Shown here: piece after piece, positions 1 to 64,000 of the stretch
Layout: each line of letters opens with the position of its first letter
How positions within the stretch are numbered: position 1 is the first letter of the stretch
Assembly: GCA_028690055.1 (NCBI GenBank)
Contig: JAQVBZ010000001.1
Location: 20,452 to 84,451 of the forward strand
Length of the DNA: 64,000 bases
Direction: 5' to 3'
Source of the DNA: Minisyncoccota bacterium
GTDB lineage: Bacteria; Patescibacteriota; Minisyncoccia; JAHIHE01; JAGLIN01
Made by a program: the position numbers and the translations under genes
Notes under the pieces: model-generated
What the model was told of the DNA's origin: nothing
Seen by the model: the letters and a program-made list of their open reading frames with translations, nothing else
Database searches by the model: none

Positions 1-1
1 C

Positions 2-1150
2 GGGGAACACGTCGATCTCAACCGCTCACTCAAAGACCGTATTTCGGGAAGAACGGCTCTTACCGATATCAAGGATCCGGAAACAGGCAAACTTCTGGTG
101 GAGAAGGGTATGCAAATCACTAAAGATGATGCCAAGCTGGTGGAAGCGGCAGGAATCAAAGAGGTAAACGTGCGCAGCTTGGTTAGTTGCAAGACTCGTC
201 GCGGTTGTTGTCAGCAGTGCTACGGACACGACCTCGGCAAGAACAAGCTGGTGGAAATCGGTGAGGCGGTAGGAATCGTGACCGCACAGGCTATCGGTGA
301 GCCGGGAACCCAGCTTACTATGAGAACCTTCCATAGTGGAGGTGTGGCCGGAAAAGATATTACACAAGGTCTCCCTCGTGTGGAAGAAATCTTCGAGGCT
401 CGTATGCCTAAAGGAAAAGCCATCATCTCCGAGGTGGATGGAAAAGTGGTCGATATTGAGAAGCTTGGAGATAAGAAAACTATCAAGATTGAGTATCAAG
501 TGAAGGAGGCCGGTAAGGAGGAAGAAGGTGAGCCTATCAAGAGCTACACTATGGATAGCGATATCGCACTCTTGGTTGATAAAGGCGATCTCGTCGTTGC
601 CGGACAGCAGCTGGTGGAAGGACATGTTGATGTTCATGAACTTTTCAATCTCAAGGGTATCGAGGAAGTCAAACGCTACATCATCAAAGAAGTCCAACAG
701 GTATATACTTCTCAGGGTGAATCTATCGACGACAAGCACATTGAGATCATCATCAAGCAGATGCTGTCTCGTATGCGCGTAACCGATCCGGGGGATACGA
801 CGCTCCTTATCGGCGATGTCATTGAAAAGGCACAGCTGGCCGATGCCAATGAAGAAGTCAATAACTGGAACGATGAGCATACTGGTGTGACTGACAAGAA
901 GAAAAATCTTGCTACCGCCGATCAGTTGCTCTTGGGAATTACCAAGGCATCTCTCGCGACCGAGAGCTTCCTCTCAGCCGCATCTTTTCAGGAAACGGCA
1001 CGTGTTCTTATCGGTGCCGCAACCTCGGGCAAGGTGGATAAACTCCGCGGGCTCAAAGAGAATGTCATTATCGGACGCCTCATTCCGGCCGGTACCGGTT
1101 ATAAGCGAGGTTTCGGTGGTACTAACATCGAGCTTGAAGAAGAAAAATAG
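2..1150 (+). CDS. rpoC: DNA-directed RNA polymerase subunit beta' (C-terminal part; 5' end upstream of window)
   Basis: Frame is open from nt 2 with no stop. Translation contains conserved beta' C-terminal blocks (AQAIGEPGTQLTMRTFHSGGVA; LLGITKASLATESFLSAASFQETARVL; GLKENVIIGRLIPAGTGY). Stop at 1150. Confidence 0.9.
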   Translation, partial: GEHVDLNRSLKDRISGRTALTDIKDPETGKLLVEKGMQITKDDAKLVEAAGIKEVNVRSLVSCKTRRGCCQQCYGHDLGKNKLVEIGEAVGIVTAQAIGEPGTQLTMRTFHSGGVAGKDITQGLPRVEEIFEARMPKGKAIISEVDGKVVDIEKLGDKKTIKIEYQVKEAGKEEEGEPIKSYTMDSDIALLVDKGDLVVAGQQLVEGHVDVHELFNLKGIEEVKRYIIKEVQQVYTSQGESIDDKHIEIIIKQMLSRMRVTDPGDTTLLIGDVIEKAQLADANEEVNNWNDEHTGVTDKKKNLATADQLLLGITKASLATESFLSAASFQETARVLIGAATSGKVDKLRGLKENVIIGRLIPAGTGYKRGFGGTNIELEEEK

Positions 1151-1235
1151 GATTAAGGACATTTTACGAACAGCGACTTTTAAAAGGGTCGTTGTTTTTG
1201 TTGTACCTTGTTTTTTGCGGGAGTATATTTAAACT

Positions 1236-1375
1236 TTTCGCGGGAGCAGGTTTAAACCTGTTCCTTTCGGTTTGGATTTTACAACAAAACATCATAAGGT
1301 AAGCAAGGCTATCTTGAACAGTATCAATAAAAACTGGTGATGAAAATATATTAGTTTATTGAGTTTTCAAACCCG
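1236..1375 (+). repeat. Conserved ~140-nt noncoding element, family 5 copy a (terminator hairpin + conserved downstream segment)
   Basis: About 70% identical over ~140 nt to 38414-38555, including the exact 23-mer GCGGGAGCAGGTTTAAACCTG. Confidence 0.6.
1247..1268 (+). terminator. Putative rho-independent terminator after rpoC (palindrome CAGGTTTAAACCTG + T-rich)
   Basis: 14-nt perfect palindrome followed by ttcctttc. It is part of the conserved family-5 element also found after the 37402-38379 gene. Confidence 0.5.
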
Positions 1376-1587
1376 AATGACCGAGCATAAAACCGTCCTC
1401 GTATCGTGGAGACCGCCTCCCCGCTAAGCGTCGAAAAATTCGTAGATTGTGAGCTGCGGATAGCATCTTTTTTACCCCGTTTTATTCCCTTCTGTCGCAT
1501 TATTTGTGGACTGGCAGTTTTTGTGCGTTCTCTTTGCCTCAAACGCTATTTTGGGCTATACTGTAAGGGTAATAACTTAAGCAGATT

Positions 1588-3909
1588 TTGGATATGAGTA
1601 GAAAAAAGGGTAAGAAAAAAGGCGGAGATTTCAAACTTGATTTGCCGCAGATCGGTTTGGGTGACGGGGTCAATAAAGATATTTTCGGCATTTTGCTGTT
1701 TGCTTTCGGGGCGATTACCGCGCTCAGTTTTCTTTCTCTCTCCGGAGCGCTCGGGGCTGATCTCAACAGGTTTACCCGTATTCTTTTTGGCTATGGTTTT
1801 GTCGTAGTTCCTTTCGTTCTTTTTATCTGGGGATGGCGAATCATAAAGTCGGAAAGTCTCTTCAAAAGCCAATCATATTTTATCGGAATCTTTTTGCTGG
1901 TGATTTCTATATTAACCTTCCTGCATCTTCCCTACGCGCCGGATACGATGTTCGCTGCAGCGCAAGAGGGGAAGGGTGGAGGTCTTTTTGGTGCAGCTGT
2001 CGCCTGGGCTTTTGTAGGACTTGTCGGCAAATGGGGGGCGGCGGTTTTGGCCTTCGCACTTTTGATATCGTCAATCGTTTTTACTGTTCAAATTTCGCTT
2101 TTGCAGATATGGAATTCTTTGAAGTCGCTGGTAATCGCACCGTCCGAACCACAAGATATAAAAAATAATCCCGCTAAAGTTGTAGTAGCTGGAACCAAGG
2201 AAGAACGACCGGGATTTCTTGGTGCTCTAAAAGAAAAGATTGCGGGCAAGAAAAAATCGGAAGCTAGGGCGGATATTGAGAAAGAAAATGAAGCTACGAC
2301 AGAGGAAGTGATGCCGGTATTCTCTGTTAAAACGATGGAGGAAGAAAAACCGATAGCGACATCACGAGGAGGCGAAGAAGTAGAAAAGAAAGACAAAGAC
2401 AGAGAGAAAGATATCGTCAAGGAAGAAGTGACAGTAAATCGTTTCATAGATAAGAAGAGTAATTGGAAATTGCCGACAGTAGCCCTTCTAAACGGTTCGG
2501 ACAGCGAACCTACCAGCGGCGACATTCAGGCCAATTCCAATATCATAAAGCGGACGCTTTCCAATTTCGGTATCGAGGTGGAGATGGGTGAGGTCAACGT
2601 CGGACCGACGGTGACGCAGTACACATTAAAACCTTCAGTGGGCGTGAAGCTCAGTAAGATTACCGCGCTACAAAATGACTTGGCACTCGCGCTGGCCGCT
2701 CGGACTATCCGTATCGAGGCGCCGATCCCCGGCAAGAGCTGGGTCGGCATCGAGCTGCCTAACCAAACAGTGGCTATGGTCACTCTTAAGAATGTTTTGG
2801 ACTCTCCTGAATTCCATAATCGCAAGACCAATCTCAGTATGATTCTGGGGCGCGATGTGGCGGGAAATTCGGTGATTGCTAACGTTGCCAAGATGCCGCA
2901 CCTGATGATTGCCGGCTCGACGGGCAGTGGCAAGACGGTCTGTGTCAATACGCTAATTACAGGGCTGCTCTTCCAGAATTCTCCTGAAAATTTGAAATTC
3001 ATTATGATCGATCCGAAGCGCGTGGAACTTACTCCTTACAATGATATCCCTCACCTCTTGGCGCCGGTTATCGTTGATCCGGACAAGGCGATCAATTCGC
3101 TAAAATGGGCGGTGAAAGAAATGGAAAATCGCTATGACTTGCTCAGTAAATTCGGCTGTCGCAATATCGAGTCCTATAACGAGGCGGTGAAAACGAGGTT
3201 CACAGACCAGGACCCTCTGCCTTACATCATTATCGTCATCGATGAAATGGCGGACCTTATGGCCACGCACGGGCGGGAAATGGAAGCAGTGGTTGTGCGT
3301 CTGGCACAGATGGCGCGCGCTATCGGTATCCATTTGGTTCTTTCGACACAGCGTCCGTCGGTGGAAGTTATTACCGGACTCATCAAGGCGAATATCACGA
3401 CCCGCATCGCTTTCTGTGTGGCGAGCCAAATCGATTCGCGCACTATTTTGGACGCGTCGGGTGCGGAAAAACTTTTAGGAAATGGGGATATGCTTTATCT
3501 TTCCAGCGATGCCAGCAAGCCTAGGCGTATACAGGGTGTTTTTATTTCAGAAGAGGAGGTGGGTAAAGTGGTAGATTTCATCAAGTCACAGAAGCAAGAA
3601 GGCACCGAATATGATAGTGAAATCGTGGAGAGCAAGAGATTCGGATCCGATCCTATGGCGGAAAATAACGATGTCGATGACGAACTTTATAACGAGGCAC
3701 TGGAAGTGGTGCGTGATGCCGGCAAAGCTTCGGCTTCTCTACTGCAGCGCCGGCTTAAAGTGGGCTACTCGCGAGCAGCACGGCTCCTGGATGTCATGGA
3801 AGACAAAGGGGTTGTCGGTCCGGCACAGGGAGCTAAACCGCGGGAATTGTATGCGGATGGCGCTGCTTCTGCCGAGGAGGATTTTGAAGATGAAATCAGT
3901 TTAGATTAG
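1588..3909 (+). CDS. ftsK: DNA translocase FtsK/SpoIIIE
   Basis: 773 aa. N-terminal multi-TM region, K/E-rich linker, motor domain with Walker A (AGSTGSGKT) and Walker B (IIIVIDEMADL), C-terminal winged-helix gamma domain (LYNEALEVVRDAGKASASLLQRRLKVGYSRAARLLDVMEDKGVV). Confidence 0.92.
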   Translation: MDMSRKKGKKKGGDFKLDLPQIGLGDGVNKDIFGILLFAFGAITALSFLSLSGALGADLNRFTRILFGYGFVVVPFVLFIWGWRIIKSESLFKSQSYFIGIFLLVISILTFLHLPYAPDTMFAAAQEGKGGGLFGAAVAWAFVGLVGKWGAAVLAFALLISSIVFTVQISLLQIWNSLKSLVIAPSEPQDIKNNPAKVVVAGTKEERPGFLGALKEKIAGKKKSEARADIEKENEATTEEVMPVFSVKTMEEEKPIATSRGGEEVEKKDKDREKDIVKEEVTVNRFIDKKSNWKLPTVALLNGSDSEPTSGDIQANSNIIKRTLSNFGIEVEMGEVNVGPTVTQYTLKPSVGVKLSKITALQNDLALALAARTIRIEAPIPGKSWVGIELPNQTVAMVTLKNVLDSPEFHNRKTNLSMILGRDVAGNSVIANVAKMPHLMIAGSTGSGKTVCVNTLITGLLFQNSPENLKFIMIDPKRVELTPYNDIPHLLAPVIVDPDKAINSLKWAVKEMENRYDLLSKFGCRNIESYNEAVKTRFTDQDPLPYIIIVIDEMADLMATHGREMEAVVVRLAQMARAIGIHLVLSTQRPSVEVITGLIKANITTRIAFCVASQIDSRTILDASGAEKLLGNGDMLYLSSDASKPRRIQGVFISEEEVGKVVDFIKSQKQEGTEYDSEIVESKRFGSDPMAENNDVDDELYNEALEVVRDAGKASASLLQRRLKVGYSRAARLLDVMEDKGVVGPAQGAKPRELYADGAASAEEDFEDEISLD

Positions 3910-3913
3910 TTAA

Positions 3914-4882
3914 GTGTATATTATGTTTAAGAATAAATTTAAAACCAAGCCGATCATCGAGACGATTACCGTGGGTAGCTGTCTTAAGACCAAGCGGGAG
4001 GAACTGGGACTCTCTCTGCCGGACCTAAGCAGGGAACTCGGCATAAAGTACGAGTACCTGAAAAGTCTGGAGGAGGGCGATTATACCCAGCTGCCGCCAC
4101 AGGTTTATGTCCGCGGTTTCATCAAGAGCTATGCAAAACATCTCGACATTGATGCGTCGCAGCTCGTCAAAATTTACAACCGCGAGACGTCCTATCTTTT
4201 TGAGGAAGAGCGGGAGAGCAGACAGCGAAGCGCAAAGGCGAAAAAATCCGATTGGAAAGATTACCTGACTGTCACGCCGCGGATACTGACTGGTATTTTT
4301 AGCCTCTGCATCGTGACGGTTCTTGGATATTATTTTATGCATCAGATAAATTCTTTCAACTCCAAACCATATCTTTTTGTTGACAATCCTGTGGCGGATG
4401 GCGTGGTAAAAGAAAAAGACTTATGGGTTAGCGGCAAGACGGAAAATGACGCCATCTTGAAAATCAACGGACAGGAAATCAGTGTGAATGCGGAGGGTGT
4501 TTTTAGCCAGAAGATAGTACTTGCTGAAGGGAGAAATCTACTGGTGGTGGAAGCCAAAAATAGATTCAGCAAAACTGATAAAAAGGAAATCAATATAGTC
4601 TATGAAAAATCTGAAGAGGACAAACTGGTAGTTAAAGAGTCGGAAGCGGAAACTGTGGCGGAACCGATCAAGGAAATAAGCATTGTCGAGGAAAAGTCCG
4701 GTACTGTAGCTGGAGCAAAGACTCCGGTAGAGCCGGTCAAGAAAGAAATTGTCGTCAAGAAGGAACCCGATTCTGTCTTAGGGGCGAAAGCTTCCGCGGC
4801 GAGCATCGAAGAAGAAGTCGCAGTCAGTGGCAGCGAGGATGCGACAGTTCCGGTCGCAGATACGGAATCGGAAGGATTATGA
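3914..4882 (+). CDS. RodZ-like cytoskeleton protein (XRE-type HTH + single TM + extracytoplasmic region)
   Basis: N-terminus LGLSLPDLSRELGIKYEYLKSLEEGDYTQLPPQVYVRGFIKSYAKHLDID matches the RodZ HTH signature. A TM helix (LTGIFSLCIVTVLGYYF) follows. Alternative start at 3923. Confidence 0.6.
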   Translation: MYIMFKNKFKTKPIIETITVGSCLKTKREELGLSLPDLSRELGIKYEYLKSLEEGDYTQLPPQVYVRGFIKSYAKHLDIDASQLVKIYNRETSYLFEEERESRQRSAKAKKSDWKDYLTVTPRILTGIFSLCIVTVLGYYFMHQINSFNSKPYLFVDNPVADGVVKEKDLWVSGKTENDAILKINGQEISVNAEGVFSQKIVLAEGRNLLVVEAKNRFSKTDKKEINIVYEKSEEDKLVVKESEAETVAEPIKEISIVEEKSGTVAGAKTPVEPVKKEIVVKKEPDSVLGAKASAASIEEEVAVSGSEDATVPVADTESEGL

Positions 4883-5040
4883 TCCACTCACGATTTTGTA
4901 TTTGAGACTATACCGGAAATGGTATAAATGTCGGTCAAAAATGTTTTATCTCGCGCGCACACTTTTTCGAGCGTGGTCCTGAATACGGATTAAAAATACG
5001 AATACAAAAGCATTTAAATATATAAAACTAAATTAAAACT

Positions 5041-6114
5041 ATGGTTAAAAAAGAAACCGATAAGAAAGATGAAGAGCCGGTAGTCGCGGATAAAAAAGCC
5101 GCAGCGCCGATCGTCTCGGACAAGAAAGAGAAGGCTATCAAAGACGCTCTGGATGAAATTCAAAGCCGTTTTGGTGAAGGGGCTATTATGAAGTTGGGCG
5201 ATGCCAAGTCAATGGATGTGGATTTTATTTCTACAGGATCTATTTCGTTGGATATCGCACTGGGGGGCGGAATTCCAAAAGGAAGGATTGTTGAAATCTA
5301 TGGATTGGAATCGAGCGGTAAGACTACTCTTACTTTGCATGTAATTTCTGAAGCACAAAAAAGGGGAGAGTCTGCAGCTTTTGTGGACGCTGAGCACGCG
5401 TTGGATCCGGAGTATGCCAAGAAAATCGGAGTCAATACTAAAGAGCTTATCGTATCCCAGCCGGACAGCGGAGAACAGGCTTTGGAAATAGTGGAGGCTC
5501 TTGTCAGGTCTGGCGCAGTCGATGTCATTGTGATCGACTCGGTGGCTGCATTGACACCGCGAGCGGAAATCGAAGGCGAGATGGGGGATTCCCATATGGG
5601 GCTTCAAGCGCGGCTGATGAGCCAGGCGCTTCGCAAATTGACCGCTATCGTTAGCAAGTCCAACTGTACCGTCATTTTCATCAATCAGATCCGTATGAAA
5701 ATCGGCGTGGTGTTCGGCAATCCGGAAACGACTACGGGTGGTAACGCTCTGAAATTTTATTCTTCGGTGCGTATCGAGGTGCGCAAGGCCGCGCAGATCA
5801 AGCAGGGGGAAAATATCATCGGAAATCGCGTTAAAGCTAAAGTGGTAAAAAACAAAGTTGCTGCGCCTTTCAAAGTTGCGGAATTCGATATCATGTATAA
5901 TGAAGGTATCTCCTATCTGGGGGATTTACTAAACGTTGCCGTCGAGCATGGGGTCGCAAAAAAAGGCGGGGCCTGGTATAACTACAAAGAGATAAAACTG
6001 GGACAAGGGTTCGAGGCCAGCAAGAAATTCTTGAAAGACAATCCTAAGATTATCGAGGAGATGGCGAAGGAAGTGAAGGAGGCGATTAAGAAGGAAGAGT
6101 TGGCTGTTGCATAG
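5041..6114 (+). CDS. recA: Recombinase RecA (with ~25-aa K-rich N-terminal extension)
   Basis: Walker [11 protein letters not shown]; L1/L2 region and [37 protein letters not shown] conserved. Confidence 0.95.
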
Positions 6115-6196
6115 TTAAGCATACTGTGATGGAGAAGGAAAAAATTTTTTCCAGTTTGGCGAATCCGGTTTACGAATATTTTACCGACTAAAATCG

Positions 6197-6232
6197 GAAA
6201 GCCTATCTGGTCTGTCAGATAGGCTTATTTAA
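6197..6232 (+). terminator. Rho-independent terminator after recA
   Basis: Stem AAGCCTATCT...AGATAGGCTT followed by ATTT. Confidence 0.55.
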
Positions 6233-6248
6233 CAACGAATAGAATATC

Positions 6249-9101
6249 ATGAAGAATCTAGCGGGGTTATCCTTAATTCTCTTATTGGTGTTAGTATGTT
6301 TGGCGCCGTCTTCTGTCTGTCGTGTGGCAAACGCCGGTACACTTATTACGGAGGAAAGATTTGAAAACAGTATCAGCTCTTACTGGTACAGGGCAATGAA
6401 TAATTATTCCTATTCCGGTACTTACATTACCTCTCCTTTTGTTTCGCCTACTCATGCTTTTCGTATCGAACTGCATAGCAGCGATTCAGAGGTGGAAGGA
6501 GGCATGCGTGCGGAGTTGGAAAGCGAACCGGAAACGCGGCTGCAGGAGCGCACTTACAATTTTAATATTATGCTTCCCGGCGGAGGGGCGGATGATTATG
6601 CGTTGGATAATTACGATTGCGATGAAATTATTGCTCAATGGCATAACAATCCCGATTCCGGGGAAGATTGGACCATGCCACCACTGGCCCTTACTACAAC
6701 TACAAACGAGAAGGGGGAGGGGCGCTATGTACTTCTGAATCTATGGGATGATGCTGCTAAGTCCACGACGGAAGAAATGAAATCGGAAGGCAAAATCAGT
6801 TATTACGATCTTGGTTCGTATACGGAGGATAAGGGTAAATGGGTTAAATGGACTTTTCATGTCAAATGGGGGTGGCTTTCTTCTCATAACACTATTTTGG
6901 AAGTATACAAGAACGGAAGTTTGATCTTTAGTCATAACGGATATCCCAACACCACTAACGATCAAAAGGGTGTGAATCAACAGTTTGGAGTTTATAAATG
7001 GGAATGGGATGGCAGCGGACCCGATTCCAAACTATCGAAGCGCGTAATCTATTTTGATGATGTTAGCGTATATCAGGGATGGGAGGCTCCCGGTTCCACT
7101 TCTAACCCTCCCGCTACCACTTACACCGTCACAGTAAATAACGGCCTAGGCGGAGGAACCTATTCGGCGGGAGAAGAGGTGACTATTGTAGCTAATCTGC
7201 CTGTTTCCGGCAAAGCTTTTGACAGGTGGACAGGAAGTACTCAATATCTTGATAGCATCACTTCATATACCAATACTTTCACCATGCCCGCATCAAACAT
7301 ATTCTTTACTGCAACCTATCAAAACATAGCCCCCGCCACCTACGACCTCACTGTCACCAAAGGCTCCGGTGACGGAGCATACACTACAGGCACGCAAGTG
7401 ACTATCACCGCCAACACTCCCGCTCCCGGCAAGGTATTCGACAAATGGACAGGCGGTACTTCTAGTATAGCCAGCACGACATCATCGACCACTACAGTCA
7501 CGATGCCATCTGCGGATATCACTTTAATTGCCAATTACAAAGATGCCCCCAAGTATACTCTGACAGTAGCAAACGGTACCGGCGACGGCTCATACGCCCA
7601 AGGCGCGGAAACAGTGATCACCGCCGACACTCCCGCCACCGGCAAAGTCTTCGACAAATGGACAGGCAGTACCACCTACATCTCTAGCACGATATCACCA
7701 ACCACTATCGTAACGATGCCAGCTTCATCCATTACCCTCACTGCCACTTACAGAGATTCCGATCTTCTTGATCCTTCTACCAGCTTCCTGATGATAGGCT
7801 ACGGCTCCGGTGACGGTGCTTACCCTGTGGGTACACAAGTTACCATCACCGCCAATGAACCTGCCAAGGGATTGGTCTTTGACAAATGGACAAGAGACAC
7901 TGAATACGTTTCAGACATATACAGCACGACACCTACAGTTACCATCCCCGATCACGGCATCATCCTTGTTGCTTCATACGAGAGATCCGATGATGAGACT
8001 TTCAGACTGGTAGTATCCGGTGGTACCGGAGGAGATGATTATCTCCCCGGCACAGAAGTCACCATCACCGCCGACACTCCCGATACCAACAAAGTCTTCG
8101 ATCAATGGGTGGGAGACATCAGCCATATCGATGATACCGGCAAAGCCATAGCTATCGTAACTATGCCTGAAGAAGACATTACTCTGGTTGCTACATACAA
8201 AACCATAAACCAAGGAGAATACCTGCTTACCGTAAGGAACGGCACCGGTAACGGTTCTTATCTTCCCGGCTCTGAAATCATTATCAAAGCCGACACTCCT
8301 CCTACCGGTAAGATCTTCAGCAGATGGACAGGCAACACCTCTTACATCAACGACATCGATTCAGCCACTGCCACCGTTACGATGCCGTCGCTATCTATCA
8401 CCTTGACTGCCACCTACAAAGACAAAAACAATAATGGCAATTACCCCGACGGTACTCTCATCAAGCTCCCGGATTCTCCCAAGATATATGTCATCACCAA
8501 TGGAGAAAAGAAATGGATATCTACCCCTGAACAATTCGAACAACTGGGATATCAATGGACAGAGGTACAGACTGTCACCGAAGAGATATTGAGTACTCTT
8601 GAAGACATCGAAGATAATCTGATCCGTCTCATAGGAGACTTCAAAATCTATCTGGTTACCAACGGTACCAAACGTCACATCCCCAACCCCGATGTCTTCC
8701 TTAACTACGGTTTCAATTGGAACGATGTCAAAGAAGTGGATGAATCGATTTTCAACAAATACAAAGATGTCTATCTCATCAGAGAGTCAGGCAAAGAATC
8801 CGTATACTACCTGACCCCCGCGGGCATCCGCAAGCACATCCCCACCACAGACATCTTCAACTCTTACGATGACAAATGGGAAGATGTCCAAATCATTTCT
8901 CAAAACGAGATGAATACTTATACTCTTTCCAATCTTGTCAGGTTGGAAGGAACAAATGACGTTTATCTTATCGAGGGCAATATCAAAAGACGTATCCCCG
9001 ATCCAACAATCTTCAATAAATACAAGTTTAATTGGGAATACGTTCTTTCTGTAAATCAAACAGAATTCAACTGGTACCAGAATGGGGGAGAGTTGAGGTG
9101 A
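6249..9101 (+). CDS. Secreted multidomain protein: signal peptide, concanavalin-like jelly-roll (polysaccharide-lyase/glucanase-like) domain, ~10 Listeria-Bacteroides (Flg_new/InlB-B-type) repeats, 4 C-terminal ~55-aa Trp-containing repeats
   Basis: Signal peptide MKNLAGLSLILLLVLVCLAPSSVCRVANA. The N-domain (res ~40-280) has the block ILEVYKNGSLIFSHNGYP...QQFGVYKWEW...VIYFDDVSV typical of jelly-roll lyases. Repeats of ~80 aa follow with consensus YTLTV.NG.G.GSY..G..VTI.A..P..GKVFDKWTG.T.Y.....S.T..VTMP...ITLTATYK. The C-terminus has 4 repeats with pattern IYLVTNG.KRHIP.P.VF..YGFNW..V. Confidence 0.8.
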   Translation: MKNLAGLSLILLLVLVCLAPSSVCRVANAGTLITEERFENSISSYWYRAMNNYSYSGTYITSPFVSPTHAFRIELHSSDSEVEGGMRAELESEPETRLQERTYNFNIMLPGGGADDYALDNYDCDEIIAQWHNNPDSGEDWTMPPLALTTTTNEKGEGRYVLLNLWDDAAKSTTEEMKSEGKISYYDLGSYTEDKGKWVKWTFHVKWGWLSSHNTILEVYKNGSLIFSHNGYPNTTNDQKGVNQQFGVYKWEWDGSGPDSKLSKRVIYFDDVSVYQGWEAPGSTSNPPATTYTVTVNNGLGGGTYSAGEEVTIVANLPVSGKAFDRWTGSTQYLDSITSYTNTFTMPASNIFFTATYQNIAPATYDLTVTKGSGDGAYTTGTQVTITANTPAPGKVFDKWTGGTSSIASTTSSTTTVTMPSADITLIANYKDAPKYTLTVANGTGDGSYAQGAETVITADTPATGKVFDKWTGSTTYISSTISPTTIVTMPASSITLTATYRDSDLLDPSTSFLMIGYGSGDGAYPVGTQVTITANEPAKGLVFDKWTRDTEYVSDIYSTTPTVTIPDHGIILVASYERSDDETFRLVVSGGTGGDDYLPGTEVTITADTPDTNKVFDQWVGDISHIDDTGKAIAIVTMPEEDITLVATYKTINQGEYLLTVRNGTGNGSYLPGSEIIIKADTPPTGKIFSRWTGNTSYINDIDSATATVTMPSLSITLTATYKDKNNNGNYPDGTLIKLPDSPKIYVITNGEKKWISTPEQFEQLGYQWTEVQTVTEEILSTLEDIEDNLIRLIGDFKIYLVTNGTKRHIPNPDVFLNYGFNWNDVKEVDESIFNKYKDVYLIRESGKESVYYLTPAGIRKHIPTTDIFNSYDDKWEDVQIISQNEMNTYTLSNLVRLEGTNDVYLIEGNIKRRIPDPTIFNKYKFNWEYVLSVNQTEFNWYQNGGELR

Positions 9102-9123
9102 TTAACATAAAACATCTACAAAA

Positions 9124-9157
9124 AAACAGACCTTTTCGGATCTGTTTTTTTGTTTGC
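9124..9157. terminator. Bidirectional rho-independent terminator between the convergent 6249-9101 gene and the rpsR operon
   Basis: A-run, hairpin ACAGACC..GGATCTGT, T-run. Confidence 0.55.
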
Positions 9158-9158
9158 T

Positions 9159-9398
9159 TTATTTGGAGATGTAGGGCAATAGCGCCATAAATCTCGCACG
9201 TTTGATTGCTGTCGCGACCTGTCTCTGGTGCTTGGTGCAAGCCCCTGTCCTTTTCGGGGACATGATTTTGGCGCGTTGGTTGATGAATCTTTGGAGTGTC
9301 TGCGGATCCTTGAAGTCCGCATTTCTCTCGCGCTCCATACAGAAAAGACACTGCTTCTTCACCGTAGGGGCGTTGTTTCTCTTAGTATTGTTTATCAT
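9159..9398 (-). CDS. rpsR: 30S ribosomal protein S18
   Basis: KKQCLFC...DFKDPQTLQRFINQRAKIMSPKRTGACTKHQRQVATAIKRARFMALLPY matches the S18 signature. ATG at 9398 preferred over the upstream TTG at 9407. Confidence 0.85.
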   Translation of the reverse strand: MINNTKRNNAPTVKKQCLFCMERERNADFKDPQTLQRFINQRAKIMSPKRTGACTKHQRQVATAIKRARFMALLPYISK

Positions 9399-9415
9399 GA
9401 TACGCAATTATTTTT

Positions 9416-9883
9416 TTAAAAAGGTATGTCCTCAATTCTGATCTCTTCTTCGAAATTCTCGCTTTCTTTTGCCGGCGCCGGCGCGGAGTGGCTTTCGTGA
9501 GGTGCTGCGCTTGTACTTGCAGGCTTCTCGTAACTGCCGCTGTTTCCGGTACCTTTGCTCTTGGCGCCCATCTGCATATTTTCCGCGATGATTTCCGTGC
9601 GTGACCTTTTTTGTCCGTCTTGGCCTTCCCAAGTTCTGGTTTCCATCCTTCCTTCGAAGAGGACTTCCTGACCTTTGGTCAGGTATTGTCCACAGATTTC
9701 TGCTAGCTTTCCCCAGGCCACGATATTGTGGAACTCGGTTTTTTCCTGTCTTTCGCCGGAATTGTTGTTCCAGACACGGTTAGTGGCGATACTGAGCGTG
9801 GCAACCGATTGTCCGCTGGGAGTGGTGCGGATTTCAGGATCCTTGGTAACTCTCCCGATGACGATAGCTTTGTTGAAATTCAT
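9416..9883 (-). CDS. ssb: Single-stranded DNA-binding protein
   Basis: OB-fold N-terminus MNFNKAIVIGRVTKDPEIRTTPSGQSVATLSIATNRVW...FHNIVAWGKLAE, Gly/Ser-rich linker and acidic tail ending DIPF. Sits in the conserved rpsF-ssb-rpsR arrangement. Confidence 0.9.
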   Translation of the reverse strand: MNFNKAIVIGRVTKDPEIRTTPSGQSVATLSIATNRVWNNNSGERQEKTEFHNIVAWGKLAEICGQYLTKGQEVLFEGRMETRTWEGQDGQKRSRTEIIAENMQMGAKSKGTGNSGSYEKPASTSAAPHESHSAPAPAKESENFEEEIRIEDIPF

Positions 9884-9921
9884 AACCTTAAAGTTATTTT
9901 GTAAAAATTTAGCGGATAAAT

Positions 9922-10722
9922 TTATACAATAGTATCCTCCAGAATCGCATCAAGCTTATCTTCGAGCTCTTCCAATTTGATTTTGCTTTTCTTGCCTTTG
10001 CTTTCTTCTTTCTTCTCTTTACTCGGCGCCTTTTCAATCTTGCTTTCTTCTTTCTTCTCTTCTATCTTTGCCTCTTCAGACTTCAGCACCGATTCTTCCT
10101 CTTTCACTTCTTCTTTCTCCTTTTCCTCTTTCACTTCTTCAATTTCGAGTGTTGCTTCTTTCACTGCCACCTCTTCTTTTTTCTCTTCTTCTACCGTTTC
10201 CACAGCTGGCTCTACTGCTTTCACTTCTTCTTTCTTTTCGGCACCTGTTTCTTTCCTTGCAGTTTTACGGTCTTCTTTCCCTTTGCTGTTTTCAGCTTCT
10301 TCTCTTTCCTGCTCGGCTTTTTTGCGAGCAAAGAGTGTTTGCAGTCTCTCCCATTCTTCCTTAGTCATCGGGTCGGCTTCGAGGATGATGTGTCTGAGTA
10401 CGACTTTGCTGAGTCGCAAGTATTCGTCGATTTCTTCGATTTTCTTGCCCTCTGCTTCGAAATTGACGAGACAGTAGTAACCGAATCTTTCGTGCTTGAT
10501 CAAGTAAGCCAATTTTCTTTTCACGACCGGCAGAGCCTTGATTTCATCGGGTTCGTCTTCTTTGCTCATTCCGGCCTTGGTGAGGAACGGGTGTTCAAGC
10601 AAAGTCTCAAGCATCTTACCACCGAATTTTTCAATGTGCTTCTGCACATCTTGGAAATTCTTTACGATCTCTTCGCTGGTTTCTGACGCCGGAAGGATGT
10701 AAAGGAGTTCGTAATTTTTCAT
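9922..10722 (-). CDS. rpsF: 30S ribosomal protein S6 with ~150-aa Lys/Glu-rich low-complexity C-terminal tail
   Basis: N-terminus MKNYELLYIL...KRKLAYLIKHERFGYYCLVNFEA is S6-like. It lies upstream of ssb and rpsR on the same strand. The tail is EEKKEE-type repeats. Confidence 0.7.
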   Translation of the reverse strand: MKNYELLYILPASETSEEIVKNFQDVQKHIEKFGGKMLETLLEHPFLTKAGMSKEDEPDEIKALPVVKRKLAYLIKHERFGYYCLVNFEAEGKKIEEIDEYLRLSKVVLRHIILEADPMTKEEWERLQTLFARKKAEQEREEAENSKGKEDRKTARKETGAEKKEEVKAVEPAVETVEEEKKEEVAVKEATLEIEEVKEEKEKEEVKEEESVLKSEEAKIEEKKEESKIEKAPSKEKKEESKGKKSKIKLEELEDKLDAILEDTIV

Positions 10723-10942
10723 TCTTTTTTCTTAATATAATAAATTATGATTTTGGCACAAAAAATACAGATATATATGGACCTAGGACGTAGCGGTACT
10801 ACGCCATATATCTTTACCTTTCGATGCTTTATCCTAACATGGTTTTTCAGGTTTGGCAAGCGGTTATGTGGACTGACATGTGGACTGATAAATCTGTATA
10901 GTCTTTATTATCTTTAATCCCGAATAGGTCGGTTTTAAAGAT

Positions 10943-11142
10943 TCCCTTCTCGAGAGGGGAAGAACCGTCATGGCTTTAGCCATAACGTTGTGAGGGGTGT
11001 GTTGAATGTGCGAATGACTGAAGGTTTACATCTTATAAAAACAATGCCTGATATCGTAATTGTGAGTAGCAGACCGTCTCCACGCACCCCGCGTGACAAC
11101 AATACTACGCTTATGTTGGCGCTACCTCTCCCGAGAGGGGAA
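10943..11142. repeat. Family-6 composite element: two ~75-bp arms in inverted orientation
   Basis: Arm motif CCCTCTCGRGAGRGGTAGCGCCAACATAAG...CGCGGGGTG. The right arm (11062-11142, minus orientation) is about 85% identical to 22478-22555; the left arm is a degenerate copy. It lies in a ~1-kb noncoding gap between rpsF and ychF. Confidence 0.6.
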
Positions 11143-11574
11143 TTAAAAAGATACCCTGTTATATCGTTTAGCTGAAAAAGAAAAGAATTCAGGACAGTTC
11201 GGTTAGGTATGATTATTAAAAAAACACGTCTGTGAAGATATGTCTCGGAACAAAGAAGCCTATAAAGAGAAGAAAACAATACTTAAGTATTGTTTGTTGT
11301 GAGTTGAATTTTTTTTGGGAGAGTTTTTGTTTTTTGAAGGGTGATTTTTTGAGGTGAGATGGGATAACACTATTTTGTTTTTTATTGAGGAGGAGATAGA
11401 GGGATGTCTCTGCACTTAAAGAAATCCTTTAAGTTCAAGGATATCCTCCTTCCTCTTCCTTATCTATATTTTACACCTCTAATAAAATACGTCAATAGCG
11501 CATTTTTCCTTTTATTCAAGCCAAAATATACGCTAGCGAAACGGGAGTAATGGATTCTAAGAGTAAAATATATT

Positions 11575-11685
11575 GCGGAGTAGCGGGATTCATCCCGCGC
11601 GGTTGTCACAAGCCGAAAAATGCGTCGTATATCTTTCACTATTCTCTCGTGGGATAACAGCGCAGACTAAAGTCTGCTACTCCAT
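11575..11685 (+). repeat. MITE-like family 1, copy 1 (~110 bp, ends GGAGTAGCGGGATTCATCCCGCGC ... GCGCAGACTAAAGTCTGCTACTCCA)
   Basis: Terminal inverted repeat GGAGTAGC/GCTACTCC. Each end has its own hairpin (GCGGGAT..ATCCCGC; GCAGACT..AGTCTGC). It lies 30 bp past the ychF stop. Confidence 0.8.
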
Positions 11686-11714
11686 TTTTTTCTATCCGTT
11701 TCTACTCCTTCAAT

Positions 11715-12788
11715 CTATATCTTAAATTCAATCACATCTCCATCCTGTACAATATATGTCTTACCCTCGGTTCGCAGCAGTCCTTTTTCCGCCGCATTTC
11801 CTAGTGAACCCGCCTCGATCAGTTTCTGCCAATTGATGACGCTGGCGCGGATGAATCTTTCTTCAAAGTCGCTATGGATGGCACTGCCGGCTTGGGGCGC
11901 GGTCGAGTCTTTTTTGATAGTCCAGGCTCGGGTCTCGTCTGTACCGGTGGTAAGGAAGGTAATGAGACCGAGCAGGTCGTAGCAACGTGTGGTTAAATCT
12001 TCCAGTGAAGAAACCTTCGGATCCAGCTCCGCTTCTGCTCGAAAAACTTCCGCTTCTTCGGCTTCGAGTTCTCTCAGCTCCAGTTCGAATTGGATAGGGA
12101 GGAAAATCTTATTTTTGATATCGGGCAAGATGGCGTCTAGTTCGGCAGCTTTCTGCTCTTCGCTGACATTGACGACGTAGAGGACCGGCTTGTTGGTGAG
12201 GAGTTGCAGTTCTTTCACAACTTCTTTTTCTTTCTCATCCAGCACTACGGAGTTGGCCATCTTTTCGTCTTCAAGCGCGACTTTGTATTTTTCCAAGACT
12301 GCCTTGAGCGTGATAGCCTTTTTATCTCCCGAACGCACTTCTTTCTCTATTTTAGAAAGCCGTTTGTCTACCGTGTCCAAATCCGCCAAGATGAGTTCGG
12401 TATTGATTACGTCGACATCATGCGCGGGGTCTACTTTGTCGTGCACGTGTGTAATCTTGCCACTCGGAAATCCTCGGACGATGTGCGCGATCATATCTAC
12501 CTCGCGGATGTTGGCGAGGAATTTATTTCCCAGTCCTTCACCCTCGTGCGCGCCCTCGACCAGTCCGGCGATGTCTACGAACTCTATCGCGGTGGGAATG
12601 GTCTTGGCGCTCTTGGAAAACACGGTCAGTTTTTCCAATCTCTCGTCAGGCACTTTAACGATGCCCACATTAGGGTCGATGGTGCAGAAAGGGTAGTTCG
12701 AGATGTCGATCTCTTTTTTGGTCAGGGTCTTGAAAAGCGTGGACTTGCCGACATTGGGCAGTCCGACGATGCCTACTGAAAATCCCAT
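11715..12788 (-). CDS. ychF: Ribosome-binding ATPase YchF (Obg-family GTPase)
   Basis: G1 motif GIVGLPNVGKSTLF, TGS C-terminal domain, 357 aa. Confidence 0.9.
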   Translation of the reverse strand: MGFSVGIVGLPNVGKSTLFKTLTKKEIDISNYPFCTIDPNVGIVKVPDERLEKLTVFSKSAKTIPTAIEFVDIAGLVEGAHEGEGLGNKFLANIREVDMIAHIVRGFPSGKITHVHDKVDPAHDVDVINTELILADLDTVDKRLSKIEKEVRSGDKKAITLKAVLEKYKVALEDEKMANSVVLDEKEKEVVKELQLLTNKPVLYVVNVSEEQKAAELDAILPDIKNKIFLPIQFELELRELEAEEAEVFRAEAELDPKVSSLEDLTTRCYDLLGLITFLTTGTDETRAWTIKKDSTAPQAGSAIHSDFEERFIRASVINWQKLIEAGSLGNAAEKGLLRTEGKTYIVQDGDVIEFKI

Positions 12789-12903
12789 ATGTATAAAATT
12801 AAATGTATATTAACTATACTTAAACTTAGCCTGAAGTCGGCTCAAAGTCAATAAAATAAGGAACCTTTTCTGCCGTCATTCCGGTTTAGAAAGTTCCCGA
12901 TAA

Positions 12904-13236
12904 TTATTTTTCTTTTCCCAAAATTATGTCTTGAATCTTATCTATTAGTTCGTGTTCACCCGACATAAATTCTTTTATCAGGGCGAGCCCGGTCGTTCCC
13001 CATACTATTTTGGGAATAAATATTCCTATCAGTACGAGGCCAACCGTCGTTATTAGTAGACGGAAAAGCATTCTCTTCTTGTTGTCTTTTTTGTTTTTCT
13101 TTATTTCCTCCCTCAGTTTTCCTGCAAATTTATCGAGTATCTTTATTAAGGTCGCACGGTCCTTCTGATTCATTTTTTCGGCTACTTTGATTAATAGCCC
13201 GAGGTCTGTTTCCTCCGTCGGTCTCACCTTCATCAC
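12904..13236 (-). CDS. Hypothetical small membrane-anchored protein
   Basis: 110-aa ORF with a C-terminal TM segment (LLITTVGLVLIGIFIP). No recognised motif. Confidence 0.35.
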   Translation of the reverse strand: MMKVRPTEETDLGLLIKVAEKMNQKDRATLIKILDKFAGKLREEIKKNKKDNKKRMLFRLLITTVGLVLIGIFIPKIVWGTTGLALIKEFMSGEHELIDKIQDIILGKEK

Positions 13237-13397
13237 ACTATGTCATCGATGCGGAAAAAAGTCAACACCCAATATTTTCCATGCTTCGTATTATTTTCAT
13301 CTTAAAGTGAAGGATCTAAGGTATCGTCCTCCTGATTTCTTTATCCAAATCGAATCTTTTGCTATAATAAAGATATAACAAAAATAAAAACACAAAT

Positions 13398-14474
13398 ATG
13401 ATAACCAAATATATCGGTGAGATAAATCAGGCGTTGGAATTCTATGTCGGTGCGGGGATTTCTCCCTATGCGATTGTTGTTTTGCTTCTAACCGGGTCCT
13501 TTTTCTTAGCGCAGGTCATAAGCTTTATCTTTTCCCATATCATTGTAAAGCTTACAATCAGGACTAAGCTTGAGGGGGATGATAAGATTATAAAAATTCT
13601 GGAGCCTTCTATCTTTTACTCGGTGCTGTTTTGGGGTTTTTATCAGGCTCTTTTCTTTATGGAATTTCTTGACGGTTACGTCATCTATTTTTCATACATC
13701 ATACAGTCTCTCACAATAATAGTCTGGGTATCGGCTATATCTAAGATTGTGCAGATAATAATTGGTGGACTAGGGTCGCGAGTCGCGGCAAGATCCAAAT
13801 ACGCCGTGGATGAGGGGATGGTCCCACTTTTTAATAATGTGAGCAGTATCGTAGTCTGGTTTCTTGGTGTTGCTGTTCTGCTCCGGGTCTGGAATCTGGA
13901 TCTGACTCCTCTCCTGGCTTCGGCGGGGATTGCAGGTTTGGCGGTCGCTCTTGCGGCACAGGAGACTATCTCTCATATCTTTGGTGGACTTTCCCTTTAT
14001 CTTGATAAGCCTTTTCGTGTAGGGGATCGGGTTCAACTAGACAGTGGAGAAATCGGAGATGTGCTGGAGATAGGGATCCGTTCCACCAAGATAAAAACTT
14101 TCGATGAAACGGTCGTTATTATCCCCAATAATATTGTTGCCAGTTCGCGTATTATCAATTACAATAAGCCGAAGTCCAAAATCAAGGTAAAAATAGACAT
14201 GAGCTTGGCTTACGGCACGAATGTCAATAAGGCCAAGGCGGCGATATTGGACGTGCTTGAAACTACGGAGGGAGTAGAGAAGGATCCGTCGCCGTCGGTG
14301 TATTTCACTGAGATGGGGGATTTTGCTCTCAAATTTCTGGCGGTAGTGTGGGTTGCCAATCCCAAGAAGCAGTTCGTCACAAAGACGCTTCTGACGGAAA
14401 AACTCTATGAGAGGATTAATAAAGAGAAATTTATCATTCCTTATCCTACGCAGGAGGTCCATATAAAAAGATAA
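13398..14474 (+). CDS. Small-conductance mechanosensitive channel (MscS family)
   Basis: TM3/beta-domain signature GLAVALAAQETISHIFGGLSLYLDKPFRVGDRVQLDSGEIGDVLEIGIRSTKIKTFDETVVIIPNN. Confidence 0.8.
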   Translation: MITKYIGEINQALEFYVGAGISPYAIVVLLLTGSFFLAQVISFIFSHIIVKLTIRTKLEGDDKIIKILEPSIFYSVLFWGFYQALFFMEFLDGYVIYFSYIIQSLTIIVWVSAISKIVQIIIGGLGSRVAARSKYAVDEGMVPLFNNVSSIVVWFLGVAVLLRVWNLDLTPLLASAGIAGLAVALAAQETISHIFGGLSLYLDKPFRVGDRVQLDSGEIGDVLEIGIRSTKIKTFDETVVIIPNNIVASSRIINYNKPKSKIKVKIDMSLAYGTNVNKAKAAILDVLETTEGVEKDPSPSVYFTEMGDFALKFLAVVWVANPKKQFVTKTLLTEKLYERINKEKFIIPYPTQEVHIKR

Positions 14475-14493
14475 ATAGTTAAGGAATAAGTTT

Positions 14494-15696
14494 ATGCAAG
14501 CTGTAATTCTGGCTGCGGGAAAATCTACCCGCACCTATCCTCTCACTCTGACTAAGCCGAAGCCTCTTTTGAAGGTGGCAAACTTGACCATAGTCGAACG
14601 CAATCTAGAGCAATTGCGAGGCCTGGTTGACGAGGTGATCATGGTGGTAGGATATCAGTCGGACATGATCAAGGGGTTCTTAGGTGAAAATTATCGGGGC
14701 ATGAAGATAAGATATGTCTCGCAGGAAGAGACGTCCGGCACCGCCAGTGCTTTCAGTCTGACCAAGCAATATGTACAAGGCAAATTTATTCTTATGTTCG
14801 GCGATGACCTTTACAGTCGAGCGGATATTCGCAATCTTGCGAAATACAACAATGCCATCTTGGCGCAAAAGGTAGAGGACCCTTCCCGTTTCGGCGTGTT
14901 GAAAGTGGAAGGAGATAAATTTCTGGAAGTCATTGAGAAGCCGCAAGAATTCATTTCTGATCTGGTAAGTATAGGTTGCTTTATTTTTACTCCGGAAATC
15001 TTCAACGTTTTGGAAGATATCAAACTTTCCCAAAGAGGGGAATACGAGCTCACTGATGCTTATAATTTTTTAGCTCAAAAAGAGGAGATTAAGGTTGTTT
15101 CAGCTAAGGATTTCTGGCTTCCAATCACTTTTCCGTGGAGTCTATTGCGTGCGAATAGTTTTCTTCTGCAGAGAACCAAGACCGATATCAGCAAAAAATC
15201 CAAAGTAGAAAAAGGTGTTATTATTAAAGGGCAGGTGATTATCGGAGAGAAAACTGTCATTAAGTCCGGTGTATATATTGAAGGGCCAGTCGTAATCGGG
15301 GAAAAATGTGTAATCGGACCTAATGCTTATCTACGTGCAGGTACGACTATCGGGGACAACTGTCATATCGGTCAGGCGGTAGAAATCAAAAATTCCATTA
15401 TCGGTGACAATACCAATGTGGCGCATCTTTCTTATGTCGGTGATTCTGTCTTGGGTGATAATGTAAATTTCGGTGCCGGCACTATCACAGCCAATTTGCG
15501 TCACGATGACAAGAATATTAAATCATTGGTGGGTGATAAAGTGATGGATTCTGAGATGAAAAAAATGGGCGTGATCGTGGGTGATGGCTGCAAGACCGGA
15601 GTGCACACCTCTTTCTATCCCGGCGTCAAAATGGACCCGGGCACGACGACGTTGCCGGGAGATGTCGTGGTGAGGGATATAAAAAAAAGTGAATAG
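14494..15696 (+). CDS. Bifunctional sugar-1-phosphate nucleotidyltransferase / left-handed beta-helix acyltransferase (GlmU-like, archaeal-type)
   Basis: N-terminus AVILAAGKSTRTYPLTLTKPKPLL is an NTP-transferase fold. The C-terminal third has hexapeptide repeats (IGEKCVIGPNAYLRAGTTIGDNCHIGQAVEIKNSIIGDNTNV...). Confidence 0.8.
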   Translation: MQAVILAAGKSTRTYPLTLTKPKPLLKVANLTIVERNLEQLRGLVDEVIMVVGYQSDMIKGFLGENYRGMKIRYVSQEETSGTASAFSLTKQYVQGKFILMFGDDLYSRADIRNLAKYNNAILAQKVEDPSRFGVLKVEGDKFLEVIEKPQEFISDLVSIGCFIFTPEIFNVLEDIKLSQRGEYELTDAYNFLAQKEEIKVVSAKDFWLPITFPWSLLRANSFLLQRTKTDISKKSKVEKGVIIKGQVIIGEKTVIKSGVYIEGPVVIGEKCVIGPNAYLRAGTTIGDNCHIGQAVEIKNSIIGDNTNVAHLSYVGDSVLGDNVNFGAGTITANLRHDDKNIKSLVGDKVMDSEMKKMGVIVGDGCKTGVHTSFYPGVKMDPGTTTLPGDVVVRDIKKSE

Positions 15697-15931
15697 CATA
15701 AGCTCCTATTTTGTTATTTTGAATTGTAGGGGCTCAATATCTTGTGCTCTTGCGATTGTGAATCTGCTAATAACGCCATATGATATTAAGTTCTTTGTAA
15801 TATAACGTCGGTAGAGAATGAAATGTTTCCCATATTCCTCAATCGCTCCGCTCATTTCGGAATGACAAATAGAATCTGGTTTCTGACGATATATAATTTT
15901 GACGTTTATGTTTAAAAAGTAGTGCTCATCT

Positions 15932-16561
15932 ATGAAAATATATTTAGATTTTGACGATACTATCTTTGATACCCGCGCTTTTGCCGAAGATCTCAGCCGG
16001 ATTTTTGAGCGTGTAGGTTTCTCGGAAAAAGATTTTTTTGATAATTATGCCCTTGTTAGGGATAATCGGGGAGGGCTTGATCTCGATGCTCTTTTTAATC
16101 AGCTATCCCGCCAGAGAGAATTCGATATTCGCAAGACTAGGCGCAGTGTAGATAATCTTTTTGCCAACGTGGATGTTTTTGTTCACAACGATTTTTTCGA
16201 TTTCGCAAGGGGCTTTTCTAAAGAGGATTTGACACTGCTTTCTTACGGCCCGACGCTTTCCCAGCGAGAGAAGATTGAGAATTCCAAGGTTATCCCCTTT
16301 TTCAATGAAATTATTGTGACTTCCCGAAGCAAAGAGGAGAGTTTTCCGGACATACTCCGTAAATATCCGAGTGAAGAATTGTTTTTTGTGGATGACAAAG
16401 CTGACCAGATCGATCGCGTCAAGACGGTGGCTCCGTCCGTGGTAGTGATGAAGATGGAACGCCCGGGAGGACGGCATACGGGCATCAAATCCGAATTGGC
16501 GGATCATATCGTAAAAGATTTTTATGACGTGGCGGAGATTATAAAAGGCAAAAGTAAATAG
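15932..16561 (+). CDS. HAD-superfamily phosphatase-like hydrolase
   Basis: N-terminal MKIYLDFDDTIF (DxD motif I) and later FVDDKADQ (motif IV-like). Embedded in the sugar-activation cluster. Confidence 0.55.
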   Translation: MKIYLDFDDTIFDTRAFAEDLSRIFERVGFSEKDFFDNYALVRDNRGGLDLDALFNQLSRQREFDIRKTRRSVDNLFANVDVFVHNDFFDFARGFSKEDLTLLSYGPTLSQREKIENSKVIPFFNEIIVTSRSKEESFPDILRKYPSEELFFVDDKADQIDRVKTVAPSVVVMKMERPGGRHTGIKSELADHIVKDFYDVAEIIKGKSK

Positions 16562-16585
16562 TAGGGATATAGAATTTCGAATAGG

Positions 16586-16695
16586 TGTCATTCTGAGGTA
16601 CCCCCGAAGAATCCCAGTCTATCTCGCGTAGTGCAGTACCTTTTTTGATTGTCATCCCGAAAGGCGTACTCGATTGAGGAATCTGGGAAATATAG
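16586..16695 (+). repeat. Degenerate family-2 MITE fragments
   Basis: TGTCATTCTGAGG... and TTGTCATCCCGAAAGGCGTACTCGATTGAGGAATCTGGGAAATAT match the 5' arm of family 2. Confidence 0.5.
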
Positions 16696-16736
16696 AAGAC
16701 TCTATGAGTGATATTAATAAGAGCATTACTAGCTCA

Positions 16737-16774
16737 AGGGTACAAGATATTGTGCCCCTACAATTCGAAATTAC
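16737..16774 (+). repeat. Family-4 palindromic core AGGGYACAAGATATTGTGCCCCTACAA
   Basis: Same core occurs at 15724-15757 (rc), 37011-37037 (rc), 39164-39196 and 54490-54530. Confidence 0.7.
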
Positions 16775-16872
16775 AAAATGAACCTTTTATTGCATAGAGG
16801 AAGGCAAGGTGGTGATATATAATTTTACTATCCACATCAAATCAAATTAATTTACTATAAGCTGTAAAAAAT

Positions 16873-18237
16873 ATGGAGAAGATAAGTGAAGGGGTGTTCA
16901 AAGCTTATGATATCCGGGGCATCTATCCGAGCGAGATCGATGAAGATTTTGCTTACAAGTTAGGAAGGGGTTTTTCTACATTCGTGCTGGAAAAGAATCC
17001 TGCAGCCAAATCAGTTGTGCTTAGCAGCGATATGAGACTTTCTTCGCCGGCTCTGCGTGTCGAGGTGGAGCGAGGCATCCTTGATAGCGGACTCAACGTT
17101 ATCGATATCGGATTGGCGAGCACGCCGACTTTCTATTTTGCGGTCGCTTACTATGGCTACGACAGTGGTATCCAGGTTTCAGCTTCGCACAATCCCAAAG
17201 ATTACAACGGTTTCAAAATGGTGCTCGGAGGTGGTTTTCCGGTCAGCAAGAATTCCGGAATTATGCGCATTAAGGAGATAATGTTAAACGAAACTTTTGT
17301 GAATAAGGTTGAGCAAGGGACGATTTTTAAAGAGGAAAGCGTATTAGAAGACTTGGCAAATGAGCAGTTGGCCAACTTCGATATGAGCAGGATTCGGAAA
17401 TTCAAAATCGTTATAGACGCTTCCAATGCTATGGGGGCTTTGGATATGGAAGAATTTTTCAATCGTGTACCGGGTGATATCGTGAAGATGAATTTCACTC
17501 TGGATGGCAGCTTTCCTGTGCACGAGGCGGATCCGCTCAAAGAAGAGAATCTTGAAGCGCTACAAAAGGCGGTCGTGGAGAATGGAGCCGACTTCGGCAT
17601 CAGTATCGACGGTGATGCCGACCGATATTTCTTCGTGGATGAGAAGGGCGATTTGTTGCGGCAGGAAATCTTGCGTGGAATCATGGCGCAAATCGAACTC
17701 AAAAGAAGTCCCGGCGAGGTGGTTTGCTATGATATCCGTCCGGGCAGAATCACTCGAGATATGATCGAGGAGATGAAAGGAGATCCGATCGTGACTCCGG
17801 TCGGGCATTCACTCATAAAGGAAATTATGATTGAAAATGACGCGGTGTTCGGTGGCGAGTCATCCGGCCACTATTTTTACCGGGAGCATTACGGGACTTT
17901 CGAGATGCCATTCTTGTTGGTGTCGCGTTTCTTACAGTTTCTTTCCAGTGAAGATAAGACTTTTTCACAGATGATGGTGCCGTACAAAAAATACTTCCAC
18001 TCCGGTGAAATTAATCGCAAAGTTGCGGACTCGAAGGCTGTACTGGAAAAATTGAAAGAGAAGTACAAAGACGCTAGCCTTTCCGAGATCGATGGCATCA
18101 CGATTGAATACCCCGACTTCTGGTTTAATGTCCGGACTTCCAATACCGAGCCTCTGGTGCGTCTCAACTTGGAGTCGAAGAGTAGGGAACTGACCGATGA
18201 GAAAGTACGGGAAGTTTTAGAGGTGATTGAAGGATAA
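16873..18237 (+). CDS. Phosphomannomutase/phosphoglucomutase
   Basis: Active-site serine loop VSASHNPKDYNGFK, Mg loop SIDGDADR, sugar-binding GGESSGH. Confidence 0.9.
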   Translation: MEKISEGVFKAYDIRGIYPSEIDEDFAYKLGRGFSTFVLEKNPAAKSVVLSSDMRLSSPALRVEVERGILDSGLNVIDIGLASTPTFYFAVAYYGYDSGIQVSASHNPKDYNGFKMVLGGGFPVSKNSGIMRIKEIMLNETFVNKVEQGTIFKEESVLEDLANEQLANFDMSRIRKFKIVIDASNAMGALDMEEFFNRVPGDIVKMNFTLDGSFPVHEADPLKEENLEALQKAVVENGADFGISIDGDADRYFFVDEKGDLLRQEILRGIMAQIELKRSPGEVVCYDIRPGRITRDMIEEMKGDPIVTPVGHSLIKEIMIENDAVFGGESSGHYFYREHYGTFEMPFLLVSRFLQFLSSEDKTFSQMMVPYKKYFHSGEINRKVADSKAVLEKLKEKYKDASLSEIDGITIEYPDFWFNVRTSNTEPLVRLNLESKSRELTDEKVREVLEVIEG

Positions 18238-18263
18238 GGTTTTTCGTCTTTATAAAAAAATAA

Positions 18264-18294
18264 AAAGGGTTTCCGGTTGGAAATCCTTTTTTAG
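18264..18294. terminator. Rho-independent terminator (bidirectional) after the PMM/PGM gene
   Basis: AAAGGGTTTCC ggtt GGAAATCCTTTTTT. Confidence 0.6.
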
Positions 18295-18341
18295 TATAAA
18301 AATATTTTTTCTTTAGTGTCTTCTTTCTTTTTTGTTTAGAA

Positions 18342-18563
18342 TTAACCTTGCAGGCCTATAGCATTCATGGCTGCCCACATATTTATGTCGTTCTCTGCAT
18401 CTTTAAGAATTTGCTTAATCCTTTTTTTATCAGTGACGCCCCGTAGCCTTTTCTCTGTTGTTTTCCGAAGCTCATCGTTTCGAATGTCAGAAAGTTTTCT
18501 TATTTTTTCTCTTCCGTCTTCGTCGTTTGCTGTTTCAAATTCCGCATTACTTAATGTTGTCAT
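18342..18563 (-). CDS. Hypothetical 73-aa protein
   Basis: Start chosen at the internal Met preceded by GGAGGG (9 nt spacer). The ORF-track start at 18596 lacks an RBS. No recognised domain. Confidence 0.4.
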   Translation of the reverse strand: MTTLSNAEFETANDEDGREKIRKLSDIRNDELRKTTEKRLRGVTDKKRIKQILKDAENDINMWAAMNAIGLQG

Positions 18564-18875
18564 TTTTGTTTTACCCTCCTCTTCAATGGATGACAATCGT
18601 CATACTTTATCATACGATTGCAAACCTACTTCTCATTATAGTACTGCAATAATTATGTGTCAATCGTCAAAAGATGCCCCTAATAAGCCAAAAAATGTAA
18701 CATGCTGGGAAGTAAAATATTGATTTTGACGAGTTTTTGTATATAAATGGGGCGAAAAATTTTGTCTGATTTGCATTCTTTTAAACTTGTGCTAGGCTAT
18801 AAGTATGACAAGTTATGACGAAGTGTGAAAAGTTATGAAAAACTATCATGCGTTCTTATTTTTAAATCATATAAT

Positions 18876-19670
18876 ATGAACCGTTCTCGAGTCACTATTA
18901 CTATTCGTACCGATTTGCTGCGCAGTGTCGATGCGCTTATAGATGGTACCAAGATCAAGAATCGGTCGCATGCCATCGAGTCGCTCTTAAGCAAGGATTT
19001 TTCCAACCGCACCATACGCAAGGCGGTGATTCTTTCAGGCGGCAAAGGAATTAAGATTAAAGGACATAAAGAGGAGGTTTCGCGCGTCCTTTCTCCTTAT
19101 CGGGGAAAGTTATTTATCGAACATACCTTCGATTGGTTGCGAGCTCAGGGCATAGAAGAAGTAATTATTTCCGCCAGTGCGCTTTCCTCGGGTATCAAAG
19201 AAGAAATCGGTGACGGCAAGAAATTCGGACTCAGTGTTTCCTACTTGGCCAAGGACGAGGGGACGGCAAGCGTGCTTAAATATCTGGTAAATCTGGTGGA
19301 TGAGACTTTCTTGATGATCAACGGCGATGTCCTTTCGGAGGCGGATTTGGGTGAGATGTTTGAATTTCACAAGAAGTGCGGAGGCGCCTGTACTGTGGGC
19401 ATGATCTCGGTTAAGGAGCCTGCGGCTTATGGTAATATCGTGCTTTCCGGTAATCAGATTGTTGATTTTATTGAGAAGCCCAAAGCAGGCAAAGAGGAAT
19501 CATACCTGGTGAACGCCGGTGTGTATCTGATGGAGCCGGATATTTTTAATCTGGTTTCTCCGCAATGTGTCAGTTTGGAACGGGACCTTTTTCCTACACT
19601 AGCTAAGCGCGGCGTCCTATGCGGGTATTATTTACAGGGGGAGTGGATCAGTCTGGATAGTGCCAGGTAA
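18876..19670 (+). CDS. Ribbon-helix-helix (CopG/NikR-like) domain fused to a sugar-phosphate nucleotidyltransferase
   Basis: Residues 1-45 MNRSRVTITIRTDLLRSVDALIDGTKIKNRSHAIESLL form an RHH. They continue without stop or Met into KAVILSGGKGIKIKG...LFIEHTFDWLRAQGIEEVII (NTP_transferase fold). ATG at 18876; the ORF-track start at 18825 is less likely. Confidence 0.7.
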   Translation: MNRSRVTITIRTDLLRSVDALIDGTKIKNRSHAIESLLSKDFSNRTIRKAVILSGGKGIKIKGHKEEVSRVLSPYRGKLFIEHTFDWLRAQGIEEVIISASALSSGIKEEIGDGKKFGLSVSYLAKDEGTASVLKYLVNLVDETFLMINGDVLSEADLGEMFEFHKKCGGACTVGMISVKEPAAYGNIVLSGNQIVDFIEKPKAGKEESYLVNAGVYLMEPDIFNLVSPQCVSLERDLFPTLAKRGVLCGYYLQGEWISLDSAR

Positions 19671-19942
19671 TAATTTGGCACAGACTGGATTCCCGTCGGA
19701 GTTTATCCTTGTGCAAGCAAGGGGGGGATGACGATATGATACCAAATCAACTTAATCTGTGACATAATGATTTCACTTTTATTCCCCCTTACCCCGACCC
19801 TCTCCCGGCAGGAGAGGGAGAATTCCAAATGCTATATGACTGGACTGTAGAACAGCTTAAGCTAATTTGATATTAGATATTAATACAACGCAGGAAGGGG
19901 TGACAAGTAGTTTCGATATAATTTATTTAATAATTTCAGGAG

Positions 19943-21010
19943 ATGAAATTCCTAATCATGGCGGGAGGTAAAGGCACACGTTTGTGGCCGGTGTCTCGTG
20001 TGGAAAAGCCAAAACAATTCCAGAAACTGGTCAGCGAGCAGACGATGCTGCAGGAAACGGTACAACGTCTTTTGCCGCGGTTTCCTGTGAGTGATATCTA
20101 TGTGGCGACCAATAAGATCTATGCCGAGGAGGTACATTGCGAACTTCCCGAATTGCCAAAAAAAAATATCATTGCGGAGCCGTCTTTTCGGGAAAGGGCC
20201 TCGGCGGTGGCGCTTTCGTGCGCGTTATTGGGGCAAGAGTGGGACGATGATCTCGTAATCCTCCCCTCTGATCATCTCATAGAAGACAAAGAGGCTTTTT
20301 GGCAAGCGCTGGAGGAGGCTGAGAAATTCATATCTCGACACAGCGATGCCTTGCTCACTATCGGTATCAAGCCGACTGGGCCTGAAACCGGCTACGGTTA
20401 TCTCAAGTGCGAGGAAAAGCAGATAAAGTCCGGCAAGCTCGATCTTTACAAGGTGGAAAGTTTTTTTGAAAAGCCGGATATGGACAGCGTGCAAAAATAT
20501 CTGGATAGCGGGTGCCTGTGGAATTCGGGGATATACGTCTGTCGTATTTCTGCTATTATGGAACGTTTTGCCAGGTTCATTCCCGATACTTATCTGAGAC
20601 TCAAGCGTATTCAAAAGGCGGCAGGAACGAGCAAGCTGGAAAAAACTATCGCCAAGGAATATCCGCTGATGGACATGGTATCTTTCGAATACGGTATTTT
20701 GGAAAACGACGACAAAGCGTATGTCATCGCCGCCAATTTTATCTGGAGTGACGTCGGCAGCTGGTCGGCGCTCAAGGATTCTCTCCTGTCCGGCAACAGC
20801 AATAACTTGATTAAGGGCGAACATCTGGACATCGGCTCGAAGAATATTATGGTTTACGGCTCGAAAAAACTGATTGCCACTGTCGGATTGAAGGACATTG
20901 TTATCGTGGATACGGAGGATGCTATACTGGTCTGTGATAAGAAAAACACACAGTTGGTGCGTGACTTGGTGGGCAAATTGGAAAAAGAGAAGAAGATAAA
21001 GCTTCTGTAG
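19943..21010 (+). CDS. Mannose-1-phosphate guanylyltransferase-like nucleotidyltransferase (no cupin domain)
   Basis: MKFLIMAGGKGTRLWPVSRVEKPKQF...GIKPTGPETGYGYLKC...GCLWNSGIYV is ManC-like. Confidence 0.75.
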   Translation: MKFLIMAGGKGTRLWPVSRVEKPKQFQKLVSEQTMLQETVQRLLPRFPVSDIYVATNKIYAEEVHCELPELPKKNIIAEPSFRERASAVALSCALLGQEWDDDLVILPSDHLIEDKEAFWQALEEAEKFISRHSDALLTIGIKPTGPETGYGYLKCEEKQIKSGKLDLYKVESFFEKPDMDSVQKYLDSGCLWNSGIYVCRISAIMERFARFIPDTYLRLKRIQKAAGTSKLEKTIAKEYPLMDMVSFEYGILENDDKAYVIAANFIWSDVGSWSALKDSLLSGNSNNLIKGEHLDIGSKNIMVYGSKKLIATVGLKDIVIVDTEDAILVCDKKNTQLVRDLVGKLEKEKKIKLL

Positions 21011-21042
21011 ATAAGAATTATTAATCAGTTACATCAAAAATT

Positions 21043-22431
21043 ATGATCGGAATAATACTTTGCGGCGGATCAGGCAAGCGTCTCTGGCCGTTGTCGCGCA
21101 CAAATTTCCCAAAACAATTCCTGAGACTCTATTCCGACAGATCTTTGCTGCAGGAAACTTTTTTGCGCATACAAAAGGTCATGTCGGCGGACCATATTTA
21201 TCTGGTCACTAATCAAGCGAACTATTATAATGTATTCAATCAGATCCGCGAAGTGTATCCGCTGATCAAGAAGGATCAGATTATCATCGAACCGATATCG
21301 CTCAATACCGCACCCGCGATATTGCTGGCGGTGAAATATCTTTCTGACCGGACCAAGATAGACGAGAAAGAGCCTCTGATATTCTTGCCGGCTGATCATT
21401 ATATCGGTCAATCGGAAAAGTTCGCCGAGACAGTAAAGCTGGCGCTGGAAAATGTCGGCGATAATGTGGGCACGCTTGGCATCGCGCCGACCGGGCCGGA
21501 AACGGGATTCGGTTATATTGAAAAAGGAGAGCCGCAAGGAGCTTATCATCTGGTCAAGTCATTCAAAGAAAAGCCTGACCGCGCCACAGCGGAAAAATAT
21601 CTCGAATCGGGACAGTATGTCTGGAATGGCGGCATATATTTTTTTAGTACCGAAACATTCCTCGGAGAAATCAAGAGTCATGCACCGCAGCTTTTCGAGC
21701 ATTTTGAAAAAACATATGAAGAATTTTTGGAAGGATTCGGACAATTGAAGGAGGAACCTATCGATACCGCACTTTCGGAGAAATCCGATAAAGTAATCGT
21801 TTTTGACGGTGATTTTGATTGGAGTGATATCGGATCATTCGATGCACTTGCGGAAATTGCCGAAAAAAACAATCTGCTTGAACCGAAACATATATTTATG
21901 GATTCGAATAATGTGTTTGCTCATTCCGAATCGGACAAGACGATTGCGACTTTGGGTGTCGACGATGTGATTATCATCGAGAGCAACGACGTGGTGTTCG
22001 TGCAGAAACGGGGAGAAAGCGAAGGTGTTAAAAAAGTGGTGGCCTATTTGAAGGAGAATAAACGCAAGGAGGCTGAGCATAATGTTATCGTGTATCGTCC
22101 TTGGGGGAAATATGAAGTACTTATTGATAGCGATAGCCATAAGGTAAAGAAAATAACCGTTTTTCCGGGTGCGTCCCTCAGCTTGCAATCGCACGAACAT
22201 CGCAGCGAGCATTGGGTGGTGGTCAAAGGAACTGCGACGGTCGTTAATGGTGAAAACCTGTTGACTCTCCGTGAAAATGAAAGTACGTATATTCTGGCTA
22301 AATCCCTACATCGGCTTTCCAATTCCGAGAAGGAAAATCTGGAAATCATCGAAGTACAGACCGGGGACTATCTGGGGGAAGACGATATCGTGCGCTACGA
22401 GGATGTTTACGGCAGACAGGACGGAGTATAA
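21043..22431 (+). CDS. Mannose-1-phosphate guanylyltransferase / mannose-6-phosphate isomerase (type II PMI, C-terminal cupin)
   Basis: MIGIILCGGSGKRLWPLSRTNFPKQF, GIAPTGPETGFGYIE, C-terminal cupin PWGKYEVL...SLQSHEHRSEHWVVVKGTATV. Confidence 0.85.
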   Translation: MIGIILCGGSGKRLWPLSRTNFPKQFLRLYSDRSLLQETFLRIQKVMSADHIYLVTNQANYYNVFNQIREVYPLIKKDQIIIEPISLNTAPAILLAVKYLSDRTKIDEKEPLIFLPADHYIGQSEKFAETVKLALENVGDNVGTLGIAPTGPETGFGYIEKGEPQGAYHLVKSFKEKPDRATAEKYLESGQYVWNGGIYFFSTETFLGEIKSHAPQLFEHFEKTYEEFLEGFGQLKEEPIDTALSEKSDKVIVFDGDFDWSDIGSFDALAEIAEKNNLLEPKHIFMDSNNVFAHSESDKTIATLGVDDVIIIESNDVVFVQKRGESEGVKKVVAYLKENKRKEAEHNVIVYRPWGKYEVLIDSDSHKVKKITVFPGASLSLQSHEHRSEHWVVVKGTATVVNGENLLTLRENESTYILAKSLHRLSNSEKENLEIIEVQTGDYLGEDDIVRYEDVYGRQDGV

Positions 22432-22477
22432 TGGTTATTCTATATCAAAAATTTCTTTGCGATGCATTTTATAATTA

Positions 22478-22555
22478 CCCTCTCGAGAGGAGTAGCGCCA
22501 ACATAAGGGTAATGTCGTTGTTGCGCGGGGTGTGTAGGGTCGATCTGTGGCTTAT
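22478..22555 (+). repeat. Family-6 repeat, solo arm
   Basis: About 85% identical to the reverse complement of 11062-11142. Confidence 0.6.
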
Positions 22556-22602
22556 AACTCCAGTAATATTTAGCGATTGCGTTTATAATCTATTTTTCTA
22601 TC

Positions 22603-22756
22603 TGTCATTCCGGAACTTCGTTACTGCGAAATATCCGGAATCCCGAGACTATGCAGGATAAATATTATATTCCAGTTGTATAGTTACGTATTACAGACTT
22701 AGTAACGGGATCCCGGATATCTGCTTTGCAAATTTCGGGATGACAGTCTATACAGA
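22603..22756 (+). repeat. MITE-like family 2, divergent copy (TIR TGTCATTCCG...CGGGATGACA)
   Basis: Shares terminal ~12 nt and internal GGAATCCCG/CGGGATCCC pairing with family 2. Confidence 0.6.
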
Positions 22757-23231
22757 GAATAAAAGTGTGACAAATCTAAGCCAAAAATATATCATAGGAA
22801 GTGCAGATGATTCAGGAAAAATATGGTATTGACACAATCTTATCTTTGCGGTAGTATTAAAAACAAGAAATAAGCTGGTAATAAATCGTATATGGCAAAA
22901 ACGAAATGGGAAAAAATGTTTTGCGCGGCGACGCTATCTTCAAAGACATTTTTTCTTTTTCCGTTTTTCTCATCAAAAAATAACCTCTAAAAGAGGTATT
23001 TTTTTTGATGATTGGTATGATACGGAAAATAAAATTGATAAATCCAACCAAAGAAACAAAAAACCCGAAAAATGTAAAAGGAGGAGAGAACATGGACAAA
23101 GGAGAGCAGAAAGAAGAAAAATTACCCGATAAAAAAGAAAGTGGCCCCTCACCTGAATACAGGAAGAGGGGATTGCCACCTCAAGTCAATCTGTGCTAAA
23201 TGGAATTATTAATCTTTTGAGAGGATTGTTC

Positions 23232-24209
23232 TTAGTTGAGCAATCCCACTTTTTTTATAACTTCCCTCATCGTTTCTTGCGCCTTGATGTCCGCTTTCTC
23301 CGCTCCACGGCGGAGTATGTCTATAACTTGCTCTGGATTTTCCTCCAGTTCCGCCCGCTTTTCTCGAAATATTCGGAAATATTCGGAAATATCTTCCGCG
23401 AGAGCTTTCTTTAGCTCGGAAAATTTGATGCCCTTGTCCTTGAATTGCGCGGTGAAATATTCTTGATTTTTTGCGGAACCGAATTCCTCCAGTAGCGTAG
23501 CATAAAAATCATAAACATCCTCATCGTAAGTGGTAGCGGAAACTGCTTTTTTTATTTTATTTTCGATCACTTCCGGCGAGTCATTGATCGCGATATAAGA
23601 CTTGGGTCCGTGCGACTTGCTCATTTTCTTGCTGGGATCGATCAGACTCATAATTTTCGGAGTGGGAGTGATGACTTCTTTCGGTTCCTCAAAAGTCTGC
23701 CCGAAGCGATTGTTGAAATATCTTGCAATCTTGCGCGTGAGTTCGACATGTTGGAATTGGTCTTGCCCGACCGGAATAGTAGTTGCCTTGTAAATCAAAA
23801 TGTCCGCGGCCATCAAAACTGGGTAATCCAAAAGCCCCATATTTATATTCTGTGTATGTTTTTGTGATTTATCTTTGAATTGGGTCATCCTCTCTAATTC
23901 GGCCAAGGGGGTGACAGTATTGAAAATCCATGCGAGTTCGGTGCAGACCGGCACTTGAGACTGGACATAGATAGTGGACTTTTCCGGATCAAGTCCGGCG
24001 GCGAGGTAATCCAAAGCCAAGTTCATAGTCTGCCTGGCTTTTTCCTTCGGGTCGTAGTCGATGGTCATAGAGTGCAAGTCGGCAATGAAGAAAGTGCATT
24101 CATAACCGTCTTCCTGTAACTTGACGAAATTACGGAGTGCGCCTAGGTAGTTGCCGATATGTAGTTCTCCTGAAGGCTGGATGCCGCTCACGATGATATT
24201 TTTTTTCAT
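23232..24209 (-). CDS. trpS: Tryptophan--tRNA ligase
   Basis: HIGN motif (GELHIGNYLG) and KMSKS (KMSKSHG), 325 aa. Confidence 0.92.
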   Translation of the reverse strand: MKKNIIVSGIQPSGELHIGNYLGALRNFVKLQEDGYECTFFIADLHSMTIDYDPKEKARQTMNLALDYLAAGLDPEKSTIYVQSQVPVCTELAWIFNTVTPLAELERMTQFKDKSQKHTQNINMGLLDYPVLMAADILIYKATTIPVGQDQFQHVELTRKIARYFNNRFGQTFEEPKEVITPTPKIMSLIDPSKKMSKSHGPKSYIAINDSPEVIENKIKKAVSATTYDEDVYDFYATLLEEFGSAKNQEYFTAQFKDKGIKFSELKKALAEDISEYFRIFREKRAELEENPEQVIDILRRGAEKADIKAQETMREVIKKVGLLN

Positions 24210-24481
24210 TTGTTTGTTGGGTTATGTCTTTATAAATTTCTAAAACAAATCAAAGCTTACTGATGTTGTTTCGTCCTATCCCTCTAGTTAATTATAAGAT
24301 ATATGGAAAATTAAGCAATTCGATGTAGAAGTGGAAGATGGCGGACAAGTCTTCTGTCCACCATCGGTTTTTTACTTTTTAAACACCCAAAAGTTTACGC
24401 ACGTACCGTATCTTTTTGTTTTGATTTTTTCTCTTTCTGATAATTTTTCCTATGTTCATATTTCTCAACCTCTCTTTTCGT

Positions 24482-24654
24482 TTAGGCGAATACTTGTTCT
24501 CTGCTGATTTCGAATACCTGTTTTCCGCCCCAGCCTACTATAGCCATCGTCCAAAGCTTGCCGCATTTCTTACAGGTTGTGATAGCTCCTGTTTGAACTT
24601 CAATGGCAGTGCCGCATGTACAGAATTCTTCTACGGATTTTTTTGGTTATTCAT
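24482..24654 (-). pseudogene. Zinc-ribbon mini-protein, paralog A, interrupted by a frameshift in an A7 homopolymer
   Basis: ATG at 24654 reads MNNQKNP then stop. The +1 frame continues KKSVEEFCTCGTAIEVQTGAITTCKKCGKLWTMAIVGWGGKQVFEISREQVFA to a stop at 24482. One extra A in the A7 tract restores a 59-aa ORF, the same length as paralog B. Confidence 0.45.
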
Positions 24655-24829
24655 TTTATGACCTCACTCTCTTTTTTGTTTTTGTAATTTTTTATAAAGT
24701 AAATAACAGCACTCGGGCTGTTATGGTTTTCTTCAATGATTTGTAAGAAAGGCAAAACAGCCTGAAATGTTTTTCAGTTGAGTCGCCAAGTGTGGCAGGT
24801 GTCATTTTGACTTTCTCTTAGCATGGTTT

Positions 24830-25009
24830 TTAAAATTTATTTCCCAGTAGAGGCAGAAGAGTTTTCTTTCCGCAATTCGGACAGATCAACGCTCCTGCTT
24901 TTGTCGGCTCCCTCAATGCTTTATGGCAGTTGCTGCATACGCTACAGTAGACTGCCGTTGTTCCTTGTGAGAAGTGGAATGTTTTGACGGTTATTTTTTG
25001 TTCATTCAT
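24830..25009 (-). CDS. 59-aa zinc-ribbon mini-protein, paralog B (CxxC...CxxC)
   Basis: MNEQKITVKTFHFSQGTTAVYCSVCSNCHKALREPTKAGALICPNCGKKTLLPLLGNKF. RBS AGGAGGA lies 9 nt upstream. Not in the ORF track (<60 aa). Confidence 0.55.
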   Translation of the reverse strand: MNEQKITVKTFHFSQGTTAVYCSVCSNCHKALREPTKAGALICPNCGKKTLLPLLGNKF

Positions 25010-25014
25010 GTCTA

Positions 25015-25160
25015 ATCTTCCTCCTGCTTTTATTTTTGTTTATCACTAAAAAACAGCCCCATCGGGCTGTCGTGGATTTCCTCAAGATATAGCTTCTATA
25101 AGAAAATAGCAAAACAGCCCGACATAGTCTGCCACTTCTTGAAATACATGTTGGTGCTGT
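25015..25160 (-). promoter_or_regulatory. Conserved upstream region of the zinc-ribbon mini-genes (copy B); copy A at 24665-24800
   Basis: Shared hairpin ACAGCCC(N3)GGGCTGT and a downstream block AGCAAAACAGCC.GA. The segments are duplicated together with the ORFs. Confidence 0.45.
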
Positions 25161-25292
25161 TTGTTATTTTCATAAATGTGAATATTATTTCTAATTACAT
25201 TATATACAAAAGATATAATCGGTCAAGAGAGAGTTTTGTTCATGGCAGAAGGCCTGGTTACGACGACCGGACCAACAATCGATAAAAACAAA

Positions 25293-25325
25293 AAACCCGA
25301 CTTTTAAAAATCGGGTTTTTCTATC
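25293..25325. terminator. Rho-independent terminator downstream of RNase J (minus strand; A-run/hairpin/T-run bidirectional)
   Basis: AAACCCGAC ttttaaaaa TCGGGTTT flanked by A- and T-runs. Confidence 0.6.
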
Positions 25326-25335
25326 TATAAAGTTT

Positions 25336-27006
25336 TTACACTTCAATCACTACCGGCAATACCATCGGTCTTCTCTGCGTTTTGTCGAACAGGAATTGTC
25401 CGACTTGGTCACGGATATTGTCTTTGACATAAGCCCAGTTGGCGTCATTCTCCGGCGTTGCAGTCTTGTTGGCAATGTCAATTACGCGCCTCTTGGTTTC
25501 GTTGATCAATTCCGGCGAACCTTTCATATAGATGAATCCGCGCGAGATGATGTCCGGCTGACCTAAGACTTTTCCGGTCTTGCTATCGATGATTACGATG
25601 ATAGTAAACATACCGTCTTCGCTCATCTGCTGTCGGTCGCGCAGTACCACATTGCCCACATCTCCCACGCCGAGTCCGTCCACCATCACATAATTGGATG
25701 GTACTTTCTCTTTCGTGAGTACGGCCGAGTCGGCTGTGAGCTCGATTACTCGTCCGTTACTGGCTACGATGGAATTGCTCAGAGGAACTCCCACCGCTTC
25801 CGCGATTTCCGCGTGCAGCTTCAACATATAATAGTTGCCGTGTACGGGGATGAAGAATTTAGGCTTTATGAGATTTATCATCATCTTTAGATCTTCCACC
25901 TGTCCGTGTCCACCTGCATGGACATCCATCATCTTGTAGTGGACGACATGTGCCTCTTGTCGGTAGAGCTGGTCTTTGAGATTCTGTACAGTCCTTTCAT
26001 TTCCCGGCACTACCGAGGATGAGAAAATCACGGAATCTCCCTTTTTTATGTTGACGAATTTGTGCTCCTTGTTGACGATACGCATCAAAACCGCTTTTTC
26101 TTCACCTTGCGCACCGGTGCACATAAGCGAAACTTGATTATCGGGATAATTCTTGATCTGGTCCGTTTTTATGAGCGTACCTTTCTTGATTTTGAGATAA
26201 CCCAGCTGATGGGCGATTTCTACGTTGTTACGCATACTGTATCCGTCGATTGCAACCTTGCGTCCGTATTTTTCTGACAGGGTAATGATCTGCTGGATAC
26301 GGCTGATCAGCGAGGAGAAAGTGGCCACGATGAGTCGTCCTTCCGCCTTGATGAAGATGTCCTCCAGAACTTTCTGGATTTCGCTCTCACTGATCGAATA
26401 TCCTGGGACTTCCGCATCCGTACTGTCTGACATCAGCGCCAGAATATTTTTGCTTCCGATCTGAGCGATGCGGCCGATATCCGCCGGTTTGTCTGTCACC
26501 GGACTGTGATCGAATTTGAAGTCACCTGTGTGTACCACGATTCCTTCCGGGGTGTGTATTACCAGACCCAATACGCCGGGAATGTTGTGGTTGACGTGGA
26601 AGAATTCTACCTTGAAAGTTCCCAGATTGATCTTGCTGTCGTAATCGACGACATTGATCTTGATGGTGCTGTTGGGGTAGTCTTCCTGTCTCTTCTGGAT
26701 GATGCCGGCGGTAAGTGCCGAGCCGTACATAGGCGGATTTCCCAGCTTGGGCATCAAGTGGGGAATACCTCCGATATGGTCGTAGTGTCCGTGAGTGATA
26801 AATACTCCTTTGATATTTTTTTCTTTACCTTTGAGGTATTCAATGTTGGGGATAATGTAGTCGATTCCCGGCATATCTTCTTCCGGAAATTGCAGTCCCA
26901 TATCAACAATGATGATTTCTTGGCCGTATTCGAACACGGTCATGTTTCTTCCGATCTCCCCCAGTCCTCCCAGGGGAATTATTCGGAGTTTGTTTTTTTG
27001 TAACAT
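25336..27006 (-). CDS. rnj: Ribonuclease J (metallo-beta-lactamase / beta-CASP)
   Basis: HxHxDH motif (ITHGHYDHIGG), beta-CASP motifs, 556 aa. Confidence 0.9.
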   Translation of the reverse strand: MLQKNKLRIIPLGGLGEIGRNMTVFEYGQEIIIVDMGLQFPEEDMPGIDYIIPNIEYLKGKEKNIKGVFITHGHYDHIGGIPHLMPKLGNPPMYGSALTAGIIQKRQEDYPNSTIKINVVDYDSKINLGTFKVEFFHVNHNIPGVLGLVIHTPEGIVVHTGDFKFDHSPVTDKPADIGRIAQIGSKNILALMSDSTDAEVPGYSISESEIQKVLEDIFIKAEGRLIVATFSSLISRIQQIITLSEKYGRKVAIDGYSMRNNVEIAHQLGYLKIKKGTLIKTDQIKNYPDNQVSLMCTGAQGEEKAVLMRIVNKEHKFVNIKKGDSVIFSSSVVPGNERTVQNLKDQLYRQEAHVVHYKMMDVHAGGHGQVEDLKMMINLIKPKFFIPVHGNYYMLKLHAEIAEAVGVPLSNSIVASNGRVIELTADSAVLTKEKVPSNYVMVDGLGVGDVGNVVLRDRQQMSEDGMFTIIVIIDSKTGKVLGQPDIISRGFIYMKGSPELINETKRRVIDIANKTATPENDANWAYVKDNIRDQVGQFLFDKTQRRPMVLPVVIEV

Positions 27007-27219
27007 TCTTTGTTAAGTTAAAATTGTGCCACAGCGGTTTGGTCGATCCGGTGTAATATTTCTCCTTTAAAAAAGAGAAAGACGGATCAGCTCAAAACAA
27101 AACCAGGTCGGCAGACCCATAATCTGCTCATTTGGCGTTTCGAACCGCTTATGGCTCGTTGATAAAATTTAGGCTAAATGATTTAAGAATTCAGTCCTAA
27201 AAAAGTTTTTTAAACTATG

Positions 27220-27301
27220 TACCGATGGTGGGAGTCGAACCCACAAGCCGTGAAGCACACGAACCTGAATCGTGCGTGTCTACCAGTTCCACCACATCGG
27301 C
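27220..27301 (-). tRNA. tRNA-Leu (anticodon CAG), long variable arm, no encoded CCA
   Basis: Acceptor GCCGATG/CATCGGT, D-arm GGAACTGGTAGACAC, anticodon stem CACGA/TCGTG with loop TTCAGGT, T-arm GGGTTCGACTCCC. Confidence 0.85.
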
Positions 27302-27406
27302 TGAAATGACTAATGTCTAACTTATGACGATATACAAGGCTTACCCGGGTATTATAATCGGTTTTTTCCGTTTTGTATAGACCCGGACGTAGTCTATCCC
27401 CCCGAC

Positions 27407-27548
27407 TGTCATTTCGAAATGAGGCGCTACGATTGAGAAATCTGGGGATAGTAGAAAACGCTTATCATTATATTTATAAAAATAATGATATCTGCGCGTC
27501 ATATATTTCCCAGATTCCTCAGGCGAGTACGCCTTTCGGGATGACAAA
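27407..27548 (+). repeat. MITE-like family 2, copy a (~140 bp; TIR TGTCATTCCGAAATGAG ... TTTCGGGATGACA)
   Basis: Terminal and sub-terminal inverted repeats (GATTGAGRAATCTGGG / CCCAGATYCCTCAG). Confidence 0.75.
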
Positions 27549-27586
27549 ATCCCTAGGGTACGAAATAATATAAAAGAAAACCCTTG

Positions 27587-28786
27587 CTATTTCTCCTTTA
27601 TCAGCTGAAAAATATACTCCTTGCTTTTCTCCACGCCCGGTTGATTGAAGGGGGCTACGTCGCGGAGGATCGAGGAATAGAAAGCGGCGTATTGGAAGAA
27701 AGCTGTTAACATACCTGCCGAGGAAGGGGTCAATCTTTGTAATTCGAGGTGTATGGCCGGAATATTTTCTTCAATCGTATCCTTCCAAGTGCCTTCAAAC
27801 TCCGTATGGATGATATCGGACAGGCTCATCTTTTCGAGTTGTCCAAGCTCTATATTCCTGCACTTGATACTCTTTAGCTCTTCAGGCACCGTGAGAGAGA
27901 TATTGTCATCAAAGTCCTTGATTGTCATAAAAAATCCCACGGAGTTTCTCTTTCCTGAATTGAATCTTTGCAGGGTATGATGTTGATTTTCCGGGGCTTC
28001 GCCGCCATAAATCGTTTGTCCTTTGCCTCCTTTGCAGACGCTTTCGTGGAAAAGCTGAGTTATCAATTCAAAGTAACCGGTCAGTTTTTTTGAATATATC
28101 GATAAGAAGACTTCATCATAGCTCATTTTTTCCAACTTGTCAAGATGCATCGCCAGACGCAGTGCCGGATTGTTCGCAAATGGGGAATCCGGGGCGCATC
28201 GGGCGTACATGATTTGAGCTCCTCGGGCAATCTCTGTAGCGTCCATTCCCAGCATTGCTGCGGGAAATAAGGCGCATTCAGTGATGCCGGAAAAGCGGCC
28301 TGAGATTTCAGGATGGTTCAAGACGGGAACGTTTTCGCTGCGGGCAATTTCATAAAGGGCCCCTTTTTCTCCTGTTACAAAAACTGTGTCGTAATCGCGC
28401 AGTGCCAGATAATCGGCGATTGCGTTGATGCTTTCTCCGGATTTGCTGGTCACGATCAACAGTGTGTCTGTCGCTTCACACTTCCGCTTGATTTCGGAAA
28501 GGTAATCCGGATCGTCTGTGTCCAACAAAAAGACATTCTTGCCCTGTGTATCTAAACAGCTGGCAAAAGCGCGGATAGTCGAGATAGATCCACCGTTGCC
28601 TTCGATGATTATATTCTTTTTATCGGGGTATTTTTCGCTCAGCTCTTTCAGGGAGCTGAAGTCAGGAGAGTATGTAGCGAAGGAAGGAGTCTCCAATTTT
28701 ACGATTTTCTCTTCGCAGACTTTTATTTCTTCTTCGGTTAGCTTCGCTCGGGAAAAATCCAAATCCAAGAAATATTCTTCGCTCAT
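27587..28786 (-). CDS. pgi: Glucose-6-phosphate isomerase
   Basis: SIS motifs NGGSIST, TSKSGESINA, GRFSGITECALFPAAMLG. Start moved to the ATG at 28786 (MSEEYFLDL...). The longer ORF-track start at 28867 would overlap the upstream gene. Confidence 0.75.
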   Translation of the reverse strand: MSEEYFLDLDFSRAKLTEEEIKVCEEKIVKLETPSFATYSPDFSSLKELSEKYPDKKNIIIEGNGGSISTIRAFASCLDTQGKNVFLLDTDDPDYLSEIKRKCEATDTLLIVTSKSGESINAIADYLALRDYDTVFVTGEKGALYEIARSENVPVLNHPEISGRFSGITECALFPAAMLGMDATEIARGAQIMYARCAPDSPFANNPALRLAMHLDKLEKMSYDEVFLSIYSKKLTGYFELITQLFHESVCKGGKGQTIYGGEAPENQHHTLQRFNSGKRNSVGFFMTIKDFDDNISLTVPEELKSIKCRNIELGQLEKMSLSDIIHTEFEGTWKDTIEENIPAIHLELQRLTPSSAGMLTAFFQYAAFYSSILRDVAPFNQPGVEKSKEYIFQLIKEK

Positions 28787-28833
28787 AAGTGTGATAATTA
28801 ATATTTTAGCGGGGGCGAGTACTATGTGAATGT

Positions 28834-30432
28834 CTATTTCGCGATCAGTTTCGTGTCTACATACCAATCCTCTACGTTGTTGAAGCGGTCGGCGGGGGTG
28901 ATGATATTTTGTGCTCCCAATCCTTGGACTGACTTGTCTTGCAGGTAGATGTAGTCGGGGCTGTATAAGAAGATAGCTGGCACGTCTTCGACTAATAGGT
29001 TTTGGAATTCCTGATATTTTTGTGCGCGCAGTTCGGGATCGGTTTCCTTGCGTGCTTCCTCCAGTATCTTGTCCACGTCGGAATTATCATAAAGGGATAA
29101 GTTCAGTCCCGGGTCTTTTTTTTGCGAAGAGTGCCAGAAGGCGAATGGGTCCGGGTCATAGCTCAGGATTTGTCCGAACAGGATGGCCTGATAGGATCGG
29201 GTTTTGATGTAGTCCTCTTGGATATTGTCAGTAGTCTCGATTTTTACATCGGCGCCGATTTCTTTCCACATCGCTTGCAGCTCAATGGCAGTGACGGCGA
29301 TATCTGTCCAGCTGGTCGCTACCAGAGCGAAGGATAATTTTTCATCGCCCTTCTCACGGATACCGTCGTTGTCGCCGTCTACCCATCCCGCCTCGGTCAA
29401 GATGTTCTGCGCGTGTTCTTTGGCATAGTCATAGACTTTGGTATTGGGGTTGTATCCCAGGAGTTGGGGCGTGATGGGAGTGTCGATTTTTTGTCCTTCG
29501 CCTTTGAGTACGCTGGAGATAAGCTTGTCCTTATCAATCGCATACGAGAGCGCCAGTCTCACTGTCTTGTCGGCAAGCGCCTTGCTCTGGGTTTGATTGA
29601 AGAAGACCGCGTAATATCTCGGGATACTGAGGCGGTTCAGGTTCTTCTTCTCTATATCTACCACTTTGCCCAAGTTACTCGGAGAGATATAATTGATGCC
29701 CTTCACTTCCTTGCGGTTGAATGCGGAAATCGCATCATCTTCACTGGCATAAAATTTGAAGGTGATAGTTTTGATATATGGTTTTTGTCCGTAATAATCA
29801 TCGTTGACCCCCATCTCGATGGAGATAATTTTGCCGTTTTTATCTTTTTTGAAACTGTTCAACTTATACGGTCCGCTGCCGACTGGCTGGGAATTGAGTT
29901 CGCTCAGCGGGAATTCATTGCCCGCTACTTGCTCCCATAAATGTTGGGGGAGTATACCGAAAGTCAGACCGTTCAAAAACGGTGCGTAAGTATTTTTTAA
30001 AATGAAATTCACTGTATAATCATCTACTTTCTCCGCGCGCACCCCTTGCCAGTTGGCGATGAGCGGACTTTTGTAGCTGTCTTTTTGGATAGTTTTGATA
30101 GTGTAGATGATGTCGTCTGCCGTCAGCTTCTCGCCGTCATGCCAGAGGACATTCTGTTTGATATGAAAAGTATAGGTCAGCTTGTCCTCGCTTACTTCGT
30201 AGCTCTCTGCCACGTCGTTTTCGAGCCGCCCGTTTTCGTCGGTCTTAAGCAGACTGGAGAAGGTTAGTGTTACCAGATCGGCATCGACGTCATTGGTCTG
30301 GGAAAGGATAGGATTGATGAAATGGATCGTGCCTACTACCGCTTCCGTATATTTGCCACCGCGCTGTGCAACAACCATTGTATTATCGAAGTAATAGTTT
30401 ACACCGATATAGGCGCTGCTTGCGATCAACAA
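28834..30432 (-). CDS. ABC transporter substrate-binding protein, family 5 (oligopeptide/nickel type)
   Basis: Family-5 SBP fold blocks (VVGTIHFINPILSQTNDVD..., ...DDYTVNFILKNTYAPFLN). The ORF-track start is a TTG. The upstream in-frame sequence (to ~30500) encodes KERRVLYALVFLLIASSAYIG with no stop and no ATG, so the true start is probably further upstream and non-canonical. Confidence 0.75.
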   Translation of the reverse strand: MLIASSAYIGVNYYFDNTMVVAQRGGKYTEAVVGTIHFINPILSQTNDVDADLVTLTFSSLLKTDENGRLENDVAESYEVSEDKLTYTFHIKQNVLWHDGEKLTADDIIYTIKTIQKDSYKSPLIANWQGVRAEKVDDYTVNFILKNTYAPFLNGLTFGILPQHLWEQVAGNEFPLSELNSQPVGSGPYKLNSFKKDKNGKIISIEMGVNDDYYGQKPYIKTITFKFYASEDDAISAFNRKEVKGINYISPSNLGKVVDIEKKNLNRLSIPRYYAVFFNQTQSKALADKTVRLALSYAIDKDKLISSVLKGEGQKIDTPITPQLLGYNPNTKVYDYAKEHAQNILTEAGWVDGDNDGIREKGDEKLSFALVATSWTDIAVTAIELQAMWKEIGADVKIETTDNIQEDYIKTRSYQAILFGQILSYDPDPFAFWHSSQKKDPGLNLSLYDNSDVDKILEEARKETDPELRAQKYQEFQNLLVEDVPAIFLYSPDYIYLQDKSVQGLGAQNIITPADRFNNVEDWYVDTKLIAK

Positions 30433-30555
30433 AAAGACAAGAGCATATAAGACTCGGCGCTCTTTATTACTCAGAACAGAAAAAATAGCTTTAAGTGTGG
30501 TTTTAAAACTTCGTTTGATATATTTTTCTTATGTATTTATGTGACGCGAAGGTCT

Positions 30556-30780
30556 TTAAATCCCTTGCATCAGTCTGTAAATCGCTATTCCCAGGAAAGC
30601 CACGGCAATAACGATGCTTGCTCGAAAAAGAAATTTGTCGAAACCGCGCTTGGTTTGATAGGAAGAGTTACCGCTGTCTCCACCGAAAGTCTCGCTCAGT
30701 CCCGTTCCTCTATTTTGCAACAGAATGGAAACGATAAGCAGGACGGCAATGACTGCTTGGGCTATGTCGATTTGATTCAT
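30556..30780 (-). CDS. secG: Preprotein translocase subunit SecG
   Basis: 74 aa with two TM segments and LLQNRGTGLSETFGG matching the SecG LLQxGKGxG motif. Confidence 0.7.
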   Translation of the reverse strand: MNQIDIAQAVIAVLLIVSILLQNRGTGLSETFGGDSGNSSYQTKRGFDKFLFRASIVIAVAFLGIAIYRLMQGI

Positions 30781-30795
30781 ACAGGTTTTGTTATA

Positions 30796-31146
30796 TTATT
30801 TCTTAGAGAAAAATCCTATAAAGATATTGACGGCGCTTATTACCAGCATTGCCCAAAACGCGGCCCAGAATCCTTCGATTTGGATTGCCAGCAAAGCGTA
30901 ATCCAGCAAAAACAGCATAGCAACGTTTATCACGATTGTAAAGAGTCCGAAGGTCAGCAGAACAAATGGCAGGGATAGCAACTTCAGAAATGGTTTCACG
31001 AAGAAGTTGATGAGTCCGAGAACGAATCCGGCAGTTACCAGTGTTTGAAAATCATTTCCTAGCACGATGAAACCCGGAACGACTTGTCCTGCGATGTAGA
31101 TAGCCACCGCGTTGGTGAGTACACCGATGACGAGCGCGCTCAGCAT
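30796..31146 (-). CDS. 4-TM membrane protein of the YvlD/phage-holin-4_2-like (PF04020-like) family
   Basis: 116 aa with four hydrophobic segments. GLINFFVKPFLKLLSLPFVLLTFGLFTIVINVAML resembles that family. Confidence 0.45.
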   Translation of the reverse strand: MLSALVIGVLTNAVAIYIAGQVVPGFIVLGNDFQTLVTAGFVLGLINFFVKPFLKLLSLPFVLLTFGLFTIVINVAMLFLLDYALLAIQIEGFWAAFWAMLVISAVNIFIGFFSKK

Positions 31147-31374
31147 AGTTTTATATTATGGAATTTAATCAGTCTATAATGATAAATTATCACAATTCGC
31201 CGATTCTGTCCATTTATTCAAGGATGCTCCGGTTATCAAGACCTTGTCCTTTTTTCTGTCGTTTTTTCGAAAAGCATGGTCTTTACAAAATCGATAATAT
31301 GTGCTAACTATGTAATATAGTCAATTAAGAGAATGGCCTCTTAGCTTTTTTGTTTATTTGTAATTTTCATAAAT

Positions 31375-33840
31375 ATGAAAAAAAACCTGTTCGCGGTGGC
31401 GGTAATGGCCGGTGTCGGTCTGTTCGCTCTCTGTTCTCCGGTCTCGGCTTCAATTTCCGAATGTGACTACTCGAAAACTTATGACGATGTCAAGACTCTT
31501 TATGTCGCTCGCGATGGCAGCGGAGATTACAATTGTGACGGTACTGATGATGAAGTGGAAATCAACGCAGCTTTTCAGGCGGTTAAAAATAGCGGCGGAG
31601 CGTATGACTCTGTTTTTTTGAAATCCGGAACTTACATTGTCGGTACCAAAATCAATATGGTGACCAATTCGGTTTTTGAGGGGGACAAGGATGCAATTCT
31701 CAAACTGAAAGATCAGGCAGACTGGGAGGTTAATGTGCCGATGATCGGCTCTACAGATATACATACTGACAATGTAGAAATAAAATGTTTCGAGGCGGAT
31801 ATGAATTATGATGGTAACTATTCAACCGATGCTTATAGCTGCCTGGCGGGCTGGGGTGATGAATGCGTTGCGGGCGATTTTACCTGCTGTGAGGCTTACA
31901 GTACTTTCCGCACCACAGGCAAGGGATACTACAACGTGGCCGGTTTCACTTACGGAAAAAATTACTCGATGCACGATATGTATCTGCACGATGGATTGGG
32001 AGACGGACTTAATATTTTGCATAGTAGCAGTGTAAAATTTTATGACAATTTGATTTACAAGATGGGGCACGAAGGATTGTACGTGAAATATTCGGATATT
32101 GCCGAAGCATTCGGTAATGTGATTACCAATCGTACCAATTCGGGTCTGCGCGCGGATGATACCAATCATGTTTCTTTCCATGATAATGACATCACAGCTT
32201 TTGATCATTGGAGCGCCGGGGGGCCGGGCATCGAAATCGTTAAAGATGACAGGTTCGTGACTCAGATGAATGATATCCAGATTTACAACAATTATATCCA
32301 CGGCACTTACGGTCCTGGTATCTGGATTATTGCCAGTGGCACTAATCATACTGCGGCGGATCTTGCAGCAAATATCCATCACAATATTTTCTCTGGAACG
32401 GGTATCAATCCTACCATCAATTGGACGGCGGGGATTCTGACTTCCGGTTTCTATAACCTTACGGTAGAGAATAATGTTTTTGATAAAGTTTATAATGGTA
32501 CCTTACTTGTGTCGAATGCAATTGCGACACCTCCTGCCTCGTCAGGGTATGTGATAACTTTTCGCAATAATACCATTACCGGTACTCAGCCCCAGCGCAA
32601 CACCACGAGTAACGGTTATGGTATTATCAATCTGCTTTCCGGCACACACACGGTGAATTCCGAGAATAATTGTTTCTATGATAATTATGCGGGAGATTAT
32701 TACGGTAACGTGAACAGTGTGGATGATATTCATACCGATCCGCTTTATGCCGACGCTGCTGATCAAGATTACCACCTGCAGTCTGCCTGGGGCAGATGGA
32801 ATGGTTCATCTTGGGTGAAAGACGCGGAGACTTCTCCTTGCATCGATGCGGGATACGCTGCTTCCGATTATTCTCTTGAACCTGAATCCAACGGTGGCAG
32901 GATAAATATCGGCCGCTACGGCAACACCGTCGAAGCCAGTCTTTCTTTCACACCTGTTTTAATCCCTGTGGCTACGACCTACGACCTTACGATAAATGGA
33001 GGATCCGGTTCCGGTTCATATGTGGAAGGTCAAAACGTAGTTATTATCGCTGATGCTTCAGCTACAGGCAAAGTATTTGACAAATGGATAGGCGACACGA
33101 CTTATGTTTCAAATGCAACTGCTGCTATCGCTAATGTGACAATGCCGGCAGACGGCGTCTCTCTGACTGCAACTTATAAAGATGTTTATTACAATCTTAC
33201 TGTTGATGGTGGTACCGGTTCAGGATCGTATATTTACGGCCAGCAAATCAGTGTTACTGCTGATGCTCCGAGTGCCGGAAAATTATTCGACAAATGGACG
33301 GGAGATATTTCTTATATCACCAGCGCCATTTCAGCCGCTACCACTGTGACGATGCCGACAGGCGCCGCCTTTCTTACCGCGACTTACAAGGATGCTCCGG
33401 TTACGACCTACGACCTTACGGTCAGTGGCGGTTCGGGCTCCGGGTCTTATGTTTCAGGAACCAAAGTGACCATTACGGCTGCTACTATTACGGGCAAAGT
33501 GTTTGTCGGATGGATAGGAAGCACTTCTTATCTTTCCAGTACCACTGCTGCGACCGCTACGGTGATTATGCCGGCTAAGGCGATTACGTTGACCGCCACC
33601 TACAAAACGGCTTACTACCTCACTATTTACAACGGTTCCGGTTCCGGATGGTACGCTGCCGGTACTAAGGTGACTATCGCTGCCAATGCTCCGGCAGTGA
33701 GGCAAGTTTTCTATAGATGGACAGGCAGCACCAGCTACGTGGCGAGGATCACTTCCGCCACCACTACGGTTACTATGCCGAGTAAATCCATCTCTCTTAC
33801 TGCGACTTATAGTACTTCAAGGTCTTGGTATTATAGATAA
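31375..33840 (+). CDS. Secreted right-handed parallel beta-helix (pectate-lyase-fold) protein with 5 C-terminal Listeria-Bacteroides (Flg_new-type) repeats
   Basis: Signal peptide MKKNLFAVAVMAGVGLFALCSPVSA. beta-Helix coils with N/H/D-rich PbH1 repeats (LHDGLGDGLNILHSSSVKFYDNLIY..., VSFHDNDITAF, IHHNIFSG). It ends with the typical DYHLQS...SPCIDAG. Five repeats follow: YDLTINGGSGSGSYVEGQNVVIIADASATGKVFDKWIGDTTYVSN...VTMP...LTATYKD. Confidence 0.8.
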   Translation: MKKNLFAVAVMAGVGLFALCSPVSASISECDYSKTYDDVKTLYVARDGSGDYNCDGTDDEVEINAAFQAVKNSGGAYDSVFLKSGTYIVGTKINMVTNSVFEGDKDAILKLKDQADWEVNVPMIGSTDIHTDNVEIKCFEADMNYDGNYSTDAYSCLAGWGDECVAGDFTCCEAYSTFRTTGKGYYNVAGFTYGKNYSMHDMYLHDGLGDGLNILHSSSVKFYDNLIYKMGHEGLYVKYSDIAEAFGNVITNRTNSGLRADDTNHVSFHDNDITAFDHWSAGGPGIEIVKDDRFVTQMNDIQIYNNYIHGTYGPGIWIIASGTNHTAADLAANIHHNIFSGTGINPTINWTAGILTSGFYNLTVENNVFDKVYNGTLLVSNAIATPPASSGYVITFRNNTITGTQPQRNTTSNGYGIINLLSGTHTVNSENNCFYDNYAGDYYGNVNSVDDIHTDPLYADAADQDYHLQSAWGRWNGSSWVKDAETSPCIDAGYAASDYSLEPESNGGRINIGRYGNTVEASLSFTPVLIPVATTYDLTINGGSGSGSYVEGQNVVIIADASATGKVFDKWIGDTTYVSNATAAIANVTMPADGVSLTATYKDVYYNLTVDGGTGSGSYIYGQQISVTADAPSAGKLFDKWTGDISYITSAISAATTVTMPTGAAFLTATYKDAPVTTYDLTVSGGSGSGSYVSGTKVTITAATITGKVFVGWIGSTSYLSSTTAATATVIMPAKAITLTATYKTAYYLTIYNGSGSGWYAAGTKVTIAANAPAVRQVFYRWTGSTSYVARITSATTTVTMPSKSISLTATYSTSRSWYYR

Positions 33841-33872
33841 TAAGTAGCTTCTGATTCCTTAGTTTCTTAAAG

Positions 33873-33898
33873 AGGACCGGTCGAAAGGCCGGTTTTTT
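33873..33898 (+). terminator. Putative rho-independent terminator after the beta-helix protein gene
   Basis: ACCGG tcgaaagg CCGGT TTTTTT. Confidence 0.45.
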
Positions 33899-34167
33899 GC
33901 TTGGGGCCATGCCAGAAATGGCATGAACCACACAAAGAGAACTTTTTATTATGCCGATATGTCTTTATCTCACATCTCCCTTTGCCATATTTTCCACATC
34001 ATCTCTGACGTGATTCGAAATACAAAGCTGGAATGTAATGATCTGAAATACCTGAGCTCAGGTCTCAAGTCCCCGCCCCCTTGATTTCTTCATTAAAGTG
34101 TGATAAAATCACAAATATTTCAGGCACATAATACATTGTTAATATTTTATTAAATCGTCTGCAACCT

Positions 34168-36996
34168 ATGGATACAAAAAAAATTTCTATAAGAGGCGCG
34201 AGAGTGCACAATTTAAAAAACGTAAGCGTGGATATTCCGCGTGGAAAGCTGGTGGTGGCCACTGGTCCATCGGGCAGCGGGAAGTCGTCGCTTTTTTTTG
34301 ACACGATTTATGCCGAAGGGCAGAGACGGTATTTGGAGAATATTTCCGACTATCCCAAGCAGTTTCTGAATATTCTGAGCAAGCCGGACGTGGATCAGCT
34401 GGAGGGGTTGTCGCCGGCTATTTCCATCGGGGAAAAAACTTCCGCTCGTTCGCCGCGTTCGACCGTGGGGACAATGACGGAAATCTATGACTATATGCGG
34501 GTCCTCTTTTCGGTCGAGGGCAAGGCGCACTGTGCGAATTGCGGGGGAAGTCTCGAGAAACATTCTTCGGGCAAAGTGGCTGATTGGGTGATGTCGCTGC
34601 CCAAAGACGCACGTGTTTTTATTATGGCTCCGATTATAGTGGGTGAAGGAAATGCAGCCGATTTGATACGCAAATATGGGAAGATGGGATATCAGCGGAT
34701 CCGCATCGGCGACGAGGTGATGGAGCTCAAAAATTTTTCTTGGCCCAAGAACCTCGACCAGATTGACAAGTTTGATCTTATAATCGACCGGTTCAAATTC
34801 AAAGAGAAGGAAGTCAGTTATTCGGGCGTGTTGGATTCTATTGAGACAGCCTTCGGCATCTCGGGAGGGTTTGCGATTGTTAACTATTATTCCCTCAAGC
34901 AGGACATCGAGCGGGAAGAATTTTTTTCCGACCATCTCTACTGTCAGAAATGTGCCACGGGCTTCCAGGAAATAGAGCCTAAACTTTTTTCTTTCAATAA
35001 TCCTTACGGTGCCTGTCCTCATTGCACGGGACTCGGAGTGAAACTGGAAATAGATTCCAGCCTGGTGATTCCGAATCGCGCGCTTACTTTGGCGGAGGGG
35101 GCGCTCCGTCCGTGGGCAAATTTACTTAATAAGTGGGACGAATATATCGATACGCTCAAATCTATCGAGAAGAAATATCACATACCGATCGATATTCCGG
35201 TGGACAAGATGAAAGAGAAAGACATACTCTTTGTTCTCTTCGGTGAGAAACGGGAGAGGGGGGACGCCTGTGAAAAGCGCCCGGATAAGGATGCGACAAA
35301 CGAGTACCCGGGCGCGGTCGGTATCTTGGAGCAGAAATATTATGAGACGAATTCCGATTATATCCGCACGGAATTGGAGAAATATATGGTCCGCAAGATC
35401 TGTCCGGCCTGTGGTGGCGATCGACTCAACAAGAATGCTTTGGCGGTGGGAATAGAAGGCAAATCCATCAGTGATTTGACGCGACTCAATGTCAAGGAAG
35501 AGATTGCGTTCCTTGCCGCTTTGCGTGGCAAACTGAACCCGAAGTCTCAGACGGTGGCGGAAGAAATTATGAAGCGGCTGGCATTCTTGGAAGAAATCGG
35601 TTTGAATTATCTTTCGTTGATGCGTTCTTCCGAGACTGTATCTGCGGGTGAGGCGCGGCGGGTAAAATTGGCTACGCAACTTAGTTCTTGTCTGCAGGGT
35701 ATAACCTATATCCTTGACGAACCTTCTATCGGATTACACCGTAAGGATGATGGTAAGCTTTTGACTTCAATGCGGAAATTGCGTGATTTGGGGAATTCAG
35801 TTCTTATCGTTGAGCACGATGATTATTTCATCCGCAATGCGGACTTCATCATCGATATGGGACCGAAGTCGGGTGAGGCGGGCGGAGAGATTATCGCAGT
35901 GGGTACGCCGGAAGAGATTATGAAATCGGACTGCGTGACCGGTCAATATCTCTCGGGCAGAAAGAAAATAGAACCGCAGAAGCATTTGCGTAAGGGCAGT
36001 GGTAAATTCATCACTATCGAGCATGCGACTGAACACAATCTAAAAGATGTAAGCGTCAAGATTCCGTTGGGGAAATTCGTTTGTGTAACAGGTGTTTCGG
36101 GTTCGGGAAAATCTACGCTCATCAACGATATCCTTGCCAAAGCACTCGCCAAAAAACTCCATCGCGCGCAGGCAGAGCCGGGCAAGTGCAAGAAAATTGA
36201 TGGCATCAAGAACGTGAGTAAAGCGATCTGTATCGACCAGTCGCCGATCGGGCGCACTCCGCGCAGCAACCCGGCAACTTACACTGGTATCTTCACTCAT
36301 ATCCGTGAACTATTTGCCGATACCGTGCAGTCGAGAAATAAAAAATTCAAAGCCGGGCATTTCAGCTTCAATGTGAAAGGCGGACGTTGTGAAAATTGTA
36401 AAGGAGACGGCGCTACCAAGCTGGAGATGTATTTTCTTCCCGATGCTTACGTCGAATGCGAACAGTGTCATGGCAAGAGGTACAATAGTGAGACTCTCGA
36501 GGTGGAGTACAAGGGAATAGACATTGCCGCTGTGTTGGATATGAGCGTAGATCAGGCGCTGAAATTTTTCTCCGACGTGCCGGCGCTTTTCCACAAGCTC
36601 TCTGTTTTGAGTGATGTCGGTCTGGGGTATATGCGTTTGGGTCAGAGCGCCACTACACTTTCCGGTGGGGAGGCCCAGCGCATCAAGCTGGCGACAGAGT
36701 TGGCGCGCCCGGTCAAAGAGGGTAAGACGATTTATATCCTCGACGAGCCGACGGTTGGCTTGCATTTCGACGACACCAAAAAGCTTCTCAGTGTGCTTTC
36801 CAAGCTGGCGGACCGTGAGAATACAGTGTTGGTGATCGAGCACAACATGGAAGTCATCAAGTGCGCCGATTGGATTATTGATTTGGGACCCGATGGCGGC
36901 GACCAGGGAGGGGAAGTTCTTTTCGAAGGCACGCCTAAAGATATCAAAAAATGCAAACGCAGTTATACGGGGAAGTATTTGAAGGAAGTTTTGTAG
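34168..36996 (+). CDS. uvrA: Excinuclease ABC subunit A
   Basis: 942 aa. Two ABC ATPase modules ([10 protein letters not shown] and [10 protein letters not shown]), zinc-finger cysteine clusters ([26 protein letters not shown]). Confidence 0.95.
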
Positions 36997-37059
36997 GAGG
37001 CTATCGCGTTTCGTAGGGGCACAATATCTTGTGCTCCTTTTGGTTATACGAAAGATAAC

Positions 37060-37168
37060 GTGGAGTAGCGGGATTCATCCTGCGCTGCTATCCCAAGCCA
37101 TAAAGTCATTGCATATATTCTTCCTGTCCGCATTGGACAACCGCGCAGACTGAAGTTCTCTACTTTGT
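37060..37168 (+). repeat. MITE-like family 1, copy 2 (3' end degenerate)
   Basis: GTGGAGTAGCGGGATTCATCCTGCGCTGCTATCCCAAGCC...CGCGCAGACTGAAGTTCTCTACTTT. Confidence 0.75.
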
Positions 37169-37241
37169 GTATTTTTGCTACCGGGTCTAAAATGACGTAT
37201 TTCTTAACTATATGCTAAAATGATGGTATATGAACATATTA

Positions 37242-37360
37242 TGGAGTAGCGGGATTCATCCCGCGCTGCTGTCCTAAGCCTTTAAATCCTACGCCATCGC
37301 GCATTCCATTCGCATCGGACAACTGCGCAGGTTAAAACCTGCTACTTCGTGTATTTTCGC
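37242..37360 (+). repeat. MITE-like family 1, copy 3
   Basis: ATGGAGTAGCGGGATTCATCCCGCGCTGCTGTCCTAAGCC...GCGCAGGTTAAAACCTGCTACTTCG. Tandem with copy 2, 75 bp apart. Confidence 0.8.
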
Positions 37361-37401
37361 CGCTGAATTAAAATTCGGTTAACCATTATAAAACTATTCC
37401 A

Positions 37402-38379
37402 ATGACCCCTCTTGAAAAAACTATCCTTGCCACCGTTTCTTATTACGATATCTTTGACTACCCGCTGACCGGATTTGAAATCTGGCGGTATTTGGTTCGG
37501 TCAAAAGATTTTGCAGAGGATAATTTTAAGGCCGGAGATACGATTGCGGCCTTGCATGAGAGCGAAGCCCTAAAAAATCACATCGGGCATAAATTCGGAT
37601 TCTATTATCTGCTGGGCCGGGAAAGAATCGTGGAAAAAAGATTATGGCGGAAAAAGCTCGCGGATCAGAAATGGAAAAAGCTCAAATATATTTTTAAAAT
37701 TTTAGTGCTAGTGCCGTTTGTGCGCGGGATTTTCGTTTCCGGTTCGCTGGCGATGGAAAATAGCAAAGACGATTCGGATGTGGACATCATCGTCGTGGCC
37801 AAGAGCGGACGGATCTGGACGGTGCGGACCTTGATGACTTCTTTGACTTTCATCCTCGGAGTCCGCAGACATGGAAAAAAGACCAAGGACCGGATTTGCC
37901 TTAATCACTATATTACGGACGAGTCTCTGCGGATTCCTTTCGAGAGTCTCTATAACGCCGAGAGCTACGCGCATCTGCTCAACGTCTATATCGAGGACGA
38001 CGGAATCTTTCATCTCTTTCAGGAGGCGAACGGCTGGCTTGCGGATTATCTTGTTAATTATCAACCTACCGAACTGCACAGTGCGCGCGCCGTGCGGAAG
38101 AATCGTTTCTTCATGAGCTTGGTCCGGATCGAGGAATTGTTTCTGGGCGGTGCAGTGGGGGGCAATTTGGAAAAAATATTTTCTGTCGTCGAGAGCAAGC
38201 GCATCTATAAGGACCCTCTTCATCTCAAACCCGGCGGACGTATCACTATTGATGATGGACAGCTGGAATTTCACCCTGACTCACACGAGCAATTCACTAT
38301 TCCCGAATTTAATTGGCGGATGCAGGAAGCGGGGCTTACGGAATTTGCCGGACAAAAAGATTCCGGGCTCAATAGATAG
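37402..38379 (+). CDS. Polymerase-beta-superfamily nucleotidyltransferase-domain protein (function unknown)
   Basis: GS...DhD motif GSLAMENSKDDSDVDIIVV. Downstream acidic residues (NHYITDE) could be the third carboxylate. 325 aa, no partner gene. Confidence 0.5.
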   Translation: MTPLEKTILATVSYYDIFDYPLTGFEIWRYLVRSKDFAEDNFKAGDTIAALHESEALKNHIGHKFGFYYLLGRERIVEKRLWRKKLADQKWKKLKYIFKILVLVPFVRGIFVSGSLAMENSKDDSDVDIIVVAKSGRIWTVRTLMTSLTFILGVRRHGKKTKDRICLNHYITDESLRIPFESLYNAESYAHLLNVYIEDDGIFHLFQEANGWLADYLVNYQPTELHSARAVRKNRFFMSLVRIEELFLGGAVGGNLEKIFSVVESKRIYKDPLHLKPGGRITIDDGQLEFHPDSHEQFTIPEFNWRMQEAGLTEFAGQKDSGLNR

Positions 38380-38413
38380 GGGCTGGTTTAATTGCCTCAA
38401 TCGGACTTTTCAC

Positions 38414-38555
38414 CTTTGCGGGAGCAGGTTTAAACCTGCTTTTTCCAGTTTAGATTTCATACCTAATCATTACGAAACAAGCGAGATTATATAGAATAGT
38501 ATCAGCAAAAACCGGTAATAAAAACATCGGTTTGTTGATTCTTCAAATTAAAAGG
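38414..38555 (+). repeat. Conserved ~140-nt element, family 5 copy b (includes perfect palindrome GCAGGTTTAAACCTGC + TTTTT terminator)
   Basis: Matches 1236-1375. Palindrome at 38424-38439 followed by a T5 run. Confidence 0.6.
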
Positions 38556-38736
38556 TCCGGGTGTATACCCGCTCCTGCAACATCAGTCTACAGTTTGTAT
38601 CTTTCTAATTATTGACAATCTTTCTATCGAATATATAATGAAGTTAGCACTCGCGAAGAAAGAGTGCCAATCGTCTCTTTAGTTAATAATTCAATAATCG
38701 GCACTTATCAAAGTGCTTAAAAGAAAGGAATCTGAT

Positions 38737-39027
38737 ATGAAACTTAAACCTCTTAGTAACAAGATTATTTTGGAAGCTGTCTCAGCAGAAGAGAAGACCA
38801 AGAGCGGACTTATCATCCCTGATACGATAAATCAGGAAAAGCCTGAGCAAGGCAAGGTTTTGGCAGTCGGCCCAGGCAAACTTTTGAAGAGCGGTGAGCG
38901 CAGCAAGATGGATGTCAAAGTCGGCGACACAGTTATTTTTTCCAAGTATTCTCCCAGCGAGATCAAGCTCGACGGTAAGGAATATCTGGTTGTCGGCGAA
39001 GAAGACGTTTTAGCGATCGTGGGATAA
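38737..39027 (+). CDS. groES: Co-chaperonin GroES
   Basis: MKLKPLSNKIILEAV...KSGLIIPDT...GKVLAVGPG...VKVGDTVIFSKYS...EYLVVGEEDVLAIV. Start at 38737 rather than 38713. Confidence 0.9.
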   Translation: MKLKPLSNKIILEAVSAEEKTKSGLIIPDTINQEKPEQGKVLAVGPGKLLKSGERSKMDVKVGDTVIFSKYSPSEIKLDGKEYLVVGEEDVLAIVG

Positions 39028-39061
39028 TCCATATCACGGAAATTCGCTCTATCTCTTATGT

Positions 39062-40926
<1,865 letters not shown>

Positions 40927-40992
40927 TGTGTATCGCAAGAGAGGCTCGGGCTCGTTGTGGGTCCGGCCTTTCTCGTGAAACATTACAGCATG

Positions 40993-41134
40993 TGGAGTAG
41001 CGGATTTCATCTCTCGCTGTATTGTATGGAGTAGCAGGATTTATCCCGCGCTGCTTCCCAAGCGGAGAAATACGCCGATTATACTTGTACTTTTCGCATA
41101 GGATAGCCGCACAGACTAAAGTCTGCTACTCCAT
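40993..41134 (+). repeat. MITE-like family 1, copy 4 (with a duplicated, degenerate 5' arm)
   Basis: Partial arm at 40993-41025, then a full copy GGAGTAGCAGGATTTATCCCGCGCTGCTTCCCAAGC...GCACAGACTAAAGTCTGCTACTCCA. Confidence 0.8.
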
Positions 41135-41176
41135 TGTGGCGGATATTATCTCCTTGTGTCTGATAAGGAGTAATCA

Positions 41177-41248
41177 GTCCTCGTAGTTCAATGGATAGAA
41201 CGTAGGTTTCCGGAACCTATGATACGGGTTCGATTCCTGTCGAGGGCA
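41177..41248 (+). tRNA. tRNA-Arg (anticodon CCG), no encoded CCA
   Basis: Acceptor GTCCTCG/CGAGGGC, anticodon stem TAGGT/ACCTA with loop TTCCGGA, T-arm GGGTTCGATTCC. Confidence 0.85.
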
Positions 41249-41368
41249 CAGTGAAAATAAAAGCCGGTATGTCCGGCTCTTGTTGTCAATCTTCTTGATA
41301 TTTCCTGATTATATCGCTTTTGCAAACCATCGAAGCATGTCTACAAGAACTACGGAACGTTTTTTTAC

Positions 41369-41474
41369 GTGGAGTAGCGGGATTCGTCCCGCGCTGCTGT
41401 CCCAAGCCGAGAAATGCATCAAATACGTTTTTCCCGTATGAGATAGCCGCGCAGACTAAAGTCTGCTACTCCAT
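41369..41474 (+). repeat. MITE-like family 1, copy 5
   Basis: GTGGAGTAGCGGGATTCGTCCCGCGCTGCTGTCCCAAGCCGAGAAATGC...GCGCAGACTAAAGTCTGCTACTCCA. Confidence 0.85.
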
Positions 41475-41655
41475 TACGATATCATTTATATATAGTATAA
41501 TTTGAGTTCTTTCTTAACGGTATGATTGTGATATAATAGAAGCAATCTCATTAATATAATTTTTCGCATTCGACTCTGCCTATGCTCGCAGCAGAAACCA
41601 AAAATTTTTACAAATATTTTACTTTTAGACTGAATTAATTTTTAAGCAGAAAACT

Positions 41656-42207
41656 ATGGATTTTACAATCATCCTTATGGTGGCTCTCGCCGCTATAGTT
41701 CTTTGGTTCATTGCCATTTACAACGGACTCGTCAAGCTCAAAGTCCGCACCGATGAAGCTTGGAGTGATATCGATGTTCAGCTCAAACGTCGATATGATC
41801 TTATTCCTAATCTTATCAACACCGTGAAGGGCTATGCCGCGCACGAGAGCGGAGTTTTTGAGAGAGTCACCGAAGCTCGTACCAAGGCGATGAGCGCCGG
41901 AACTGCCGCCGAAAAAGGCCAAGCAGAAAATGCTCTTTCCGGTACGCTCAAGAGTTTATTCGCGGTTGCGGAGAATTATCCGGAGCTTAAGGCCAATACC
42001 AATTTTTTGGAACTGCAGAGAGAACTTTCCGACACAGAAAACAAGATTCAGGCCTCACGCAGATTTTACAACGGCAACGTCCGCGACCTCAACACTAAGA
42101 TTCAGATTTTTCCCGACAGCATCGTGGCTGGCATTCTCAGCATAACCAAGAGAGAATTCTTCGAGATCGAAGAAGGGGAGAAGGCGGTACCGAAGGTCGA
42201 GTTCTAA
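41656..42207 (+). CDS. lemA: LemA family protein
   Basis: N-terminal TM, then IYNGLVKLKVRTDEAWSDIDVQLKRRYDLIPNLINTVKGYAAHE...AENYPELKANTNFLELQRELSDTENKIQASRRFYNGNVRDLN. Confidence 0.8.
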   Translation: MDFTIILMVALAAIVLWFIAIYNGLVKLKVRTDEAWSDIDVQLKRRYDLIPNLINTVKGYAAHESGVFERVTEARTKAMSAGTAAEKGQAENALSGTLKSLFAVAENYPELKANTNFLELQRELSDTENKIQASRRFYNGNVRDLNTKIQIFPDSIVAGILSITKREFFEIEEGEKAVPKVEF

Positions 42208-42464
42208 ATTTCAGTTCGAAAGTATATCACAATGGCCTGATATTCAATGTGTCTCTCTTAATTTGTCATTCTGGAATTTTGGTAACCCAAAATACCCAGT
42301 ACATGGTTTTAATTGACCCGCCAAGATACTTCGCATAATTAAGATATCGTTTTTGGATAAGATATTTTCTTCAAACGTAAAGTGTAAACTCTTAGGTAGG
42401 CAAATCTCAGAACCGCTTTATTGAACCTGCCAAATAGCATTTCCCGCTACAAAACCATTATTTT

Positions 42465-42560
42465 TGTCATTCCGGTAGGAATCCCTTGTCCCTTTATCGG
42501 TATTGTAATATCTGCTAGCTTAGTAATAGATAGTTTAAGGGATCCCTGCGGGATGACAAA
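42465..42560 (+). repeat. Short family-2-related MITE (TIR TGTCATTCCGG...CGGGATGACA)
   Basis: ~95 bp. Ends match family 2, with internal GGAATCCCTTG/AAGGGATCCC pairing. Confidence 0.55.
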
Positions 42561-42692
42561 ATGTGGGTTCTTGTCGCAGGGAAAGAAGTCCTGTATATTT
42601 GAAACGTTTATAAAGTTATGCAGAACTTCGGTTAAAGATGTCTGTTCCTCTACCGATGGTTTCTAAATTGTAGCAATTTAAATCTTACAAAC

Positions 42693-43583
42693 ATGGCCAC
42701 ACTCTATACACAATCTGACAGCAATACCCGCAAGACTTATTTGCTCATAAGTTTCTTTTTGATTTTTGTGATTGCGGTTGGGTGGGTCTTTTCACAAGCG
42801 ATGGGTTCCAGTGATATCCTTTATATTGCCGTTATTTTTTCTACGCTGATGAGTGTCGGCAGTTATTGGTATTCTGATAAGCTCGTGCTTTCGATGAGCA
42901 AGGCGCGTCTGGTGGAGTTTGAAGACAATAAAGAACTCTATCGTTTGGTGGAAAATCTTTGCATCACTGCAGGGCTTCCGCTTCCCAAAATATATATCAT
43001 CGACGATTCCGCACCTAATGCTTTTGCCACCGGACGTGATCCGCAGCATGCGGTAATCGCTGTTACTTCCGGTATTTTGCAAAAGCTTGACCGGAGCGAA
43101 CTGGAAGGGGTGATTGCGCACGAGCTTTCTCATATTGGTAATCGAGATATATTACTTGCGACTGTGGTAGTGGTTTTGGTGGGAGTCGTGGCGCTGCTGG
43201 CCGATTATTTTAAGCACATGCTTTTTTGGGGAGGAGGACGCGATAATGATAATAAGGGGGGCAATCTATATATTATGATTCTGGCAATTCTGTTATCCAT
43301 TCTGGCGCCGCTTTTCGCTATGCTTATCCAGCTGGCGATTTCGCGCAAAAGAGAATTCCTTGCCGATGCCGACGGTGCGCTTCTAACTCGTTATCCCGAA
43401 GGTCTTGCCAGCGCGCTGGAAAAGATTTCGTCGGACCAAGAACCCTTGGAAGTCGCCAATCGTGCCACGGCGCATCTCTATATTGCTAGCCCATTTAAAG
43501 GCAACAAAGTCAGCAAGCTTTTTATGACCCATCCGCCTATCGAAGAAAGAGTCGCGGTTCTACGCGGGATGGACGTTAAATAA
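42693..43583 (+). CDS. htpX: Zinc metalloprotease HtpX (M48)
   Basis: HELSHI zinc motif, four TM segments, conserved C-terminal SPFKGNKVSKLFMTHPPIEERV. Confidence 0.85.
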   Translation: MATLYTQSDSNTRKTYLLISFFLIFVIAVGWVFSQAMGSSDILYIAVIFSTLMSVGSYWYSDKLVLSMSKARLVEFEDNKELYRLVENLCITAGLPLPKIYIIDDSAPNAFATGRDPQHAVIAVTSGILQKLDRSELEGVIAHELSHIGNRDILLATVVVVLVGVVALLADYFKHMLFWGGGRDNDNKGGNLYIMILAILLSILAPLFAMLIQLAISRKREFLADADGALLTRYPEGLASALEKISSDQEPLEVANRATAHLYIASPFKGNKVSKLFMTHPPIEERVAVLRGMDVK

Positions 43584-43802
43584 GATATGAAACAAAGATA
43601 CAGGCACTTTTCGCAAGAACAACTTTTTTCTTTTGCTGTTTTTTTAAAATCATTTCTGTCTCATCGGTAAGCCTGGGGGAGAGGAAAAAAATATCGAAAA
43701 TCAGCGCCGTCACAATCAAAAAATTTTTACCATTTCCTTTAATCTTTATTTCTGCTAAAATAAAATCATAGATATTATTCTGTAAGACTTAAAAGTTATT
43801 AT

Positions 43803-44288
43803 TTGCTTGCCATGAATATTACCAAAAAAACGGCCGTCGCGGCGCTTTTGATTGTTGCCGTTTTTATGCTTCCTGGTTGTTCGGTCAAGGAGTCGGATAA
43901 GCAGGCCGAGAAAGAAGAAAATCGAGATAAGATCGATACCGACAGTGACGGACTTTACAATTATGAAGAGGTAAAGTTCGGTACGGATATCAGCAAGAAA
44001 GACACTGACAGTGACGGACTTTCCGATTATGACGAGGTAAGGAGGTGGAACACCGATCCGAATAAGGCGGACACTGACGACGATGGCTCCGATGATGGGG
44101 AGGAAGTCATAGAGGGGCACGATCCCAATAGTAAGACGGCGCAACTCGATACCGACAATGACGGCTTGGGCAATGCGGACGAGATGAAATTCGGCACCGA
44201 CCTGGAGCAGCCCGATACGGATGGCGATGGATTCACCGATAAACAGGAAGTCGACGCTGGGCGCGATCCTTTGAATCGCTACAAGTAG
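43803..44288 (+). CDS. Lipoprotein with six thrombospondin-type-3-like calcium-binding repeats (DTDxDG)
   Basis: Lipobox LPGC. Repeats are DTDSDGLYNYEEVKFGTD / DTDSDGLSDYDEVRRWNTDPNKADTDDDGSDDGEEV / DTDNDGLGNADEMKFGTD / DTDGDGFTDKQEVDAG. Confidence 0.6.
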   Translation: MLAMNITKKTAVAALLIVAVFMLPGCSVKESDKQAEKEENRDKIDTDSDGLYNYEEVKFGTDISKKDTDSDGLSDYDEVRRWNTDPNKADTDDDGSDDGEEVIEGHDPNSKTAQLDTDNDGLGNADEMKFGTDLEQPDTDGDGFTDKQEVDAGRDPLNRYK

Positions 44289-44336
44289 AATACTCGAAAC
44301 ATCAACAAATATAAAAACTAAAGTTAAACAAAAATT

Positions 44337-45317
44337 ATGGAAAACCTATTTTCAAAGGAGCTTCTGAGTGCGGACGATCTTATTAAGGTTTCTTGGAAAG
44401 CGTTTTGGCAAAGGTTCTTGAAATTTGCTTATGTGCGTATGCTGGCAATCGTATCATTCTTGTTTGCATCTACTGTTCTGGTGGCATCGGCACTAGCTTC
44501 ATTTGGCGGTGGTATCATGCTTACCGCTATCCTGTTAGACATCGTTGTTTTTCTGATCATTGTTTTGGTTGAGAATATAATGTTCTATGAAATCATCAAG
44601 GACAAAAACATCAGGATTCGAAAAGCTTTTCGAAAAGCTCTTCCCAAAATCAAACCGGTTATCGGATGCTGGTCCGTATATTTTTTGACCTCTCTTAACC
44701 TCGTTGTCCTTTTGATGTTTCTGGGAGGATTCTTTCTTATGTCAGTCGCCTTAATCAGCATTCTCCCGGCTGCGCATACTATGAACGTCGTTTTTGGTAT
44801 GATGTCGGCCTTTTTGATATTGTTTGTCGGTGTCATATTGATGATTCTTTCCATCTTTGCCGGTATATGGCAACGTTTTCTTTTCTTCAATGTAATTATC
44901 GAAGGAATGCCTGTGCGCGAGGCGCTGGACCACTCTTTTTCTCTGCTCAGCAAGAATAAACAATTCGTATTTGAGCGAGCAGGCGGTTTTTTCCTTCTCT
45001 ATATCCTCATCCAGACGACTCTCGTGGTACTTTCTTACATACATCCCGTTTTTGATACTGTCAGGGGTGTAGCGAATTATGTCTTGGCGGGTTGGTGGAT
45101 AGTTTTCCATTATTCGATGTATGAAAATATTAAAGCCGCGGGAGCGGAGAAGAAGGTGGATGAAGTAGATCGGCAGGCGGTAGCGTCCTTGCTCAAGAGT
45201 GGGTGGGTTATCCTTTTGACAGGCATTATGGTGACGATTTTTTCTTGCGTATTCCTCGTGGCGCAATCGGATTTTTGGAGTGTGGCGGCGCTAGCGTCTT
45301 CTCTTTTTCGATTATAA
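44337..45317 (+). CDS. Hypothetical polytopic membrane protein
   Basis: 326 aa with >=6 hydrophobic helices. No recognised motif. Confidence 0.4.
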   Translation: MENLFSKELLSADDLIKVSWKAFWQRFLKFAYVRMLAIVSFLFASTVLVASALASFGGGIMLTAILLDIVVFLIIVLVENIMFYEIIKDKNIRIRKAFRKALPKIKPVIGCWSVYFLTSLNLVVLLMFLGGFFLMSVALISILPAAHTMNVVFGMMSAFLILFVGVILMILSIFAGIWQRFLFFNVIIEGMPVREALDHSFSLLSKNKQFVFERAGGFFLLYILIQTTLVVLSYIHPVFDTVRGVANYVLAGWWIVFHYSMYENIKAAGAEKKVDEVDRQAVASLLKSGWVILLTGIMVTIFSCVFLVAQSDFWSVAALASSLFRL

Positions 45318-45630
45318 TTTTTGAAAAAATATTTGTAAGGGCAAGGCGAAATTTCTCGCCTTGCTTTTTTAAGGCGCGTGTTTTATCGGCTTGGTTAACT
45401 CTGTACGTTTTCTGTTTGTTCTTTCGAAAGGAGCGCTCGTCTGATGAATATGAAAAATATCTAAGTTTCTACTAAAACAATGTTGATATGTCTGGAGTAG
45501 GCAGAGGATCAGTTCTTTCTGCTAAAAAATAAAATATCAGAAGATCCTTAATCTTTATCGCATCGTTTCTCGGCATTTTAAAACTATGCTATAATGAAGG
45601 CATTATTTAAACAAATAAAAAAATAAATCT

Positions 45631-48066
45631 ATGGCTAAAAATAGAAAGGAGAAACTCATTCTCTGGTTCGATGAAGTCAACAATCAGGATGTTTCTCTGG
45701 TGGGCGGAAAGAACGCGTCGCTGGGTGAAATGTATCAGAAACTTACCAAGCAGAAAGTAAGTATTCCGAATGGTTTTGCGACCACAGCTTATGCTTATCG
45801 GTACTTTATGAAAGAGACCGGACTGATGGACGAAATCAGGATTATTTTAAAAGACCTGGATACGCGTGATATGAAAAATCTTTCCGACCGCGGGGAAAAA
45901 ATCAGACATGCTATTATGGCGGCAGAATTTCCGGAGGATTTTACCGAAGAGATTACTGCGGCTTATCATAAGATAGAAGAGGAGTACGGAGAGCGCGCCG
46001 ATATGGCGGTCCGGAGCTCCGCTACTGCCGAAGATCTGCCGGATGCGTCTTTTGCCGGTCAGCAGGAATCATATCTGAATATCAGAGGCGTGCACGATAT
46101 ACTTTATGCTACCAAACAATGTGTCTCTTCGCTTTTTACCAATCGCGCCATTTCTTATCGTGTGGATAGAGGATTCGATCATTTCGATATCGCACTTTCG
46201 GTGGGAGTGCAAAAGATGGTACGCAGCGACAAGGCAGTAAGTGGAGTAATGTTCTCTATCGATACCGAGTCGGGTTTCCGTGATGCGGTGGTCATCAATG
46301 GTTCTTATGGTTTGGGTGAAAATATCGTCAAAGGTCGCGTCAATCCTGATGAATTTTATGTTTTTCAACCTACCCTTAAAAAAGGTTTCAAGCCTATCGT
46401 GGAAAAACGACTAGGCTTCAAGGAAGAAAAACTCATTTATTCCAGTGAAGGTCGCAACTCGACCAAGAATGTCAAGGTGTCGACCGAGGACCGTCGCAGA
46501 TTCTGCATCACGGACGAAGAGGTTTTGCAACTGGCACGCTGGGCGACCATCATCGAAGAACATTATAAGCGTCCGATGGATATGGAATGGGCGAAAGACG
46601 GTCTTACCGGAAAACTTTTTATCGTGCAGGCAAGACCTGAAACGGCGCAGAGTAATCGTGACGGTAATTTCCTTGAGGAATATCTATTGAAAGAAAAAGG
46701 AAAAATTTTGTGTTCAGGCGCGAGCGTTGGCTACAAGATCGGTAGCGGCAAGGCTAATGTCATAAAAGATGTTTCAGATATTGGAGATTTTAAGAAAGGC
46801 GAAGTTTTGGTTACTGAAATGACCGATCCGGACTGGGAACCGATTATGAAGATTGCTTCGGCTATCGTAACTAATTCCGGTGGAAGGACCTGTCATGCCG
46901 CTATCATTTCGCGTGAGCTGGGGATTCCTTGTATCGTTGGAACTCGTAACGCCACGGAACAAATAAAATCCGGAAAAGAAGTCACTGTTTCTTGCGCGGA
47001 AGGTGAGAGCGGATATGTTTACGACGGGGTTTTGAAATTCGAAATCAAAAAGACCGACCTTAAGACTCTGAAACGTCCTAAGAACGTGAAGATTATGATG
47101 AATCTGGGTGAGCCGGAACAGGCATTCACACAGTCACTCATTCCAAATGACGGAGTGGGATTGGCTCGGGAAGAATTTGTCATCAATAATGCGATAAGAA
47201 TCCATCCGATGGCGCTCTTAGCGATGGACGGCAAGGTCAAAGGTGTGAAGATCGACCGTCATACTGCCAAGATCATAGACAAAATTACTTACGGTTATAA
47301 GAACAAAACAGAATTCTTTGTGGACAAATTGGCGCAGGGTATCGGAAAATTGGGTGCGGCTTTCTATCCCAAGGATGTGATTGTTCGTTTCTCCGATTTT
47401 AAGACCAACGAGTATGCGAATCTTATCGGTGGACAATATTTCGAGCCCAAGGAAGAGAACCCGATGATCGGTTGGCGCGGAGCTTCCAGATATTACGATG
47501 AAAAATACGCCGCCGCTTTTGCTCTGGAATGTGAAGCGATCAAAAGGGTGCGCGAGCAATTCGGACTCACCAATGTGATTGTGATGATTCCTTTCTGCCG
47601 AACCGTCGATGAGGGCAAGAATGTTCTGGACATCATGAAGAAATTCGGATTGGAGCGGGGCAAGAACGGACTCAAGGTTTTCGTGATGGCGGAAATTCCG
47701 GCAAATATTCTGTTGGTCGATGAATTTTCAAAGATTTTCGACGGTTTCTCCATTGGCAGCAACGACCTTACTCAGCTGACTTTGGGATTGGATCGTGATA
47801 ACGGAACCATCGCCCATATCGGCAACGAAAAGAACGAGGCGGTGCGGATTCTTATCAGACAGCTCATCAAAGGCGCTCACAAGAGGAAACGTAAAGTCGG
47901 TATCTGTGGGCAGGCTCCTTCCGATTTTCCGGATTATGCCGAATGGCTGATGAAAGAAGGTATCGATAGCATCTCAGTCACTCCCGACACGGTGCTCAAG
48001 ACCACTCTCAATCTGGGCGGCGGCAACAAGCCGGCGGCTAAGAAAGCTGTGAAGAAGAAAAAATAG
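45631..48066 (+). CDS. ppsA: Phosphoenolpyruvate synthase (pyruvate, water dikinase)
   Basis: 811 aa. ATP-grasp N-domain, phosphohistidine domain GGRTCHAAIISRELGIPCIVG, C-terminal PEP-utilising TIM barrel. Confidence 0.9.
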   Translation: MAKNRKEKLILWFDEVNNQDVSLVGGKNASLGEMYQKLTKQKVSIPNGFATTAYAYRYFMKETGLMDEIRIILKDLDTRDMKNLSDRGEKIRHAIMAAEFPEDFTEEITAAYHKIEEEYGERADMAVRSSATAEDLPDASFAGQQESYLNIRGVHDILYATKQCVSSLFTNRAISYRVDRGFDHFDIALSVGVQKMVRSDKAVSGVMFSIDTESGFRDAVVINGSYGLGENIVKGRVNPDEFYVFQPTLKKGFKPIVEKRLGFKEEKLIYSSEGRNSTKNVKVSTEDRRRFCITDEEVLQLARWATIIEEHYKRPMDMEWAKDGLTGKLFIVQARPETAQSNRDGNFLEEYLLKEKGKILCSGASVGYKIGSGKANVIKDVSDIGDFKKGEVLVTEMTDPDWEPIMKIASAIVTNSGGRTCHAAIISRELGIPCIVGTRNATEQIKSGKEVTVSCAEGESGYVYDGVLKFEIKKTDLKTLKRPKNVKIMMNLGEPEQAFTQSLIPNDGVGLAREEFVINNAIRIHPMALLAMDGKVKGVKIDRHTAKIIDKITYGYKNKTEFFVDKLAQGIGKLGAAFYPKDVIVRFSDFKTNEYANLIGGQYFEPKEENPMIGWRGASRYYDEKYAAAFALECEAIKRVREQFGLTNVIVMIPFCRTVDEGKNVLDIMKKFGLERGKNGLKVFVMAEIPANILLVDEFSKIFDGFSIGSNDLTQLTLGLDRDNGTIAHIGNEKNEAVRILIRQLIKGAHKRKRKVGICGQAPSDFPDYAEWLMKEGIDSISVTPDTVLKTTLNLGGGNKPAAKKAVKKKK

Positions 48067-48082
48067 TTTCGCAAAATATAAA

Positions 48083-48110
48083 AACGACCCTTTTATAGGG
48101 TCGTTTTTTT
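48083..48110 (+). terminator. Rho-independent terminator after ppsA
   Basis: ACGACCCT tttat AGGGTCGT TTTTTTT. Confidence 0.7.
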
Positions 48111-48391
48111 ACACGCAGAAATAACCGAATTCAGTTAGATATGTTTTTAAGATGTATTTAAGAAGAACCATTCTTGCTTTTTAAAGAAACATAACTATAT
48201 TGTCAGGTGAAATATCGTAAAGGGATTCCGGATATTTCGCAGTAACGAAATTTCGGAATGACACACAGGAGAGGATCGGGATTGATTAAAGGAAGGATAA
48301 GAACTGTTATTCAAAAGACATGCCAGCATCGCCCCTCTGGTCAAAAACCGCTATTTTGCATAGAATGTAGATAGATACTTAAGCCATACAT

Positions 48392-49588
48392 ATGCAAAAA
48401 AGACCTCTAGCCGACCGGATGCGCCCCAAGTCTTTTGAGGAGTTTTTTGGTCAGGAAAAAATCGTCGGGGAGGGAAAAATGCTTAAAAAAGCGATTGAGG
48501 GAGATAAGATTCCGTCGATGATTTTTTGGGGGCCGCCAGGATCGGGCAAGACTACGCTCGCAGGGATTATCGCCGAGAAGACCGGAAGTGAATTCGTTTC
48601 TATGAGCGCTACCAATAGCGGCGTTAAGGATTTGCGGCGGGAGATGGAGAGGGCCGAGTCGTTGGGGCGTTTAGGAACTAAGACTATCCTTTTTATCGAC
48701 GAAATACATCGCTTTAATAAATCTCAGCAGGATTTCCTTTTGCCTTATGTTGAGCGTGGCACTATTACGCTCATCGGCGCCACTACTGAGAATCCCAGTT
48801 TTGAAGTAAATAACGCGCTACTTTCCCGCGCGCGGGTTTTTGTTTTGGAAAAACTCAGTGTGGAAGATTTGGAGAAGATAATCTCTCGTTCAATCAAAGA
48901 TAAGAAAAACGGTCTCGGGGGCGAAGGGATAAAAATGGGCAAAAAGGAAATCGAGTTTCTTGCCCAGATGTCGGATGGTGATGCGCGCATCGCCTTGAGC
49001 GTTCTTGAATTTGCAGCAGAAATGAATAAAAATATCAGTCGGGAGATAATAGAGGAGTCTTTGCAGAAAGCCATAATGTATGACCGTAACGGCGAAGAGC
49101 ATTACAATCTCATTTCGGCCCTGCATAAATCGATGCGCGGCTCCGATGCTGATGCGGCGTTATATTATTTGGCTAGGATGCTTTCTGGCGGTGAGGACCC
49201 TCTTTATATAGCACGCCGTCTCGTCCGTTTTGCTTCTGAGGATATCGGCATTGCCAATTCACAAGCGCTTACTCAGGCAGTGGATGTTTATCAGGCTTGT
49301 CATTTTATCGGTTATCCTGAGTGCTCGGTCAATCTGGCGCAGGCCGTGGTCTATATGGCCAAATCCAAGAAAAGCAATAAGCTCTATATTGCATATAACG
49401 AGGCTCAAAAGGATGTTGAGGCTTTCGGAGCATTGCCGGTACCGCTTCATATCCGTAACGCTTCCACCAAACTGATGAAAGAGCTCGATTACGGCAAGGG
49501 CTATAAGTACTCGCCGGACTTTGGTTACAGCGAAAATCAGGAGTATTTGCCGGAAAAGCTTAAGGGTAAAAAATACCTTGATTTCTAA
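48392..49588 (+). CDS. rarA: Replication-associated recombination protein A (AAA+ ATPase)
   Basis: Walker A GPPGSGKTTLA, Walker B ILFIDEIHRFNKSQQD, MgsA C-terminal domain. Confidence 0.9.
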   Translation: MQKRPLADRMRPKSFEEFFGQEKIVGEGKMLKKAIEGDKIPSMIFWGPPGSGKTTLAGIIAEKTGSEFVSMSATNSGVKDLRREMERAESLGRLGTKTILFIDEIHRFNKSQQDFLLPYVERGTITLIGATTENPSFEVNNALLSRARVFVLEKLSVEDLEKIISRSIKDKKNGLGGEGIKMGKKEIEFLAQMSDGDARIALSVLEFAAEMNKNISREIIEESLQKAIMYDRNGEEHYNLISALHKSMRGSDADAALYYLARMLSGGEDPLYIARRLVRFASEDIGIANSQALTQAVDVYQACHFIGYPECSVNLAQAVVYMAKSKKSNKLYIAYNEAQKDVEAFGALPVPLHIRNASTKLMKELDYGKGYKYSPDFGYSENQEYLPEKLKGKKYLDF

Positions 49589-49648
49589 AATTTCCAAAAA
49601 TATGGTAAAATGGAGTTAAATGGACAAACTAATCCGTAATGCAAAAAA

Positions 49649-50467
49649 ATGAGTGATTCAATGCAAAACGATTTCGATGAAATTTTGCAAAAAACGCAAA
49701 GCACTCCCATGCCGGAATTAGGGGAATCTAAAAAAGAAGATCTTTCGGTTCAAAATATCAAATCGGCAGTACCAGGGATGATAGAAGATCCGAAAGAGGT
49801 GCATCAGGCGATATCTTTTGCCCGGCAGCTGCAAGCGACTCGCGCAAAAGCGTCGGAGCAGGAGAAAGAGTTTATGAAAAATCTGCAGACGATACAGGAG
49901 CAGGATCCGGCACTGATCAAGAAAATCAAATTGGTGGGTATCGGAATCGTTATTTTGCTACTCATATTTGCCACGGTGATTTATCGAAACAGCCGAGATA
50001 ATAGTGCCGCAGTGGCTCCGGCGGTAGTGCAAAAGAATAACGCCACGAATGTACAAGAAAGCGCGGCCGATAAGCTGAAGGCGTCGCAGAATGTGAACGA
50101 CAGATTACGGGTAGGAAACTTGATTAATATCGCCCAGCTGGCTGTGGTATATCATTTAGAGCAGAAAGCGGATCTTCCCGTCAGCGCTACTTACGTGAAA
50201 TTGAATGAGAATAATCCTGTTACTGAATATCTTAAAGACGCTCTGATCAGGTATGGCAATTCTACGGGGATACTGTTGGATCCCAAAGACCCCGATTTTT
50301 ATTATGCCTACATATCCGTGGACGGAAGGAGCATTGAACTGAGCGCTAGGATCGAGAACGAAGACGGAGAATATTGTGATGGCGGAGGCAGTCCTTGCAT
50401 CTATAAAAAGACGATTACGGAAGCACAGATGACGGAAATGAGCTCTGATTTGGAAAGATATAAATAA
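49649..50467 (+). CDS. Hypothetical single-pass membrane protein
   Basis: 272 aa. TM at LVGIGIVILLLIFATVIY. C-terminal Cys cluster YCDGGGSPC. Confidence 0.4.
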   Translation: MSDSMQNDFDEILQKTQSTPMPELGESKKEDLSVQNIKSAVPGMIEDPKEVHQAISFARQLQATRAKASEQEKEFMKNLQTIQEQDPALIKKIKLVGIGIVILLLIFATVIYRNSRDNSAAVAPAVVQKNNATNVQESAADKLKASQNVNDRLRVGNLINIAQLAVVYHLEQKADLPVSATYVKLNENNPVTEYLKDALIRYGNSTGILLDPKDPDFYYAYISVDGRSIELSARIENEDGEYCDGGGSPCIYKKTITEAQMTEMSSDLERYK

Positions 50468-51016
50468 TTGTTTAAGTTTAAACATATGAAATGTCCTCGA
50501 TGCGGAAAATCTCTGGATGAGATTATTGTCGGTAATTGCCGGGTAGATCGCTGCGATAAATGCGGCGGCATCTGGTTCGACAAAGATGAACTCAGCACAA
50601 TCAGAGACGAGCGCGATGGAAATCTTAGCTGGCTGGATTTTGATTTGTGGAGCGATATAAATAAATTGAAATCGGGCGGCACTTATCTTGATTGTCCCCG
50701 CGATGGCGGTCCTCTCTACAAAATCCAATACGGTTCGTCAGACGTGATGGCGGACGTCTGCTTGGAGTGCCACGGCGTGTGGCTGGAAAAGGGTGAGATG
50801 GAAAAGATTATCAAAAATCTGGAGCAGAAGATAAATAAGGAAACTCTGCCTGAATATCTCCGGGATTTGGAGTTGGAAGTCCACGGTCTTTTTCTAGAGG
50901 CTGGACACACTAAAGAAGAGCTTCGCAACATTGCGATCATTATGAAGCTTATCGCTTATCGCCTGGTAGCACAGTATCCGAAGATTACGAAGATTGTGGC
51001 GTCTCTACCTGATTAG
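50468..51016 (+). CDS. Protein with two TFIIB-type zinc-ribbon modules (CPxC...C..CGG.WFD..EL)
   Basis: MKCPRCGKSLDEIIVGNCRVDRCDKCGGIWFDKDEL and LDCPRDGGPLYKIQYGSSDVMADVCLECHGVWLEKGEM. Start abuts the upstream stop. Confidence 0.5.
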   Translation: MFKFKHMKCPRCGKSLDEIIVGNCRVDRCDKCGGIWFDKDELSTIRDERDGNLSWLDFDLWSDINKLKSGGTYLDCPRDGGPLYKIQYGSSDVMADVCLECHGVWLEKGEMEKIIKNLEQKINKETLPEYLRDLELEVHGLFLEAGHTKEELRNIAIIMKLIAYRLVAQYPKITKIVASLPD

Positions 51017-51033
51017 AAAAATAATATTCTAAT

Positions 51034-51780
51034 ATGCAAAAAAAAGATCTGGCGAATGTGTTTTTGCTTATGACGGTTTTCGTTCTGTCATTGTTTATCT
51101 ACCTCACTCCTGTCGCTGCCCCGAGCGGGTCAATAATAGAAGAGAAAGGTAAGGTTTTGGGCGAACGTATCACAACGGAAACTGACGACGCGCCTTTCTC
51201 TCTTTTTGTTGGGGGGCTTCTCAGCAAGCGCAAAGAACTTGATGATAGCAATTGTGATTTTGTCGTGTCAGAAGAGTCGTCAGAAGGTTCCATCGCCTGG
51301 GAAGGGGAGCTGATTTGGAGCGACCCCGATAATTATAAAATTTTTATGGATCAGGGTAGGAAAATCATTGCGGTCAACCAGGGAGAAATCAATGAAATCA
51401 AGGATGACGGGAGCAAAGAATACTTTGGTACCATAGATGACGACGCTAGCGGATTTTTGAAATTTTCAGAAATCAGGAATTATGTCTTTGAGGATTTCCT
51501 TGCCGAGGTGGCGGAGAATCTGACGGAAAGCAACCTGGCAGGGGAAGAAGTCATTGACGGTACCAGATATTATATTTTTCAAAGCAAGATATCCATAATC
51601 AATTCCGGCAAAGAAATCAACCGAACATTTTATGTTTCAGGGGAGGGGGTATTTCTCAAAGCGTTCATCGAGGAAAAGACGAATGACTACGAGGTTTATG
51701 ATTCATCCGGTGAGGCTGTTGCTCAGAAAGGCCATGTGAAGAACATCAATATCGAAGTAAAAAACAGGGTGTTTTTCTAA
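51034..51780 (+). CDS. Hypothetical secreted protein
   Basis: Signal peptide MQKKDLANVFLLMTVFVLSLFIYLTPVAA. 248 aa, no recognised motif. Confidence 0.45.
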   Translation: MQKKDLANVFLLMTVFVLSLFIYLTPVAAPSGSIIEEKGKVLGERITTETDDAPFSLFVGGLLSKRKELDDSNCDFVVSEESSEGSIAWEGELIWSDPDNYKIFMDQGRKIIAVNQGEINEIKDDGSKEYFGTIDDDASGFLKFSEIRNYVFEDFLAEVAENLTESNLAGEEVIDGTRYYIFQSKISIINSGKEINRTFYVSGEGVFLKAFIEEKTNDYEVYDSSGEAVAQKGHVKNINIEVKNRVFF

Positions 51781-52052
51781 AATGATCTTCATTAAAGAAA
51801 ACTCCTGTTTTTTAGTGTTTCTAAATCTGCCATCTTATTCTGCAAATCATACCTTTTGCACCAAATTGCGTATAGACGTTATGGCTGTATTTTATAAATG
51901 AATTTTGAAGTAACAGGTTCTAACCTGCATATATTGGTGGTCAGGACAGAGATAAAGATTGTCTGTATTTACAAAATCGAACAAATAATATAGACTTACT
52001 GAGTGTTTTGAGGCTTTTGGTCTGACCGGACCTTAGGCCGTGACTATTCTTT

Positions 52053-52139
52053 GGAAGGGTGGCTGAGCGGTCGAAAGCGCACGCTTGGAAAGCGTGTGAG
52101 CCAGTAATGGTTCCGCGGGTTCGAATCCCGCCCCTTCCG
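52053..52139 (+). tRNA. tRNA-Ser (anticodon GGA), long variable arm, no encoded CCA
   Basis: Acceptor GGAAGGG/CCCTTCC, anticodon stem CACGC/GCGTG with loop TTGGAAA, T-arm GCGGGTTCGAATCCCGC. Confidence 0.85.
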
Positions 52140-52278
52140 CATTCTGGGTGGGATGAGAAGTTTATTCCCTGGAAGGGTAAATCCCGCCTTGACCTGTACC
52201 TAATAAAATGAAAACCCCGTATAGGTGTATATGCTGTTTTTAAAGGAGTAGGGCGATTATTTAAGGATAAAAATTATC

Positions 52279-52815
52279 ATGAAAATATTTGCTGTTTACG
52301 GACGATTGAATTTGACAAAGAAACCGGAATGGTTTGAGGCTTTTCGCGCCAAATATGGAACTATATTTGAATACCACGTAACACTCAAACAGTCGTGTTT
52401 TATTGAAGAGCCACAGATTCCAGATCTCAAGAAAAAACTGAATGATATCTTCGAAAACTTCGCCGTGCCTGGACACAAAATTGATATGATTTTCGATGAA
52501 TTGTATTCAGAGAAAGATGCGATAATGGTCCGTACGAAAGAGACCAGACCAATAATAGATCTACAGAAACAGATAAGAGATACCCTGAAAGATTATGACC
52601 GGTATGTGGCACCAGAACTTAAAACTTACGAATACAATTTTCATCCGCACGTTTCAATCGTCATAGATCTAACGCCGGAACAGTACGCGGCGGCAAACAG
52701 GGAACTGAAATCCGATTATCGTTGCGAAGGAATCATTGAGGAGATTGTTTTGGTGGTTGCGGAACATGCTAGGAAACCAGTAGATCTCGAAAACCAGATG
52801 ATTTATCATTTATAA
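52279..52815 (+). CDS. 2H phosphoesterase (LigT/ThpR-like 2'-5' RNA ligase family)
   Basis: Two HxT/S motifs: HVTLK (res ~33) and HPHVSIV (res ~133). Confidence 0.6.
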   Translation: MKIFAVYGRLNLTKKPEWFEAFRAKYGTIFEYHVTLKQSCFIEEPQIPDLKKKLNDIFENFAVPGHKIDMIFDELYSEKDAIMVRTKETRPIIDLQKQIRDTLKDYDRYVAPELKTYEYNFHPHVSIVIDLTPEQYAAANRELKSDYRCEGIIEEIVLVVAEHARKPVDLENQMIYHL

Positions 52816-52946
52816 AAATCTGGGTAAGGATTTGATGGTCATTGTATAATGATTAATCCTTAGCTTTCCAATCTGAATTAGCAGCTTTGATTATTTCTTT
52901 CCGTATTCGGTACGCAGTAGTGCACTTATTGCGCGACCCATCCTAT

Positions 52947-53086
52947 TGTCATTCCGAAATGAGCGGAGCGATTGAGGAATCTGGGAATAATACTAAGCGC
53001 TTATAACATTTCATATAAACATATCACTAGAAGATTCTTCCGCATTTCCCAGATCCCTCAGTCGAGTACGATTTTCGGGATGACAA
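52947..53086 (+). repeat. MITE-like family 2, copy b
   Basis: TGTCATTCCGAAATGAGCGGAGCGATTGAGGAATCTGGGAATAAT...CCCAGATCCCTCAGTCGAGTACGATTTTCGGGATGACAA. Confidence 0.85.
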
Positions 53087-53102
53087 AGTTATATATGTTA
53101 TT

Positions 53103-53185
53103 GTGATTGTAGAGACGTCGATTTATCGCGTATTTTTTTGACAAAGAAATCTACACTTGCCGTATAGATTTTTTATTTTGCTTTC
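53103..53185 (+). repeat. Family-3 module (GTAGAGACGYCGATTTATCGC...hairpin + T-run), copy a; directly follows family 2
   Basis: Also at 54262-54345, 58785-58862 and 59052-59120. Hairpin AATCYAYAC...GTRTRGATT followed by TTTTT suggests terminator-like function. Confidence 0.7.
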
Positions 53186-53262
53186 TAACTTGGTAGAAAT
53201 ATGATATAGCCATTTTTATCCGGCAGATTAGAAAATGAAAGAATTGGAAAAATATAAAATAT

Positions 53263-53556
53263 TTAATTTTCTCCAATGTTTTCATTTGTAATTTCGATTG
53301 CCTTTCCTTCAATTAGGGCTATGGAAATTTTTTTATAGGCAGACGAAAGAATTCTTTGAAAAGTGCTCTGCGATGTATTCATTTTTTTAGCACATTCTGT
53401 TTGCTCTAGATCTTTGATATTTCTAAGTCTCAAAGCTTCAATTTCTTCAAGCGTCAGTTTGATTACTTCCAAAGATCTCATCGGCACGCCTTGAGGTTTG
53501 AAATAGGTTATCTCCGGATTGAATCCTATTTTTCGACAAAGTCTCGGTCTTGGCAT
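53263..53556 (-). CDS. DUF134-like (UPF0251) predicted DNA-binding protein
   Basis: N-terminus MPRPRLCRKIGFNPEITYFKPQGVPMRSLEVIKLTLEEIEALRLRNIKDLEQTECAKKMNTSQSTFQRIL matches the MPRPxKCRRV...FKP.GVP...L...E.EALRL signature of DUF134 (sigma-70 region-4-like HTH). Confidence 0.65.
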   Translation of the reverse strand: MPRPRLCRKIGFNPEITYFKPQGVPMRSLEVIKLTLEEIEALRLRNIKDLEQTECAKKMNTSQSTFQRILSSAYKKISIALIEGKAIEITNENIGEN

Positions 53557-53647
53557 AAATCTAATCCTTTCTGTATCTTATGATAAACTGATTGATTAAT
53601 GAAAGCTATCCGGCCTCTTTATTGCGAAGAGGCCGGATTTAGCTTCT

Positions 53648-53890
53648 TTACTTTTGCTGGGATTGTAAGGCTGATTTTTCTTCTTTAATCGCCGCTAACT
53701 CTTCTTCGAGCATTTTTTCTTCGTTTTCCAGAGCGGAGAGTTCGTTTTTGGGAGAAATGAATCTCCTGCGACCGAAACCGCGTCCACTACAACAACCTCG
53801 TCCCATTCCAAAACCGGCACCGCAAGAACCCATTCCTCGTCCGGTTCCAGCACCTTGACCCGTAGGGCCTGTTCCATTTAATTCTGGCAT
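53648..53890 (-). CDS. Small Gly/Arg/Cys-rich protein with C-terminal coiled coil (DUF5320-like)
   Basis: MPELNGTGPTGQGAGTGRGMGSCGAGFGMGRGCCSGRGFGRRRF then ENEEKMLEEELAAIKEEKSALQ. Strong RBS AGGAGGTG lies 7 nt before this ATG. The longer 125-aa ORF-track version lacks an RBS. Confidence 0.55.
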   Translation of the reverse strand: MPELNGTGPTGQGAGTGRGMGSCGAGFGMGRGCCSGRGFGRRRFISPKNELSALENEEKMLEEELAAIKEEKSALQSQQK

Positions 53891-54104
53891 AATATTCTCA
53901 CCTCCTTTCTTGATTTCAATAAACATTCCGACCTTTGTGTCACCATCTATATTGAATATATATTCATAATGACTTTTCGTCAAGTTTTCTGATCGAATAT
54001 AAAACTGAATGAAAAATGTCGCCAAGGAAAAAGTAATCGTTCAATCTGAAGGGGGGGGCAGGTACGCAGTAGCGCGCCTACAACGTGACACAGCCTCCCC
54101 TATA

Positions 54105-54245
54105 TGTCATTCCGAAATGAGCTACTGCGACCCCGGAATCTGGGAATAATGCTATGCGCTTATAATATTTTATATAAATATAACGCCAGAAGATTTTCCC
54201 GCATTCCCCAGATCCCTCAGTCGAGTACGACTTTCGGGATGACAA
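54105..54245 (+). repeat. MITE-like family 2, copy c
   Basis: Same orientation as copy b, ~85% identical. Confidence 0.85.
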
Positions 54246-54261
54246 GGTTGCGTTATGTCTC

Positions 54262-54345
54262 AGGAGTTGTAGAGACGCCGATTCATCGCATCTTTCTTGG
54301 TAAAGGAATCTATACTCCCTGTATGGATTTTTGTTCTGCGCCGTG
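54262..54345 (+). repeat. Family-3 module, copy b
   Basis: TGTAGAGACGCCGATTCATCGCATCTTTCTTGGTAAAGGAATCTATACTCCCTGTATGGATTTTTG. Confidence 0.7.
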
Positions 54346-54395
54346 ATAGTATGAAGTATGAAATGCCTTACTATTATTACAAGGTGGCGATAATG

Positions 54396-54535
54396 GTTGT
54401 CATTGCGACGACGCGGCAATCCCGAGGCTATGCGAAACAACCCGTATGTAACTACTGGTGAAATATAGTAACAGGATTGCCACGTCGGAAAGGGCACAAG
54501 ATATTGTGCCCCTACAGTTCGCAATGACAAGTCGT
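54396..54535 (+). repeat. Family-4 extended element (TIR TGTCATTGCGA...TCGCAATGACA) with palindromic core
   Basis: See 39062-39200. Terminal TTGTCATTGCGACG / CGCAATGACAAG inverted repeat. Confidence 0.7.
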
Positions 54536-54579
54536 ATATCGTTTGCTATCCATAAATGTAATCATAAAAAATAAAACTG

Positions 54580-56313
54580 ATGCAACAAATCATAAAATAT
54601 TTCAAACCATATCTGCTGTGGCTTCTTGTCCTCATCTTTTTTGTGGGCGGGCAGAGTTATGTCAACCTGACCTTGCCGGATTATACCGCGCGGATCGTTA
54701 ACGAGGGGGTAAGCAAGCAGAACTTGGGTATCATTTACTCTGTGGGTGCGGAGATGCTGCTTATCACTTTGCTTGGCGGACTTTTTACTGTGGCCGCTGG
54801 TTTTTTGGCGGCCAAGATTTCCACCGGTTATGCGAGGCGACTACGTGAGGCTACCTTCACCAAAGTGGAAAGTTTCTCGCTGGATGAATTCAATGATTTT
54901 TCTTCTTCGTCGCTGATTACACGCGCGACCAATGATGTCCAACAGTTGCAAAATGTGCTGGGGATGCTGATGCGTATGACTTTTATGGCGCCCTTGATGG
55001 GGGTGGGAGCTATCATCAAGGCCAACCAACTGGCGCCGAGTATGTCTTGGATAATGTTTTGTGCCATAGGTTTTTTGATTGCAGTATTGTTGGTTCTTTT
55101 TATTCTGGCTATCCCGAAATTTACTGTTATTCAGAAGCTGGTAGATAAGCTGGGTTTGGAAGTTCGTGAGATGTTGGTGGGGGTGCGGGTAATCCGCGCT
55201 TATGACAAGGATGCCTCGGTGCAGAAGAAATTTTCCGAAGCCAATCAGGAATCTACCCGTTTGAACATATTCGTGGCAAGACTGATTTCGATCGTATCGC
55301 CGGTGATGACGCTGCTGATGGGGCTTACGGGCGTGGCAGTGGTCTGGGTAGGCGCTTATCTCGTCGATGGCGGGACGCTTGATATCGGTCACATCGTGGC
55401 TTTGATGCAATATATTTCTCAGGCTATCTTTTCTTTCTTTATGCTGTCTATCGTCTTTATCATGATTCCGCGTGCGGCGGTATCGGTCCGGCGTATCAGC
55501 GAGATATTGGAGGTTAAGTCTCGCATCAAGGATCCGGAAACTTCGGAGCATCTGCATGACACTGTCCGGGGCAAAGTGGAATTTCGAGATGTGAGTTTCA
55601 GTTATGAAGGTTCGGAACAGCCGATATTGAATGATATTTCTTTTATTGCCAAGCCCGGCGAAACTACCGCTATCGTGGGTGGCACGGGATCGGGCAAGTC
55701 GACGCTTCTCAATTTGATTCCACGACTCTATGATGTCACGGTGGGGTCGATCACTCTGGACGGTGTTGATATCCGTCATATTACACAGCACGAACTCCGC
55801 AAACATATCGGATACATTCCGCAAAAATCCTCACTTTTTTCTGGGACGGTAAAAAGCAATATCGCATACGGAGCGGGAAAAGTGAAGAAAGGAGAAATAG
55901 AGAAAGCGGCCGCCATCGCCCAAGCGACGGAATTTATCGGAGAGCTTCCGGAGGGTTTTGAGAGTCCTATCGCTCAGGGAGGCACCAATCTTTCCGGCGG
56001 ACAGAAGCAGCGACTCTCCATTGCCCGAGCGCTTGCCAAAAAATCCCCAGTCATCCTCTTTGACGACAGCTTTTCGGCACTCGACTACAAGACGGATGCG
56101 GCATTGCGCCGTGCACTGCAGAAAGAATTGAAGGAGTCAACCATTATTATCGTAGCGCAGCGGATCAGTACTATTATGCACGCTGACAATATTATCGTTC
56201 TTGATAATGGTAAAATTGTGGGGCAGGGCAAACACGAGGAACTTCTCAAATCGTGTCCGGTTTATCAGGAAATAGCCGCCTCGCAATTATCGGCGGAAGA
56301 ATTAGGAAAATAG
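54580..56313 (+). CDS. ABC exporter, fused permease/ATP-binding subunit (heterodimeric MdlA/B-type, subunit 1)
   Basis: 6-TM domain plus NBD with Walker A GGTGSGKST, signature LSGGQKQRLSIARAL, Walker B ILFDDSFSALD. Confidence 0.9.
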   Translation: MQQIIKYFKPYLLWLLVLIFFVGGQSYVNLTLPDYTARIVNEGVSKQNLGIIYSVGAEMLLITLLGGLFTVAAGFLAAKISTGYARRLREATFTKVESFSLDEFNDFSSSSLITRATNDVQQLQNVLGMLMRMTFMAPLMGVGAIIKANQLAPSMSWIMFCAIGFLIAVLLVLFILAIPKFTVIQKLVDKLGLEVREMLVGVRVIRAYDKDASVQKKFSEANQESTRLNIFVARLISIVSPVMTLLMGLTGVAVVWVGAYLVDGGTLDIGHIVALMQYISQAIFSFFMLSIVFIMIPRAAVSVRRISEILEVKSRIKDPETSEHLHDTVRGKVEFRDVSFSYEGSEQPILNDISFIAKPGETTAIVGGTGSGKSTLLNLIPRLYDVTVGSITLDGVDIRHITQHELRKHIGYIPQKSSLFSGTVKSNIAYGAGKVKKGEIEKAAAIAQATEFIGELPEGFESPIAQGGTNLSGGQKQRLSIARALAKKSPVILFDDSFSALDYKTDAALRRALQKELKESTIIIVAQRISTIMHADNIIVLDNGKIVGQGKHEELLKSCPVYQEIAASQLSAEELGK

Positions 56314-56574
56314 ATATATGAATATTCATCTCGAATCAAGCAAAATAAATTTTTGTGAATTCTTTCCCCTGAAGATGTTCTTTCGTCTTTGCTATTCCGG
56401 ACGAATGTGAGGAAGCTCCTCATTACATTAAAGTTATATGATGCGGGTTTGTTTCGGCAATGAAGGGATCCTTCGGCTCCGCGCAGGATTACAAATCGAG
56501 GGTCCTATGGCAGAAGGGGGGTCGGGTGATCTTGATAGAGTTAAAGAGAGTGTTAAATCGATTCAAATAAAATT

Positions 56575-58419
56575 ATGGATAACGATAAGAAGAAAAAAAT
56601 ACAAGGATTTCGTGGCGGTTCTCCGGGAAGCATCGGAGTCGGCCCGGTATCCAAAGCGAAAGATTTTAAGAAAACCTCGCGCGCTTTTATCAGCTATCTG
56701 AAACCGTACTGGGGAAGTTTTATTTTGGTGCTGGTTTTGGCGATTTTGAGTACACTCTTTTCTTTGCTAGGGCCGAAAATTCTCGGGGATATGACGGACA
56801 TCGTCACTCGTGGAATCTTTGGCGCGGAAGGGGGAATTGATTTCGATGCGATTGCTCGCACAGGCTATCTTTTGGTGGGCTTATATGCCTTAAGTGCCAT
56901 CTTCGGATATATGCAAGGTTGGATAATGGCGGGAGTTTCACAGAAGATCACTTACGCCTTCCGGCGCGATATCTCTCACAAGATTTCGAAATTGCCCCTC
57001 AGCTATTTTGATCGGCACGAGAAAGGTGACATTATCAGCCGGGTAACGAACGATGTGGAAGCCGTCAGCCAGAATCTCAATCAGAGTTTGGTGCAAGTCG
57101 TCACTTCAGTAGTGTCCCTTGTCGGTATTTTGGTTATGATGATTTCCATCAGTGTCCCGATGACATTAATCGCGCTTTTGATATTGCCGGCGAGTATGAT
57201 ATTTATCCGTTTGGTCATGAAGAAATCCCAGCGTTTTTATCAGCGTCAACAAAGTTCTTTGGGAGAGATGGATGGTCATATCGAAGAGATGTTTTCCAAT
57301 CACGCTATCGTCAAAGCTTACAACGGCGAAAAGGATTCTGTCCGTCGTTTTAGTGGTATCAACGAGCAGCTCTACGATAGCGGTTGGAAAGCGCAATTCA
57401 TGTCGGGGCTTATGATGCCCGTAATGCACTTCATCAGCAATCTTGGCTATGTCGCTGTGACATTGGTGGGAGGCTATCTCGCCATACAAGGAAGGGTGAC
57501 TATCGGTGGCATCCAGGCATTTCTCCAATATATGAATCAATTCACCCAGCCCATCAGTCAGGCCGCGAACATCGCCAATGTTTTTCAGTCGACCATCGCG
57601 GCAGTGGAACGGATATTCGAATTCATTGATGAGCCGGAAGAAAGGATGGAAAAAAATACTTTGCCCGCGCCAAAAACTATTGCTGGTCGGGTGGAATTCA
57701 AGGATGTCTTTTTCGGTTATGATCCGCAAAAGCCGGTCATCCATGATTTTAGCGCGAGCATCGAACCGAAGCGCAATGTGGCTATCGTCGGTCCGACGGG
57801 GGCAGGCAAGACGACTCTCGTCAATCTTCTGATGCGCTTCTATGATATCGACCGCGGCACTATCACTGTCGACGGAGTGGATATCGCCAAGATGAAACGC
57901 CAAGATGTGCGACGTATGTTCGGTATGGTGCTTCAAGATACGTGGCTCTTCAGCGGTACGATAGCGGAGAATATCGCTTTCGGAAAACCTGATGCTACGC
58001 GCGAGGAAATCATCGCCGCAGCCGAGAAAGCTCACGTCGATCATTTCATCCGTACGCTATCGCTGGGTTACGACACAGTTATCGCCGATTCAATCGATAA
58101 TATTTCCGCCGGTGAAAAACAGCTTCTAACTATTGCCCGTGCCGTCTTGGCTGATGCGCCTATGCTCATCTTAGACGAGGCGACCAGCTCGGTCGATACC
58201 CGCACCGAGAGCCTCATCCAATCCGCGATGGAAAAGCTCACTCATGACCGTACCAGTTTCGTCATCGCGCACCGCCTCTCGACCATCAAGAACGCAGATT
58301 TGATTCTAGTGATGAAAAGCGGAAACATTATCGAGCAGGGGAAACATCAGGAGCTTTTGGAAAAAGGAGGTTTCTATGCAGTGCTTTATAACAGTCAGTT
58401 TGTTGGAGCGAGGGGTTAA
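56575..58419 (+). CDS. ABC exporter, fused permease/ATP-binding subunit (subunit 2)
   Basis: Walker A GPTGAGKTTL, signature ISAGEKQLLTIARAV, Walker B LILDEATSSVD. Confidence 0.9.
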   Translation: MDNDKKKKIQGFRGGSPGSIGVGPVSKAKDFKKTSRAFISYLKPYWGSFILVLVLAILSTLFSLLGPKILGDMTDIVTRGIFGAEGGIDFDAIARTGYLLVGLYALSAIFGYMQGWIMAGVSQKITYAFRRDISHKISKLPLSYFDRHEKGDIISRVTNDVEAVSQNLNQSLVQVVTSVVSLVGILVMMISISVPMTLIALLILPASMIFIRLVMKKSQRFYQRQQSSLGEMDGHIEEMFSNHAIVKAYNGEKDSVRRFSGINEQLYDSGWKAQFMSGLMMPVMHFISNLGYVAVTLVGGYLAIQGRVTIGGIQAFLQYMNQFTQPISQAANIANVFQSTIAAVERIFEFIDEPEERMEKNTLPAPKTIAGRVEFKDVFFGYDPQKPVIHDFSASIEPKRNVAIVGPTGAGKTTLVNLLMRFYDIDRGTITVDGVDIAKMKRQDVRRMFGMVLQDTWLFSGTIAENIAFGKPDATREEIIAAAEKAHVDHFIRTLSLGYDTVIADSIDNISAGEKQLLTIARAVLADAPMLILDEATSSVDTRTESLIQSAMEKLTHDRTSFVIAHRLSTIKNADLILVMKSGNIIEQGKHQELLEKGGFYAVLYNSQFVGARG

Positions 58420-58434
58420 CTCGGAAGCGGGCGT

Positions 58435-58539
58435 GTGGAGTAGCGGGATTCATCCCGCGCTGCTGTCCCACTCGAAAAATATGTCGTATACGTTCTGCCT
58501 GCGTTGGACAATCGCGCAGGCTAAAGTCTGCTACTCCAT
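58435..58539 (+). repeat. MITE-like family 1, copy 6 (starts 16 bp after the ABC transporter stop)
   Basis: GTGGAGTAGCGGGATTCATCCCGCGCTGCTGTCCCACTCG...GCGCAGGCTAAAGTCTGCTACTCCA. Confidence 0.85.
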
Positions 58540-58625
58540 GTGAGGTATCGTGTGAGTAAATTTATATTTGTAATTTTACGATGATTGGCGCAATCCCGTC
58601 ATTATATTTTCACCCTCCTCAATTT

Positions 58626-58768
58626 TGTCATTCCGAAATGAGCTACTGCGATTGAGGAATCTGGGAACAATATTATACAATGGCAGAATTACTTTTATAA
58701 ATATAACGTCAGAAGCTTCTTCCGCATTTCCCAGATCCCTCAGTAGAGTACAACTTTCGGGATGACAA
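58626..58768 (+). repeat. MITE-like family 2, copy d
   Basis: Full-length copy, followed by a family-3 module at 58785-58862. Confidence 0.85.
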
Positions 58769-58784
58769 GGTAATATTATGCCGC

Positions 58785-58862
58785 AGGAATTGTAGAGACG
58801 CTGATTTATCGCATTTTTTTTGGCGAAGTAATCCATACTTTTGTGTGGATTTTTGTTTGGCG
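58785..58862 (+). repeat. Family-3 module, copy c
   Basis: TGTAGAGACGCTGATTTATCGCATTTTTTTTGGCGAAGTAATCCATACTTTTGTGTGGATTTTTG. Confidence 0.7.
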
Positions 58863-58923
58863 GTATACTAAGAATAGGCGATAAGTTTATATCCGACAGG
58901 AAAGTATATGTCCGATTATCTAT

Positions 58924-59120
58924 TGTCATTCTGAGCGGAGCAGCGCGGAGTCGAAGAATCCCTTCATCACCACCTGTCCCATCTCATACAGTTTTATTAT
59001 AATGAAGCGATTCCTCGACAGGCTCGGAATGACAAAGTTTATGCCATCTCGTAGGACCCGTAGAGAAGCCGATTTATCGCGTCTTTCTTTGACAGCGGCC
59101 ATAAACTTGGATGTTTTTTG
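58924..59120 (+). repeat. Divergent family-2 variant (TGTCATTCTGAGCGGAG...GGAATGACAA) plus family-3 module copy d
   Basis: Same terminal architecture with a different interior. Followed by CGTAGAGAAGCCGATTTATCGCGTCTTTCTTTGACAG. Confidence 0.65.
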
Positions 59121-59219
59121 ATGAGGTCGTATAATTGTTATTATGAATATAGTGATACTGTCTCGCGGATGAAACAGACAATATTATTGCATATTATCCT
59201 AAAATTTTAAAATAATCAT

Positions 59220-60437
59220 ATGTCTTCAGTGCGTAAGAATATAATCAGGACATTCTTTTATATCGGTCTATTTTTTATTGTCATAGGTAATGTCTTCGGT
59301 TCGAAAGATTATCTCTTGCAGCAAATAGAACATGTCGTTTCAACCTCAAATGAAATATCCGACGTAGATTTTCCGAGCCAGCTGGAAAATCCTAAAACTG
59401 TAGATTTCCAGTGGTCCTACAGGGGCAAAGAATACTCTATCAAGGAAACATTTTACGGAAACATTGACGCATATTACAAAGAACATCCGGTCAAGGCTCT
59501 TTACGAAGGAAGAGCGGAAGATGAATATTACGAAAATTTTGCTCTCAACCTTGAACATGAAGAAGATCCGACTATAAATGATGTAGTAAACGATATAAAG
59601 TCAGAGGGGGTAAAAAATAATCTTTCAGAAGAAGAAATCTTGGAGCTGGTAATATCCTTCGTGCAAGATATTCCATATGATGATGCAAAATATGATCTGA
59701 TTGAAAGTGCGAGCGGTAATGTTGAAGAATCTTGGACCAGGTTTCCATATGAAGTCCTATATGACAATACCGGTATTTGTACCGATAAATCTATGCTTAC
59801 CGTGGCCCTGGTTGAAAAGTTGAATTATGGGACGGCGTTATTCGGTTTTGACAAAAAAGAGCATATGGTCCCGGCCATACAATGTACACAGGAATATTCG
59901 TCTTATTATTCGGGGTATTGTTATACGGAAGTTACGAACGTCGGATTTAAAATCGGCGATTCAACCGCTGGCGATATTGAAGGCGGCAAGGCTGTCGCAA
60001 AATCCTCTATAGTATACACGGGAGGTAATCAGTTATTGGTACCCGATGCGGTTACGCCTGAAGACTTAAGCATCTATGGTAAAAGGAGTGGGGTAATATA
60101 TGATGGCGTGATTGAAACCGTCGACACTATGCACAAGATAACTGAATTGGAAAATCAGCTGCATTTTATGAGTTTGGATGTGGAAAATGCAAAAAAGGAT
60201 TATCTGGAATTCGTGGTAACTGTGGAGGATTATAAAAAACAGGCGGATGATGCATACAATAGGCATCTGATTAAAAAGGACGCTTCATCCTATAACAGCT
60301 ACCTAGCTTTGCATAAGCAGTACGGTGTTGCATATTCTCAATATGAAGGTAAGGTAAAAATATATAACGACAGGGTCAACGAATACAACAACTTGGCGAA
60401 TGAGTATAATAGTTTAATCAAATCTTTTTATAATTGA
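59220..60437 (+). CDS. Hypothetical membrane-anchored protein, possible transglutaminase-like cysteine-protease core, C-terminal coiled coil
   Basis: N-terminal TM (FFYIGLFFIVIGNVF). GICTDKSMLTVALVEKLNYGTALFGFDKKEHMV is reminiscent of the Cys-His core of transglutaminase-like proteins. C-terminal heptad-rich region. Confidence 0.4.
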   Translation: MSSVRKNIIRTFFYIGLFFIVIGNVFGSKDYLLQQIEHVVSTSNEISDVDFPSQLENPKTVDFQWSYRGKEYSIKETFYGNIDAYYKEHPVKALYEGRAEDEYYENFALNLEHEEDPTINDVVNDIKSEGVKNNLSEEEILELVISFVQDIPYDDAKYDLIESASGNVEESWTRFPYEVLYDNTGICTDKSMLTVALVEKLNYGTALFGFDKKEHMVPAIQCTQEYSSYYSGYCYTEVTNVGFKIGDSTAGDIEGGKAVAKSSIVYTGGNQLLVPDAVTPEDLSIYGKRSGVIYDGVIETVDTMHKITELENQLHFMSLDVENAKKDYLEFVVTVEDYKKQADDAYNRHLIKKDASSYNSYLALHKQYGVAYSQYEGKVKIYNDRVNEYNNLANEYNSLIKSFYN

Positions 60438-60506
60438 TATGATCGTGCAGCTTGTTGCGCAAGCGATTGTTGTACACTCCTTATTCCACGGTAATATCTT
60501 TACATT

Positions 60507-60644
60507 GTCATTCCGAAATGAGCGGAGCGATTGAGGAATCTGGGAATAATACTATTCACTTATAATGTTTTATATAAACATAAAGGCAGAATACTCTCCC
60601 GCATTTCCCGGATCCCTCAGATGAGTACATCTTTCGGGATGACA
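60507..60644 (+). repeat. MITE-like family 2, copy e
   Basis: Nearly identical 5' arm to copy b (TGTCATTCCGAAATGAGCGGAGCGATTGAGGAATCTGGGAATAATACTA). Confidence 0.85.
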
Positions 60645-60728
60645 TAGTCATATCGTGTTGTGGAATCGGGGATCTGAGTTTTGCCTTCTTTGCCATCTTG
60701 AAAATATTAAATAAATTAAAAAAATCCC

Positions 60729-61193
60729 ATGGTACTTTCTTCTCAAGCAATCAAATCAGCAGTGCAAAAAAGCGAATTGGACATCACGCCCTTTGATGAA
60801 AAAAATCTGAAGCCGGCAAGCTATACTTTTACACTTGCGGCAAGATTATTGATTCCGAAAAAAGTTTCTCTGATTGTTATGGGCGGCGAGCAGGAATACG
60901 AAGAAGTTGTGATGGGATTGGACGGATTCGTTTTGCAGCCGGGGGATTTTGTACTCGGGTTTACGGCGGAGCATCTCGCGCTCAAAAATAATTATGCCTG
61001 CTTTCTTTCTGCACGCGGCTCATGTGCGCAGGCAGGACTTTCGGTCCTCCTCAGTTCCAGCTTTGCCGAGCCAGACACGGATAACCCTATAATCTTGGAA
61101 ATCCATAACGCCGGAAAGTCTCCGATCAGGTTGGAAGCGGGAATGAAGATTGTTAAGGGAATATTTATGCCGGTAGAGGAATACTCGGAGTAG
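60729..61193 (+). CDS. dcd: dCTP deaminase / dUTPase-superfamily protein (short, 154 aa; 3' end supplied by a MITE)
   Basis: Blocks QPASYTFTLA, PGDFVLGFTAEHLAL, SARGSCAQAGLSV, IILEIHNAGKSPIRLEAGMKIVKGIFMPV match the dcd/dut beta-barrel fold. The stop codon TAG lies inside family-1 copy 7. Confidence 0.65.
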   Translation: MVLSSQAIKSAVQKSELDITPFDEKNLKPASYTFTLAARLLIPKKVSLIVMGGEQEYEEVVMGLDGFVLQPGDFVLGFTAEHLALKNNYACFLSARGSCAQAGLSVLLSSSFAEPDTDNPIILEIHNAGKSPIRLEAGMKIVKGIFMPVEEYSE

Positions 61194-61272
61194 CAGACTT
61201 TAGTCTGCGTGCATTTATGGTAACGTTATTATCGCATGGGACAACCGCGCGGGATAAATCCCGCTACTCCAT
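61187..61272 (-). repeat. MITE-like family 1, copy 7 (reverse orientation, ~86 bp, internally shortened)
   Basis: GGAGTAGCAGACTTTAGTCTGCG...GCGCGGGATAAATCCCGCTACTCCA is the reverse complement of the family-1 ends. Confidence 0.8.
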
Positions 61273-61401
61273 TGAAAGTACTTTCTAAGTCCGGAGATAG
61301 TCGTGTTTTGCGGTGCTTCGTTTAGGTTTTATAAAACCGCTTAACTTTGATAGAATTATAAACACTGAGTCGGACATTCTTAATTTCCAATAAATATTAT
61401 T

Positions 61402-62562
61402 ATGCAAAACAAGAATCAGTTGCTTAAAATCTTTTCTTTCCTCCTGCTTGCCCTGGTCGTGCGTTTTTTTGTGGTAGATAGAATCTTGCTCGAAACAGAT
61501 AGTTTATGGATGCAGGCAGTGGCAATCGGCGTTATTTTTGCTATCGGTATCGGCTATATTTTTCGCGGCACCGCCAAGGTGATTGAGGAAACCACTGATG
61601 TTTTGAAAGATCGGACGGGACTGGCCGGCGGTTTTTTGCAGGCGCTTGGGACTGCATTTCCGGATATGATTATCGGGGTGATGGCGGCTATCGTTTCGTT
61701 GCAAGTCAGAGATAGTGATTATGCCCGCGCAATCAATCTCGCTATCATCGCTGCAGCTTCGACTTTCGGTTCGAATATTTACAACATCATCCATGCGGCT
61801 TGGTGCGTGTCTCGGCAAAACTTGGCCAATAAGATAGATAAGTCGGTGATGATGTTTCCGGGCTTCAAATCCGGGGGAAACGTGAGGCCTCTTCGCGAAC
61901 ACACTACCAAGCCTTCAGCGGTGGAAATCGATAATGCCATCAGTATTCTGACTGCGCTGACTCTGCTGACAGCATTTGTAGCTGTCACGATGGTGCTCTT
62001 CGGCCAAGTCAAAGACGCCAGATTGGAAACGTCCGGCGAGCTTTATCAATTGATCAAACCGGTCGGAGTCGTACTCTTTGTCCTGTGCGCTTACATACTC
62101 TATTATTTCCGCAAGAACGAACGTCCCGAATCGTTGGACAAGAATGTCATCAAGGCTAAGCGTTATTATTCAGATCTCAGCACTTCGCGGATCTGGCTCG
62201 ATTTACTTTTGTCCGGTGCCGCTATCTTACTCACGGCAGAAGGAATGGTCCGCGCCATAGAAATTTTTTCGGATCTGACAAACACCCCTTTCGTTATCAC
62301 GGGTATCTTGGCGGGACTCATCGGCTGTTTCGGAGAAATGATGGTTGTGCATAATTTTTCCATCAACCCTAACGGGCGTATCAGCGACGCCATCTCCGGC
62401 GTGGCTATGGATAACATCGTCACGACTCTGGGCGCGTCCATCGTTGCCATAATGGGCGGTATCTTTTTGGGAGGCAACGCTCTTATCCTCATCTTCATCA
62501 TTATTTTGGCATCCAACACCGTGCTCGTCGAACAGATCACTAAATTGAGAAATAAGCTGTAG
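61402..62562 (+). CDS. Ca2+/cation antiporter (CaCA, YrbG-like) family membrane protein
   Basis: Two alpha-repeat-like segments (GGFLQALGTAFPDMIIGVMAAIVSL and FVITGILAGLIGCFGEMMVVHNFS), ~10 TM helices. Confidence 0.5.
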   Translation: MQNKNQLLKIFSFLLLALVVRFFVVDRILLETDSLWMQAVAIGVIFAIGIGYIFRGTAKVIEETTDVLKDRTGLAGGFLQALGTAFPDMIIGVMAAIVSLQVRDSDYARAINLAIIAAASTFGSNIYNIIHAAWCVSRQNLANKIDKSVMMFPGFKSGGNVRPLREHTTKPSAVEIDNAISILTALTLLTAFVAVTMVLFGQVKDARLETSGELYQLIKPVGVVLFVLCAYILYYFRKNERPESLDKNVIKAKRYYSDLSTSRIWLDLLLSGAAILLTAEGMVRAIEIFSDLTNTPFVITGILAGLIGCFGEMMVVHNFSINPNGRISDAISGVAMDNIVTTLGASIVAIMGGIFLGGNALILIFIIILASNTVLVEQITKLRNKL

Positions 62563-62587
62563 CTTTTTTCGGTTAGTGTAATAACGA

Positions 62588-62622
62588 AAGACCTTCTGCT
62601 CACTGGCGGGGAGGTCTTTTTC
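62588..62622 (+). terminator. Putative rho-independent terminator
   Basis: AGACCT...AGGTCT stem with a large loop, then TTTTTCT. Confidence 0.4.
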
Positions 62623-62766
62623 TGTGTAGAGGGGGTTGGATTTTTTCATCCTGCAGCGTAATATGGAATAAAGATAAATGGCTTGACAAAATAGCATTAT
62701 TATGCTAGTATGAAAAACAAGTAATGAAGATATCAAAATAAAAGAACCAAAGGGATTGATTAAAGA

Positions 62767-63054
62767 ATGACAATGGAATGGAAAATATTGATTCCCCTGT
62801 TTATTTTATGTCTGGCTGTCGCAATGTCAGGTTGCACCGATAAAGGGCAACAGGGCGTAGATGAAGTCTCGTCTTCGGTAGTGCCAATCTATCCGCAAGA
62901 ATCTTTATTCAAGACGCCACAAGGAAGGATATTCGAGGTAAGCTCTTCTAATGGAGTTTCCACTGGAAATATGACGGATTCTCCAAGGGCTCTCCTGAGT
63001 TGTTCAAATAACAACTGGTACTTCCTCGAAAGCGATGGCCTCTATGCGGCATAG
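62767..63054 (+). CDS. Hypothetical small lipoprotein
   Basis: Lipobox-like LAVAMSGC. 95 aa. Confidence 0.35.
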   Translation: MTMEWKILIPLFILCLAVAMSGCTDKGQQGVDEVSSSVVPIYPQESLFKTPQGRIFEVSSSNGVSTGNMTDSPRALLSCSNNNWYFLESDGLYAA

Positions 63055-63057
63055 CTT

Positions 63058-63372
63058 TTGTCCGATGATATAAACAATATTCCGGACATTGAAATAATAA
63101 CTCCAGTGAAGGAGGAAGTGTGGCTGAGAAACTTCCATGCAAAAAACGATGTAGATAACACGGGGAGGGAATATATAACTTTTACGTGGGAACAACAAGG
63201 ATTAAAAACGGTGAGCATTGATTACCTGAAAAAACAGGAATTTAGTCAATATTACCAGACTTATAATCTTTACAATGGGAACGCTGACGAATGCTCCGTT
63301 GTAATATATAAAACGAGTTTGGATGAAGGAGAAATGTGGCTGATAAGAACTTCAGGAGAACTGAGATTCTAA
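63058..63372 (+). CDS. Hypothetical protein
   Basis: 104-aa ORF immediately following. No motif. Confidence 0.3.
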   Translation: MSDDINNIPDIEIITPVKEEVWLRNFHAKNDVDNTGREYITFTWEQQGLKTVSIDYLKKQEFSQYYQTYNLYNGNADECSVVIYKTSLDEGEMWLIRTSGELRF

Positions 63373-63547
63373 TCTTTCACCTTTCTCTATTTTTTTGCCT
63401 ATTTTATTGCTATACTAGTATAATTCTAGCAATGGCCCCGGGGTTTGTTCGGGGTAATTTAGAATCTGGTACTTTCGGGAAGAGGGATGTTTCTTGATTT
63501 TTGTGGTATAGTTTTATCAAGAGGAATAACTAATATTAAAAAAGCTT

Positions 63548-64000
63548 ATGGAACTTATAAAAGAAATTTCTGAAGAAAATGCCGGTATATTGCCAAGCGG
63601 GAAGAGAGACATTCGTTATTCATTGCGCAAGGCGGCGCGGGCTTTGGTCTTTGACCGCGAGAGTAAGATTGCGATACTCTTCGCTTCGAAATTTAATTAT
63701 CATAAGCTTCCGGGCGGAGGTGTAGAAGATGGCGAGGACGTGGCGTCGGCGCTGACTCGGGAACTCTTGGAAGAGACAGGCTGTCAGGTCGAGGTGAGGC
63801 CGCAAGAGGTGGGAGCGGTTATCGAATATCGGGATGAAGATGAGCTGTTGCAGATTTCCTACTGCTACCTTGCGGATGTGATAGGCGAGCCAGGGGAAGT
63901 CGCTTTTACGGAAAAAGAAATCGCCAACGGATTCCAGCTCCAGTGGCTCGGTCTGGATGAGGCGATTGCTGTGTTGCATAGCGATGAGCCTGCAAGCTAT
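63548..64000 (+). CDS. NUDIX hydrolase (3' end beyond window)
   Basis: Nudix box GGGVEDGEDVASALTRELLEETG. Confidence 0.7.
   Translation, partial: MELIKEISEENAGILPSGKRDIRYSLRKAARALVFDRESKIAILFASKFNYHKLPGGGVEDGEDVASALTRELLEETGCQVEVRPQEVGAVIEYRDEDELLQISYCYLADVIGEPGEVAFTEKEIANGFQLQWLGLDEAIAVLHSDEPASY

Follow-up and report, generated by a model that had tools for sequence, protein, structure and literature searches.

An ORF in the window (the whole 64,000-nucleotide stretch of DNA analysed here) encodes a protein in which a polysaccharide lyase head is followed by a tandem domain array and a C-terminal module of four repeats. We consider it somewhat probable that this protein is a secreted head-stalk-anchor surface enzyme of an ultrasmall bacterium of the Paceibacterota; it would cut a uronic-acid polysaccharide while its anchor keeps it on the cell envelope. 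Its overall design is ordinary; its anchor family is uncatalogued. The features are, by position in the window:

6199..6226, + strand: hairpin AAGCCTATCTG-GTCTGT-CAGATAGGCTT, read from the sequence, between recA and the lyase gene
6249..9101, + strand: ORF of 950 aa, ATG start, TGA stop (stop codon 9099-9101)
6249..6335, + strand: predicted Sec-type signal peptide, aa 1-29, MKNLAGLSLILLLVLVCLAPSSVCRVANA followed by G, read from the sequence by eye
6336..7118, + strand: beta-jelly-roll polysaccharide lyase domain (PF14099, PL13/PL20-like), aa 30-290
6636, 6642 and 6993: putative catalytic residues Gln130, His132 and Tyr249, respectively
7122..8435, + strand: six tandem Flg_new_2 domains (PF18998, divergent InlB B-repeat), aa 292-729, with units at 7122-7337, 7338-7550, 7551-7781, 7782-7997, 7998-8216 and 8217-8435
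8448..9098, + strand: four-repeat module, aa 734-950, proposed cell-envelope-binding anchor, with repeats R1 8448-8609, R2 8610-8768, R3 8769-8927 and R4 8928-9098
9118..9153, no strand assigned: bidirectional terminator-like hairpin with a 15-bp stem and A and T runs on either side, from a terminator scan and the sequence

The extent and strand of the ORF are exactly those given in the first-pass annotation. GenBank record MDD3005968.1, from a Candidatus Paceibacterota MAG, matches the ORF protein at 932 of 933 positions and was named there automatically as "heparin lyase I family protein"; its gene model starts at TTG codon 18, which truncates the signal peptide. The neighbours of the lyase gene are housekeeping genes. 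The upstream hairpin is probably the recA terminator, in which case the lyase gene would be a separate transcription unit; a consensus terminator scan did not report this hairpin. The downstream hairpin sits between the lyase stop codon and the convergent rpsR-ssb-rpsF genes. Together, the housekeeping neighbours and the flanking hairpins indicate a stand-alone (monocistronic) gene.

Secretion, which had been proposed earlier, agrees with the canonical Sec signal peptide that can be read at the N-terminus (MKNLAGLSLILLLVLVCLAPSSVCRVANA, with GT after the putative cleavage site), and the N-terminus of homologue P0008 (98% identity) is identical. Reading the N-terminus as that of a lipoprotein was rejected, as Val at position -1 of L-V-L-V-C17 is atypical for a lipobox.

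The jelly-roll, lyase-like block noticed in the first-pass annotation proved to be a Polysacc_lyase domain (PF14099) of heparinase-I/PL20 type, matched at residues 44-273 (E = 8.9e-23; 81.7 bits, cutoff 29.9), with a domain-only score of 85.3 bits and coverage of profile positions 8-210 of 210. The structures closest to its beta-jelly-roll fold are those of PL13/PL20. Gln130, His132 and Tyr249 are invariant across 25 homologues, and Arg72, Glu74, Arg87, Glu89, Lys250, Arg265 and Tyr268 are family-invariant or almost so. A profile of the head family matches heparin lyase I (HepI) of B. thetaiotaomicron and B. eggerthii (E = 5e-9 to 9e-8), aligning QWH with AQWHGMPD and FGVYK with FGIYR. We take the aligned sites to be HepI Gln149/His151/Tyr357; a chain-index offset of +2 is consistent at both sites and agrees with these residue numbers.

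The head is nonetheless not heparinase I sensu stricto, as both the thumb and the basic character of that enzyme are missing. HepI (PL13; 3IKW/3IMN from B. thetaiotaomicron, 9GRW from B. eggerthii) has a thumb insertion which the head lacks; accordingly shorter are the spacing between His132 and Tyr249 (117 residues, against about 205 for QWH...GIYR in HepI) and the domain itself (about 260 aa, against about 375 in HepI, the chains of which have 370-382 aa). Structural alignment gives only about 21% identity to HepI, and the protein described here carries a stalk and an anchor fused to its lyase domain, unlike HepI. Taken over the whole domain, the head is acidic, with a pI of 4.64 and 21 Lys and Arg against 39 Asp and Glu; a basic protein or cleft would suit polysulfated heparin, and BcHep-I, a homologous HepI, is reported to have a pI of 9.02 (PMC7575093). 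Glucuronan lyase A of Trichoderma reesei (PL20, PDB 2ZZJ) has 16% identity to the head, and the profile match to the T. reesei enzyme is weak (E = 7e-5) and confined to the C-terminal third; that enzyme is fungal and single-domain, whereas the head is part of a bacterial multidomain protein. Heparin is probably not the substrate of the head; a glucuronan-like or other acidic polysaccharide of a microbial envelope or matrix is more likely.

The closest named homologues of the lyase come from methanogen MAGs (Methanogenium sp., 61% identity), and a cluster with a Methanosarcina sp. protein among its members has 56% identity to it. An archaeal origin of these homologues was considered and found to be unsupported: the contig of P0037 carries an outer-membrane efflux gene, which indicates that P0037 is bacterial, and the contexts of P0013 and P0014 are uninformative. 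We make no claim of horizontal transfer of the lyase from archaea. In homologue P0056, a stalk of another kind joins the same type of lyase head to the same C-terminal module.

For the region between head and module, about ten Listeria-Bacteroides repeats had been counted initially; HMM stretches and alignment give six Flg_new_2 units instead, of 71-77 aa each (PF18998, E = 9.2e-72, 237.5 bits, six stretches). We propose that this array is a stalk or spacer.

The four C-terminal repeats of about 55 aa described in the first-pass annotation are real. They are about 54 aa long (residues 734-787, 788-840, 841-893 and 894-950), are 21-42% identical in pairs (z = 6-20 over shuffled controls), and have one conserved Trp each (W770, W824, W877 and W929). 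A set of polar residues in the module is also invariant: R809, H810, N813, D826, S872, Y873, D879 and Q881. The alignment of single repeats is too degenerate to serve as a scan pattern. In line with the first-pass annotation, which could not place them in a known family, these repeats belong to neither ChW nor CWB2, nor to any other Pfam or NCBIfam family: the isolated module matched no Pfam family even at E <= 10, no NCBIfam family was matched at E <= 1, and HMMs for ChW (PF07538), CWB2 (PF04122), LysM, SH3b, SLH, GW, CW_binding_1 and PG_binding gave no match to them. Among 65 members of the module family, no wall-binding repeat was found in the 25 listed of the 50 families matched, the rest having at most one member each. 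A phmmer search of PDB sequences with the whole protein yielded noise only (E > 0.1); a designed Kelch protein retrieved from PDB sequences by a 93-sequence single-repeat profile was set aside as spurious, its score being a sum of weak repeats. The single-repeat profile retrieved two short, uninformative matches in a word-indexed homologue search.

By contrast with its absence from Pfam and NCBIfam, the module family is very widespread, with at least 5174 cluster representatives (50%-identity clusters) found by a module profile search. Among the best 146 of these 5174, the module ends within 10 aa of the C-terminus in 132; in some family members it is N-terminal or has more than four repeats. 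Members with a named source are mostly from Patescibacteria MAGs. The passengers comprise many different kinds of extracellular domain (fn3, Kre9_KNH, Flg_new_2, Laminin_G_3, Big, CARDB, beta-helix, cohesin, CAP, Amidase_2 and GH46), and the carriers, many of them adhesin-like or stalk-containing, reach 3254 aa; minimal members such as P0004 have nothing but a linker between an N-terminal TM helix and the module. The module also matches phrog_9616, a phage protein family of unknown function (E = 7.9e-22, four stretches, covering the C-terminal ~55 of 118 profile positions), as do all eight other family members tested. This profile match is the one result that would link the module to phages, as tblastn searches of INPHARED phage genomes with the module and with its module-only relative P0138 found nothing, and a pattern scan of IMG/VR gave no confirmed relative.

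As modelled, the module has a known fold, that of the EccB repeat and PlyCB. The AlphaFold model (pLDDT 90.6, pTM 0.81) gives each repeat four strands and two helices, the same element count as in the repeats of EccB1, which are about 55 aa long and PlyCB-like (PMC4769845). The ten best Foldseek matches in the PDB are all EccB1 or EccB5 (probability 0.95-1.0), and the model also resembles the wall-binding domains of phage lysins, namely PlyCB (4F87) and the CBDs of LysIME-EF1 (6IST) and Lys170 (7D55). The overall TM-score against EccB (3X3M, 4KK7, 5CYU, 7NP7) is only about 0.2, and neither Pfam nor a PDB-sequence search with the protein and the 93-repeat profile detected sequence similarity to EccB (PF05108) or PlyCB. 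EccB is a part of the mycobacterial ESX (type VII) secretion machine, with an N-terminal TM helix and a central core domain; unlike in EccB, the four repeats of the module follow one another without interruption, as the C-terminal tail of multidomain proteins that are secreted. Wall binding by EccB repeats is itself a hypothesis (PMC4769845), whereas that by PlyCB and endolysin CBDs has been shown, and four CBDs of LysIME-EF1 form a ring that is needed for lysis (PMC7098653). No literature was found that links PlyCB or EccB to CPR. Thus the claim that the module is novel stands as regards Pfam and NCBIfam, and falls as regards the size of the family, the phrog_9616 match and the fold.

These results suggest how the protein may work. 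The product of the gene would be exported by Sec to the surface of a monoderm Paceibacterota (CPR) cell, Patescibacteria being monoderm (PMC11665869). There, the head would most likely cleave a uronic-acid-containing polysaccharide by beta-elimination, in the manner of heparinase I: Gln130 would neutralise the carboxylate, while His132 and Tyr249 would serve as base and acid. The six Flg_new_2 domains may keep the head at a distance from the cell, and the four packed EccB-repeat/PlyCB-like units may hold a cell-envelope polymer non-covalently, which would keep the enzyme on the surface of its producer; their fusion could provide multivalency, comparable to the tetrameric CBD ring of LysIME-EF1. 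The same plan of signal peptide, head, repetitive spacer and C-terminal non-covalent anchor is found in wall-anchored enzymes of monoderms (SLH, CWB2, LysM, GW), in which the anchor module is likewise common to many surface proteins of one organism; the module described here matches none of these anchor types. Against a wall-binding role, this module is acidic (pI 4.7; family median 6.2), in contrast to many wall-binding domains, which are basic.

The anchor could instead face outwards. If the module bound the surface of a partner or host (a bacterial wall or an archaeal envelope), the protein would be released or bridging, and its lyase targeted in the manner of an endolysin CBD. We regard this as a rather unlikely alternative. 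In its favour, PlyCB and the LysIME-EF1 and Lys170 CBDs come from phages and recognise the wall of a target cell, the repeat occurs in phrog_9616, the few family members with Amidase_2 or GH46 heads have a lysin-like architecture, those built like P0004 could be minimal adhesins, and Paceibacteria are known as parasites that attach to other cells (PMC10936435). However, most passengers are large adhesin-like or stalk proteins that have the module as their very last part, an arrangement usual for self-anchored surface proteins; in such an arrangement the functional head lies at the opposite end from the module. Moreover, nothing was matched in deposited phage genomes or IMG/VR.

We give still less credence to two further interpretations, which seem to us about equally improbable. 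The module may serve in oligomerisation, S-layer integration or secretion and sorting, being shared between proteins for export or assembly: its strict C-terminal position on unrelated passengers recalls the T9SS CTD, the PlyCB and LysIME-EF1 CBDs themselves form rings, and EccB is structural in a secretion machine. A compact 220-aa domain of four repeats, modelled with a pTM of 0.81, is nevertheless bigger than would be expected of a sorting signal, the surroundings of the gene show no obvious dedicated export system, and modules that are N-terminal or have more than four copies are easier to reconcile with a binding repeat than with a signal at the terminus. The other interpretation concerns the head, which could be a non-catalytic, lectin- or CBM-like jelly roll, making the whole protein an adhesin. 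Many lectins and CBMs do have this fold (they are among the lower-ranked structural matches), the PF14099 subfamily of the head has no characterised member, and no sugar-uptake or uronate-catabolism genes lie near the lyase gene. The loss of lyase catalytic residues, which the first-pass annotation had named as grounds for rejecting a lyase, was looked for and not seen: both the Gln-x-His and the Tyr are present.

To our knowledge, host attachment and feeding in Patescibacteria (CPR) are largely unexplained, and annotation is lacking for most of the proteins on their surface. The initial suggestion that the protein is a factor for host-surface attachment or glycan degradation is plausible. A bolder version, to which we assign a low probability, would make the module the principal domain for cell-envelope targeting in Patescibacteria, related distantly and in fused form to the EccB and PlyCB repeats and marking the episymbiont surfaceome, and the lyase a weapon that depolymerises acidic envelope or matrix polysaccharide of a host, possibly archaeal, at the attachment site. 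On our preferred reading of a self-anchored surface enzyme, no paradigm is changed: the protein is a familiar wall-anchored modular enzyme of monoderms, the lyase domain of which had already been annotated automatically in GenBank. Its lyase head is a candidate for the breakdown of polysaccharide belonging to a partner or to the matrix, and a tagged module would serve as a reagent for finding the envelope polymer that is bound. The presence of one C-terminal module in thousands of large extracellular proteins would also provide a simple sequence handle for listing displayed proteins. Two more proteins, probably from the MAG that holds the lyase gene, combine a beta-helix head and either nine or three Flg_new_2 units with the same module, so that this one MAG probably encodes at least three head-stalk-anchor proteins.

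The lyase gene lies at 6249..9101 on the forward strand of the window and, read from the sequence, encodes 950 aa between an ATG start and a TGA stop, the reading frame that the first-pass annotation had described. The corresponding GenBank record, MDD3005968.1 (933 aa), matches the window protein at 932 of 933 residues; its start is placed at the TTG of codon 18 (at nt 6300), a choice that leaves out most of the signal peptide (window 6249-6302). A canonical Sec signal peptide, MKNLAGLSLILLLVLVCLAPSSVCRVANA|GT, is restored by the ATG at 6249, and this upstream start is supported by the 98% identical homologue P0008, which has the same N-terminus. The immediate surroundings of the gene are as follows.

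Features flanking the lyase gene
5041..6114, + strand: recA, upstream neighbour
6199-6226: hairpin 3' of recA
9118-9153: terminator-like hairpin 3' of the lyase stop codon
9159..10722, - strand: rpsR-ssb-rpsF, convergent downstream neighbours

As hairpins lie on both sides, after recA and after its own stop codon, the lyase gene looks monocistronic. The wider surroundings are housekeeping in character (rpoC fragment, ftsK, RodZ-like HTH_25 protein, ychF, mscS, nucleotidyl transferase), and annotation of the neighbouring genes revealed no transporter or sugar-catabolism genes beside it. The rpsF product (window 9922-10722, - strand) is 266 aa long; its Pfam S6 match is limited to residues 67-113, and its Glu/Lys-rich C-terminal tail of ~150 aa extends far beyond the usual length of bacterial S6. 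The RodZ-like protein (window 3914-4882, + strand; 322 aa) combines its HTH_25 domain with a Glucodextran_B domain, which also occurs in P0056, a relative of the lyase, as part of its stalk.

The protein would be a wall-anchored modular enzyme, a known kind of design. In its head, residues 44-273 match Polysacc_lyase (PF14099) with E 8.9e-23 and a score of 81.7 bits, above the cutoff of 29.9. Manual alignment places six Flg_new_2 units of 71-77 aa each within residues 292-729, in agreement with the six stretches reported by Pfam (E 9.2e-72). The first-pass annotation, sound as to the reading frame, the lyase head and four C-terminal repeats, had thus over-counted these units at about ten.

Homologues of the N-terminal domain numbered 33, and conservation was assessed in an alignment of 25 sequences (42-98% identity), with residue numbers converted to the full protein. 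Invariant positions are Arg72 and Glu74 (motif RxEL(H/R)), Arg87 (KRxE, in which Glu89 is kept in at least 90%), Gln130 and His132 (QWHN), Tyr249, Lys250 and Trp251 (YKW), and Arg265 and Tyr268. The profile of this alignment matches Bacteroides heparin lyase I (HepI) chains with E-values from 5e-9 to 3e-7, and it reaches Trichoderma glucuronan lyase A at 7e-5. Against HepI, QWH aligns with AQWHGMPD and FG(V/I)YK with FGIYR, positions which we take to be the carboxylate-neutralising and catalytic residues Gln149/His151 and Tyr357; a chain-index offset of +2 at both sites is consistent with that numbering. The alternative that the head is a lectin appears improbable. Unlike HepI, however, the window head has no thumb insertion (His-Tyr spacing of 117 residues, compared with ~205) and is acidic (pI 4.64), whereas a pI of 9.0 has been reported for a homologous HepI (PMC7575093). 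On both grounds the head falls outside heparinase I proper, and sulfated heparin is an unlikely substrate; it is an added member of a known family, already annotated automatically.

The closest head homologues with a named source, all from MAGs, belong to Methanogenium sp. (61% identity) and Peptococcaceae (51%), and a cluster containing a Methanosarcina sp. MAG protein has a representative 56% identical to the window head. The contig of one close relative, on the other hand, carries an outer-membrane efflux gene, so the subfamily is spread among anaerobes of both domains, archaea and bacteria; we make no claim of transfer. Four homologues (P0011, P0015, P0016 and P0018, a set that takes in the Methanogenium sp. 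protein as well as the Methanosarcina sp. cluster) have a dockerin/EF-hand-like DxNGNGxxDFDD end or PKD domains in place of the stalk and anchor of the window protein, so that archaea and bacteria display the same head by different systems.

The part of the protein worth following up is the tail, an abundant sequence family, absent from Pfam and NCBIfam, with a known small fold. Its four repeats (734-787, 788-840, 841-893 and 894-950), which make up the last 217 residues, are real: they are pairwise 21-42% identical, and their local alignment scores exceed those of shuffled controls by 6-20 SD. Searched with the isolated module, Pfam gave no match even at E <= 10, NCBIfam gave none, and PDB sequences yielded no meaningful hit. 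A four-repeat profile built from eight sequences, scored against 1.84 billion cluster representatives, matched 5174 of them at E <= 1e-3, of which 2226 pass a threshold of 1e-10 and 418 one of 1e-30. In 132 of the 146 top members, no more than 10 residues separate the end of the module from the C-terminus; the proteins that carry it are about 250 to 3254 aa long. Minimal members (e.g. P0004) have nothing but a TM helix and a linker besides the module, and P0056 joins the same lyase head and module through a different stalk. Pfam scans of 65 members found passenger domains only, none covering the module itself.

Passenger domains in 65 module-bearing proteins (Pfam)
fn3: 11
Kre9_KNH: 11
Flg_new_2: 10
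Laminin_G_3: 8
Big_7: 6
CARDB: 4
Beta_helix: 4
Cohesin: 4
PKD_4: 4
CAP: 2
Amidase_2: 2
GH46: 1

This pattern is typical of a targeting or anchoring domain that many proteins carry at their end. The reading we prefer is that the protein would be exported by Sec, that the tail would tether it to the envelope of the monoderm patescibacterial cell (PMC11665869), that the six Flg_new_2 domains would serve as a stalk, and that the distal head would cut an acidic, uronic-acid-containing polysaccharide. The domains, the conserved catalytic residues, the folds and the size and C-terminal placement of the tail family are observed; the activity of the head, its substrate, the role of the stalk, and the ligand of the tail and its direction of binding are inferred. 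Since Paceibacteria parasitic on methanogens are documented (PMC10936435), a host-directed role is conceivable. That the tail binds a partner's surface is possible if rather unlikely in our estimation. AlphaFold predicts the module with confidence (pLDDT 90.6, pTM 0.81), giving each repeat four strands and two helices and packing all four repeats as one body. The ten best Foldseek matches of this model in the PDB are EccB1 or EccB5 structures from the mycobacterial type VII secretion machinery (probability 0.95-1.0, E 6e-6 to 1.6e-4), a likeness that is structural only and comes from a predicted model; overall TM-scores are low because the units are arranged differently, and in searches of PDB sequences no similarity to EccB or PlyCB emerged at the sequence level. 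An assembly or sorting role for the tail seems to us quite doubtful.

Module-bearing loci come mostly from MAGs labelled Saccharibacteria or Paceibacterota. The window holds a single copy, and MDD3006324.1 (P0199, 1297 aa, nine Flg_new_2) and MDD3006964.1 (P0048, 1026 aa, three Flg_new_2) each carry a right-handed beta-helix head and the same four-repeat module. Given their shared organism label and neighbouring accession numbers, both probably derive from the same MAG as the lyase, with which they would make up a series of head-stalk-anchor proteins within a single genome.

A tblastn search of 50,697 deposited phage genomes and a pattern scan of IMG/VR both returned no relative. The only library match of the module (window 8424-9098) is to phrog_9616 (E 7.9e-22), a family of phage proteins of unknown function whose C-terminal half (~55 positions) corresponds to one repeat; it was also matched by all eight other members tested. 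In a few members the module is N-terminal or exceeds four copies: at two genome loci (L012 1696-4632, L013 246-3194) and in three proteins (P0080, P0135, P0163) there is either an N-terminal module (three repeats, aa ~47-209) or profile stretches summing to 700-900 aa, so the repeat unit is not confined to a C-terminal set of four.

Follow-up and report, generated by a model that had tools for sequence, protein, structure and literature searches.

What is the function of a gene that joins a DNA-binding head to the fold of a sugar-nucleotide enzyme, and whose product is named in public records only as an enzyme? The question is raised by an open reading frame of a Minisyncoccota bacterium, lying within a contig stretch of 64,000 nucleotides (64 kb; the whole stretch that was analysed, hereafter the window). 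The frame runs stop-free from an ATG and encodes 264 amino acids, in which a ribbon-helix-helix (RHH) head at about residues 3–43 is continuous with a sugar-1-phosphate nucleotidyltransferase fold (Table 1). The reading favored here, at a probability of about 0.72, is that the fusion is an autoregulatory, sugar-nucleotide-sensing one-component transcription factor, with a body that derives from a GDP-mannose-pyrophosphorylase-like enzyme and is non-catalytic in the clade of the window.

Table 1. Features of the fusion locus and its surroundings (positions in the window).
Feature	Position	Strand	Basis or remark
Phosphomannomutase/phosphoglucomutase (PMM), 454 aa	16873..18237	+	PGM_PMM I-IV; pathway partner upstream
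Orphan small ORF, 84 aa (73 aa from ATG 18563)	18342..18596	-	Downstream of O2; coding uncertain
Putative operator O2, two perfect boxes	18600..18615	-	Sole perfect GTATGA-N4-GTATGA in the window
Divergent promoter TTGACA-17-TATAAT, perfect 12/12	18635..18663	-	Promoter scan; upstream of O2
Putative fusion-gene promoter TTTGCA-N17-(TGc)TAGGCT, extended -10	18770..18798	+	Read from sequence; in L058
Putative operator O1, four boxes	18803..18838	+	Direct repeat D1; phased pair; conserved in L058; boxes before orthologues in 53/79 loci
RHH + nucleotidyltransferase-like fusion gene	18876..19670	+	ORF, translation; full-length homologues
RHH DNA-binding domain, residues 1-47	18876..19016	+	RHH_1 in 17/25 members; NikR profile match; conservation
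Sugar-1-phosphate nucleotidyltransferase-like domain, residues 49-264	19020..19667	+	PF00483 E 4e-24; closest structures; residue map
ManC-type mannose-1-phosphate guanylyltransferase, 355 aa	19943..21010	+	NTP_transferase + ManC_GMP_beta-helix; TIGR01479 E 7.8e-84
Bifunctional ManC/mannose-6-phosphate isomerase, 462 aa	21043..22431	+	TIGR01479 453 bits (above the 373-bit cut-off); Pfam domains

The exact protein is deposited at NCBI as MDD3005979.1 under the name "sugar phosphate nucleotidyltransferase." Its homologues form 144 protein clusters (260–285 aa; query coverage 97–100%; identity 34–90%), and the search among relatives that had been proposed found the same full-length fusion in at least 561 species-level genomes of Patescibacteria, DPANN and Altiarchaeota. 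The initial annotation did not recognize the architecture as a described one; a literature search for an RHH–nucleotidyltransferase fusion likewise found no description, but the arrangement is far from unique, being undescribed yet widespread. Apart from the fusion family and its reduced class (class D, below), an exhaustive search with the profile of the RHH returned only RHHs that stand alone or are fragments. Other fusion partners for this type of RHH were sought with a word-indexed profile search, which gave only short proteins and fragments; one 353-aa match to the RHH profile (P0322) carries no Pfam domain.

The enzyme-like body is recognized readily by fold. The Pfam match to NTP_transferase covers residues 49–227, and the best Foldseek matches of the structural model are the GDP-mannose pyrophosphorylases VTC1 and GMPPB (E 2e-20, TM 0.68–0.73), with GMPPA also listed; by both measures the body has the Rossmann-like GT-A fold of the catalytic domain. 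All 37 NCBIfam matches fall far under their cut-offs, the best being NF052502 (110.7 bits against a cut-off of 440 bits). Residue roles were taken from VTC1, in which the critical acidic and basic residues are Asp111, Glu195-Lys196 and Asp219 (PMC9168903). The PPi-loop signature, defined as G-x-G-T-R-x(2-3)-P-x-T...P-K (Gly9, Thr12, Arg13 and Lys23 of VTC1), is absent from the window protein, in which the loop reads GGKGIKIKGHKEEVSR: Thr12 is replaced by I59, Arg13 by K60 and Lys23 by R70, and P-x-T is missing. Beyond the loop, Lys196 has become R236 and Asp219 is lost to S259 (originals in VTC1 numbering); D151, E200-K201, E235, N213, G186 and W257 are kept, as is the sugar pocket. As judged from these residues, the body of the window protein is probably a non-catalytic ligand sensor. 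The idea put forward at the outset, that the fusion couples sugar-nucleotide synthesis to transcription, would then stand for the regulatory link and fall for the chemistry, since the body would sense the synthesis rather than perform it. GMPPA, a paralogue that binds GDP-mannose without catalytic activity (PMC11228364), offers a precedent for such a sensor from among the structural neighbors themselves.

Comparison across the family (197 sequences) suggests a graded series from enzyme to sensor. In class A, which is mostly archaeal, the PPi-loop signature is intact in 49 of 49 members, every catalytic residue is kept and no separate ManC lies nearby; class B keeps the loop, with the catalytic Arg replaced, mostly by Lys. 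Class C, the clade of the window (Paceibacterota), has lost the PPi-loop Thr and Arg, a catalytic Asp and metal-site residues and has kept the sugar pocket: the Thr12 equivalent is V or I, the Arg13 equivalent is K in 33 members, E in 9, V in 8 and R in 6 (with others besides), and the Asp219 equivalent is H in 44, D in 22 and S in 20. Class D, the shorter form, has had its catalytic motifs deleted outright and has lost the sugar pocket as well, so that in some lineages the body may be an oligomerization scaffold only. The decay is correlated with a neighboring enzyme; when loci were grouped by a three-class definition of the loop, a separate ManC adjoined 13 of 13 loop-degraded fusions vs. 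2 of 67 other loci (Fisher P = 3e-13). In class C, the stand-alone ManC would take over the chemistry lost from the fusion body.

These data bear on the strongest competing explanation, in which the window protein has kept its sugar-1-phosphate nucleotidyltransferase activity and doubles as a repressor, a bifunctional trigger enzyme like PutA, BirA, NadR or RbkR whose catalysis would be coupled to DNA binding. In its favor, the fold is intact and the residues listed above are retained, K60 and R70 replace the Arg and Lys of the PPi loop conservatively and could leave residual catalysis, and class A relatives look fully competent, stand first in PMM operons and lack a second pyrophosphorylase in the vicinity. 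The last point makes bifunctionality likely as the ancestral state, and class A, whose enzyme is intact and shares an operon with PMM, probably combines catalysis with regulation. For the window protein, however, the same reading is unlikely, if still a serious contender: class C members vary freely at the PPi-loop positions, Asp219 is mostly H or S, P-x-T is gone and the base loop is 2–3 residues shorter, an intact ManC adjoins every class C locus, and class D demonstrates that the lineage tolerates total loss of the catalytic motifs.

The surroundings of the gene belong to the same pathway (Table 1). The gene downstream of the fusion lies on the same strand in 64 of 75 loci, and the one immediately following is most frequently PMM (26/64), with an NTP-transferase in 17/64; in the class D locus L081, the order is RHH-pseudoenzyme, ManC, PMM, ROK. 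In the window, the neighbor adjoining the putative sensor is an intact ManC, separated from it by a spacer of 272 nt (19671–19942) with a hairpin, which makes co-transcription uncertain here. A riboswitch or other structured RNA was considered for this spacer and set aside (no Rfam match there; fold z-score −0.9); the Rfam matches in the window are three tRNAs only.

If the protein regulates these genes, its operators should lie close by; an inverted-repeat operator had been predicted between 18600 and 18875. The repeat search returned several weak inverted pairs in that interval, none of them conserved, and the prediction gives way to two arrays of direct GTATGA boxes phased at 10 bp. The four boxes of O1 start at 18803, 18813, 18823 and 18833 (GTATGA, TTATGA, GTGTGA and TTATGA), lie 38–73 nt upstream of the fusion ATG and are all conserved in the related locus L058. 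O2 reads TCATACTTTATCATAC on the + strand, which is GTATGATAAAGTATGA on the − strand, and faces the divergent transcription unit; a related TCATAT pair is conserved in L058. No other phased pair occurs in the 64-kb window; both of these lie in the intergenic region upstream of the fusion gene, and a search of the rest of the window for further operator sites with at most one mismatch, which would have enlarged the regulon, found none.

GTATGA is also the most enriched 6-mer upstream of orthologues of the fusion: it is present at 53 of 79 loci, vs. 5.6% of all background windows (P = 4e-47) and 35 of 369 (9.5%) other intergenic upstream regions (Fisher P = 6e-26), and 26 of the 79 loci have no exact box within 150 nt. 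Direct pairs are spaced by 10 bp (41 cases) or 20 bp, inverted pairs by 11 bp and everted pairs by 9 bp, and of the 64 phased clusters in the 785 kb searched, 51 are found in the 300 nt preceding a fusion gene. Read as part of GTATGAT, the box looks like a −10 hexamer (TATGAT). Against a generic promoter element stand the intergenic control, the occurrence in archaea and the 10-bp phasing, though these fall short of proving an operator.

Each array has a promoter beside it. The divergent promoter has both its −35 and −10 elements conserved in L058. The putative promoter of the fusion gene, which ends 4 nt before the first box of O1, is absent from the output of the consensus promoter scan and was read from the sequence; it is conserved in L058 (TTTGCA...TGaTAAGCT). 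The small ORF beyond O2 is a possible second target of that operator. As a conserved partner protein, it was discarded: it has no Pfam or NCBIfam match and no homologue in 80 loci, its only database copies are identical ones, and L058 has a non-homologous ORF in its place.

The position of the boxes relative to the promoter bears on the sign of regulation. In bacterial loci, the boxes overlap a recognizable −10 element or sit just downstream of it; in Woesearchaeota-type loci, two boxes at fixed positions, −60 and −50, directly precede a TATA box that lies at about −31; the boxes of Altiarchaeota and other DPANN loci come after the TATA box; and in L081 and L082 they overlap the start codon. 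Archaeal activators that work by recruiting TFB/TBP typically bind just before the TATA box, and the Woesearchaeota-type arrangement is what an activator of GDP-mannose genes would show, at least in archaeal lineages. Such a role is quite unlikely, since the geometry is that of a repressor in the bacterial loci, including the window, where boxes overlap or lie downstream of the −10 element or start site, as it is in Altiarchaeota and other DPANN and at the start codons of L081 and L082; most characterized RHH regulators are repressors. Repression is the sign preferred here for the window, with the provision that, the Woesearchaeota-type position being compatible with activation, the sign may differ between lineages.

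Whether the head is a DNA-binding domain at all is answered more firmly for the family than for the single protein. A Pfam scan of the 264-aa product, the check originally suggested, recovered the NTP_transferase domain but left RHH_1 (residues 5–38, 15.5 bits) under its 20.5-bit cut-off, a result that changes when relatives are included, 17 of 25 diverse homologues matching RHH_1 individually (best E 3.4e-06). A family profile built from the N-terminal 46 residues of 54 sequences matches the RHH domain of E. coli NikR over its whole length (E 6.8e-07), the next match being CopG (0.004), which bears out the initial annotation of a NikR/CopG-type head. In the AlphaFold2 monomer model of the window protein (pLDDT 87.5), an extended segment (4–10) is followed by helices at 12–19 and 30–43 (pLDDT about 91) and then by the Rossmann-like domain. 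The β strand carries R5-T7-T9 and helix 2 is capped by N29-R30-S31-H32-A33; D23-G24 and N29-R30-S31 are invariant across the family. Family-level profile match, strand-helix-helix order, conserved turn and helix-2 N-cap together place the head in the RHH superfamily, an identity that is secure at the family level on sequence grounds. The profile alignment sets R3/T5/T7 of NikR opposite R5/T7/T9 of the family, a common R-x-T-x-T reading strand. In the NikR–DNA structure, Arg3, Thr5 and Thr7 take part in reading the DNA; a literature search on these contacts yielded nothing usable. The E. coli NikR operator is GTATGA-N16-TCATAC (PMC7055735), and its half-site hexamer is identical to the one enriched upstream of the fusion orthologues.

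The head could instead be a dimerization or structural extension that does not bind DNA, with the GTATGA boxes belonging to promoters or to another factor; the sub-threshold RHH_1 score of the window protein and the likeness of GTATGAT to a −10 hexamer fit this explanation, and some nucleotidyltransferases do oligomerize by extra domains, such as the LbH domain of VTC1 (PMC9168903). It is nevertheless very unlikely, because conservation within the protein is highest in the RHH (pairwise identity 60% vs. 44%), its R/T/T ribbon and N-R-S-H-A cap are invariant in all classes, even those without enzyme motifs, and the boxes are specific to the region upstream of the fusion gene, occur in archaea, which have no −10 elements, and agree with the half-site of NikR, a protein with identical reading residues. 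Least tenable of all, and already refuted with nothing found in its favor, is an assembly or frameshift artefact of two neighboring genes: the 144 clusters are independent and the genomes, at least 561 of them, come from many studies, all with the same continuous architecture, the identical protein is found on four contigs in several archives, and there is no stop and no Met between residue 1 and M147, hence no internal start at the junction, so that the fusion is as genuine as was first supposed.

In the favored reading, that of a sensor-regulator, RHH dimers would read GTATGA boxes through the R5/T7/T9 β-ribbon, neighboring dimers filling boxes one helical turn (10 bp) apart, and the enzyme-like body would oligomerize and hold the dimers together. 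In the window, the protein would bind O1, whose four boxes begin at the −10/transcription start predicted for the fusion gene, and O2, whose two boxes lie just downstream of the strong divergent promoter; binding would repress the fusion gene itself and the downstream ManC genes, by read-through or shared control. Occupancy of the retained sugar-phosphate pocket would set the affinity for DNA. The likeliest ligand would be GDP-mannose, the pathway product, as co-repressor, the alternative being mannose-1-phosphate as inducer; either would provide feedback control of nucleotide-sugar supply. The earlier suggestion of a metabolite-linked autoregulator of the surrounding sugar-nucleotide genes is supported by the conserved upstream boxes and the conserved PMM/ManC operon.

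The gene regulation of Patescibacteria (CPR) and DPANN is almost uncharted; their genomes are tiny, recognizable regulators are few and most members resist cultivation. For these organisms, the fusion offers a candidate regulator-operator pair, an RHH head with 10-bp-phased GTATGA boxes, together with a target pathway from hexose phosphate to GDP-mannose, which feeds cell-surface glycans likely relevant to a host-attached lifestyle. It also points to a systematic annotation error, in that hundreds of entries named "sugar phosphate nucleotidyltransferase" are probably transcription factors, and it supplies a natural series for the change from enzyme to sensor, in which loss of catalysis is tracked by gain of a neighboring replacement enzyme. 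The RHH code (R-T-T reading GTATGA) would be portable between sensor domains (that of NikR and another) and between bacterial and archaeal transcription machineries. A broader thesis can be offered only tentatively: the family may be a cross-domain transcription factor of CPR bacteria and DPANN/Altiarchaeota, with one invariant head and GTATGA box serving on bacterial and archaeal promoters. If so, nucleotide-sugar (GDP-mannose) supply in these ultra-small, regulator-poor organisms would be governed chiefly by this family; living lineages would preserve every step from an active bifunctional enzyme, through a crippled loop with a compensating ManC, to deleted motifs; and the shared recognition code would make NikR a sister of the fusion lineage with its sensor domain swapped.

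Among known systems, NikR is closest at the head, having the same RHH subtype, R-x-T-x-T strand, N-R-S helix-2 cap and GTATGA half-site, and its C-terminal ligand-binding domain controls DNA affinity and forms the oligomer, the logic proposed for the fusion. The C-terminal domain of NikR, however, is a small ACT-like nickel-binding tetramerization domain (NikR_C), for which the fusion protein gives no match; since residues 49–264 form instead a nucleotidyltransferase fold of about 215 aa, the fusion is not a NikR and has nothing but the RHH head and the half-site in common with it. NikR has inverted half-sites with 16 bp (two turns) between them, whereas the boxes of the fusion are mostly direct and phased at 10 bp, implying a different quaternary geometry. 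In this, the boxes resemble the operators of MetJ, Arc, CopG and omega, RHH repressors that bind as several dimers to tandem short repeats on one DNA face at helical-turn spacing; those proteins are small and single-domain, or bind a small co-repressor at the RHH (MetJ with SAM), and lack an enzyme-like sensor domain.

Like a trigger enzyme, the fusion has a DNA-binding and an enzyme-type domain in one polypeptide and conserved boxes before the operon of its own pathway. PutA, the classic trigger enzyme, joins an RHH to proline dehydrogenase/P5C dehydrogenase and autoregulates the genes of its own pathway; it shares with the fusion the combination of RHH and metabolic enzyme in one chain, but is a large, active flavoenzyme switched by redox state and membrane association, whereas the module of the fusion is small, of another fold and probably inactive in the clade of the window. 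NadR, which contains NMN adenylyltransferase, BirA and RbkR each fuse a DNA-binding domain to an enzyme for which the effector nucleotide is a substrate or product, and class A is probably alike; their heads are HTH or wHTH domains, their enzyme folds are unrelated, and to our knowledge none controls nucleotide-sugar synthesis. RbkR, an archaeal riboflavin kinase/regulator, was found by comparative genomics, in work that also sets out the term "trigger enzyme" and its examples (PMC5397151). NrtR, too, came to light only when operators and regulons were compared across genomes (PMC2330246). It has an enzyme-derived effector domain (Nudix), annotated as an enzyme, fused to a DNA-binding domain (wHTH); it differs in the folds of head and body, in pathway (NAD) and in taxonomic range. 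GMPPA belongs to the same enzyme family as the body of the fusion and is a paralogue of GMPPB that has lost catalysis and binds GDP-mannose for feedback control of GDP-mannose synthesis (PMC11228364; PMC9168903); in eukaryotes it does so allosterically, by way of LbH-domain contacts with the GMPPB protein, whereas the fusion has no LbH domain and its feedback would be transcriptional, through the fused RHH.

The 264-aa product of the fusion gene, the window protein, carries a ribbon-helix-helix (RHH) head and a sugar-1-phosphate nucleotidyltransferase-like body, and both halves belong to a single reading frame because residues 1–147 contain neither a stop nor an intervening Met. Pfam assigns residues 49–227 to NTP_transferase (E 4e-24), and its RHH_1 match at residues 5–38 reaches 15.5 bits, under the gathering score of 20.5 bits; of the two domains named in the initial annotation, the body is recovered from the window protein alone, but the head only at family level. 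Many sugar-1-phosphate nucleotidyltransferase models of NCBIfam match the protein, all far below threshold (the top match, a mannose-1-phosphate guanylyltransferase model, scores 110.7 bits against a 440-bit cut-off), and it is therefore claimed by no curated family. By sequence, its nearest relatives of solved structure are the GDP-mannose pyrophosphorylases 7whr, human GMPPB (7d72) and Arabidopsis VTC1 (7x8j).

Across the family the N-terminal head is an RHH of the NikR/CopG type first suggested for it. Its ~40 residues are the best-conserved part of the protein (mean pairwise identity 60% vs 44% in the enzyme body), with the signature R-x-T-I-T-L-x3-L-L-x3-D-x3-D-G-x3-[RK]-N-R-S-H-A-I-E, and 17 of 25 diverse members match Pfam RHH_1 individually (best E 3.4e-06). 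A head-only profile of 54 sequences matches the E. coli NikR RHH domain over its full length (E 6.8e-07), pairing NikR R3, T5, and T7 with family R5, T7, and T9; the next matches are CopG (0.004) and P. horikoshii NikR (0.015). The single-chain AlphaFold2 model (pLDDT 87.5, pTM 0.80) places an extended N-terminal segment, helix 12–19, and helix 30–43 before a Rossmann-like α/β domain. The same RHH type is internal in two longer proteins from an RHH-only search, P0322 (353 aa, residues 87–129; no Pfam domain) and P0272 (318 aa, residues 43–79); they may be further architectures, or their starts may have been mis-called.

Among 5.8 billion clusters searched, 144 relatives emerged, almost all 260–285 aa long, with query coverage of 97–100% and identity of 34–90%, in Patescibacteria (Pacebacteria, Andersenbacteria, Berkelbacteria, Uhrbacteria, Kerfeldbacteria, and Doudnabacteria) and DPANN archaea. 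With each species represented by one genome, a scan recovered a full-length relative in at least 561 genomes and extended the range to Altiarchaeota, Nanoarchaeota, Aenigmatarchaeota, and Saccharibacteria; the in-frame union of RHH and nucleotidyltransferase in one protein, as initially observed, is confirmed. Fusion genes of DPANN or CPR look also occur on contigs titled Aminicenantes, Methanosarcinales, or Gammaproteobacteria (L013, L060, L069, L070), which may be mis-binned or reflect horizontal transfer. Public annotation has missed the RHH: the identical protein at NCBI, MDD3005979.1 from a Candidatus Pacebacteria bacterium, is named "sugar phosphate nucleotidyltransferase," and this identity assigns the window to a Paceibacterota genome. 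The initial annotation did not recognize the architecture as a described one, and we found no RHH + NTP_transferase regulator in the literature, of which journal coverage was incomplete, so that an earlier mention elsewhere is possible; a candidate review contains RHH only in toxin-antitoxin RHH/MNT modules and no such regulator.

A repeat search found a direct repeat at 18801–18838, upstream of the ATG, within which four candidate boxes (O1) match GTATGA exactly or nearly; in E. coli the NikR operator has this hexamer as its half-site (GTATGA-N16-TCATAC; PMC7055735). The comparative test covered 80 genome loci, with hexamers counted over 79 upstream regions. In this unbiased count GTATGA/TCATAC is the top-enriched hexamer in the 150 nt upstream of orthologues, occurring in 53/79 of them vs 5.6% of the remaining 150-nt windows (P 4e-47). 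Compared with the intergenic stretches preceding other genes of these loci, at least one box is found in 53/79 vs 35/369 (Fisher 6e-26) and at least two in 28/79 vs 11/369 (Fisher 3e-15). Direct pairs are sharply phased at 10 bp (41 cases) or 20 bp (9), inverted pairs lie at 11 bp (10 cases), and everted pairs at 9 bp (8); the consensus is wGTATGAyAAaGTATGAyaa, and the median distance between the proximal box and the start codon is 33 nt. Within 785 kb of loci, 51 of 64 phased clusters lie in the 300 nt preceding the fusion gene. The 64-kb window holds only two phased pairs with at most one mismatch (shuffles average 0.72), both in one 280-bp intergenic region. In the closest genome, L058 (protein identity 82%, same synteny), the divergent TTGACA/TATAAT promoter and each of the four O1 boxes are conserved; so are a TCATAT pair at O2 (the second candidate operator) and a TTTGCA-N17-TGnTA[GA]GCT element that stops 4 nt short of box 1.

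In bacterial loci with a recognizable σ70-like promoter, the boxes overlap the −10 element, lie between −35 and −10, or follow within ~25 nt downstream, and L081 and L082 each have an inverted pair lying across the start codon; these are repressor geometries, from which we infer the sign of regulation. In Altiarchaeota and several DPANN loci a TATA box lies upstream of the boxes. Woesearchaeota-type loci have two boxes fixed at −60/−50, immediately preceding a TATA box near −31, so regulation may be by activation there. In the class D loci (defined below) L081 (3940–4003) and L082 (230–276), the inverted pair directly follows the upstream rpsT terminator and its end falls on the start codon; its first box has TATGAT at the place where the −10 hexamer of a leaderless mRNA would fall, and the operator word may therefore double as a −10 element. 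The orphan ORF facing the divergent promoter of the window is not conserved, the ORF at L058 being non-homologous although promoter and boxes are kept; the divergent promoter may yield a non-coding RNA, or one antisense to the PMM 3′ end.

Features of the fusion-gene region (window coordinates)
Feature	Position	Strand	Remarks
GlmU-like enzyme	14494–15696		Window neighbor, with hexapeptide domain
Unannotated ORF, 209 aa	15932–16561		Between GlmU-like and PMM; syntenic with a 216-aa ORF in L058
PMM	16873–18237		Window neighbor, upstream of fusion gene
Orphan ORF, 84 aa	18342–18596	−	Target side of divergent promoter
Phased pair 2 (O2)	18600–18615	−	Perfect boxes; ≤1 mismatch scan of window
Divergent promoter	18635–18663	−	Perfect 12/12 σ70 consensus TTGACA-17-TATAAT, pointing away from fusion gene
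Phased pair 1	18803–18818, continuing to 18838	+	≤1 mismatch scan of window
O1 candidate boxes	Starts 18803, 18813, 18823, 18833	+	GTATGA, TTATGA, GTGTGA, TTATGA, read in register
Fusion gene	18876–19670	+	ATG to stop inclusive; 264-aa translation
ManC (short)	19943–21010		Window neighbor, downstream of fusion gene
ManC/PMI	21043–22431		Window neighbor, after short ManC

The next downstream gene is on the same strand in 64/75 loci, usually overlapping or within 40 nt; it encodes a phosphomanno/phosphoglucomutase in 26 of the 64 and an NTP-transferase in 17 (13 of ManC type), others including ROK kinase, PFK, FBPase, PGK, GAPDH, and PfkB. The fusion gene–ManC spacer of the window is unusual in its 272 nt (19671–19942), where the close relatives L001–L004 and L058 have 12–30 nt. 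Within the window's spacer lies a GC-rich hairpin (19799–19820; CCCTCTCC-cggc-aGGAGAGGG), but the spacer has no Rfam match and its overall fold is not significant (z −0.9). Four NTP_transferase-fold paralogues (GlmU-like, RHH fusion, short ManC, and ManC/PMI) lie within 8 kb (14494–22431) of a small genome. Elsewhere, the window encodes two very large predicted surface proteins with divergent InlB B-repeats (6249–9101 and 31375–33840), the 950-aa one also bearing a polysaccharide-lyase domain and the 821-aa one disaggregatase-related and β-helix domains; this CPR bacterium may use them to interact with a host or a matrix. A 266-aa ORF (9922–10722, minus strand) matches ribosomal protein S6 at residues 68–114 only and therefore far exceeds normal S6 length; it is either an extended S6 or has a mis-called start.

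Catalytic residues were transferred by direct alignment from VTC1, in which Gly9, Thr12, Arg13, and Lys23 form the PPi-binding loop, Asp111, Glu195-Lys196, and Asp219 are "catalytically critical," and sugar/base contacts include Gly85, Gly146, and Asn173 (PMC9168903). The window protein retains G56, D151, E235, G129, G186, N213, E200-K201, and W257, carries five replacements (T12 to I59, R13 to K60, K23 to R70, K196 to R236, and D219 to S259), lacks the P-x-T motif, and has a shortened base loop. Among 197 distinct sequences, every catalytic residue is invariant in class A (49, mostly archaeal), and the Arg is replaced, mostly by Lys, in class B (48, CPR); in class C (100, including the window protein) the PPi-loop positions vary freely and the D219 equivalent is H44/D22/S20, but every RHH residue and the sugar pocket are essentially invariant. 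Class D, ~25 representatives of 200–225 aa from an exhaustive RHH-only search, has deleted the PPi loop, GD aspartate, E-K-P hairpin, and W-x-D motif and kept the RHH intact; one such gene heads an operon of RHH-pseudoenzyme, ManC, PMM, and ROK. A separate ManC-type gene lies within 6 kb in 13/13 class C loci vs 2/67 others (Fisher 3e-13), and of the class A loci 28/40 have PMM and none has ManC. What stays constant through the family is therefore the DNA-binding head, and the enzyme body has decayed step by step wherever its role passed to another enzyme; the residue pattern suggests that catalysis has been lost in the window protein. GMPPA, among the structural neighbors of the predicted model, offers a precedent: it is a non-catalytic paralogue within this enzyme family, and its binding of GDP-mannose exerts feedback on GMPPB (PMC11228364).

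Our verdict is that the fusion is probably a one-component regulator whose sensor derives from an enzyme; the initial interpretation as a metabolite-linked autoregulator is supported, with refinements. RHH dimers would bind GTATGA boxes along one DNA face, nucleotidyltransferase-like bodies would bridge neighboring dimers, and DNA affinity would shift with occupancy of the retained sugar-phosphate pocket. The likeliest ligand would be GDP-mannose as co-repressor, the alternative being mannose-1-phosphate as inducer; the outcome would be feedback on the regulator's own gene and linked GDP-mannose genes. This widespread, mis-annotated, cross-domain family with a clear operator, in organisms of essentially uncharted regulation, is not paradigm-changing, but nature provides in it a clean series of steps from enzyme to sensor.

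The fusion shares head, half-site, and C-terminal ligand domain logic with NikR, but is not a NikR because it lacks the NikR_C domain. PutA, NadR, BirA, and RbkR likewise combine an enzyme with a DNA-binding domain (PMC5397151), and NrtR has an enzyme-derived effector domain that is annotated as an enzyme (PMC2330246). The proposed role of the body resembles that of GMPPA, a pseudo-pyrophosphorylase sensor, and the proposed tandem-box binding is similar to that of MetJ, Arc, CopG, and omega.

Follow-up and report, generated by a model that had tools for sequence, protein, structure and literature searches.

The gap between rnj and trpS in the 64-kb stretch of DNA analysed here as a whole (the window) very probably carries a small operon with two tandem ribosome-mediated tryptophan (Trp) attenuators, in which the second structural gene, ORF A, would have been frameshifted recently. 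This reading draws on the open reading frames, their Trp codons, the alternative RNA helices with their conservation, and the leaders of relatives, which stand before trpB, before a GNAT-like/M20 deacylase/trpS string or before trpS alone. It would also explain the position of the leaders beside trpS.

In the proposed mechanism, one promoter (25226..25199, minus strand) would drive the operon, which would be gated twice. Each leader would contain a short ORF with a Trp codon and a series of three or four RNA segments, namely region 1 (..AAACAGC..) inside the leader ORF, region 2 (GGCTGTTTTGC...), region 3 (...AACAGCC) and region 4 (GCTGTT plus a T run). We infer that the leader ORFs are translated. 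With plentiful charged tRNA-Trp the ribosome would reach the leader stop codon, and region 2 would be covered or re-paired with region 1; region 2 being unavailable, regions 3 and 4 would form a terminator and transcription would stop. With scarce charged tRNA-Trp the ribosome would stall at TGG, leaving region 2 free to pair with region 3 as an antiterminator, and Trp-dependent read-through would follow. The first gate would control ORF B, and the second ORF A and anything beyond. The trpS gene lies immediately downstream of the operon, behind a weak hairpin and with its own promoter; read-through into trpS may occur here, but given this promoter behind the hairpin, control of the window's trpS by the attenuators is no more than a possibility.

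Organization of the rnj-trpS gap and structure of the two leaders

All features described below are on the minus strand. The rnj gene, encoding RNase J (27006..25336; beta-CASP, RNase_J_C and MBL domain matches), is separated from the attenuator operon by an intrinsic terminator with a 14-bp stem and a T run (25290..25321). The predicted operon promoter, of the sigma-70 type (TTGACC-N16-TATAAT, 25199..25226), matches the consensus at 11/12 positions, and the box TTGAC(C/T)-N16-18-TATAAT is kept in 10/10 two-leader lineages. The gap contains two units of about 350 nt, each consisting of a structured leader and a small Cys-rich ORF. The initial annotation had placed two tandem units between trpS and the RNase J gene; the start-to-start spacing found for the repeat families D2, D5 and D6 is 349-357 nt. 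The sequence GGCTGTTTTGC is common to both units and occurs within the 64 kb only at 25119..25109 and 24762..24752; the partner motif ..AACAGCCCGA is likewise present in both.

Towards trpS, a candidate third small ORF of uncertain status (24379..24459; 26 aa, very basic) was found behind GAGAGG, and a comparison in all frames detected no similarity to the third small ORFs that relatives have at this position. The operon ends at a hairpin, GATGGTGGACA...GTCCGCCATC (24337..24365), without a good T run, which is probably a weak terminator; L005, L007 and L008 have hairpins of other sequence at this site. A promoter-like box of trpS itself, TTGCTTA-N-TATAAT (24291..24318), is kept in the same three lineages, and a TATAAT-like box before trpS was also seen in L016, L017, L018 and L021. 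The trpS gene (23232..24209; PF00579, E 5e-71), encoding tryptophan--tRNA ligase, is probably the ancestral target of the attenuator, to judge from L023, in which a single attenuator lies directly before it. As a lesson for annotation, no fewer than four genuine small ORFs, together with two regulatory RNAs, would lie in this 1.1-kb "empty" gap.

Leader B begins with uORF-B, a leader peptide gene with the product MKITNSTNMYFKKWQTMSGCFAIFL (25096..25173), in which Trp is codon 14 (25134..25132). It is without a recognisable Shine-Dalgarno sequence; across 10 lineages its frame, stop position and Trp are all invariant, and the sole indel is of 3 nt. Region 1 (AACAAACAGC, 25156..25165), inside uORF-B, was deduced from its complementarity to region 2, and in L023, L014_A and L016_A the minimum-free-energy structure shows the corresponding 1:2 pairing. 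Region 2, the 5' arm of the antiterminator (25096..25121), corresponds to the last eight codons of uORF-B and the stop; region 3 (25063..25086) provides the 3' arm for the antiterminator as well as the 5' arm for the terminator. The 18-bp antiterminator helix is 99% pairable in seven lineages, as compared with about 50% in slid controls. Terminator B, GACAGCCC-GATG-GGGCTGTT then TTTT (25048..25071), was recognised in the terminator scan by an 8-bp stem and a run of six T, and is 94% pairable. Region 2 starts about 15 nt past the TGG and includes the stop codon. When folding was constrained by a ribosome at the stop codon, the terminator formed in 7/7 leader B sequences; with the ribosome on TGG and a mask extending 15 nt past the codon, the antiterminator formed in 5/7, while WIN_B and L014_B gave the terminator under this 15-nt mask.

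Leader A begins 5 nt past the ORF B stop codon with uORF-A, encoding the leader peptide MLRESQNDTCHTWRLN (24774..24824). This ORF is intact, with 16 codons from ATG 24824 and Trp as codon 13 (24788..24786), and aligns with its counterparts in L014 and L016. The counterparts in nine other lineages have 15-20 codons with one to three Trp, and TGG is the sole invariant codon besides ATG, the remaining residues varying freely. In leader A, a small hairpin (GCCA-N4-TGGC) has the Trp codons in its 3' arm, so that part of the TGG conservation could be structural. Region 2 (CAGGCTGTTTTGCCTTTCTT, 24745..24764) corresponds to the inverted repeat I3, and region 3 (AAGAAAACCATAACAGCCCG, 24714..24733) was delimited by folding and the pairability comparison. 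Terminator A, ATAACAGC-CCGAGT-GCTGTTAT then TTACTTTAT (24694..24724), has an 8-bp stem and a T tract weaker than that of terminator B; compensatory A-T to G-C changes were found among the lineages, the T tracts of the leader A terminators being weak. The stop codon of leader A lies 12-15 nt before region 2, which a terminating ribosome would barely reach, and constrained folding gave the expected switch in part of the lineages only. Neither the Trp-codon leader peptides nor the terminator/antiterminator pair of each leader had been noticed in the initial annotation.

Comparative evidence for tryptophan attenuation

The comparison set, analysed entirely in silico, comprised about eleven fairly close Paceibacterota lineages, with TrpS 73-88% identical to that of the window. 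An in-frame TGG was present in 21/21 leader ORFs (both leaders of 10 lineages and one single-leader lineage); 12/21 carried two or three Trp, with up to three consecutive, the Trp background being 0.82% of residues in the long ORFs of the window. The leader hairpins, already marked as conserved by the first reading of the sequence, gave z values of -3.6 and -4.0, with 0/200 shuffles as stable. Over 20 leaders, the outer antiterminator helix was 99.4% pairable as compared with 28-51% in slid controls, and the terminator 83.9% as compared with 31-58%. The terminator covariation score, reflecting compensatory A-U to G-C changes, was equalled by 1/500 shuffles; base-pair variation was mostly one-sided (U-A to U-G), and the few double compensatory changes possibly stem from few events. 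The suggestion that the leaders act as regulatory RNA elements is thus supported by structure prediction and conservation, and the features of an attenuator were found together: a leader ORF with Trp codons, a terminator before the structural gene, and an antiterminator sharing a strand with this terminator.

The lineage L023 carries a single attenuator, immediately upstream of trpS. Regions 1-4 have switched jointly there, from CAGC/GCTG to CAGTC/GACTG, and its leader, which was absent from the training set of the covariance model, was recovered by this model at 48 bits (E 2e-9). Without constraint, the RNA adopts the pairings 1:2 and 3:4; placing a ribosome at the stop codon gave the terminator, and placing it on TGG the antiterminator, which fits the proposed switch fully. 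In L007 and L010, leader B precedes a bona fide trpB (TIGR00263, 577 bits with a cut-off of 392). Leader A of L016 and L021 precedes a string of a GNAT-like gene, an M20 deacylase gene and, last, trpS, with no hairpin between them. Genes of Trp metabolism were found behind the leaders of relatives, as trpB or trpS, the immediate cargo in the window being the mini-proteins.

The covariance model detected only two leader copies in the 64-kb window, and none outside the rnj-trpS gap in the whole window and all loci. No Rfam family matched either leader, at the gathering threshold or at E up to 10. The Trp_leader model RF00513 did not match the leaders, its sole matches (E 2.7-6.9) being on the rnj terminator; weak matches to the Rfam Thr, Trp and L10 leaders, all on the rnj terminator, were dismissed.

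That the leaders instead belong to a metabolite riboswitch, a T-box or a TRAP-like protein-binding leader, with the short ORFs incidental, is very improbable. All these mechanisms make use of terminator/antiterminator pairs, and in L022, a relative further removed, the rnj-trpS gap contains a T-box-like leader. Against this stand the lack of any Rfam match to the window's leaders even at E up to 10, the absence of a T-box motif and a specifier loop, and the finding of no run of (G/U)AG repeats on reading the leaders. The RNA 5' of region 2 is short, and variable save for ATG, TGG and the frame, which fits a coding sensor and not an aptamer.

The mini-proteins and the frameshift in ORF A

ORF B (24830..25009), preceded by the Shine-Dalgarno sequence AGGAGG (25025..25020), is intact and encodes a predicted zinc ribbon of 59 aa, in full agreement with the initial annotation, which had also supposed a CxxC...CxxC pattern; its ligands C25/C28 and C43/C46 are invariant in the family. 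Homologues follow leader B in seven other lineages, and relatives also carry homologues of ORF A, so that the mini-ORFs are real, conserved genes. The AlphaFold2 model of ORF B is all-beta (pLDDT 76.6), and the search of the PDB with this fold returned generic zinc ribbons, none of them significant (E from about 0.9 upwards). No match to ORF B was found in a word index of 5.8 billion proteins, and an exhaustive HMMER search through 1.8 billion representatives yielded two true small homologues only, the remaining matches, to Cys-rich repeat proteins, being discarded as spurious. The identification of ORF B as Anti-TRAP (PF15777, E 0.018) was rejected, since this match reached 15.5 bits with a cut-off of 32 and was one of 30 equally weak zinc-ribbon matches.

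ORF A also gave an all-beta AlphaFold2 model (pLDDT 81.6), and both proteins are predicted to be zinc ribbons, a fold of two Cys knuckles on beta hairpins. C8, C10 and C24 (numbering of the -1-frame body) are invariant in the ORF A family; the fourth Cys forms a CxxC in the window and is not invariant. The CxxC...CxxC pattern attributed to both copies thus holds for ORF B, the first knuckle of ORF A being CxC. An invariant G-W motif was also seen; the best match in the fold search of the PDB, to the amino-group carrier LysW, was not significant (E 0.22), and ORF A did not match PF15777. Relatives are 25-40% identical. ORF A and ORF B are distant paralogues only (cross-matches E 0.005-0.02), so that the tandem duplication described earlier is obvious for the leaders and not for the proteins.

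The 0 frame of ORF A is a stub (24631..24654) that starts at ATG 24654 behind the Shine-Dalgarno sequence GAGTGAGG (24669..24662) and reads ATG AAT AAC CAA AAA AAT CCG TAG (MNNQKNP, then stop). As had been recognised before, the gene is broken exactly at a run of seven As (T7 on the plus strand; 0-frame heptamer A_AAA_AAT). This A7 lies at 24638..24644 and not within 24625-24635 as first given, and an eighth A would give a product of 57 aa, not the 59 aa initially expected. The body, in the -1 frame (24482..24643; TAA 24484..24482), encodes KKSVEEFCTCGTAIEVQTGAITTCKKCGKLWTMAIVGWGGKQVFEISREQVFA; it is open for 53 codons downstream, keeps all family-invariant residues and is homologous to the intact ORFs of relatives (tblastn E 1.7e-10; family alignment).

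The window was compared at the consensus level with four more assemblies from its species-level population; they come from other run/sample accessions and different assemblers (ENA k141 contigs, Logan contigs). They are 99.86-100% identical, and since their intergenic region has a length of exactly 1126 nt and contains no indel, all of them carry A7; no A8 allele was seen at the consensus level among the window and these four. Three of the four differ from the window by SNPs (4 population SNPs in the 1126 nt, none in ORF A). The intact ORF A genes of relatives have no A run at this position. Most likely, therefore, to judge by this comparison, ORF A lost one base (A8 to A7) in this lineage alone and the loss is fixed in the population, that is, a recent inactivating frameshift. 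A uniform A7 together with a lack of conservation of the ORF in relatives had been proposed beforehand as the mark of a decaying pseudogene; of these two signs only the first was seen, A7 being uniform in the consensus sequences and the ORF conserved in relatives, which makes a young frameshift more likely than a pseudogene long in decay.

Programmed recoding, by which full-length ORF A would be made at a low level through -1 ribosomal frameshifting on A_AAA_AAT or through an A added by RNA polymerase on the A7 template, is unlikely. The heptamer is formally slippery and in the correct phase, with a 0-frame stop two codons on, and leader A is intact with its Trp leader peptide, suggesting that the regulatory apparatus of ORF A is still maintained. 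Transcriptional slippage can rescue disrupted genes with A/T runs (PMC1088944), which provides a precedent. However, no stimulatory structure was found downstream of A7 (z +0.63), and the shift site is missing from all relatives, although programmed sites are normally conserved; of the features of a programmed -1 frameshift, the heptamer is thus present, and the stimulator and conservation in homologues are absent. Runs prone to slippage typically show signs of counter-selection only from about 9 nt (PMC1088944). Such tracts are also common in the window, which has 48 runs of at least seven A or T. Any rescue of ORF A by slippage would be leaky at most.

It is quite improbable that ORF A is a phase-variable contingency gene switched on (A8) and off (A7) by slipped-strand mispairing of the A run, as the initial annotation had considered. 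The gene does have a good ribosome-binding site and a homopolymer at its codons 4-6, and the frame downstream of it is open for 53 codons with the family-invariant residues intact. Seven As are, however, short for efficient slippage; the window and 4/4 further assemblies showed A7 without a length variant, a consensus-level result that a minority A8 could escape; and the tract is not conserved, the intact ORF A of relatives having no A run. The absence of A7 from relatives together with the lack of an A8 variant leaves phase variation unsupported. Finally, a homopolymer sequencing or assembly error hiding a truly intact ORF A, the other explanation originally offered, has next to no likelihood: homopolymers are classic error sites, but four assemblies from other run or sample accessions and different assemblers agree base for base on the tract, three of them with SNPs elsewhere.

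Possible roles and comparison with known systems

Having attributed the locus to two Trp attenuators with ORF A recently frameshifted, we take ORF A and ORF B to be putative Trp-starvation-induced factors; as far as the sequence searches reach, their families are tiny and clade-restricted. Leader-peptide attenuation requires physical coupling of transcription and translation, and senses tRNA charging directly. No report of leader-peptide Trp attenuation in CPR bacteria was found in the literature searched, and a duplicated, conserved Trp attenuator in Paceibacterota would extend the classical mechanism to the CPR radiation. The bacteria concerned are reduced episymbionts, probably auxotrophic for Trp, and the leaders would give a handle on their response to Trp shortage: in one lineage trpB (indole salvage), in others the GNAT-like/M20 deacylase pair, and in most lineages two clade-restricted, predicted zinc-ribbon mini-proteins usually missed by gene callers, which are testable candidates for new Trp-related functions. 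Only tentatively may ORF B and ORF A be proposed as new Trp-starvation effectors in CPR, made only at low charged tRNA-Trp, with the rnj-trpS gap as a swappable 'Trp-stress cassette' site gated by the duplicated attenuators. Conceivably they would act as regulators, by analogy functionally like Anti-TRAP, or as carrier or adaptor proteins with the GNAT-like protein and the M20 deacylase found in the same slot in sister lineages.

The closest parallel in mechanism is trpL of E. coli (RF00513 Trp_leader). Both have a short leader peptide with Trp codons few codons before the stop, and four segments that pair as 1:2, as a 2:3 antiterminator or as a 3:4 terminator with a U run; in both, the stalled ribosome would select 2:3, and the free RNA of L023 folds as 1:2 plus 3:4 as in the textbook case. 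The two are similar neither in sequence nor by covariance model (RF00513 being without a match on the leaders), and they differ in phylum, the present element belonging to Paceibacterota of the CPR. The peptides of the window have one Trp codon each (relatives up to three), the element is in tandem, and it precedes zinc-ribbon mini-proteins, trpB or the M20 deacylase and adjoins trpS, not trpEDCBA.

Classical attenuators have been predicted before trpS (trpS2) in some Streptomyces, and an attenuator is known for E. coli pheST (PMC1262725). These share leader-peptide attenuation of an aminoacyl-tRNA synthetase with cognate codons in the leader, which for trpS is exactly the arrangement predicted in L023. 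In contrast, the clade of the window has cargo and a second attenuator before trpS, which acquired or kept its own promoter; the lineages are unrelated and there is no sequence similarity.

The mini-proteins predicted here resemble Anti-TRAP in size and zinc class, and in their predicted induction at low charged tRNA-Trp. We know of no TRAP partner in these bacteria, and no Anti-TRAP structure was among the fold matches listed. In B. subtilis, Anti-TRAP (rtpA), a zinc-binding protein of about 55 aa, is induced at low charged tRNA-Trp (PMC10327191), through a T-box and not through a leader-peptide terminator switch. For two gates in series, Salmonella mgtCBR offers a parallel, with two leader ORFs and two attenuators on one transcript (PMC3641672); these sense different signals in a single long leader, whereas here two paralogous Trp sensors would flank a structural gene.

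Organization of the rnj–trpS region

The gap between RNase J (rnj, 27006..25336) and trpS (24209..23232), both on the minus strand and confirmed by Pfam, is 1126 nt long (24210-25335). Reading of 24200-25500 on the minus strand, with listing of its ORFs, showed first the rnj terminator (25321..25290), then a near-consensus promoter TTGACC-N16-TATAAT (25226..25199), and then two units spaced by about 350 nt, all on this strand. Each unit contains the block GGCTGTTTTGC, found nowhere else in a window-wide search, its partner AACAGCC, a terminator-like hairpin, a Shine-Dalgarno sequence and an ORF for a small Cys-rich protein. The first of these, ORF B (25009..24830), is intact and encodes 59 aa. 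The second, ORF A, has its start at 24654; its 0 frame is ATG AAT AAC CAA AAA AAT CCG TAG, and its −1 frame extends to 24482. The tandem leaders and Cys-rich mini-ORFs of the initial annotation, with copy A broken at a run of seven As (A7), were thus recovered. The run lies at 24644..24638 rather than within 24625-24635; with eight As the product would have 57 aa and not 59 aa, and its first Cys knuckle is CxC instead of CxxC. Automatic gene callers had called no gene in the gap, the intact ORF B included, in any of four assemblies of the same population (L001-L004). Next after ORF A comes a 26-aa ORF, MNIGKIIRKRKNQNKKIRYVRKLLGV (24379-24459, minus strand), which is very basic and has a Shine-Dalgarno sequence. 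This position is occupied in relatives by unrelated-looking 36-46-aa ORFs (..EEAR..F..), to which no homology of the 26-aa ORF was detectable in any frame.

The DNA comes from a Candidatus Paceibacterota (CPR) bacterium, and the comparison covered rnj–trpS regions of lineages whose TrpS shares 73-88% identity with that of the window. The two-leader lineages (L005, L007/L010, L008, L013, L014, L016, L019, L020 and L021) all have the promoter and both leaders, with ORF B homologues after the first leader (leader B) in seven and ORF A homologues after the second (leader A) in six; L023 has a single leader. Contigs L017 and L018 (TrpS 89% identical) begin inside cargo genes without reaching the leaders. 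In L006 (TrpS 52% identical) rnj and trpS are adjacent, without the element, and in L022 (71%) the gap contains no attenuator. L022 carries a T-box-like leader (1204-1406, plus strand) with a AAGGTGGCACCACG motif and a terminator upstream of a FAD-binding protein gene. Its match to RF00230 (42.8 bits) does not reach the gathering score of 93, and an IS200-type Y1 transposase follows. In L005, the stretch between rnj and the attenuator promoter contains a DnaJ-like CxxCxGxG mini-ORF (3755-3957, plus strand; ..DACGECKGLG..CRECKGKG..). An A7 run (TCAAAAAAACAT) separates it from the frame of its sole ATG, and a +1 shift or loss of one A would be needed to restore it. Its counterpart in L016 (624-815) is an intact 63-aa ORF, and the break, seen in a single MAG, may be an assembly error. 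A MITE-like element with inverted ends GTCATYCYGAG... and internal ..CGAAGAATC.. was found in the window (58925-59033) and inside the rnj–trpS gaps of several relatives (L005:3514-3560, L007:426-545, L021:~687); in L007/L010 a spurious 143-aa gene call owes part of its length to this element.

Predicted leader peptides and tryptophan attenuators

A 25-26-codon ORF (uORF-B) directly follows the promoter in every two-leader lineage; it encodes MKITNSTNMYFKKWQTMSGCFAIFL in the window and contains ..FWKWQ.. or ..SWKWQ.. in others. Its last eight codons and stop double as the 5' arm of the large hairpin, its Trp codon is invariant across lineages, and its sole indel is of 3 nt. A second short ORF (uORF-A) starts 5-35 nt past the ORF B stop, ending at a stop codon after MLRESQNDTCHTWRLN in the window, MTSIRQSNINHSWWHLN in L005, ..LNWWWQNQSL in L008 and ..TNWWWR in L021; ATG and TGG are its only invariant codons. 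Trp occurs in all 20 leader ORFs of the two-leader lineages, twice or three times in 11 of them, against a background of 0.82% of residues in the long ORFs of the window. Leader A contains a small hairpin, GCCA-N4-TGGC (24786-24800, minus strand, and the same place in other loci), with the Trp codon(s) in its 3' arm; the 5' arm varies among lineages while TGG is fixed, with C after TGG in 19 of the 20 leaders. This hairpin may serve for pausing or belong to region 1, the first of four pairing segments.

The leaders fold far better than their shuffles (z −3.6 and −4.0). Region 2 (GGCTGTTTTGC..TTTCTT) is complementary to region 3 (AAGAAA..AACAGCC), which is alternatively complementary to region 4 (GGCTGTT and a T run). 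In the 20 leaders, the outer helix of the predicted 2:3 antiterminator was 99.4% pairable (28-51% in slid controls) and showed a single swap, U-A to C-G; the 3:4 terminator was 83.9% pairable (31-58%), with A-U to G-C swaps (ATAACAGC/GCTGTTAT vs ATGACAGC/GCTGTCAT, GACAG/CTGTC and AGCAG/CTGCT) and a covariation score equalled in 1 of 500 shuffles. When the ribosome footprint was masked, a ribosome at the leader stop gave the terminator and one on TGG the antiterminator, in most leader B sequences and only part of leader A.

A covariance model trained on the 20 leaders found no copy in the window other than these two and, outside the training set, matched L023 (48 bits, E 2e-9). The L023 gap, of only 345 nt, consists of a promoter, a leader ORF (MKAIQTVNIIWWQD and stop) and one attenuator directly before trpS, with all four segments changed together (CAGC/GCTG to CAGTC/GACTG). 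The free RNA folded as 1:2 + 3:4, the Trp-stalled form as 2:3 and that with the ribosome at the stop codon as 3:4, which is the textbook logic of E. coli trpL. This match and its structure independently confirm the predicted attenuator.

Frame of ORF A

The ORF A of relatives is intact and without an A run at its start, and matches the −1 frame of the window (tblastn E 1.7e-10); the −1 frame is therefore genuine coding sequence and the frameshift specific to the lineage of the window. No stimulatory structure was found downstream of A7, and the site is unconserved; only from about nine bases does selection against slippage-prone runs typically become evident (PMC1088944). Apart from the break, neither leader A nor the body of ORF A shows damage. 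The preferred reading is therefore a recent fixed frameshift, possibly leaky, with programmed recoding second. The A7/A8 phase variation proposed initially comes third: no eight-A allele was present at consensus level in the window and four further assemblies. Sequencing error, the other initial suggestion, ranks last and is out: contigs of four other run or sample accessions encode an identical TrpS, and their gaps are all of 1126 nt without indel and so all carry A7, three with 2-3 SNPs relative to the window.

Genes following the leaders and comparison with known systems

In L007/L010 a bona fide trpB (TIGR00263, 577 bits, cut-off 392) follows leader B, and ORF B is reduced to a C-terminal remnant. 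ORF A is likewise a remnant in this lineage, and the distal slot holds a different 42-aa Cys-rich ORF (MEKLYYCCGERNEDNCQKLGACCQKKGHCGK...) with an A8 run (L007:2748-2876, L010:3254-3382, plus strand). In L016 and L021, genes for a GNAT-like protein, an ArgE/DapE-type M20 deacylase and TrpS come after leader A with no hairpin between them. The first two of these make up the cargo of several lineages (L016:1461-3443, L021:1512-3474, L017:1-1970, L018:12-1169), in which the first protein has 240-257 aa and, in its L016 copy, a weak GNAT match; together they may form a Trp-releasing deacylation pair. Between the operon and trpS lie a hairpin and a TTGCTTA..TATAAT box in the window, L005, L007 and L008, so that any control of trpS in the window would be by possible read-through at most.

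The families of both mini-proteins are very small: ORF B has two true relatives among 1.8 billion representatives, and ORF A six among 5.8 billion proteins. In the ORF B family CxxC...CxxC is conserved and a C-terminal ..L..L.NKF is invariant; in that of ORF A, three Cys and a G-W are invariant. AlphaFold2 models were all-beta (pLDDT 76.6 for ORF B, 81.6 for ORF A), and PDB fold searches with both gave only non-significant zinc-ribbon matches, the top one for ORF A being LysW (E 0.22), whose partner LysK is, like the cargo deacylase, an M20 hydrolase. Identity with Anti-TRAP was rejected (profile match below cut-off). The only firm statement on the mini-proteins is their placement under predicted Trp-starvation control.

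By its predicted mechanism, the element of the window is a classical trpL-type attenuator. For trpS, upstream attenuators of the classical kind have been predicted in some Streptomyces, and E. coli pheST has a known one (PMC1262725). The window leaders are not members of the Rfam Trp_leader family, and no description of leader-peptide attenuation in CPR bacteria turned up in the literature searched. Unusual features of the element are its tandem duplication, swappable cargo and zinc-ribbon products.

Follow-up and report, generated by a model that had tools for sequence, protein, structure and literature searches.

A palindromic repeat recurs along the 64-kb stretch of DNA analysed here (the window), and copies of it lie on both sides of a tRNA-Arg gene in the spacer between groEL and lemA. 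The questions raised by this locus were what kind of element the repeat is, by what means it was spread, and whether its hairpins serve the genes that it follows. The first-pass annotation had described it as a MITE (family 1) with a terminal inverted repeat and two independent hairpins, always placed at gene 3' ends, and had likened it to REP/BIME-type or terminator-providing elements. In the following, L with a number designates a sequence locus outside the window.

Copies of the repeat in the window

With up to three mismatches allowed, seven matches to the left-end consensus GGAGTAGCGGGATTCATCCCGCGC and five to the right end were obtained in the window, whereas dinucleotide shuffles gave an expectation of 0.00 matches for either end. 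A nhmmer profile built from the aligned copies returned seven full copies and a solo left end, and nothing else (Table 1), and the multi-copy nature of the repeat was thereby confirmed. It is a palindromic element of 84-112 nt, mostly about 105 nt, and its copies make up about 1.2% of the window. The two copies said to bracket tRNA-Arg do so, the tRNA gene having the anticodon CCG. Some entries of the original copy list had to be revised. What had been listed as a copy at 40993 proved to be a single left unit in a decayed state, and the full copy of this site starts at 41026. The copies at 37060 and 61187 are both present but are not consensus copies, the former having a decayed right end and the latter being inverted, shorter and equipped with one inner arm of the other type.

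The flanks of the window copies are unrelated to one another, so that the copies represent separate insertions and not, as had been considered a refuting outcome, pieces of one larger duplicated gene. The central loops of the copies share only 64-85% identity, and such strong divergence gives no sign of a recent burst. In the inverted copy at 61186 the TAG within the GGAGTAGC tag (61191-61193) was observed to coincide with the stop codon of a dCTP-deaminase-like ORF (60729-61193), so that this gene runs into the repeat and is terminated by it.

Table 1. Coordinates of the repeat copies, of features in their surroundings and of further repeat families. Positions refer to the window unless a locus is named.
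Feature	Position	Strand	Detected by	Description and context
REPIN copy	11575-11686	+	consensus matches, profile	A-A type; 107 nt between unit ends; 29 nt past the stop of minus-strand ORF 11715-12788; RNA fold z = -3.6
REP unit of the 11575 copy	11577-11598	+		GGGAT/ATCCC stem
REP unit of the 11575 copy	11662-11683	-		AGACT/AGTCT stem
REPIN copy	37060-37170	+	consensus match, profile	right unit decayed (GCAGACTGAAGTTCTCTACTTTG); first of a tandem pair, downstream of uvrA (stop at 36996)
REPIN copy	37241-37352	+	consensus match, profile	second of the tandem pair; AGGTT/AACCT stem variant in right unit; ends 50 nt before ORF 37402
Solo left REP unit	40993-41016 (profile match to 41020)	+	profile	decayed (GGAGTAGCGGATTTCATCTCTCGC)
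REPIN copy	41026-41136	+	consensus matches, profile	between groEL and tRNA-Arg
REPIN copy	41369-41476	+	consensus matches, profile	between tRNA-Arg and lemA; strongest fold of all copies, z = -6.5
REPIN copy	58435-58541	+	consensus matches, profile	starts 16 nt past the stop of ORF 56575-58419
Short REPIN	61186-61272	-	profile	B-A arm type; inverted; about 87 nt (84 nt between unit ends)
tRNA-Arg(CCG)	41177-41249	+		context; between two REPINs
Terminator-like hairpin and T tail	40946-40966	+		context; directly after groEL, upstream of the REP units
Terminator-like hairpin	41262-41278	+		context; after tRNA-Arg, upstream of the second REPIN
GTAGGGGCACAATATCTTGTGCCC family	15726-15749	+		
GTAGGGGCACAATATCTTGTGCCC family	16738-16761	-		
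GTAGGGGCACAATATCTTGTGCCC family	37013-37036	+		
GTAGGGGCACAATATCTTGTGCCC family	39169-39192	-		
GTAGGGGCACAATATCTTGTGCCC family	54492-54515	-		
Palindromic family of about 145 nt	27406-27555, 52945-53094, 54104-54253, 58626-58770, 60504-60653			
Palindromic family of about 145 nt, variant	58927-59045			
CGGGAGAGGGTCGGGGTGAGGGGGAA-core repeat	19733-19880			
CGGGAGAGGGTCGGGGTGAGGGGGAA-core repeat	L115 8853-8990, 11987-12134			

Anatomy and arrangement of the hairpin units

Each end of the repeat is formed by a 24-nt unit with the structure GGAGTAGC-N4-TTYA-N4'-GCGC, which contains a stem of 6-7 bp. A GTAG tag is present at the 5' foot of this short hairpin and is at least 90% conserved; a palindrome with GT[AG]G at its 5' foot is the definition of a REP (PMC6006769). 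For the analysis of the stems every match to GGAGTAGC (up to one mismatch)-N12-GC was collected in the window and the CPR loci. At least four of the five stem pairs were kept in 114 of the 120 GGAGTAGC-N12-GC matches, and at least ten stem versions were encountered (GGGAT/ATCCC, GAACT/AGTTC, AGACT/AGTCT, AGGTT/AACCT, GGGTT/AACCC, GCAAT/ATTGC, GCGAT/ATCGC, AGAAT/ATTCT, GAGCT/AGCTC, and GGACT/AGTCC). Among 62 distinct units, taken with no pairing filter, 92.2% of the cells were paired compared with 28-43% in slid controls, and 95 double-change cells were observed compared with 35 in shuffles, none of the 500 shuffles reaching the observed number. The hairpin is thus under selection through compensatory changes across related genomes, and both sub-terminal hairpins that had been described are real. 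Viral contigs served as a negative control and yielded 13 matches to the constant parts, all with at most three of the five pairs, i.e., chance matches without hairpins.

Inward of the two units lie conserved inner arms of type A (GCGGTTGTCCCA(A/C)GC) or type B (GYGCATTTAAAA), together with a variable loop. A-A doublets of about 105 nt are the main form in the window, and A-B doublets, such as the copy at 61186, measure 84-97 nt. Neighbouring units up to 300 nt apart were arranged as 42 inward-facing (+-), 14 -+, 12 ++, and 13 -- pairs, with a gap that was mostly 38-64 nt in the +- pairs. With the exception of the decayed copy at 37060 the window copies folded better than shuffles on either strand (z = -3.5 to -6.5). 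The dominance of +- pairs and the stable folding of the copies are what is seen in the inverted doublets known as REPINs.

A transposase associated with the units

For the identification of candidate RAYTs, tblastn was run with an E. coli YafM sequence that was used as a lead only, and the matches were then verified by Pfam, NCBIfam, and PDB searches. Two ORFs were retrieved (L015:1893-2414 and L021:12-545). Both match Pfam Y1_Tnp; they score 99 and 103 bits, respectively, on the NCBIfam model NF047646 "REP-associated tyrosine transposase" (cut-off: 80), and stay below the cut-off of 55 of the IS200 model NF033573 with 30-34 bits. The best PDB match of the L015 ORF is TnpArep (4ER8), with which the HuH motif (HYH) and Y..NP align. 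By these measures the two proteins are RAYTs and not IS200 TnpA; the NCBI name of the L015-type protein is only "transposase". Five positions of the E. coli TnpArep have been discussed for GTAG recognition (PMC6006769), and according to our reading of the alignment W94 and E100 are conserved in the CPR RAYTs whereas the other three (Q95, H101, and R104) are not.

A homologue search returned 41 relatives, many of which lie on contigs shorter than 3 kb because CPR assemblies break at the repeats. Clusters of units adjoin the RAYT gene in five independent related loci (L015, L021, L121, L125, and L142). In L121, L125, and L142 the mapped units lie to either side of the gene, often in a ++-- pattern; a decayed unit copy lies downstream of the gene in L015, and in L021 units occur upstream, the sole side that lies within the locus. 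A RAYT gene flanked by REPs constitutes a REPtron (PMC6006769), and in these five related genomes the RAYT is accompanied by REPs of its own family. The solo unit at 40993 in the window is set 11 nt ahead of the next unit and belongs to the same ++ spacing class as units in the RAYT-flanking clusters. More distant RAYTs carry diverged units, namely GGAGTATAAAACTTTAGTTTTATC- and GGAGTGTAAGGATTTATCCTTACC-type units at the RAYT of L145 (45% identical) and GGATTCCACGCTTTAGCGTGA-type hairpins at that of L127 (39% identical), which indicates that the unit changes together with the neighbouring RAYT. The gene order RAYT-(TPR)-HisKA-response regulator-T2SSE is conserved in L015, L121, L125, and L142, all of them partial loci. 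Neither a RAYT gene nor any of these neighbour genes was found in the 64-kb window.

A further tyrosine transposase gene was observed in L117 (11169-11573) just upstream of lemA. It encodes an IS200-type TnpA of 134 aa (Pfam Y1_Tnp) with CTCGGGGGCTTGCCCCCGAG hairpins at its bounds, and it was rejected as the cognate RAYT since it is of the IS200 type and has its own, different hairpins.

Genomic position and the possibility of an RNA role

The multi-copy units are largely extragenic, 132 of 145 lying outside ORFs of at least 120 aa. Each of the seven window copies occupies a spacer that separates co-directional genes, at a distance of -7 to about 100 nt beyond the preceding stop codon or tRNA end. 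In spacers of this kind at related loci, 29 of 39 clusters have the upstream stop, and not the next start, as the nearer gene boundary (binomial p = 0.003). The placement at gene 3' ends that had been proposed was upheld in the window and is a preference in the larger set. Together with the selection on the hairpins, this preference for the region just after stop codons would also be expected of a host RNA element, i.e., a 3'-UTR stabiliser against exonucleases, a terminator or an attenuator that is kept for its function and not by transposition, and the survey by Di Nocera et al. (2013; PMC3733652) reports that REPs in other bacteria are found behind coding sequences and are plausibly transcribed.

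Several results render such a purely host-serving element improbable. A terminator scan of 40800-41750 flagged only the two hairpins at 40946-40966 and 41262-41278, and no T-run was found after the REP hairpins, which at this locus are thus not intrinsic (Rho-independent) terminators. As groEL and tRNA-Arg possess T-tailed hairpins of their own ahead of the REPINs, the supply of a terminator is not the role of the REPINs here, and the proposal of a terminator-providing element found no support at this locus. In a search of the window against Rfam 15 only tRNAs passed the gathering threshold, and at E-values up to 1 the other matches were only a miRNA precursor and a snoRNA, both far below threshold. 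The units moreover occur in both orientations and are clustered around RAYT genes. Finally, the stems are homogenised within a genome, each genome favouring its own pair of stem variants, and differ between genomes, for which copying from master copies is a better explanation than gene-by-gene maintenance. A secondary RNA role beside transposition is compatible with these results.

Insertion without target-site duplication

A classical MITE is a deletion derivative of an insertion sequence that has terminal inverted repeats and is moved in trans by a DDE transposase. The repeat resembles such an element in being short, non-coding, and multi-copy, and its two ends are indeed inverted repeats. 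However, the sequence shared by the two ends comprises only 8-9 nt (YGGAGTAGC ... GCTACTCCR), beyond which the ends carry different hairpins; the presumed terminal inverted repeat thus amounts to the tag that the two inverted REP units have in common. A pyrimidine at position -1 and a purine at position +1 extend the inverted symmetry by one base. Target-site duplications of at least 3 nt were found in none of the 42 doublets, and 2-nt flank matches were at chance level (three of 42 doublets compared with about 2.6 expected), in agreement with the insertion without target-site duplication that is typical of REP/REPIN-RAYT systems. Solo units, ++ and -- tandems, and clusters also occur, which would not be expected of an element bounded by terminal inverted repeats, and no longer element bounded by GGAGTAGC...GCTACTCC was present among the loci fetched, a set smaller than an exhaustive genome search. 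The sole protein found in association with the repeat is the RAYT. Enzymes of this HuH/Y1 tyrosine transposase class recognise hairpins and not terminal inverted repeats, and in place of the cognate transposase with matching terminal repeats that the first-pass annotation had anticipated it is such an enzyme that was found. The classical MITE reading is therefore largely refuted, and we consider it very improbable.

Distribution and spacer occupancy

GroEL of the window is 100% identical to a protein (MDD3005993.1) recorded as a MAG chaperonin of Candidatus Pacebacteria/Paceibacterota, a CPR lineage. In an exact-pattern scan using one genome per species, the left end was found only in five CPR MAGs, which carry the labels Candidatus Saccharibacteria, Paceibacterota, and "uncultured bacterium". 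Between the window and 32 CPR loci no long DNA similarity was detected besides the element and a tRNA-Ser, and a tblastn comparison of the window with those MAGs revealed almost no genes in common. The relatives retrieved by a metagenome scan with the LemA of the window were no more than 77% identical, and the unit was absent from all of them. The relatives of the window are either at least 99.9% identical and carry the same insertions, or share about 78-80% identity in coding DNA and cannot be aligned in their intergenic DNA. No insertion polymorphism was found in the near-identical strain copies (at least 99.9%; L033, L116, L118/L119, L122-L124, and L126). BLAST with the flanks found no base-exact pair of an empty and a filled site, and presence and absence are accordingly given at the level of spacers.

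The spacer between groEL and lemA measures 132 nt in L120 and contains neither a unit nor a tRNA, compared with 730 nt and three REP features in the window; GroEL of L120 is 89% identical to that of the window, and the GroEL proteins of L115 and L117 are 94 and 91% identical, respectively. In L115 and L117 a REP cluster is likewise present between groEL and tRNA-Arg, but with other stem variants, and the interval between tRNA-Arg and lemA, which in the window holds the copy at 41369, contains other sequence and no units. A REPIN after lemA occurs only in L117. In the spacer between HisK and the response regulator, REPINs are present in L015 and L125 and none in L003, L021, and L121.

Synteny of groEL and lemA with short spacers is widespread. 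Among 80 LemA-related loci of greater distance, 14 were observed to have the two genes adjacent, five of them with a spacer of 79-167 nt. In the window, L115, and L117-L119 the groEL-lemA spacer contains the tRNA-Arg(CCG) gene, which is absent from that of L120 (8675-8805). Given its absence from L120 and the short spacers of the distant loci, the tRNA gene may have entered the groEL-lemA spacer together with the repeats.

Identity of the element

The repeat exhibits every sequence-level trait of REP/REPIN-RAYT systems that could be tested, and lacks those of a DDE-type MITE and of an intrinsic terminator. We therefore regard it, with a probability of roughly 0.85, as a REPIN/BIME-like doublet of a REP family whose cognate RAYT (HuH/Y1 class) is encoded elsewhere in the genome. 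The first-pass annotation was right to suggest a REP/BIME-type likeness, for which the cognate RAYT of the relatives now provides backing. In single-stranded DNA each unit would fold into its own hairpin, the RAYT would recognise the GTAG-containing tag at the hairpin foot, and by cleaving and rejoining the strand it would copy or move doublets into intergenic DNA without duplicating the target. Judged by sequence, catalysis of this spread by the RAYT is the likely route, and the genome from which the window derives presumably still encodes the enzyme.

The idea that the units form a binding-site array for a chromosomal protein (a nucleoid protein, gyrase or similar), spread by recombination and unrelated to the RAYT, could account for the conserved tags (GGAGTAGC and GCGC) next to variable stems and recalls the reported binding of IHF, DNA polymerase I, and gyrase to E. 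coli REPs (PMC6006769), but deserves hardly any credence, as it predicts neither the co-divergence of unit and RAYT nor the clustering at RAYT genes, and no candidate binding protein was found. A CRISPR-like reading was dropped because the spacers are not arrayed and the units are inverted, and a protein-coding one because no ORF is conserved across the copies.

Comparison with known systems

The REPINs of Pseudomonas fluorescens SBW25 likewise consist of two REPs inverted around a spacer, form a long hairpin, and are extragenic and multi-copy, and copies of the repeat also flank the transposase gene of that system (Bertels and Rainey, 2011, PMC3116915; PMC3337134). As in SBW25, the RAYT gene described here is located in a conserved neighbourhood, a setting that may point to vertical inheritance. 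In contrast to SBW25, the loops of the window copies are very divergent and not clustered around a master sequence, the tag is longer (GGAGTAGC), and the organism that carries the repeat belongs to the CPR; the two systems share no sequence similarity.

With the REP/BIME elements and the REPtron (TnpA-REP) of E. coli the repeat shares an imperfect palindrome that carries a GTAG tag at its foot (4ER8; PMC3479197; PMC6006769), the inverted pairing of two flavours (Y and Z in E. coli), the variation of linker or arm modules (here the type A and type B arms), and the occurrence of several REP pairs around the RAYT gene, 4ER8 being also the top PDB match of the CPR RAYT. The hairpins described here are short and near-perfect (6-7 bp with a TTYA loop), unlike the long and bulged ones of E. 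coli, no IHF-type linker motif was identified in the repeat, and the CPR enzymes differ from TnpArep at the three recognition positions named above.

The survey of the GTAG REP superfamily by Di Nocera et al. (2013, PMC3733652), which covered more than 80 species from eight phyla and 24 GTAG families, describes small palindromes with an unpaired GTAG at one end. Many of them are close units in opposite orientation, and most follow a coding region and have neighbouring genes that point the same way; the present repeat is alike in all these respects. Elements of the IS200/IS605 group (e.g., IS608) also employ a Y1/HuH transposase and sub-terminal hairpins on single-stranded DNA and insert without target-site duplication. 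They differ in that they carry their own transposase between the hairpins, and the IS200-type copy in L117 is unrelated to the repeat family.

Other repeats and gene calls

Family 1 is accompanied in the window by at least two further families with a GTAG tag and by several more palindromic repeat families. A second family of GTAG-tagged hairpins (GTAGGGGCACAATATCTTGTGCCC) has five copies in the window compared with zero expected, was present among the loci compared only in the same strain (L033), and is probably another REP family. The copies of a palindromic family of about 145 nt have the ends TTGTCATTCCGAAATGAG ... CTTTCGGGATGACAA, and most of them are followed by a third GTAG unit (GTAGAGACGCCGATTTATCGC) and a T-run (53109, 54269, 58792, and 59060). 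A palindromic repeat of about 140-150 nt with the ends AATTAACTTAATC ... GATTAAGTTAATT and the core CGGGAGAGGGTCGGGGTGAGGGGGAA is common to the window and L115, where one copy is nested inside a REPIN downstream of groEL. Positions 42451-42588 of the window and 12845-12982 of L115 have a different repeat in common.

Two large ORFs of the window, 6249-9101 (950 aa) and 31375-33840 (821 aa), contain tandem modules of about 70 aa (period of about 213-219 nt), and the gene table of L033 assigns Beta_helix and Flg_new_2 domains to the second of them. Small "genes" appear in public gene tables or ORF lists over REP clusters, namely at 4913-5158 of L120 (81 aa, with a unit at 5035-5056) and at 1470-1793 of L015. 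These calls are probably annotation artefacts caused by the repeats, which may thus generate spurious ORF calls such as the one in L120.

REPINs in a streamlined lineage

REP/REPIN-RAYT systems have mostly been reported from Proteobacteria and a few other phyla. In full-text searches, no publication connecting RAYTs or REPINs to the CPR/Patescibacteria was found, the text of PMC3733652 lying outside those searches, and the statement that no element of this sequence had been described is consistent with our literature searches. The repeat is a known kind of element, here in an ultra-small CPR host.

Genomes of CPR bacteria are thought to be under strong streamlining, for which the coverage of the window by family 1 and the presence of further repeat families are notable. 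The repeats may be used as lineage markers. As a tentative proposal, which we rate somewhat below even odds, the REPIN-RAYT system persists by vertical descent in this streamlined CPR (Paceibacterota) lineage, the unit co-diverging with its RAYT from the GGAGTAGC type through the GGAGTATA type to the GGATTCCA type as the RAYTs become more distant (45 and 39% identity), and the REPINs staying at orthologous spacers across about 78-80% coding identity. If true, this would extend the picture of a "long-lived intragenomic replicator" to bacteria under strong genome reduction, and it would hint at repeats that are tolerated or even used by the host, e.g., at mRNA 3' ends or as stop codons like the one in the copy at 61186.
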